Below are positions 1-23,739 of a stretch of 23,739 bases of DNA, one piece after another (position 1 is the first letter of the stretch; each line of letters starts with the position of its first letter). Location: NCBI GenBank assembly GCA_048938445.1, contig JBHLME010000067.1, positions 1 through 23,739 of the forward strand, given 5' to 3'. Below the pieces are notes generated by a model. It was not told where the DNA came from, did no database searches, and was given only the letters and a program-made list of their open reading frames with translations. This stretch comes from Promethearchaeota archaeon (GTDB taxonomy: Archaea; Asgardarchaeota; Lokiarchaeia; Sigyniarchaeales; SOKP01). Made by a program: the position numbers and the translations under genes.

Positions 1-2
1 TT

Positions 3-746
3 CATGGTGCGATGTGCACTTCTATTAGTGGAAGATGTTATTTATCTGCTACTATATGCGATTCTGAAGAATTTTCTGCAAATCGAGGTACATGTATTCA
101 ACCCTGCAGGAGAAAGTGGAAAGTTATTGATGATGCAAGTAATGAATTACTATATGACGGTCAAAGGTTTATCAATTCAAAGGATTTATGCATGATTAAA
201 CATGTTCCTGAGCTTATAGAAGCAAGAATTAATGCATTTAAAATTGAAGGACGAATGAAAGATGCATTTTATGTTAAAACTGTAGCAAGTTGTTATCGAG
301 AAGCAATAGATCATTATAAAAATGGAACCTTTAGCAAAGATAAGGTCAAAGAATGGATAAATAGATTAACTAAGGTTTATAATCGAGGTTTTCATACTGG
401 ATTTTATTTTCACAGGCCAACTATTGAAGACGTAGAATTAATTCTTGGAGGCAATGTTTCTCCTTGGCGAACACAATATCTTGGTAAAATTTTATCATTT
501 GATGATATGAGCATGACGGCAAATGTCTTGATTGAAAATAGAACCATTCCTATAACGAATGGAAGCGAAATTATTATAAGAGGAAATGATACATATCATA
601 TTGATACCGTAAAAAAAATATATGTAAAAGGAAAAAAGGTAGAGAAAATAATACGAAATAAGGGGGATAAATCGCAAATAATAAACATTCGCCTTGAAAA
701 TAAAGTAGAATCCAATGAAAAAATATATATCCTCACCAAAGAATAG
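3..746 (+). CDS. Peptidase U32 family protein (TrhP/RlhA-like Fe-S RNA hydroxylation family), 5'-truncated by window edge
   Basis: Frame is open from base 3: HGAMCTSISGRCYLS...NRGTCIQPCR...SKDLCMI...KIEGRMK, which are U32 signature motifs with conserved Cys. C-terminal beta-barrel-like region. Confidence 0.88.
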   Translation, partial: HGAMCTSISGRCYLSATICDSEEFSANRGTCIQPCRRKWKVIDDASNELLYDGQRFINSKDLCMIKHVPELIEARINAFKIEGRMKDAFYVKTVASCYREAIDHYKNGTFSKDKVKEWINRLTKVYNRGFHTGFYFHRPTIEDVELILGGNVSPWRTQYLGKILSFDDMSMTANVLIENRTIPITNGSEIIIRGNDTYHIDTVKKIYVKGKKVEKIIRNKGDKSQIINIRLENKVESNEKIYILTKE

Positions 747-792
747 CCCTATTAACTAGAGTTATTTCAAAAGAGAAAATACATGATTCAAG

Positions 793-1464
793 ATGAGTTT
801 TGAAGAAAAACGGAAAGAATTAATTGAAAATCTCAAAAAAAGGGGCATTTTATCTAAAAATGATGTAATAAATGCGATGTTAAAGGTACCTCGACACTTG
901 TTCGTGCCTGAAAAAGCTGTATCTTCTGCATATATAGATTCTCCACTTTCAATTGGACTAAATCAAACAATAAGTGCTCCTCATATGAATGCCATGATGT
1001 GTGAGTATCTTGAATTAAAAGAGGGTGATAAAGTATTAGAAATAGGAACTGGTTCAGGCTATCATGCGGCATTATGTGCAGAACTAGTTGCTCCTGAAGG
1101 TTCTATAAATCCTGGACACATTTATACAATTGAGCGCCATAAAGAGTTAGTTGAAAAAGCTCGAAATAGCTTAAAGGAGACGGGGTATGATAACCGGGTA
1201 ACAATAATTTATGGTGATGGAACCTTGGGATATCCAAAAGAGGCACCCTACGATAAAATATTAGTAACCGCCGCTTCCCCGGAAAAAGTACCTCAACCTT
1301 TTAAAGATCAACTAAAGAATGGTGGTCTTCTTTGTATTCCAGCAGGTTCAAAAAATTTTGGACAGACATTATATATCGTTAAAAAGGATGGAAATAGCTA
1401 TGAAATAGAAAAAAAATGTGGTGTAAGATTTGTCCCTTTAATAGGAGAACATGGATTTAAGTGA
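793..1464 (+). CDS. pcm: Protein-L-isoaspartate (D-aspartate) O-methyltransferase
   Basis: VPRHLFV, QTISAPHM, SAM motif VLEIGTGSGY, APYDKILVTAA, C-terminal VRFVPLIG. Confidence 0.96.
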   Translation: MSFEEKRKELIENLKKRGILSKNDVINAMLKVPRHLFVPEKAVSSAYIDSPLSIGLNQTISAPHMNAMMCEYLELKEGDKVLEIGTGSGYHAALCAELVAPEGSINPGHIYTIERHKELVEKARNSLKETGYDNRVTIIYGDGTLGYPKEAPYDKILVTAASPEKVPQPFKDQLKNGGLLCIPAGSKNFGQTLYIVKKDGNSYEIEKKCGVRFVPLIGEHGFK

Positions 1465-1466
1465 TA

Positions 1467-1634
1467 TTAATTGTCAAGTATCTGCTTGCACTTTTTTTTC
1501 ATTAACTTGGCTCTTATCTCTTTTACAAAAGCATTTCTCCTTATTTCTTCCTTAAGTTCTTCGTCACAACCATTCCAACAATCATATTTTTTTGATGGAT
1601 AACAAGCAGACATTTTTTTTTCCTCCATATTCAT
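1467..1634 (-). CDS. Small basic hypothetical protein (55 aa; alternative ATGs at 1628 and 1613), paralog of 1773..1937
   Basis: Manual translation MNMEEKKMSACYPSKKYDCWNGCDEELKEEIRRNAFVKEIRAKLMKKKCKQILDN*. Ungapped similarity to the neighbouring small ORF; converges on the pcm stop. Confidence 0.7.
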   Translation of the reverse strand: MNMEEKKMSACYPSKKYDCWNGCDEELKEEIRRNAFVKEIRAKLMKKKCKQILDN

Positions 1635-1772
1635 TAATCGTTTTCTTAATCCATATAATGTAAAAAAAATGAATTATATGTAATTTTGTATTATAAAATA
1701 TAAAATTAAGCGAGAAAGAATATTAAGAAAATAAGGAATATACAATTATTTTTTATTAAAAAATATTAAAAT

Positions 1773-1937
1773 TTATTCTCCATTAAAGGTTGAATACTTT
1801 GATCTTTGTTTATCAATCTTTGCTTTGACTAATTTTTTGCGTATATTTTTCACATGCTCATTTTTTTGAAATATTTCTCGTGTCGATTTGTTGCTATAGA
1901 TCCAGTTGCCTTTTTCTGCAGTGTTTTTATATGTCAT
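1773..1937 (-). CDS. Small basic hypothetical protein (54 aa), paralog of 1467..1634
   Basis: Manual translation MTYKNTAEKGNWIYSNKSTREIFQKNEHVKNIRKKLVKAKIDKQRSKYSTFNGE*. TATA-like CTTTATATAA upstream (~1986-1995, minus strand). Confidence 0.7.
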   Translation of the reverse strand: MTYKNTAEKGNWIYSNKSTREIFQKNEHVKNIRKKLVKAKIDKQRSKYSTFNGE

Positions 1938-2048
1938 CGTATTCAGAATAAAAGCATGTACTTTAACTATACATAGTATTTTGAATTATATAAAGCTAGC
2001 ATATTTCGACAAAATTGCTAACCTTATACAAGATTGTAAAAAATATTT

Positions 2049-4226
2049 TTAATAAAATTGAAGTTTCAATTCAATTTCAAAACTTTTCGTAAGTTTTATC
2101 ATTGGAATCACATTGACACCTTGATATATTTTTTTATAGCCCTCATCTGTAAAAGCATAAGCAATAATTGGAAATTTACCAATTTTTATTTGATTAGATT
2201 CACTATTAAGATCAATTTCAAAATTTAATTCATAAGTTCTATCTAATACTTTAAAATGTGAACTTGAATATAAAAATGGTTCCAGTAGATCCATATTTAA
2301 ATTTTCATCAAATTCTGACTGCTTGCTTTCCCATTGGAATTCATTTGGATTACCATTAAAGAAAAAGGGTATATCTACTGCCAAATTTAATTTCTCAATT
2401 ATTTTTCTTAATATTTCTTCATTTTCATTATTTTCCTTTAATTTTCCATTAATAGTAATAAATAATTGATTGTTTTCAACAATGATGGTTTTAGAAATAA
2501 CACAAGATACCCCCTCTCCCGATTTAAAATTTTTAATCATACCTTCTTTTTGCATTTCGATTAATGCTTTTTGACCATTAATCTCGCTCTTTATTAAAGA
2601 AAAATTTCCATCAACAAAATCTCCTAACTCTTGATAAATATCTGCTTCAATTTGCTCGATAGTAACATCATCATAAAAAATTCTAACCCGCAACATCGAT
2701 CTCCTAAAACGATCAACCATTATTTCACCTTTTTCTATTTTTTCATTATCATGGTAAGCTTCAGGCCATCTTGTTAATGTATTTAGGATATTATAAGATT
2801 TTGGTTTGAAATCAATTTCAAAAATGGTCCCTCCATTTGATGGATTTATATAAACATTAAGAATATCCGATTCTATCAAAACATCCATTTTGCTATCCTT
2901 ATTAAAATCCAATGGTTCTATTGACATGTATGAACTTTGATGAGAGACGATTAATCCATTCATCTCATCAATTAATTTTTCAGCATTAATCAAATGAGTA
3001 TATACAGAAAATCTTAAAAACTGTAAATAGACTCCACCAAACATTCCATGCCAATAACAATCATTACATTGCCCTTTATAAATTTCATCCCATGCTTCAA
3101 GAACTTTTGGTTTTAATGTTGAAATAAGAGTAAGATCCTTCAATTTCTTAATTTTAGATTCTAAGTCTAGAAGTTTTTGTCTCACATGGAGCATTTTTTT
3201 ATGCATGTTATTAGATTCTGGATATTTTACCAAAAAATATCTCCAAAATCCACCTTTAAGAAATTGATATGCTTCTTTCCAGGTTTTATATTTTTTTGTA
3301 AACTCTATTATATGGCTAAACTTCTTTCTAACATCTGTAGGAAGAACCCATTCTTCCATTTTATCATAACTTGCCGTGGGTAGATATACTAAATTTTTTG
3401 CTGGAAATTGTTCAATGTATTCTGAGGGTGTGATTGATTTTATCCATTTATTATTTTCTACTTGTTTCAGAAAAGCGGGAATGAAAGGCTTTCCATTATC
3501 ACCTTCTTGATGTCCATAGCCCTCTATATAACAAATCTGATGTGTAGTGCCCCAAACACCCATCTTTTCAGCATCAGAAATCATTAGCGCAACCCGATCA
3601 CCATTTTCGTCTGCGGCTTCTTTCAAATAATCTATCGTCATGTATGTTGGTTTCCAAGGAGTAAGATATCGTATTGGTTCATTAATAGGAAAGACCCTTA
3701 ATGTTTTCCCTTCATCTTCAGTAATGTAAGTATATAATGTTTCTTCTTGAGTAATACCACTTGACCGGAAATGATTGTCATCAACAATAACATAAGTTAA
3801 TCCTACATCACTTAGAAAAGAGGGATAATTTGGTTCCCATACCCTTTCCGATAACCAAGCACCTTTTACATCTAATCCAAATTCTTCATGGATTAAATGA
3901 GAAAGTTTTCGTATCTGAGCAATTTTATCTCGATAAGGAATGATTGAAAAAATGGGCTCATAATATCCACCTCCAATAATCTCAATTTGACCTCTGCTTG
4001 CCATTTCTTTAATTTTTTTAATTATTTCCGGTTTCTTTTTAATAAACCATTCTAACAAGTTACCAGAAAAATGGAACGTGATTTTTACATTGGGATGTTC
4101 ATAAATTGTGTTGATTAAAGGGCCATACGATTTATTAAAACAATCCTCAATAACATGCTCAAAATTGTCTACAGGTTGATGAAAATGGAAAATTATGGGT
4201 AGATGGATGCTTTTCTCTGTGATAAT
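2049..4226 (-). CDS. GH57 family 4-alpha-glucanotransferase / alpha-amylase; true start upstream of the track's TTG, probably ATT (4226) or ATC (4223)
   Basis: In-frame extension contains the GH57 region-1 motif FHFHQP and FHFSG. GGGYYEPI, nucleophile WLSERVWEP, acid/base SDAEKMGVWG, SYDKMEEW, QCNDCYWHGMFGGVY. Confidence 0.93.
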   Translation of the reverse strand: MITEKSIHLPIIFHFHQPVDNFEHVIEDCFNKSYGPLINTIYEHPNVKITFHFSGNLLEWFIKKKPEIIKKIKEMASRGQIEIIGGGYYEPIFSIIPYRDKIAQIRKLSHLIHEEFGLDVKGAWLSERVWEPNYPSFLSDVGLTYVIVDDNHFRSSGITQEETLYTYITEDEGKTLRVFPINEPIRYLTPWKPTYMTIDYLKEAADENGDRVALMISDAEKMGVWGTTHQICYIEGYGHQEGDNGKPFIPAFLKQVENNKWIKSITPSEYIEQFPAKNLVYLPTASYDKMEEWVLPTDVRKKFSHIIEFTKKYKTWKEAYQFLKGGFWRYFLVKYPESNNMHKKMLHVRQKLLDLESKIKKLKDLTLISTLKPKVLEAWDEIYKGQCNDCYWHGMFGGVYLQFLRFSVYTHLINAEKLIDEMNGLIVSHQSSYMSIEPLDFNKDSKMDVLIESDILNVYINPSNGGTIFEIDFKPKSYNILNTLTRWPEAYHDNEKIEKGEIMVDRFRRSMLRVRIFYDDVTIEQIEADIYQELGDFVDGNFSLIKSEINGQKALIEMQKEGMIKNFKSGEGVSCVISKTIIVENNQLFITINGKLKENNENEEILRKIIEKLNLAVDIPFFFNGNPNEFQWESKQSEFDENLNMDLLEPFLYSSSHFKVLDRTYELNFEIDLNSESNQIKIGKFPIIAYAFTDEGYKKIYQGVNVIPMIKLTKSFEIELKLQFY

Positions 4227-4382
4227 TTATTACACCATTGTTTAGTAATATTACAAATAAAGACTTAATGGTTTATAATTGTAATGAATAAGCAGTTTTT
4301 ATAATTCAAATATTAAGTGAATCCTACCTAATTGAGTGAAAATATCATCTTATATCCTTTATTTTTGAAGCTTTTTCAAGCA

Positions 4383-5459
4383 TTATTCTTTATTTTCTTT
4401 TATTAAGACTAAATATGGAAAGGCTTTTTGAAGTTTACCATCTAATTTTTTAAAAATGAGGTTATTATTAAAAATTGGTTGATTAAGTCTTTGAATTATA
4501 TCATCTGAAATCATTTTTGAGAAATTTTTAATTGATTTTTGAAGATAATAATTATTCCCCGATGTAATAACGATAATTATTCCATCTCTTCCCTTTAATT
4601 CCGAGAAGTACATTTTATACTCATCAACATCAAATAATTTTAATTTTGCTGAAGATCCAAGTATTTCACTTACTATCACCGAAATAGCTTTGATTGCTCC
4701 ACTTATTACTATTTTTTTTGATTCGTCTAGAGCTGGAATATTTCTCGTGGAAACATGTCGGTGATAAACAAGCAAACCTGAGCGATTAATAATATATATA
4801 TCATGTACAGGAAATGAAAGCCTGAAAATATACTCTTTATGAATAATATAATTTATTACTAATAGTGATTGCCCTATAATCCAAATATAATATCTTAAGA
4901 TAGAAAAAATTAGATCATTTGAAAAATAAAAGAGAAAACTTACCATAACGGTAATAACGGCAATTAATTCCAGCATGGTAGCATTTTCCTTCATTAGTCT
5001 ATGGGTTTTATAACAAGATTTCAATATAAAGAATGAACATATTAGAGTAAATATGATAATAGTTGAAAACCAAGTTATATAAATTTCAGGTAATTTATTA
5101 ATCACCTCTTCAAAGAGCAGAAAAGATACTGCTGTATTTAATTGCAATATGCTAAAAAGAAAAATATTAATTGTTCTTGAAGTTTTTTTTTCAGAGATAG
5201 CTTGGTAATGTAGATAAATGAAATATGTAGCATATATAAATGTAATATATGTAATTTGATTGGAATAAAAACCAATTATATTAATAAAAAATCCTAAAAA
5301 ATTTAAATGACTGCCCATTACCAGTAAAAAATAAGCAATAGTTAAGTGTATTGGTATTACTCCCTTCTTTACAATCCTCCTGTATAAAAAAACTAAAAGT
5401 ATTACAGTTACAATTGTTGATGAAACTGGTTCAGAGAGTATTGAAAAATTAAGATCTAT
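4383..5459 (-). CDS. Seven-transmembrane protein with C-terminal longin-like domain; probable non-AUG start (ATA 5459 / ATT 5462-5465)
   Basis: In-frame extension adds IDLNFSILSEPVSSTIVTVILLVFLYRR...HLTIAYFLLV, completing 7 hydrophobic segments. C-terminus DIYIINRSGLLVY...ISGAIKAISVIVSEILG...GIIIVIT fits a longin-type beta-beta-alpha-beta-beta-beta-alpha pattern. Confidence 0.75.
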   Translation of the reverse strand: MDLNFSILSEPVSSTIVTVILLVFLYRRIVKKGVIPIHLTIAYFLLVMGSHLNFLGFFINIIGFYSNQITYITFIYATYFIYLHYQAISEKKTSRTINIFLFSILQLNTAVSFLLFEEVINKLPEIYITWFSTIIIFTLICSFFILKSCYKTHRLMKENATMLELIAVITVMVSFLFYFSNDLIFSILRYYIWIIGQSLLVINYIIHKEYIFRLSFPVHDIYIINRSGLLVYHRHVSTRNIPALDESKKIVISGAIKAISVIVSEILGSSAKLKLFDVDEYKMYFSELKGRDGIIIVITSGNNYYLQKSIKNFSKMISDDIIQRLNQPIFNNNLIFKKLDGKLQKAFPYLVLIKENKE

Positions 5460-5676
5460 AATAATTCCACCACTATAATATTTGTATCTATTCCATATAT
5501 ATTCCTAATGTTAGTTTCAAAACAATTTCAAATTATAAATCTTTTTACTTATTACTATAGTTCGTATCAGTGAAAAACTATAAGTAAAATTAATAACGTT
5601 TAAAAGTTCAACAATTATATTTAATTATCAAGTTTGAAATAGAAAGAATTTAGTATAAATTTAAAACATAAAAGCA

Positions 5677-7236
5677 ATGGCAAATACAATTGATATCAAA
5701 CATGTAGAAAAAATCTTTAACACTCAAGAGTTTAAAAAGTGGCTAATCTCGAAAAGATGGTTTGGAAATAAGTTAGAATTGGTTGATTTAAAATTTATAA
5801 TTCAGATAGAATATTTTAAATCAATAGAAGAAAGGATTCTTCTTCTAATCATTAAAATCATTAAACAGAGTTATTCAAAGTCTTATTTTTTACCATTAAT
5901 CAATTATATGAATGTACATGACATTCTTGACACAATAGAAGTTGATAAGAATACCTTGCAGAATATTAAAGACCATATTTTTGAGGGTGATTTAAAATTA
6001 ATTGAGGCGGAATACTGCTTTTTTTTTTGGAAAATCATTTTACGTGATATTGAGTTAAATGAAGCATTTAAATTTCCTGAAAATTATATTTTTTCATTAC
6101 ATCAATTAGGAAAAGATAACACGACAAATCTATTATTTTCAATTGAGATAAAAAGTAAAGAATCAATTGACAAACCAGCAATAACTTATGTTTTAAAATC
6201 ATATAAGAGTTATTCTGAAAACTTAGAGATCATGAAATTGTCAATACTTAATGAAAATTACTTTCAAAATGTTCCCAAGATCCTCGATACTATAGAAATA
6301 AATGAGATTACTGTTATTTGCATAATGGAAATCGTGCCAAATATTGGTAATATCGGTGAGATTTATTGGAATGAACTCAATGATATGGTGAATGAGATTT
6401 CTAATGAAGAAAAAAATATTATTTCTCTTACAAATAGAAATAGAAGTATTAATTTAATTCATAAATTTTGTGTAGAATCCATTAAAATTTCTACATTAAT
6501 AGGAGAAGTTATCGGTAATTTATTAAAAGGATTAATAAAATCCGGAAATATTGATTTTTCGATTGAATATATTGATGCTATGGATTATTTTAGTGAACGT
6601 GCTAAAATTATAGGTTCAATTAGCTCAATTCTAATAAAAAATTCAAATCAATTAGGAAATTCTTATAAAATTTTACATTGGAATAAATCTGAATTAAATA
6701 ATAATATAGTAGGAGTCAAAAAGATTGTTAATAAATTAAAAAATGAATATAAAGAAAAAAAAATAAGAATACAACCCATACACCAAGATTTGCACATGGA
6801 ACAAATTTTATATAATAAAAATAATGGAGAATATATGTTCTATATACTTGATCTTGAGGGAGACCCTCAATTATCTATCAAAGAAAAAAAAAAGAAATTT
6901 CCCATTGAAAAAGATATTGCTTCATTTTTAAGAGCTTTAAGTTATATCAAATTGAACATGCTATTAAGTATAGTAGATAAAAGAAAAAATTTGAATTTAT
7001 CCCAAATATCTAATCAATCCGATGAATTAATACAGGGAATTCAAACCATTCTAAATATATGGGAGATTTATTTCACAGAATTAATTCTAAAAAATATAGA
7101 GGTGGACACTACATTAATGCATTTATTCACAATAGAGCGAATCCTAAATGAAATGAAATATGAACTTTTATATAGACCCAAAAAAATAATTATTCCATTA
7201 TTAGGTTTAAAAGAAATAATTACTCAAGAATATTAA
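5677..7236 (+). CDS. Maltokinase (Mak/Pep2)-like phosphotransferase, APH/kinase fold
   Basis: N-cap WLISKRWFGNK; catalytic IHQDLHMEQIL, ILDLEGDP, KDIASFLRALSY, YELLYRP..IPL. These match maltokinase motifs HGDLHLGQVL/DFEGEP/DVAGMLRS/YEL.NRP. Confidence 0.8.
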   Translation: MANTIDIKHVEKIFNTQEFKKWLISKRWFGNKLELVDLKFIIQIEYFKSIEERILLLIIKIIKQSYSKSYFLPLINYMNVHDILDTIEVDKNTLQNIKDHIFEGDLKLIEAEYCFFFWKIILRDIELNEAFKFPENYIFSLHQLGKDNTTNLLFSIEIKSKESIDKPAITYVLKSYKSYSENLEIMKLSILNENYFQNVPKILDTIEINEITVICIMEIVPNIGNIGEIYWNELNDMVNEISNEEKNIISLTNRNRSINLIHKFCVESIKISTLIGEVIGNLLKGLIKSGNIDFSIEYIDAMDYFSERAKIIGSISSILIKNSNQLGNSYKILHWNKSELNNNIVGVKKIVNKLKNEYKEKKIRIQPIHQDLHMEQILYNKNNGEYMFYILDLEGDPQLSIKEKKKKFPIEKDIASFLRALSYIKLNMLLSIVDKRKNLNLSQISNQSDELIQGIQTILNIWEIYFTELILKNIEVDTTLMHLFTIERILNEMKYELLYRPKKIIIPLLGLKEIITQEY

Positions 7237-7337
7237 CAAGTGTTTAATAATTATATTTTATTGCAAAAAATTAATTAGTAAGCCTATATTCTTGAAATTA
7301 TCTTATAATAGAAATGCTCCAATGGATTTATTCGAGT

Positions 7338-7595
7338 ATGGGTAATGAAAAACAATATAAATTGGTAATAAAATTGACAGATTATAAATTAGCTCCAATT
7401 AAAAAACTTTTAAAAAAAGTAGTTGATGAAGCTGGCACTCCGGAGTCAATATTAAGAATTGCCATGGAATTAGGGATGCTTTCTCATGAGGAACTTGATG
7501 TACTTCTTAAATTAAAACACGGTGAACAAGTTGATGCTTCTAAACGAGAGATTCTCGATATTCTCTTACAAAAGAATTTAATTCAAAAAAAATAA
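7338..7595 (+). CDS. Small hypothetical protein (possible winged-helix-like); alternative start 7314
   Basis: Protein-like helical composition; followed by a T-rich terminator-like tract. Confidence 0.65.
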   Translation: MGNEKQYKLVIKLTDYKLAPIKKLLKKVVDEAGTPESILRIAMELGMLSHEELDVLLKLKHGEQVDASKREILDILLQKNLIQKK

Positions 7596-7631
7596 TTTTT
7601 TTCTCTTTTCTATTTTTTTTTAATTCTTTCT
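7596..7631 (+). terminator. Oligo-T archaeal terminator between convergent genes
   Basis: T-runs (ttttttt...ttttttttt) immediately after the stop at 7595. Confidence 0.5.
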
Positions 7632-8243
7632 TTATTCTGAAGTTTTATTGGAAATTTTGGCAAACTCAAACGAATAATGTGTTGAATCTCTTACAATAGG
7701 ATTAACACTTTGCTTATATGATTTTCTAGCATCTTTACTTTTTGAAAGTTCTTCTTCGGTCCAAGATTTATCAAAATCTTGTTCGGTTCCCATTTTTATA
7801 AGTTGATACATGAATGCCTCTACAAACTTTTGAGGGCCAAATTTATGAGAAATTAATATATAATTTTCTCTATCAATAAACTTTGGAAATAGACCATAAT
7901 GTTCGCATAAATCCAATTTAAATTCGATATTTTCAAAATTCCCTTCGAGGCGCGCAAGATCATTAATGAATTGGGCCAATTCTATTCCAAGATCAATTTG
8001 TAGGTCTTCATCAAATTTACTGAGAATACTTTTAAAAAAACTTCGCTTTAATATCAATAAATCATTATTATTTGAAGATAAAAATGAATTTTGGTATATT
8101 AATACATATTTTATCATCTCTAGATAGTTTCTTATTAATGAAGCTTTGGTTATACTCTTTCTTTCACAAATCTCGTTTATAATGTGATCAAGATCATTAT
8201 CTATTCTTATTGTTAACACGGATTTTTCTTTTTTCGTCATCAT
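7632..8243 (-). CDS. Ribbon-helix-helix (CopG/MetJ-like) transcription regulator with C-terminal V4R-like domain
   Basis: N-terminal SVLTIRIDNDLDHIINEICERKSITKASLIRNYL is the RHH beta-alpha-alpha pattern. The C-terminal domain assignment is tentative. Confidence 0.72.
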   Translation of the reverse strand: MMTKKEKSVLTIRIDNDLDHIINEICERKSITKASLIRNYLEMIKYVLIYQNSFLSSNNNDLLILKRSFFKSILSKFDEDLQIDLGIELAQFINDLARLEGNFENIEFKLDLCEHYGLFPKFIDRENYILISHKFGPQKFVEAFMYQLIKMGTEQDFDKSWTEEELSKSKDARKSYKQSVNPIVRDSTHYSFEFAKISNKTSE

Positions 8244-8279
8244 TTTTCACTCTTATTAATTTTATATTTTCATTTTTTA

Positions 8280-8334
8280 TGTAATATTTGTAACCTTTAT
8301 CATCTATTGTAACAAAGTTAACTAAATATAAAAA
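8280..8334 (-). promoter_or_regulatory. Promoter of RHH gene with repeated TGTAAY boxes (candidate autoregulatory operator)
   Basis: TGTAAT 8280, TGTAAC 8289, TGTAAC 8308 and palindrome AGTTAACT 8316-8323, adjacent to TATA-like TTTTATATTTA (minus strand, 8323-8333). Confidence 0.4.
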
Positions 8335-8392
8335 TAATTTGATTGTTGAAAATATCAGAAAATAAAAAAATGCCTTTATTTGAGGAAGATTA

Positions 8393-8704
8393 TTAATTTA
8401 AAAACTCAAATTCTGTAAAATCTATTATATTATTTATAATATCATAGATTTTATCCATTATTTTCTCACATTCTTCTTCTGATAAAGGGAAAATTACTTC
8501 AGAAATTTTAATCATATTTAAAATGGTATTAAATTCTTTTTTTGCCTCATTTATCAACTTTTTTTCATATCCAGAAGCAATAGAACTCCTTGACATCTCA
8601 AAAAGGTTAATAAATTTAATTTTCTTTTCGATTGAAGAAATAATACCCATTTCATTTAGTTCAAATAATTCATCAGATGCTAATAATTCTGAAGTTAAAC
8701 TCAT
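8393..8704 (-). CDS. Hypothetical acidic alpha-helical protein
   Basis: 103-aa ORF with typical E/K/I-rich composition; GAGT SD-like motif upstream. Confidence 0.7.
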   Translation of the reverse strand: MSLTSELLASDELFELNEMGIISSIEKKIKFINLFEMSRSSIASGYEKKLINEAKKEFNTILNMIKISEVIFPLSEEECEKIMDKIYDIINNIIDFTEFEFLN

Positions 8705-9802
8705 TTTTACTCAATTTATTATTATTTTCCTAATAAAATTAAATGAGAATGGATATTAATTTCTTTGAGAGTCCAATTTTTATATGAAAATCCTTTTAAT
8801 CCAATTTTAAAAACGATGAAAAATTGAGTTAGATTGTTATATTTTAATTTTAAAATGAATTTGAAGATGTTTAAATTAATATTAATATTAGATTTTGACT
8901 TATTAGTAGTTTAAAACTAATCATCTACATTATTACTTCAAAGGTAATAAATCATAAATATAATGGAAGAATTTTAGTTTTAGGAAGTGTATCATTGAAA
9001 TATAACTCATAAGGTGTTTTATTAAGAAATGATTCTTTTGTAACTTAAGTAATAAAATTATGAGAAAGATTACATTCAATTAATTTTCTATATTTTCTTT
9101 TAAATAAATCAATTAGAAAAAAGTATTCAACTATATTTATCAATAGGATATTAGATATCCGTGCTATATCCTTGATTTTATATAAAAAAAAATTGTTTTA
9201 TTTTAAATTTTATTATTTTTTTGTTCTTTTCATTTATATTATATTTGTATGTATGAATAAAGATTAATTATAGTAATATATGATAAATATAATCCCTTAA
9301 TTTAGTTTTACTTTGATTTACTGTTATAATATTTATTTATTTATGAATATGATTATAATTATAGTCAATTTATCTAGATCCCAAAAAGGAGAAAAATTTT
9401 TATCATAATTAAGATTAATAAAGATGATAAGGTCAAGTTATTTGTTATTTAAGCAAATAATACATCTTGATTATATATTTTCATTATTATTTTAATTCAA
9501 TTCTCCGCTATTTTCTCAAGCTTCTTAAAGATTCATTTTATCAGATAGATTTTAGATTTTTTTGATTTTCCTTTTTTTCTTATGAAAAAAATGAAGAGAA
9601 TTTAATAAATTAAAAATTAAGATAGGAAGCATTCAAACTTAAATATTTACTTTTAGATCGAGGAGAAGCTTTGTTTAAATTAAGATTAAGGAAATTTGAT
9701 ATAGAATTTTTACGAATCTGGTTGGGATATCTTGCATATTTATTCAAATAATTAATTATACTAAAGAATATGTTTTTATACGATATAACAGATATTTATA
9801 TT

Positions 9803-9862
9803 TTTGTAATAATTTGTATACAAAGAATTCATAGGTTACTTTTTACAATATATTATTACAAA
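9803..9862. promoter_or_regulatory. Inverted-repeat/palindrome cluster upstream of ArsR-like regulator
   Basis: TTTGTAATAAT (9803-9813) and ATTATTACAAA (9852-9862) form a perfect 11-bp inverted repeat; TTTGTATACAAA (9813-9824) is a perfect palindrome. Confidence 0.45.
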
Positions 9863-10041
9863 CGAATCAATTTTCGAAAGAAAATTAAATTTAAAAACTT
9901 AAGTAAACTTATTTAAAATGAAGGAGTAAGAGAAAAAATAGATGGATTTTATAGATCATCAAGATTTTTGAATTTTTTTCTAATTTCATTAACATATTTT
10001 TAAATAGAGGTAAAAAATAGCAATAGGTTGAAAAAAAAAAA

Positions 10042-10374
10042 ATGGAAATAACTGAGAACCCCCATTTATTAGAATTGGAACTTTTAAATGAAAAAAAGGA
10101 AGTTATTGAAATAATTGATGATGATAAAGAAATTGAGGATATTGTTAAAGCACTTTCAAGCAAGACGCGTCGAAATATTCTTCAATATATTCGGGACGGT
10201 CCAAAAGATGTATCTAATATTGCCAGTAATCTTAATATGACCGAGGCGAATATTAGCGCTCAAATAAAAAAGTTACAGGATGCGCAACTTATTACTTGTG
10301 ATTATAGTTCAGGTCTTCATGGTGTAAGAAAAATCAGTAAGTTAAAAGCAAACCAGATTCTAATCCGCTTTTAA
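10042..10374 (+). CDS. ArsR/SmtB-like winged HTH transcriptional regulator
   Basis: KALSSKTRRNILQYI..GPKDVSNIASNLNMTEANISAQIKKLQDAQLI...GVRKI. Confidence 0.9.
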   Translation: MEITENPHLLELELLNEKKEVIEIIDDDKEIEDIVKALSSKTRRNILQYIRDGPKDVSNIASNLNMTEANISAQIKKLQDAQLITCDYSSGLHGVRKISKLKANQILIRF

Positions 10375-10418
10375 TAATTTTGATTTTTTTTTATTTAATA
10401 ATTAAGTAAGTTGATTAC

Positions 10419-11561
10419 TCATTTTTTGAAATATCTAATGAGGGTATTCTTTAAGTTTTCAAAATGTCCTAAATGAGTGTTTTCAAGGTCTTCGAGGATT
10501 TCAATGAGGCCTGCTTTTTGGATTCGTTTAGTGATCTTAAAATAGGGGGTATCTTTCATTTTTTTAAATAACATATTATGTTCATCCCCATTTTCAAGAA
10601 GAAAATCAATTGAGTTTATTAGATTCACACCTAACATTCCTTGAGTTATTTCCAAGAGCATTGTATCAAATGTGATTCTATATATGATTTCTTTATCAAA
10701 ATCAGTCTTTTTTTCAAAAAGATATTCTTTTTGAATTTTGATAGCTTTTTGAAAGATTTCAATCGCTTCATTACTAATTTCTTTAATTCTATCATTAAAC
10801 TCACGATTTTCAGAAGCCCTTAAACATAATGCTGCTACAGTAAGATATTCGGCTATAAAGTGAGAAAATCTGGCTTTAGCATTGAGCATTGTATCCTTTG
10901 ATTCATCAGAATCCAATAACGAGTCCAAACTCCCAAGAGCTTCCTTGAAATAATTTGAAATATCTATAAACTTATTTGCTGCTGCTTCATATTCTTTCAT
11001 TTCAAGTAATTGATTTCCTCTCTTCTCCTCCATTTCGTATAGTTCGTCAAATTTATTGATTTTCATTATAGCTTTTAATATCAATCTCTTTCCTTGTGTC
11101 TTTTTAATTGGAGATCTTTCTAATGCTTGACCTGCTTTTAAAAGAAAGAATGAAGATAAATTGGAATATTCTTCAGGATCAGTTTCAAGTAAATATTCTG
11201 AGGCTTTCTTATAACTTTCCCCGGCAGTTTCCCAATCATTCATTTTAAAAGAAATATTACCTAGTTGAATTAATAAATTAGCAGAGATCTCATATAATTT
11301 TAATTCTTCTGTCTTTCGAATAATCGACTCTAATCGATAAATTGCCTGGAGATTATTTTTAAATTGTGAAATTTTTTTTGAGATCCTAATATAAATCTCG
11401 GCTAATTTAATATAACTTCCAATATCTAGGTAAATTTGAGCTGCTTGTTCGTATAAATTTATTGCTTTATCACCTTTTCCTCTGTCCGCAAAATTTTCTG
11501 CTTGATCAATTAGTTTCATTGCTTCTATTTCTTGTTCTTCCCTTTCAGGACCATTATACGT
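10419..11561 (-). CDS. TPR/alpha-solenoid protein, alpha-SNAP(Sec17)-like; probable ACG start at 11561 (track ATG 11519)
   Basis: Repeats AINLYEQAAQIY, AGESYKKASEY, AAANKFIDISNYF. AAGGTGA SD lies 6 nt before an in-frame ACG. Confidence 0.7.
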   Translation of the reverse strand, partial: TYNGPEREEQEIEAMKLIDQAENFADRGKGDKAINLYEQAAQIYLDIGSYIKLAEIYIRISKKISQFKNNLQAIYRLESIIRKTEELKLYEISANLLIQLGNISFKMNDWETAGESYKKASEYLLETDPEEYSNLSSFFLLKAGQALERSPIKKTQGKRLILKAIMKINKFDELYEMEEKRGNQLLEMKEYEAAANKFIDISNYFKEALGSLDSLLDSDESKDTMLNAKARFSHFIAEYLTVAALCLRASENREFNDRIKEISNEAIEIFQKAIKIQKEYLFEKKTDFDKEIIYRITFDTMLLEITQGMLGVNLINSIDFLLENGDEHNMLFKKMKDTPYFKITKRIQKAGLIEILEDLENTHLGHFENLKNTLIRYFKK

Positions 11562-11659
11562 TTTTTTTCACCTTATTCATTTTTTTAATAGTCAAATTAG
11601 TTTAAGAATACCTATTAATCCATAATTGAATAACAACTATAAAACAATTTATTTCTTTA

Positions 11660-12541
11660 CTATTTATCAAAAATTTTAATGTTTTTTTGTTTAAGTATAT
11701 TTTTGAATTCTTGAGTTTGAAATGCTGCAGAGAAACATTCCTTAGCATCTTCAATTGCACCATAAAAGATAAAATTGGAAAACCAAGTTGCAGCAAACAT
11801 TATGTTTGCTCTTCTATACTTCGTATGAAATTTATGATTTGCTCGAGGAGAGGAGTATTTAAATAGAAATAGATTTGGAGCTGTTCCAACAGGTAAATGT
11901 AAAGACGCGCTAATCATTCTTTGAGTTTCTAGAATATGTGCAAGACTTTCTAAATTAATCACACCACCATCAATCCATATTTTTTCGACACCTAATTGCT
12001 TTAATCCATCAATTAAATTAGTATTGTTAGGTCCTGTCTTATTCGTGATATATCCATATCTCTGTGTAGAACTCATGTTCTGTGATGCTAACATTAAGAT
12101 GACAACAGATAAAATCTTTGATTTCTTAATCATTTCGATTTCATTTTTATTTTTTAGATTTGAAATTGCATTATATATATATTCATCGGGTTTCACCCCC
12201 CTCTCTTCAAGATATTGAATTCCTGCAATTCTAGCGTCTAATGTCCCCCCTAATATAAAAGGAGGTTCGAAATTATCTAAATAAAATTTAAGATATTCTA
12301 TCATTGATTCAGGCGTGTTTCCGGATATTTCTACCATTTCAGGGATTTTATATTTTTCACCTAGTGTTTTCTGACTCTCAATTCTCTTTTTAGCTTTATC
12401 TTTATTAAATATTTTCTCATCTGTTCGTTCTATAAAAGATTGCCCTTGATAAAATATGGTACCTATAAGTATTGGAGGTAATTCAAAGCTTCCACGTTCC
12501 AATTTAATATTTCCATACATGTAAGGTGGAATTTTAGACAT
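11660..12541 (-). CDS. mtrH: Divergent tetrahydromethanopterin S-methyltransferase subunit H (MtrH)-like protein
   Basis: PPILIGTIFY, FNKDKA, PESMIEYLKF, ARIAG, IYNA, NFIFYGAIEDA align with the MtrH family. Confidence 0.8.
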   Translation of the reverse strand: MSKIPPYMYGNIKLERGSFELPPILIGTIFYQGQSFIERTDEKIFNKDKAKKRIESQKTLGEKYKIPEMVEISGNTPESMIEYLKFYLDNFEPPFILGGTLDARIAGIQYLEERGVKPDEYIYNAISNLKNKNEIEMIKKSKILSVVILMLASQNMSSTQRYGYITNKTGPNNTNLIDGLKQLGVEKIWIDGGVINLESLAHILETQRMISASLHLPVGTAPNLFLFKYSSPRANHKFHTKYRRANIMFAATWFSNFIFYGAIEDAKECFSAAFQTQEFKNILKQKNIKIFDK

Positions 12542-12582
12542 TTTAATTCTATTTATTGGTTATTTTATTAATTTATAATCCT

Positions 12583-13779
12583 TTAAATAAGATCTAATTT
12601 TCCACCACAATTCTTACATTGATTATTTGTTAATTTTGAAAAGCATTCTTTATGATAGAGAGTACCGCAATCTAAATTACCACATTCGACTACATCTTGT
12701 CCAGGATCAAAAATGTAATTGCATATAATACAAGACTTATAAAGTGCTTCCTCTCCTAAAATGGATATATTAACAATGGTTGCTTCATATGTGCCTGGTT
12801 CTTTAGGTGAATCTCTTCTTTGAGATAACACGCTTAAAGAATGCAATTTTCTCATTTGTGCAACCTCTGATGGAATTCTTAATAAATAAAAGCAATGAGG
12901 ACATCTGCATGTTTCAGATTTTTTTGCATCAAATTCACTTTGAGAAGCAGCCCATCCTGCCAAACAATGGATATGGAATGGTGTTTGACAATTTGGGCAG
13001 TATCGTCCTGTTAGGAAAAAAGAACCCTTGCTATTTGGATCTGTTTCTGAGAAACATATAGAGCATTTCTTATAATCTGCTTCTCCTCTTAGTTGTTTTA
13101 TCCTTTGTTCTTGATCTTCAGTCAAATCTTGTACACTTAATGGATCTGCTGCAATTTTTCTAAGAAAACTTGGATTTTGAATTTGGAGTTTTGAATCTTG
13201 ATTATAAGATTTGATATTTTCTGCTGCGAAACTGCTTGCTGCATCCAGTAAAGAATCGGGTGAATTAGTATAATGACTTCTTCCTCCCGAAGTTTCACTA
13301 ATATTTTTTAAAACATTAATCGATCCAGAATCTCCTAAACGAAAGGTATCAATTTTTATATTCAATCCTTTCGCCAATTTGGCCATTTTTATAGGATCTG
13401 TATTAGATTGCGTGTAATTTCCATCAGAGACTAATAATATTTTTGGAATTTTCGCACCTATTTTTCTCAATTCTCCTATTGCAACCTTTATTGATGTAGC
13501 TATAGCATCTCCAATTGGAGATCTCCCACTTATCGTGAGGGAATCTAATGTAGAATGAAGATCATGCACTATATTTGTAAAATCTAATATCTTAGTGGGT
13601 TTATCTAAAAAAGTAACAATTGCAAATGAACTGCTCGGATCGCTTTCAAGTCTCAATTCAACCAATTTTTTTAAAGCATTTATGCAAGATTTTAATCGAT
13701 CAGGTTTAAAGTCTGTTCTATGCATGGACCTTGAGGTATCAATGCAAATCACTACATTTTCTGGTATTTTTTGTGCCAC
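12583..13779 (-). CDS. vWA domain (Ssl1/Rpn10-type) + two RING-like zinc fingers; putative ubiquitin E3 ligase
   Basis: MIDAS DTSRS, TDFKPDRL, LVSDG. Finger 1 CSIC..CPNC..HIHCLAGW..CPHC; finger 2 CIIC..CGNLDC..HKEC..CKNC. GTG start. Confidence 0.82.
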   Translation of the reverse strand: MAQKIPENVVICIDTSRSMHRTDFKPDRLKSCINALKKLVELRLESDPSSSFAIVTFLDKPTKILDFTNIVHDLHSTLDSLTISGRSPIGDAIATSIKVAIGELRKIGAKIPKILLVSDGNYTQSNTDPIKMAKLAKGLNIKIDTFRLGDSGSINVLKNISETSGGRSHYTNSPDSLLDAASSFAAENIKSYNQDSKLQIQNPSFLRKIAADPLSVQDLTEDQEQRIKQLRGEADYKKCSICFSETDPNSKGSFFLTGRYCPNCQTPFHIHCLAGWAASQSEFDAKKSETCRCPHCFYLLRIPSEVAQMRKLHSLSVLSQRRDSPKEPGTYEATIVNISILGEEALYKSCIICNYIFDPGQDVVECGNLDCGTLYHKECFSKLTNNQCKNCGGKLDLI

Positions 13780-13999
13780 TTTTTTCTAACCCTAAATTTA
13801 CTTTTCCTATAAAATAAGTGTAATTGAGTCTATTATGTTCTATATATAACTTGTTGTTAATAATTCTTTGTTTTACATTAACATTAAAAAACATGTGTTT
13901 TTACTATTACAATATTATATGATAATTTTAAATAACATAACTTTTTTATCTAAGAACAAGAATATTATAAATATTAAAATTTAAAAGAGCTTTAATAAA

Positions 14000-15208
14000 A
14001 TGTCCGATGATGAGAGTTTAGCAAAAATTAAAGATTTTTTTAAAAGTTCTGTAGTCATACCAGAGGAATTATCAGCAATTATGAACTTAAAACCTGAATC
14101 CTTAATTGGTGTAGATTCAATCAATTCAGAAAAACTAGTAGAGAAAAATTTAAGAACCATTGGAGATTTAGCAAGTTTAAATCCCGAAGATCCACCAGAG
14201 ATTGCTGGCTTGTCCTTACAAGTTTTTATTAAATGGATAAAAATTGCTAAAGTTTTAGAGAAAGTAATAAAGGAACAGATCAAGGAACAAAAAAAGCTCT
14301 TATTAATTGGATTGGATAATGGTGGTAAAACTTCAATTTTAGCAGTAATACAAGATAAGTTTTCAATAATTAAATCACTTCTACCAACTAAAGGAGTACA
14401 GAGAGAAAAGTTAGATTTTTTTGGATTCCCAATAATATCATGGGATCTAGGCGGTCAAGTACAATATAGAGATAAATATTATTTTGTAAAACCTGAAGTT
14501 TTCTTTACTGAGGTTGATTTAATCTTATATGTTGTTGATACGCAAGATCCTGCTCGATTTAATGAAGCAGCAGATTATTTCAGGCAAACCTTAGGTGTAT
14601 TAAAAGATCTCGAAGAACATCCACCACTTTTAGCAGTTCTGAATAAAAGTGACCCCGATATACGAAAAACCTTACAATGGCAGAAAAATAAAACAGAAAT
14701 AGTAAATAAATTAGATCTCGTGGCAAAAGAATTCGGTGGAATTTCAGTTGATTATTGTGATACTACTATCTTCCAAAAAGAATCAATAATGCAAATGTTC
14801 AGCATCGCATTAAAGAAGATATCAGAAACATCTGAAATAGTAGAAAACATACTCGAGGATTTTACTAAAACAATTGAAGCAAAAGCAGCCAGCTTGATAT
14901 CCATGGACGGATTAATTTTTGGAAGTTATACTAAAACGAGTATTGATGAAATGCTTGTAAATAATACGGCTCTATTAATGCAAGCGCTTTCAAATTTTCA
15001 TAGCTCAATTGGACTCATCCGAGAAAAGACTCTCTCTCTTGATTTCCCATTAAATGGCTTTACTATTCGAGGAGAAAAACTTTTTGAATATTCAGAGCTA
15101 CAAATTCCCGTATTCTTGTGGATACTCTCTGAAAATCCAGAGCTAGTTTACGAGAAAGTTGATTATTTTAAGGAACAATTATTACCTCTAATAAACATGT
15201 TCCTATAA
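14000..15208 (+). CDS. Small GTPase (Arf/Rag-like) with N-terminal HhH-like domain and C-terminal roadblock/LC7-like domain
   Basis: G1 GLDNGGKTS, G2 PT, G3 WDLGGQ, G4 NKSD. N-terminal LIGV..EKL..RTIGDLA..IAGLS resembles the HHH_5/RadA N-domain. C-terminal AASLISMDGLIFGS is roadblock-like. Confidence 0.88.
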   Translation: MSDDESLAKIKDFFKSSVVIPEELSAIMNLKPESLIGVDSINSEKLVEKNLRTIGDLASLNPEDPPEIAGLSLQVFIKWIKIAKVLEKVIKEQIKEQKKLLLIGLDNGGKTSILAVIQDKFSIIKSLLPTKGVQREKLDFFGFPIISWDLGGQVQYRDKYYFVKPEVFFTEVDLILYVVDTQDPARFNEAADYFRQTLGVLKDLEEHPPLLAVLNKSDPDIRKTLQWQKNKTEIVNKLDLVAKEFGGISVDYCDTTIFQKESIMQMFSIALKKISETSEIVENILEDFTKTIEAKAASLISMDGLIFGSYTKTSIDEMLVNNTALLMQALSNFHSSIGLIREKTLSLDFPLNGFTIRGEKLFEYSELQIPVFLWILSENPELVYEKVDYFKEQLLPLINMFL

Positions 15209-15245
15209 TCCTTTATTTATTAGTAATTTAATTAAAAATTATAGC

Positions 15246-15458
15246 TTATTTTAGATCTTCATGAGCTTTTAATAAATATTTAGTACTTTCATCCATTAAT
15301 TCAATTGCTTTACTCAATTTATCAACCACTGTATCTAAACCATAGTTTTGTGCAATATCTCGCCATTTTAAATAAGAATCTTTATGGGAATCATTATGTT
15401 TTGCCCAGTGTTCTAACAATTTTTGTAATTTTAATATATCTTTGGTTTTTTTTTCCAT
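15246..15458 (-). CDS. cooJ: CooJ-family nickel chaperone for CO dehydrogenase
   Basis: HWAKHNDSH matches the H(W/F)x2Hx3H CooJ signature in a helical hairpin; directly downstream of cdhA on the same strand. Confidence 0.75.
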   Translation of the reverse strand: MEKKTKDILKLQKLLEHWAKHNDSHKDSYLKWRDIAQNYGLDTVVDKLSKAIELMDESTKYLLKAHEDLK

Positions 15459-15585
15459 TTATTCTCACATAAAATAATTAACTCATATTAGAATTAGAAT
15501 TTTAGAGAATAATATAATTTTATGATTAAAATAGAATAATTTCAAATATTAAGTAATAGAAAAAAAGAAAAATTAAATTTATTAT

Positions 15586-17934
15586 TTATGTTCGGCACAT
15601 TCTTTCAAGCAAGGTAGGATCAATAATTTCTTTTGGTTTCCAACCTTTTTCCTTCAAGTAAGCTATAATTTCATCCTTTAAATTAATTGGGATGTCCGCG
15701 TCTACCCGGATAAATTTCTCTAAATCATTTGGGAACTTAACACCTTTATATTTTCTTTCCAAGTCGATCCAATGAGAAAGTTTTATCATCCTTCCCTTTG
15801 AGTTATCTGCGGGTCTTAAAGCTAATTTTGCAACAAGACATATTGCTTGCTCAATGGATTCAGCAGTAGTTAATAAATGTTCAGGACCGGGGCCAATTAA
15901 ATGACCTTCCGAACCATCCCTGGCATTATAGACCTTCCAATTATCTACGTCATAAGTCTTACCAAGATATAAACGTCTATATTCAGCAGCATGAGGTCCG
16001 ACTACAGCAGGAACACCTAACCCATTAGCCATGCTTGCTATACTCGCAGCTTTTTGTGACATAGCACCCCATGCAACTCCAACAGCTCCAACACGGTTTA
16101 ATATATAATCCGCTATTTCTTCGAAATTACCTCTGAGAGGACGTCTTGCAAAAATATTTGCTACTTTAATTGCAGCTCCAGTAATGTGAGGATTTGCTAC
16201 ACATGATCCAACATTTACTAAACAACCCCTATCAAAATCACCAGGAAATCTATCATAAAGAGTCTTACCTTCTTCATCTTTAATAAGACCAATATCCATA
16301 GCACCACAGCCAGAAACCACAACAATGTAATTTCTTGTTAAGAACTCCTCAGCCATTTTGTAAAGCTCTTGAATTTCATGAGCATAGTTTGCGCATCCAA
16401 TTATAGCAATGATTCCGGGAATCTCTCCTAATACGATTGGTGCTCCAACATTTCGAATCTCTGTATCTTGAATAGGTCCTCTTCCAGCTCTACAATTGTA
16501 TTTCTCATTTCTAATTCTTTCCCTTCCAGCGTGCATTATTAACGTTAAAGGAGAGACCCCCTTCATGCAGTCTCCTTCGCAACGTCCACATCCTAAACAT
16601 GTATCAAAACAATCTCCTAAAACTGAAAAATTGCCGTCTTTAGCAAGTTTTACTCCTTCTACGAGAGGAAGATCGTTAGGACAATTTCTTTGACAATTAC
16701 CACATCCATTACAATTCATTGCCATATCAATACAACCTTTCTCATCTGGAACCGCACTCTTACCTGCTCTAATTGGTTTCACTTTAATTGCGGTTTCTGC
16801 GGCAACAGTTCCTGCTTTAATCGGATCAAGGATTAGCACACCAGGAGTTTTACCACTCACTAAATCTCTAACAATATCATCAACAGGATCAGCCGTCCTA
16901 TCAGGAAGGCCCCCCATTATTTTTTCATTAGTAGCTATATATGGCGCTCCAACCAACTGAGCTTGCTCATATGTACGAAGATTTACACATTGTTCATCAA
17001 CCATTACCACATCGGCTAATCCAGACCTAATAAAATGTAATTGTCGTGACATTGAACCAACAATTTTAGCACCACTATAATATCGAGTTAAATCATGGCT
17101 TGTACAGCAGATCGCCCCCACATCTAATTTATCTTCCAATCCTTTTTCTCGCATGTAGTCAACTAATTCGACTCCGGGGGCTACGTTATGTCCAATCATT
17201 AATATTGTTGCTTTCGATGTATCCATTGTTCCCATACCTAATTCTACAATAGGGACCTTAGGATCTCCAACGGGAAATCCATAAGCTGCAATTTGAACCG
17301 CATCAGAAATTTCCATACCAACGGAATCTGCTAAACCTGCTAGAAAACTTTTAGATTCGTAATCAAGATTAGAACTTTCTTGACCCGTGTGGCCTGCGGC
17401 TAATAAGTGTGTAATTGTAAAATGAACCCATTCCATTGCAGTTTCTAAATCTTCTAAAGTTTCTGGTTTCATCCCAACTACTAACCTCGTATGGGGCATT
17501 TCAACGGCAATATTATTACCAAAATTAATTGGTACATTTCCATATTTCTCTTTCAACCAATGAAGTAAGTGATCTCCATGAGCACTATGACATGCCGCAC
17601 CTATACAACAAGCAATTTCCACTATTCGCGCATTCTGTGTTTGCATATTAATTCCGCAAGCACCAGTCCTTCCCTTGGATAGATTACATTTCCCATACGT
17701 ACATAAACAACACATGTCACAGATAGGCATGTATGTTGGATTGTATCTATCCATTAATTTGAAGAACCAAGAGCGTAATGTGGGAATATGAGGTTTTGGG
17801 TGTGGTCCCATTGGTTCCCAATCGCTTTCATCTCCTTCGCTCACGATCTTGCCGGTTATAAACTCAAAACCCTTAATAGTACCAAGTGGGCCTTTATAAG
17901 AGTCAATTTTGAGTTTTGCTCCTTTTTCTGTCAT
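15586..17934 (-). CDS. cdhA: CO dehydrogenase/acetyl-CoA synthase complex alpha subunit (archaeal-type Ni-CODH)
   Basis: CDMCCLCTYGKC..GACG, ACHSAHG, GHN, ICCT, DEQC, ferredoxin motifs CNGCGNCQRNCP and CLGCGRCEGDC, GRGPIQD.EIRNVG, GSCVANPH, SQKA. Confidence 0.97.
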   Translation of the reverse strand: MTEKGAKLKIDSYKGPLGTIKGFEFITGKIVSEGDESDWEPMGPHPKPHIPTLRSWFFKLMDRYNPTYMPICDMCCLCTYGKCNLSKGRTGACGINMQTQNARIVEIACCIGAACHSAHGDHLLHWLKEKYGNVPINFGNNIAVEMPHTRLVVGMKPETLEDLETAMEWVHFTITHLLAAGHTGQESSNLDYESKSFLAGLADSVGMEISDAVQIAAYGFPVGDPKVPIVELGMGTMDTSKATILMIGHNVAPGVELVDYMREKGLEDKLDVGAICCTSHDLTRYYSGAKIVGSMSRQLHFIRSGLADVVMVDEQCVNLRTYEQAQLVGAPYIATNEKIMGGLPDRTADPVDDIVRDLVSGKTPGVLILDPIKAGTVAAETAIKVKPIRAGKSAVPDEKGCIDMAMNCNGCGNCQRNCPNDLPLVEGVKLAKDGNFSVLGDCFDTCLGCGRCEGDCMKGVSPLTLIMHAGRERIRNEKYNCRAGRGPIQDTEIRNVGAPIVLGEIPGIIAIIGCANYAHEIQELYKMAEEFLTRNYIVVVSGCGAMDIGLIKDEEGKTLYDRFPGDFDRGCLVNVGSCVANPHITGAAIKVANIFARRPLRGNFEEIADYILNRVGAVGVAWGAMSQKAASIASMANGLGVPAVVGPHAAEYRRLYLGKTYDVDNWKVYNARDGSEGHLIGPGPEHLLTTAESIEQAICLVAKLALRPADNSKGRMIKLSHWIDLERKYKGVKFPNDLEKFIRVDADIPINLKDEIIAYLKEKGWKPKEIIDPTLLERMCRT

Positions 17935-18085
17935 ATTTTTTTTATCACGTGATTTAATTTTTATAATTTTGATAATTAGATTTATATTATATCATTTTAA
18001 AGTTCTATGAATAAGACAGTTTAAAAGGTTTAAAAGTTGCTGGTTATATTGTTTAATCCTTTTGGGCAAAACGATTATAATCTAA

Positions 18086-18105
18086 TAGTGTGAAATGTCA
18101 CACTA
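18086..18105. promoter_or_regulatory. Perfect inverted repeat TAGTGTGA-aatg-TCACACTA upstream of cdhA (operator or terminator hairpin)
   Basis: 8-bp arms with a 4-bp spacer; ~150 bp upstream of the cdhA start and ~60 bp downstream of the 7TM gene stop. Confidence 0.55.
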
Positions 18106-18162
18106 ATTTTCATTTTAGATTTAAAATTGATAATCCAAATAAAAATAATTTTTCACTTAATA

Positions 18163-18897
18163 CTATTTGTAATATAAAAATCCTTGGTAGAATAAGAAAT
18201 AACAGATAACTAATAAAATTCTTGTTGGAAATAATATTATATTCGTGAATAAAAATTCTGCGGGAATAGTTATTTCAATAATACTACCAATAGAAAAGAT
18301 TAAAAAAGCCCATGTTAATAATAAACATCTTGTGCGTTCTTGACCTTCTAATTTTCTTGAAAGTTTATAAAAACCTCCACTGAAGACGTAGATATTTAAA
18401 ATGAGAAAAAATGTTAATATAGTTCCAAATGCTATTCCTGCTTGAGGTTTAATTAAAAAGCTATTTGGATCTTCACCTCCCCCAAATACGATATTTAGAT
18501 CCCCAAAATTTAAAGGAATCCAATAAAGTAAAAAAAGAAATAAAGGAACTAATATGATTATTAGGATAAGAGCTAATTTTTCAATTCTTATAAGAAAGGT
18601 TTTTGTTGCTAAACGAGATAACACAGCGGTTAAACCAATAGAAGGAGTAAATGTAATCCATCCAGAAATGAGAGGGCTAATTAGATTTTCATGGAATACT
18701 AGAACTGTAATGAACGAGAGAGTTATGTCTAAATATACCGTTCCCATAAAAAATCCAATATAAGAAACATAAGATAAAGCAGTTCGTTTTTCCTTCAAAT
18801 ATCGGAATAATGCTATGAATCCAATAATATATCCAACAATACAAGCGATAGTTGCGCTCATACCATTTAAATAAGTCCAAAGATTAGGATCTACCAT
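18163..18897 (-). CDS. Stand-alone seven-transmembrane receptor-like protein (paralog 1)
   Basis: Seven hydrophobic segments with basic loops after TM1 (KEKR) and TM5 (KLSRKLEGQERTR); GGTGA SD 5 nt before ATG. Confidence 0.82.
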   Translation of the reverse strand: MVDPNLWTYLNGMSATIACIVGYIIGFIALFRYLKEKRTALSYVSYIGFFMGTVYLDITLSFITVLVFHENLISPLISGWITFTPSIGLTAVLSRLATKTFLIRIEKLALILIIILVPLFLFLLYWIPLNFGDLNIVFGGGEDPNSFLIKPQAGIAFGTILTFFLILNIYVFSGGFYKLSRKLEGQERTRCLLLTWAFLIFSIGSIIEITIPAEFLFTNIILFPTRILLVICYFLFYQGFLYYK

Positions 18898-19011
18898 TCA
18901 TTTCACCAATCATTTTTATAAATCATGCTATTTCCAGAAAAATTTATTTAAAAATATTTCCATACTAATTTTGATTTCATTAAATAAAAAAATATGATGT
19001 TCTTTTACAAT

Positions 19012-19755
19012 TTATTTTTTATAATATAAAAATCCTTGATAGAGTAAAATATAACTGAATGCTAATGCGATTCTTGTGGGCAGTAATATAATAGTCGTTA
19101 ATTCACGAAATTCTGAGGGAAGCGACATATCAATAAAATTACCAATTGAAAAAATTAAAAAGCCCCATGACAATAACAAGCATCGTTTACGTTGTTCACC
19201 TTCTAAATTTCTTGAAAGTTTATAAAAACCTCCACTGAAAAAATATACATTTAGAACAAGGAAAAATGAAATAATTGATAAAAGTAATGGTTCTGCTTGA
19301 TGTTTTACTAAATGGCTAATTTCATCTTCAAAACCGCCTAAAATAAGGTTAGGAGCATCCCCAAAGTATATTGGAACGGCATATAGAACTATTAGAAATA
19401 TTGGAACTAGAATAATTATTAATGCAATTGCAAGTTTTTCAATTTGAACTAGAAATGTTTTTGTTGCCAAACGAGATAATACGCCTATTAAAAAAATTGC
19501 AGGAGTAAAGGCAATCCATCCCGAGATGAGGGGAGTAATATAATTTTCACGTAAGACAAGAACCATAAAGAATGAAAGGGTTACATCTAAATAGAAAGTG
19601 CCCATTAAGAATCCAATATAAATTACATAAGTGAGAGCATTTCGTTTTTGTTTTAAATACCTAAATAATGCCACCAAACCTACAATGTATCCCATAATAC
19701 ACGTGATACTAGCACTAATTCCATTTAAATACGTCCATATATTAGGATCGACCAT
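19012..19755 (-). CDS. Stand-alone seven-transmembrane receptor-like protein (paralog 2)
   Basis: 47/62 identical N-terminal residues to paralog 1; same topology; GGTGA SD. Confidence 0.82.
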   Translation of the reverse strand: MVDPNIWTYLNGISASITCIMGYIVGLVALFRYLKQKRNALTYVIYIGFLMGTFYLDVTLSFFMVLVLRENYITPLISGWIAFTPAIFLIGVLSRLATKTFLVQIEKLAIALIIILVPIFLIVLYAVPIYFGDAPNLILGGFEDEISHLVKHQAEPLLLSIISFFLVLNVYFFSGGFYKLSRNLEGEQRKRCLLLSWGFLIFSIGNFIDMSLPSEFRELTTIILLPTRIALAFSYILLYQGFLYYKK

Positions 19756-19957
19756 TTAATTCACCATATTGATTAATCAGTAATAATATTTGTAGAAAAG
19801 TTTATTCAAAATTCAATAACTTATTAAAAAAAGTTATAATACATCAAAATCATTTCTTAATATATAAAATTTCTTGTCTAAATATGATTAAAATAGATAA
19901 TTTGGAGTTTTTTTCTCTATGATGGAACAGTTAATGATTAATTTTATAATCTTTTAA

Positions 19958-20125
19958 TTAGTAATTCTTTCTACTTAAGTAAAGAAACACAGTAGTATAT
20001 TTTGATCGAATTCCTTTCTCATAATTCTCTCTTTCTCTTTCTAAACAAGATGAACAAATGGCAAGATCAAATTTATTATTAAATTCCTTTCCGCATTCTA
20101 AACAGATATGTTGATTTGAAGGCAT
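19958..20125 (-). CDS. Small zinc-finger protein (CxxC-x12-CxxC), 55 aa
   Basis: Manual translation MPSNQHICLECGKEFNNKFDLAICSSCLERERENYEKGIRSKYTTVFLYLSRKNY*. TTTATAAA box at 20151-20158, ~26 nt upstream (leaderless geometry). Confidence 0.78.
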   Translation of the reverse strand: MPSNQHICLECGKEFNNKFDLAICSSCLERERENYEKGIRSKYTTVFLYLSRKNY

Positions 20126-20336
20126 GTATATTAGAAACTTTTGATTTGTTTTTATAAATTAAGAAAATTATTAAAGTTAAAAATAAGCAGAGAGAGAATA
20201 TTTAATGAACTTCCTGAAAAATTCATTTTAAAGTTTTAGAGATCACTCATATACTTCAATTGAATAAATCAAATCAATAAATCCTAAATAGGTATAGAGA
20301 TATATTAATTAATAAATTATATTTAAAAATAAAATA

Positions 20337-20933
20337 CTAATCAATTGGAATTAAAGAACGATATTTTTCTTGATCTTCCATGTCCTCAGGATCAATATCA
20401 GCGTCATCAAATTCACCATCTAATAGAGTATATTTAAACACACATGCATCATCATCTAATAAACAGCAGCTGATTTCTTCAGCATCCACGGCTACTTCCA
20501 TGTTTTCAAATAATCCATTGAATACACCTTGATAAAGTCGACAGATATTTTTTGCCATTATATTTTCTTTTTCAGATTCTGAGAGAGGTTCATGCACGTG
20601 TATTTCTACATTGTCTTTAGCAAATTTTGATCTCAATACTCCAAAACCTAAGTGTTCTAAAGTATCTAAGATACCCCTAATAGCTTTTTTCTTTATAGAG
20701 AGAGATTCATTTTCCCAATTAACATCAGGTATTAATTGAGTAGATAAATGTTTTCCAACCGTCTTTCCAGTCCAAAGGAGGATATCCTCAGCAGAAGAAC
20801 CAGCAAATTCGGCAAATTCAATTAAATCAATTGGTCTAAGCATCAGTAGCCTTAAATCTTTATTTCCAAGAAATAATTGCCCTAATTTTTCATCAACATT
20901 TATCGCAATATCTTTTTTTGTTCTTTTAAACAT
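20337..20933 (-). CDS. V4R-domain protein (V4R/Bet3-TRAPP fold)
   Basis: LLWTGKTVG, LEHLGFG, ICRLYQGVFNGLF, EEISCCLLDDDACVF (V4R Cys pattern); acidic tail. Confidence 0.82.
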   Translation of the reverse strand: MFKRTKKDIAINVDEKLGQLFLGNKDLRLLMLRPIDLIEFAEFAGSSAEDILLWTGKTVGKHLSTQLIPDVNWENESLSIKKKAIRGILDTLEHLGFGVLRSKFAKDNVEIHVHEPLSESEKENIMAKNICRLYQGVFNGLFENMEVAVDAEEISCCLLDDDACVFKYTLLDGEFDDADIDPEDMEDQEKYRSLIPID

Positions 20934-21076
20934 TTTCCATCTTTGAAATTTTAGTTGATACTAATTACGTATAATTATAAAGAAATTTAGTTTTATAATA
21001 GAAATTAATTATTTTGATATTTAAATTTAATCAGAATAATTTTCAAAATTGAGTAATAATGATATGAACAACTAAC

Positions 21077-22105
21077 CTATGAAGAAATTAAAAAAGTTAT
21101 GAATTGATTTATTCTATTCACGTTATAATTTGTTTTTACTGATGTGAATAAGAATTCCCACTTTCTATTTTCAATTTCTTTAAGACCAAAGTATTCAAAT
21201 ATTTCTTTTCTCAATCGCACTAGATGATCAACACTGTCTTTAGTATTACCCATATTTAAATGATTTATTAAATCAATTTTATTTCCAATAACTAACAAGG
21301 GAACTTCAATTAACTCATAATGATTAATAATAAAATCCAATTCTTTTTTTGACTCAGCAAATCGTATTTGATCGGAGACATCAATCATGTAAATAAGGAT
21401 ATTTGAGTCTTGGGAACCTGTCAACCATTTTCTTCGAAATAAATATTGACCGGGCATATCCCAGAATGCTAATAATCCCATTTCTTCATCTTCAATATAC
21501 TCAATACTAAACTTTTTTGTCGGAGTAAAAAAATTATCAGAATAATCGCCAGTCTTAATTCTTCTTACTAAAGAACTTTTACCTACTTCATCAAGACCGA
21601 ATAAAAAAATCTTAGTAAATGTTGAATCTCTCAATGTTTCGGAACTTGAACTTTTTTGCATTATTTCTTCATTATATCCCCTTATATCAATGAATAACGT
21701 GATCAAAAAATTTTCTATTTCAATTTCCTCCTCAAATGAACATCGTTTTTCATTAAGGATTAATTCATAAATCAATTCTTTGAAAAAATGCTCATAATCA
21801 TGGGAATTATCACTATTATCAAAAATTAGCCCAATTATGATGTTTCCATTAATACAAATTGTACTTATATTTAAATTTTTAATGATTTGAGGGATTGGAT
21901 CATCTAAATAAAAGAGTTGTTCATCAATTATGCTCTCTTTTTTCTCTTTATGTTTTTTTTTTAATTCTTTAAAATCATGCACGTGAAATAATTTTTCAAT
22001 AATTGATTTATCTTTTATAATAATATCTCGGGGATAATTGAATATACTTAGAGCATCAATGTCTTGTAGGTTATCTCCCTTAACTAAAAAGATATTTTGT
22101 ATCAA
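21077..22105 (-). CDS. N-terminal longin-like domain fused to Arf/Rag-like small GTPase
   Basis: G1 GLDEVGKSS, G2 FTPT, G3 WDMPGQ, G4 NKID, G5 SVK. The N-terminal ~145 aa alpha/beta domain (NIFLV...IIIGLIFD) is tentatively longin-like. TTG start. Confidence 0.85.
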   Translation of the reverse strand: MIQNIFLVKGDNLQDIDALSIFNYPRDIIIKDKSIIEKLFHVHDFKELKKKHKEKKESIIDEQLFYLDDPIPQIIKNLNISTICINGNIIIGLIFDNSDNSHDYEHFFKELIYELILNEKRCSFEEEIEIENFLITLFIDIRGYNEEIMQKSSSSETLRDSTFTKIFLFGLDEVGKSSLVRRIKTGDYSDNFFTPTKKFSIEYIEDEEMGLLAFWDMPGQYLFRRKWLTGSQDSNILIYMIDVSDQIRFAESKKELDFIINHYELIEVPLLVIGNKIDLINHLNMGNTKDSVDHLVRLRKEIFEYFGLKEIENRKWEFLFTSVKTNYNVNRINQFITFLISS

Positions 22106-22190
22106 TATAAAAATAAAGCATTAATTCAGTTATGCTTCTAAATAATATATAATTAATAAGATTTTTGAAAAAATTGGTTTTATAAATGAA

Positions 22191-23609
22191 TTATTCTTCA
22201 GTATTAGCGCTATCAGGGTTTTCATCCGTTTCCTTAACATCTTCTGAAGCATCTGAGGGAGAGGGTTCTGATTTTGCTTCCGTGTCTGGTTTAGAAGGAG
22301 TATCACCTCCTACTGGAGTTTGACATATAGGGCACTCATCCCAACTTTTTCTCAAGGCATACCCACAATTTGCACATTCTACCATACCTGCTTCTGGTTT
22401 CCATTCAGGAATATCTAATGCTCCCCCTTGACGTTTTTTCGCTAGTTCTTCTAATTCTTGTTCAGTCCATACTTCCATACCCGGAGGTAATCCTGTTCCC
22501 CTTTCTGCAGCGGCTTTAGTTAAATCTTCTTCAGACCATACCGCCATTCCTGGAGGGACTCCTGCACTTCCTCTTTTTTGAGCTTCTTTTGCAAGATCTT
22601 CTTGAGTCCATGTCGATAGCTGTTGACCTCCAGGAGTTCTTACACCTCCCTCTGGAGAAGGAGCCCCAGGAGCTTCAGCCCCTCCTTTACTTGTTGAGGG
22701 TGCTTCACAGCATGCCGCTGAAAATTTTAAGAATGCTTCAAAGCAGTTTAAAAATCTTTCTGAACCACTACCACCACTTTCATCTATAGCAATCATCAAA
22801 GTTGTACCATTAGACGCATGAGGTAACGCAATGGCACTTGGTGAAAATTCTGTACTAATCCTTTTAGATTCTAAACCTGAAGTTAGTTTATTCATTACTT
22901 CCATTAAATTTTCATCTTTCATCAAAAAATCACAAATTGGTTCTCCATGTCTCTGATAACCTACATCATATTTTCCTACTTGACTTCTAACAGAATTAGA
23001 ATCAAGAGATTTGATTATTGCATTAATATATGAATAGTTTTGAGAGAGTGGTTCTTTTTGAGAAGAATCCAAGATAAAACCACCTAAATCTAATTCACCT
23101 ATATAAGGAGCGAATAAAGGTTTTCCATCTTTCATCTTACTGTAAATAGTAGTCTTAGAAACGACGCATTTAATCTCTCCACAATATGCTATTGAATTAT
23201 CTAAAAGGTGGATTTTCTTGTCATATGTAATTCTTGGGACCGTCTTGAAGATTACGTTCTCCCATGGAAGTTCTTTAACAGGAATAATCGTAACATAGTA
23301 TTTTTCAACTAACTCTTTTAAATTTTTAATGTAATCCTTTATGTCTTTCTTGATGTCCTTAAATTTTTCATTTTCTGATAATTTTTCTGCTTTTTTCACG
23401 AATTCATTGAACTTTTCTTCATTTTTTTTAATAGATCCTCCAAGAACTTTTATTTCATCTATAGTATTTTCTTTCATGATTGAAGATGCGTTTTCAATCA
23501 TCTTTTTCATGTATTCGGGAAGATCATTTAAATTACCTTCGACCAAATAATCAGTATAATCAATTGCGATTTCTTTCACGAAATCTGCAAATAAATTTTG
23601 TTCTGACAT
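22191..23609 (-). CDS. Hypothetical protein with Pro/Gly linker, 22-24 aa Trp repeats and C-terminal double CxxC zinc ribbon
   Basis: ATG at 23609 is preceded by GTGA SD (the track's GTG at 23618 is likely the SD itself). CANC..CPIC; acidic disordered tail. Confidence 0.8.
   Translation of the reverse strand: MSEQNLFADFVKEIAIDYTDYLVEGNLNDLPEYMKKMIENASSIMKENTIDEIKVLGGSIKKNEEKFNEFVKKAEKLSENEKFKDIKKDIKDYIKNLKELVEKYYVTIIPVKELPWENVIFKTVPRITYDKKIHLLDNSIAYCGEIKCVVSKTTIYSKMKDGKPLFAPYIGELDLGGFILDSSQKEPLSQNYSYINAIIKSLDSNSVRSQVGKYDVGYQRHGEPICDFLMKDENLMEVMNKLTSGLESKRISTEFSPSAIALPHASNGTTLMIAIDESGGSGSERFLNCFEAFLKFSAACCEAPSTSKGGAEAPGAPSPEGGVRTPGGQQLSTWTQEDLAKEAQKRGSAGVPPGMAVWSEEDLTKAAAERGTGLPPGMEVWTEQELEELAKKRQGGALDIPEWKPEAGMVECANCGYALRKSWDECPICQTPVGGDTPSKPDTEAKSEPSPSDASEDVKETDENPDSANTEE
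22400..22640 (-). repeat. Intragenic tandem peptide repeat (P-x-G-x-x-x-W-[ST]-[EQ]-[EQ]-[DE]-L-x3-A-x2-R-G) x3 plus a degenerate 4th
   Basis: Trp codons at 22608, 22536, 22467 and 22401 (spacing 72, 69, 66 nt). Confidence 0.8.
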
Positions 23610-23739
23610 CCTTTTCACTTTAATTAATTCTAATGTTATAATAATAACAAACGAGATGGATATAAAAACTTATTCAAACTAATTTAAATAATTAGATATT
23701 ATTTATATAAATAAAGCTAAAAATTAGATACTTCTTTAT

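Follow-up and report, generated by a model that had tools for sequence, protein, structure and literature searches.

The minus-strand gene at 4383..5465 of the DNA analysed here (a stretch of 23,739 nucleotides, called the window below) encodes a protein of a large family that is found across the Asgard archaea, is rich in paralogs and has been catalogued yet not studied; its members are integral membrane proteins some 370 aa long. The protein joins a predicted seven-helix membrane domain to a cytoplasmic longin domain, and by analogy with the systems that it resembles its most likely function would be to present a longin platform, fixed at the membrane, to a small GTPase, possibly under the control of a signal. 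Our explanation as a whole is that an Asgard 7TM-longin family member acts as a GTPase platform, that this copy was inserted into a sugar-gene pair and that it uses a non-AUG start; we give this combination about an even chance of being correct. The features on which the argument turns are the following:

4383..5465, minus: the whole gene, 7TM plus longin protein (open frame; full-length family alignment; AlphaFold2 pLDDT 91.3)
5467..5471, minus: Shine-Dalgarno-like GGTGG directly 5' of the Ile codons (motif)
5457..5465, minus: start region, ATT ATT ATA (Ile-Ile-Ile), where the relatives have ATG (alignments; no canonical start from 5504 to 5319)
5316..5318, minus: first canonical start, an ATG inside predicted helix 2 (gene callers' 311-aa product)
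4842..5465, minus: predicted seven-helix membrane domain, residues 1-208, N-terminus outside, very short outer loops (AlphaFold2 helices; K+R count; VIA)
5202..5216, minus: predicted cytoplasmic end of helix 3, family motif Y-L-H-Y-E, in the target Y-L-H-Y-Q (column conservation)
4809..4841, minus: linker joining helix 7 to the first strand, conserved in the family as Y.Y.LP.P (alignment, column conservation)
4401..4808, minus: predicted cytoplasmic longin domain of the Sybindin/TRAPPC1-C4 type, residues 220-355 (Pfam PF04099; fold and PDB profile searches)
2049..4226, minus: GH57 alpha-amylase/4-alpha-glucanotransferase-type gene, downstream, context only (Pfam)
5677..7236, plus: divergent maltokinase-like gene, context only (NCBIfam TIGR02457; synteny)

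Reading frame and start site

On the minus strand the frame runs from 5504 without interruption to its stop codon at 4383-4385; read from the Ile codons at 5457-5465, it comprises 360 codons plus the stop and gives a 360-aa protein. No ATG, GTG or TTG occurs between 5504 and 5319, that is, in the 62 codons upstream of the ATG at 5318, and at this composition a stop-free run of 62 codons has a probability of about 0.004. The alignments of the relatives begin at query residue ~5-20, with M where the query has Ile-Ile-Ile. The GGTGG just upstream is a motif with a frequency of 3.8e-4 per position in the genome; within the window, two further membrane-protein genes have GGTG at the same spacing before their ATG, and so does the GH57 frame before the ATT at its head. 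In the latter gene, conserved GH57 sequence lies upstream of the first canonical start, and the shared GGTG-ATT pattern suggests that the organism uses such starts. Finally, the letters are identical in the contigs of runs X3 and X4 from a second study.

Because the relatives align through it, a GGTGG precedes it and the second study's contigs give the same reading, the extension without ATG is, on the sequence comparisons, genuine homologous sequence. Translation of this copy probably begins at a non-AUG codon (ATT or ATA) behind the GGTGG site, the probable candidates being the ATT at 5462 or 5465 or the ATA at 5459. Genome-wide, however, the enrichment after GGTG is weak, only 1.46-fold for ATT and 1.28-fold for ATA, against 3.3-5.1-fold for ATG/GTG/TTG. 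Since the target and its GH57 neighbour both seem to begin at non-AUG codons, gene callers shorten both of them.

Membrane and longin domains

The AlphaFold2 model of the full-length protein, made with an 81-sequence alignment as input (pLDDT 91.3, pTM 0.88), has exactly seven long helices (residues 2-33, 39-60, 62-91, 97-118, 126-158, 161-181 and 185-208), followed by the order beta-beta-alpha-beta-beta-beta-alpha-alpha-alpha. The outer loops of the model are 0-7 residues long, and the K+R count (11 in the predicted inner loops versus 1 in the outer loops) fits a predicted N-out/C-in topology. In VIA, residues 1-212 matched GPCR-type 7TM bundles at Z 12.2-14.6 (rmsd about 4 A over 198-214 residues, identity 5-12%), a range that is possibly generic, since values under about 13 can be generic among helical bundles; the top row was a de novo designed GPCR-like fold. 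With the whole model as query, Foldseek matches at E<=1e-3 were absent, and the best score in an ESM Atlas search with the membrane part was 0.86, under the lead level of 0.9.

In GPCRs, the coupling motifs lie where helices 3 and 7 end on the inner side. The target family is like them in its conserved residues at these same ends, in its richness in paralogues and in the predicted arrangement of seven helices, N-out/C-in; however, its output module is a built-in longin, whereas that of GPCRs is a separate heterotrimeric G protein, and searches for GPCR Pfam families were negative both with the target (E<=10) and with all 81 members (E<=0.01). We also considered HisKA_7TM (PF16927), as the member Lokiarch_36350 bears the UniRef name 'Histidine kinase N-terminal 7TM region domain-containing protein'. 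A weak match to PF16927 is seen in one member of the target family (E 4.5e-4), and the profile of the target family weakly matches, along the full domain, a single genuine HisKA_7TM kinase (E 0.074). With no PF16927 match at E<=10 on the target or in the source genome, and a profile-profile hhalign probability of 13% over 44 columns against 17 Asgard HisKA_7TM-locus sequences, this homology is not clearly supported.

The C-terminal domain is better placed. Sybindin (PF04099, TRAPPC1/TRAPPC4) is the only Pfam family above cut-off for the target; it matches residues 220-323 at 28.1 bits (gathering cut-off 25), or 30.1 bits in the genome scan, and only 4 of the 81 family members match it at E<=0.01. 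A PDB profile search had Trs23 as its best match (E 0.0047). Folded alone (pLDDT 86.7), the domain had 17 matches in Foldseek at E<=1e-3, the top ones being TRAPPC1 (5.2e-5, 5.8e-5) and Trs23 (8.3e-5), and all 50 VIA rows were longin or roadblock chains. The longins align to the C-terminal helices too (Z 9-10.6, 114-127 residues, model residues ~8-145), whereas the roadblocks align over model residues ~6-120 only (Z 7.4-8.9). DSSP assigns the same elements in both AlphaFold2 models, with strands at 220-227, 232-239, 277-280, 283-289 and 295-301 and helices at 248-269, 306-318/321-327 and 335-348; the order is that of a longin, without an N-terminal helix. As modelled, then, the C-terminal domain is a longin. 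The original prediction thus holds for the architecture: seven TM segments, which need the non-AUG extension (the ATG at 5318 falls in the middle of helix 2), and a longin C-domain, on which the separate folding agrees.

All the close structural matches are either GTPase-binding longin/roadblock proteins or adaptor/SNARE longins (TRAPP, Mon1-Ccz1, Fuzzy, MglB, LAMTOR). TRAPPC1/Bet5 and TRAPPC4/Trs23, which rank first in Foldseek (E 5e-5 to 1e-4), have the fold and topology of the target domain and share with it the N-terminal strand motif I..I.N..G.L.Y.R. The TRAPP longins are soluble proteins of about 140-220 aa that form a heterodimer in a multi-subunit Rab GEF, whereas the target domain, known here by sequence and model, is the C-terminal tail of a seven-helix protein and is 13-20% identical to them. 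Ragulator/LAMTOR and MglB, with a related alpha/beta sandwich (Z 7.6-8.9), act as platforms that keep Rag or MglA GTPases in place at a membrane or a cell pole, and the logic proposed here would be the same. Unlike the target, LAMTOR and MglB are roadblocks, having the N-terminal helix and missing the C-terminal ones, and they are attached to the membrane by a lipidated partner or a basic patch rather than by an integral seven-helix domain.

Distribution and conservation of the family

A word-based protein search returned the target itself and one fragment only, and exhaustive HMMER was required to see the family: in 1.84 billion proteins it recovered 127 representatives at E<=1e-3, mostly 355-385 aa long and aligned end to end. 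Within the phylum, 109 of 151 genomes have a match at E<=1e-8 (63 of the 72 high-quality genomes), with up to 13 scored family matches per genome. In the source genome 10 matches are full-length, and together with a second copy in tandem they bring the number of full-length copies to at least 11. Behind the taxon names stand two named cluster members, from Lokiarchaeum GC14_75 and a Hodarchaeales MAG. When genome contigs were searched with the conserved pattern of a closer alignment, none of the 26 pattern matches was confirmed.

Supplementary tables 2 and 3 of PMC9834061 list a membrane plus sybindin-like architecture among putative eukaryotic signature proteins. The target, in which a sybindin-like domain comes after several membrane passes, fits the catalogue description exactly, and by description alone we infer that the family equals entry cog.005893, cog.012914 or cog.013555. 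Its seven-helix fold, its paralogue numbers and its function are described in none of the paper texts searched.

Conservation clusters at the predicted cytoplasmic end of helix 3 (Y84/L85/H86/E88; the Y-L-H-Y-E columns are kept at 67-77% in 81 sequences), in helix 7 (G198/N205/Y206), in the linker (P217, which is Pro in 96% of members) and in the longin core, where G230 is found in 100%. The target departs from the family at two of these positions, E88Q and P217S; the nearest relative, P0002, which is 62% identical to the target, has Thr at the latter. Among 41 related genomes there is no close orthologue, the best being 33% identical. As it is without a canonical start and substituted at P217 and E88, this copy may be diverging or decaying.

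Genomic context, function and alternative readings

The flanking genes are as originally described, a same-strand GH57 gene and a divergent maltokinase-like gene, the latter matching TIGR02457 (TreS C-terminal 'putative maltokinase') in its C-terminal half only and under the equivalog cut-off (83.7 bits, E 1.1e-23). All 14 of the relatives' loci that show both genes keep them as a divergent pair, but a family member occupies the slot between them in none of the 14, nor in any of 16 when two maltokinase-only loci are added. In 9 of the 14 loci the slot has no ORF of >=90 aa, and this includes the two same-genus genomes, in which the pair lies 41 and 83 bp apart. Elsewhere the slot holds MFS_1 (locus L129) or MFS_2 (L133), both sugar-type transporters, or else a Ras GTPase, a YhhN protein or a small membrane protein. 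Conversely, at 57 other loci with family members, no homologue of GH57 or of the maltokinase occurs within three genes. This copy looks like a recent insertion between a conserved pair, without a functional link to it; such an alpha-glucan context, an accident of insertion, is a poor guide for experiments.

The neighbourhoods offer no obvious GTPase either. A small GTPase lies within three genes in 9 of 58 family loci, three of them syntenic, which is about the chance level (roughly 11% expected, from a GTPase gene share of ~2%). There is none among 43 neighbouring ORFs at 9 paralog loci of the source genome, and clustering of the neighbourhoods over the 58 loci gave no conserved partner gene.

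We nevertheless consider a membrane-fixed GTPase platform to be the most likely function. Rab/Arf/Rag-like small GTPases are numerous in Asgard genomes, and longin/roadblock proteins also occur there by the dozen. On this view a soluble small GTPase, with Rab/Arf/Rag-like proteins as the candidates, would dock on the longin domain at the membrane and be regulated there, the domain acting as anchor, GEF or GAP. The clusters of conserved residues, at the inner ends of helices 3 and 7 and along the linker, would offer a route by which the bundle could pass on its state to the longin domain, and the protein may then be a sensor, beyond a mere anchor. Frequent fusions of Asgard longin and roadblock domains to GTPases are reported in the available text of PMC10933270 and PMC4917890. 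Of the earlier interpretation, the architecture and the idea of a GTPase platform remain the best reading; the sugar signal, the two GTPases of the window and the stand-alone 7TM proteins drop out.

In that interpretation the protein was a sensor whose outside signal, possibly maltodextrin or another alpha-glucan, would be coupled to small GTPases such as those at 14000 and 21077. The location between a GH57 and a maltokinase-like gene favors a sugar signal, and the MFS transporters found in the slot show that functionally linked membrane proteins can sit there. However, the slot also takes unrelated genes, the pair is conserved without a family member, and the family is unlinked to these two sugar genes at the 57 other loci. 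Moreover, outer loops as short as those of the model would leave no extracellular domain to bind a sugar. The two GTPases lie >8 kb from the target, and the 21077 protein, the only one compared, has no similarity to the family profile. We thus regard sugar sensing as very improbable. A bundle that is itself an enzyme or transporter regulated by the longin, for example a PAQR/alkaline-ceramidase-like 7TM hydrolase, appears more improbable still. Alkaline ceramidase 3 is among the matches (VIA Z 13.5, Foldseek E 1.5e-2) and a conserved His and Glu are present at the inner end of helix 3, but hydrolases of this kind have a multi-His (plus Asp/Ser) zinc site inside the bundle. The single conserved His of the membrane domain (H86, at 68%) means that the family has no counterpart of such a site; in addition, the target has Gln for the Glu, and no such family gave a Pfam match at E<=10.

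A GTPase-free role is a real possibility, if well short of a probable one. The protein would in this case be a membrane-anchored longin scaffold with V4R/Bet3-like TRAPP-type partners, adaptor-like cargo binding or a SNARE-like role, and the helices an anchor or oligomerisation module. The adaptor mu/sigma N-domains, sedlin and the VAMP7/Sec22 longins equal the GTPase platforms as structural matches (Z 9.2-10.2), the family loci show no GTPase enrichment, V4R/TRAPPC3-like proteins are encoded by Asgard genomes according to the available text of PMC10933270, and the window has a weak V4R match. On the other hand, the best sequence and Foldseek matches are TRAPP subunits that contact Rab1/Ypt1, and seven helices with conserved cytoplasmic ends would be superfluous in a plain anchor. 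It is distinctly unlikely, in our view, that this copy is a decaying, N-terminally truncated paralogue that has lost its start, any translation being from the ATG at 5318, without helix 1 and half of helix 2. Its 62 leading codons without ATG, GTG or TTG, its substitutions at P217 and E88 and its recent insertion, with no better orthologue than one of 33% identity, would all be in keeping with decay. Yet the upstream frame is open and family-like, the GGTGG stands before the Ile codons much as GGTG does before the ATT of the GH57 neighbour, and the second study's contigs are identical in sequence; besides, a substituted P217 is common to P0002 and so predates this copy.

The GTPase platform could be taken further: the family would then be a prokaryotic 7TM-receptor family wired directly to small GTPases, its paralogues sensing different membrane or extracellular cues through the variable bundle while the longin switches a Rab/Arf/Rag-like GTPase. 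We consider this rather unlikely, but were it true, the expansions to more than 10 copies per genome would be a sensory repertoire. Being present in most Asgard genomes, often in 10 or more copies, the family is a concrete place to look for the action of GTPases and longins; it supplies defined baits for finding GTPases active at the archaeal membrane and permits testing whether receptor-to-GTPase signalling predates eukaryotes.

The link that had been proposed with the stand-alone membrane proteins of the window (18163-18897 and 19012-19755) was not borne out, as BLASTP and profile comparisons with the target were negative and the hhalign probability was 0.3%. These two proteins are 66% identical to each other. 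A little further along the window, a weak V4R match is seen at 20337-20933.

Reading frame and start codon

The target gene (minus strand, 4383-5465) lies in an open frame whose earliest ATG, GTG or TTG is the ATG at 5318, from which gene callers derive a product of 311 aa. The 62 codons ahead of it contain neither a canonical start nor a stop (P ~0.004 for 62 open codons, at a stop probability of 0.085 per codon for this base composition). The original prediction had placed the start at the ATT at 5465, giving 360 aa, and the extension is borne out as coding, relatives aligning through the same stretch. A single-protein search (E<=0.01) found matches in 25 of 41 related genomes; the best full-length relatives are open frames of 371-394 aa with 26-33% identity, their alignments starting at query residues 6-17. 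When nine such frames are aligned, the Met of the relatives immediately precedes the first hydrophobic helix, at the Ile-Ile-Ile of the query. The upstream extension is real coding sequence.

5504 to the stop at 4383-4385, minus strand: target open frame, without a stop between
5471-5467, minus strand: GGTGG motif, directly upstream of the Ile codons
5465-5457, minus strand: Ile-Ile-Ile codons ATT ATT ATA, at the position of the relatives' initial Met

The GGTGG motif has a frequency of 3.8e-4 per position in the whole genome, and two other membrane-protein genes of the window carry GGTG at an equal distance before their ATG. The absent ATG is not an assembly slip, because two sequencing runs of a different study read identically: their contigs cover 5406-5556 and 5368-5700 with no letter different from the window. 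A third run is a possible source of the window and is not counted as independent confirmation of the start region.

The head of the adjacent GH57 gene (4059-4236, minus strand) is likewise without a canonical start. The open frame runs from 4226, with ATT as first codon and GGTG ten bases upstream, and the conserved H-F-H-Q-P stretch precedes the first TTG of the frame, at 4058. When the protein is read from 4226, its Pfam GH57 score rises from 127.8 to 152.2 bits and the profile coverage grows from 80-291 to 40-291. Thus, ATT or ATA appears to serve as the start codon of two neighboring genes. Genome-wide, we counted, over the first 20 codons of long open frames, the codons that lie 9-11 bases past GGTG. 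The enrichment is 3.3-5.1-fold for ATG, GTG and TTG, 1.46-fold for ATT (32 observed against ~22 expected), 1.39-fold for ATC and 1.28-fold for ATA, which is a weak hint of non-canonical starts and not decisive.

A seven-helix bundle joined to a longin domain

We judge it very probable that the target combines a seven-helix membrane bundle with a longin domain. An exhaustive HMMER search against 1.84 billion representative proteins yielded 127 matches at E<=1e-3 (92 at <=1e-10, 18 at <=1e-30), most of them 355-385 aa long and aligning from about query residue 15-20. The family alignment joins the 360-aa product to the 80 of these 127 that measure 330-440 aa; most of the remaining 47 are fragments, and all 47 were excluded. 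On this alignment AlphaFold2 gave a model of the target (pLDDT 91.3, pTM 0.88) with seven long helices (2-33, 39-60, 62-91, 97-118, 126-158, 161-181 and 185-208), followed by two strands, one helix, three strands and three helices. The seven segments require the extension, as had been predicted, because a product begun at the ATG of 5318 would start only at residue 50, midway through helix 2. The predicted inner loops hold 11 Lys and Arg versus 1 in the outer loops, which places the N-terminus outside and the C-domain in the cytoplasm; in the model the outer loops are just 0-7 residues long.

Residues 1-212 match GPCR-type bundles, namely a de novo designed GPCR-like fold, P2Y4, adhesion and taste receptors and alkaline ceramidase 3 (Z 13.5), over 198-214 residues (rmsd ~4 Å, 5-12% identity) with Z values of 12.2-14.6 that, as the tool warns, may be generic for helical bundles. 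For that reason we describe the modeled domain as a GPCR-like arrangement and claim no homology. Pfam (E<=10) gave no GPCR or other membrane family for the target. In UniRef the family member Lokiarch_36350 is called 'Histidine kinase N-terminal 7TM region domain-containing protein'; PF16927 had no match in the target or its genome at E<=10, and when the family was compared, profile to profile, with 17 sequences of Asgard HisKA_7TM loci, the probability was 13%.

The C-domain belongs to the Sybindin type of longins, in agreement with the original prediction of a longin-like domain. Residues 220-323 score 28.1 bits with Pfam Sybindin, above its cut-off of 25, and a six-frame genome scan gives 30.1 bits. 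Among all PDB sequences the best match of the family profile is yeast Trs23 (E 0.0047), the alignment spanning the first two strands and first helix. With the whole model Foldseek returned no match at E<=1e-3, the top sub-threshold rows being TRAPPC1, Trs23, adaptor sigma, Fuzzy, Mon1-Ccz1 and MglB. Modeled by itself (residues 210-360, pLDDT 86.7), the domain gave 17 Foldseek matches at E<=1e-3, led by TRAPPC1 (5.2e-5, 5.8e-5) and then Trs23 (8.3e-5). All 50 of the matches listed by a Foldseek-independent search are longin or roadblock chains; for longins the alignment takes in the C-terminal helices (Z 9-10.6), for roadblocks it stops near residue 120 (Z 7.4-8.9). That most of the family lacks annotation is explained by how few members reach Pfam Sybindin (4/81 at E<=0.01, and 3/81 for Fuz_longin_1).

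Spread, conservation and possible role of the family

At E<=1e-8 the family profile has matches in 109 of 151 genomes spread over the phylum, in 63 of the 72 high-quality genomes and in 45 of 53 genera. With 13 candidates scored per genome, the top genome has at least 13 matches. The target's own genome has 16 matches at E<=0.01, ten full length and six to the longin part only. Four of these six sit inside open frames of 764-1489 aa (C113:22573-22884, 1489 aa; C97:33897-34208, 1283 aa; C122:6984-7367, 1157 aa; C209:42888-43190, 764 aa), so the longin module is also combined with other architectures there. Two further copies come from a local search, one of them a tandem second copy and the other a weaker one on a different contig. 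Tandem or near-tandem pairs lie at locus L043 (contig C159, 5052-6359 and 7294-8574), with an ORF having a weak HTH match between the copies, and at L040 (C93, 6414-7562 and 7572-8693).

Named members occur in Lokiarchaeum GC14_75 and one Hodarchaeales MAG. The architecture is already catalogued, since supplementary tables 2 and 3 of PMC9834061 carry a matching label (multi-pass membrane plus sybindin-like domain, putative ESP) for an orthogroup shared with Prometheoarchaeum syntrophicum, which, from its description, is probably this family. The seven-helix fold, copy numbers and function are undescribed in the portions we found of the Asgard longin, GTPase and GPCR/7TM literature, including passages of PMC10933270, PMC4917890, PMC12962969, PMC12290439 and the 2020 asCOG preprint, to which preprint supplements may add. 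The part seen of 10.64898/2026.10.28.762692 mentions GPCR-like and '7TM' Asgard clusters without tying them to longins.

In the membrane part, conserved columns occur only where helix 3 (Y-L-H-Y-E) and helix 7 (G, N-Y) reach the inner side and in the linker, a pattern suggesting that the contact with the longin domain is conserved. The target departs from it at two positions:

4815-4817, minus strand: residue 217, linker, Ser versus Pro in 96% of the family
5202-5204, minus strand: residue 88, end of helix 3, Gln versus Glu in 77% of the family

The linker replacement is a subfamily trait, because the nearest relative, a 62% identical fragment, has Thr at that site.

By analogy with the closest longin type, the tail would be a platform for a small GTPase held at the membrane, a role to which we give slightly less than an even chance, and the conserved inner face of the bundle would couple the helices to the longin domain. 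The explanation as a whole we judge evenly poised. The many paralogues and the variability of the outer half are in keeping with a family of sensors, but would also suit a plain anchor under weak constraint.

Genomic neighborhood

The flanks of the target are as originally described: on one side lies a GH57 gene, whose middle and C-terminal domains are of the amylase/4-alpha-glucanotransferase kind, and on the other a gene that matches the 'putative maltokinase' model (83.7 bits) in its C-terminal half. Other members of the same taxonomic family also have the gene order U32 peptidase, PCMT, GH57 (minus), maltokinase-like (plus), orf7632. The proposed link to sugar genes failed: none of 16 loci fetched around maltokinase orthologues has a family member (E<=1e-4), and none of the 57 other family loci has a homologue of the window's GH57 or maltokinase-like proteins. 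GH57 and the maltokinase-like gene form a divergent pair in 14/16 fetched loci; nine of these 14 have no ORF of at least 90 aa between them, and in seven the two genes lie 41-185 bp apart, among them two genomes of the same genus (41 and 83 bp). Five slots are filled:

L129: MFS_1 transporter
L133: MFS_2 sugar-type transporter
L135: Ras-family GTPase
L136: small membrane protein, 183 aa
L137: YhhN protein

The variably filled slot (L127-L140) resembles an insertion hot spot. As the sugar linkage is conserved in neither direction, the target is an insertion specific to its lineage, in a divergent intergenic slot whose content varies.

A GTPase neighborhood is not conserved either. Around 58 family loci (636 ORFs, 70 family members, 339 neighbors within three genes) small GTPases are the sole recurrent class, with 11 ORFs at 9/58 loci, three of them syntenic. 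By chance ~11% of loci would have a GTPase among six neighbors at a ~2% share of genes, so that there is no clear enrichment. We infer this share from the 74 GTPases reported for one genome (PMC10933270) and an assumed gene number. GTPases account for 0/43 neighbors at nine paralogue loci of the target's genome and 1/44 at nine loci of relatives. The suggested ties to the window's two GTPases and its stand-alone membrane proteins are not upheld, the former lying more than 8 kb away and the latter proving unrelated on comparison.

14000-15208: Gtr1/RagA-like GTPase
21077-22105: Arf-like GTPase, without similarity to the family profile
18163-18897 and 19012-19755, minus strand: tandem paralogous stand-alone membrane proteins, 66% identical to each other

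The two paralogues have 6-7 hydrophobic segments each, GGTGA ten bases before the ATG, and no match in Pfam or NCBIfam. The window also holds two eukaryote-flavored Asgard genes on the minus strand: a VWA domain fused to a C-terminal RING finger (12583-13779), and a protein with a weak V4R match (23 bits, below cut-off) and an MsvR-like match (20337-20933).
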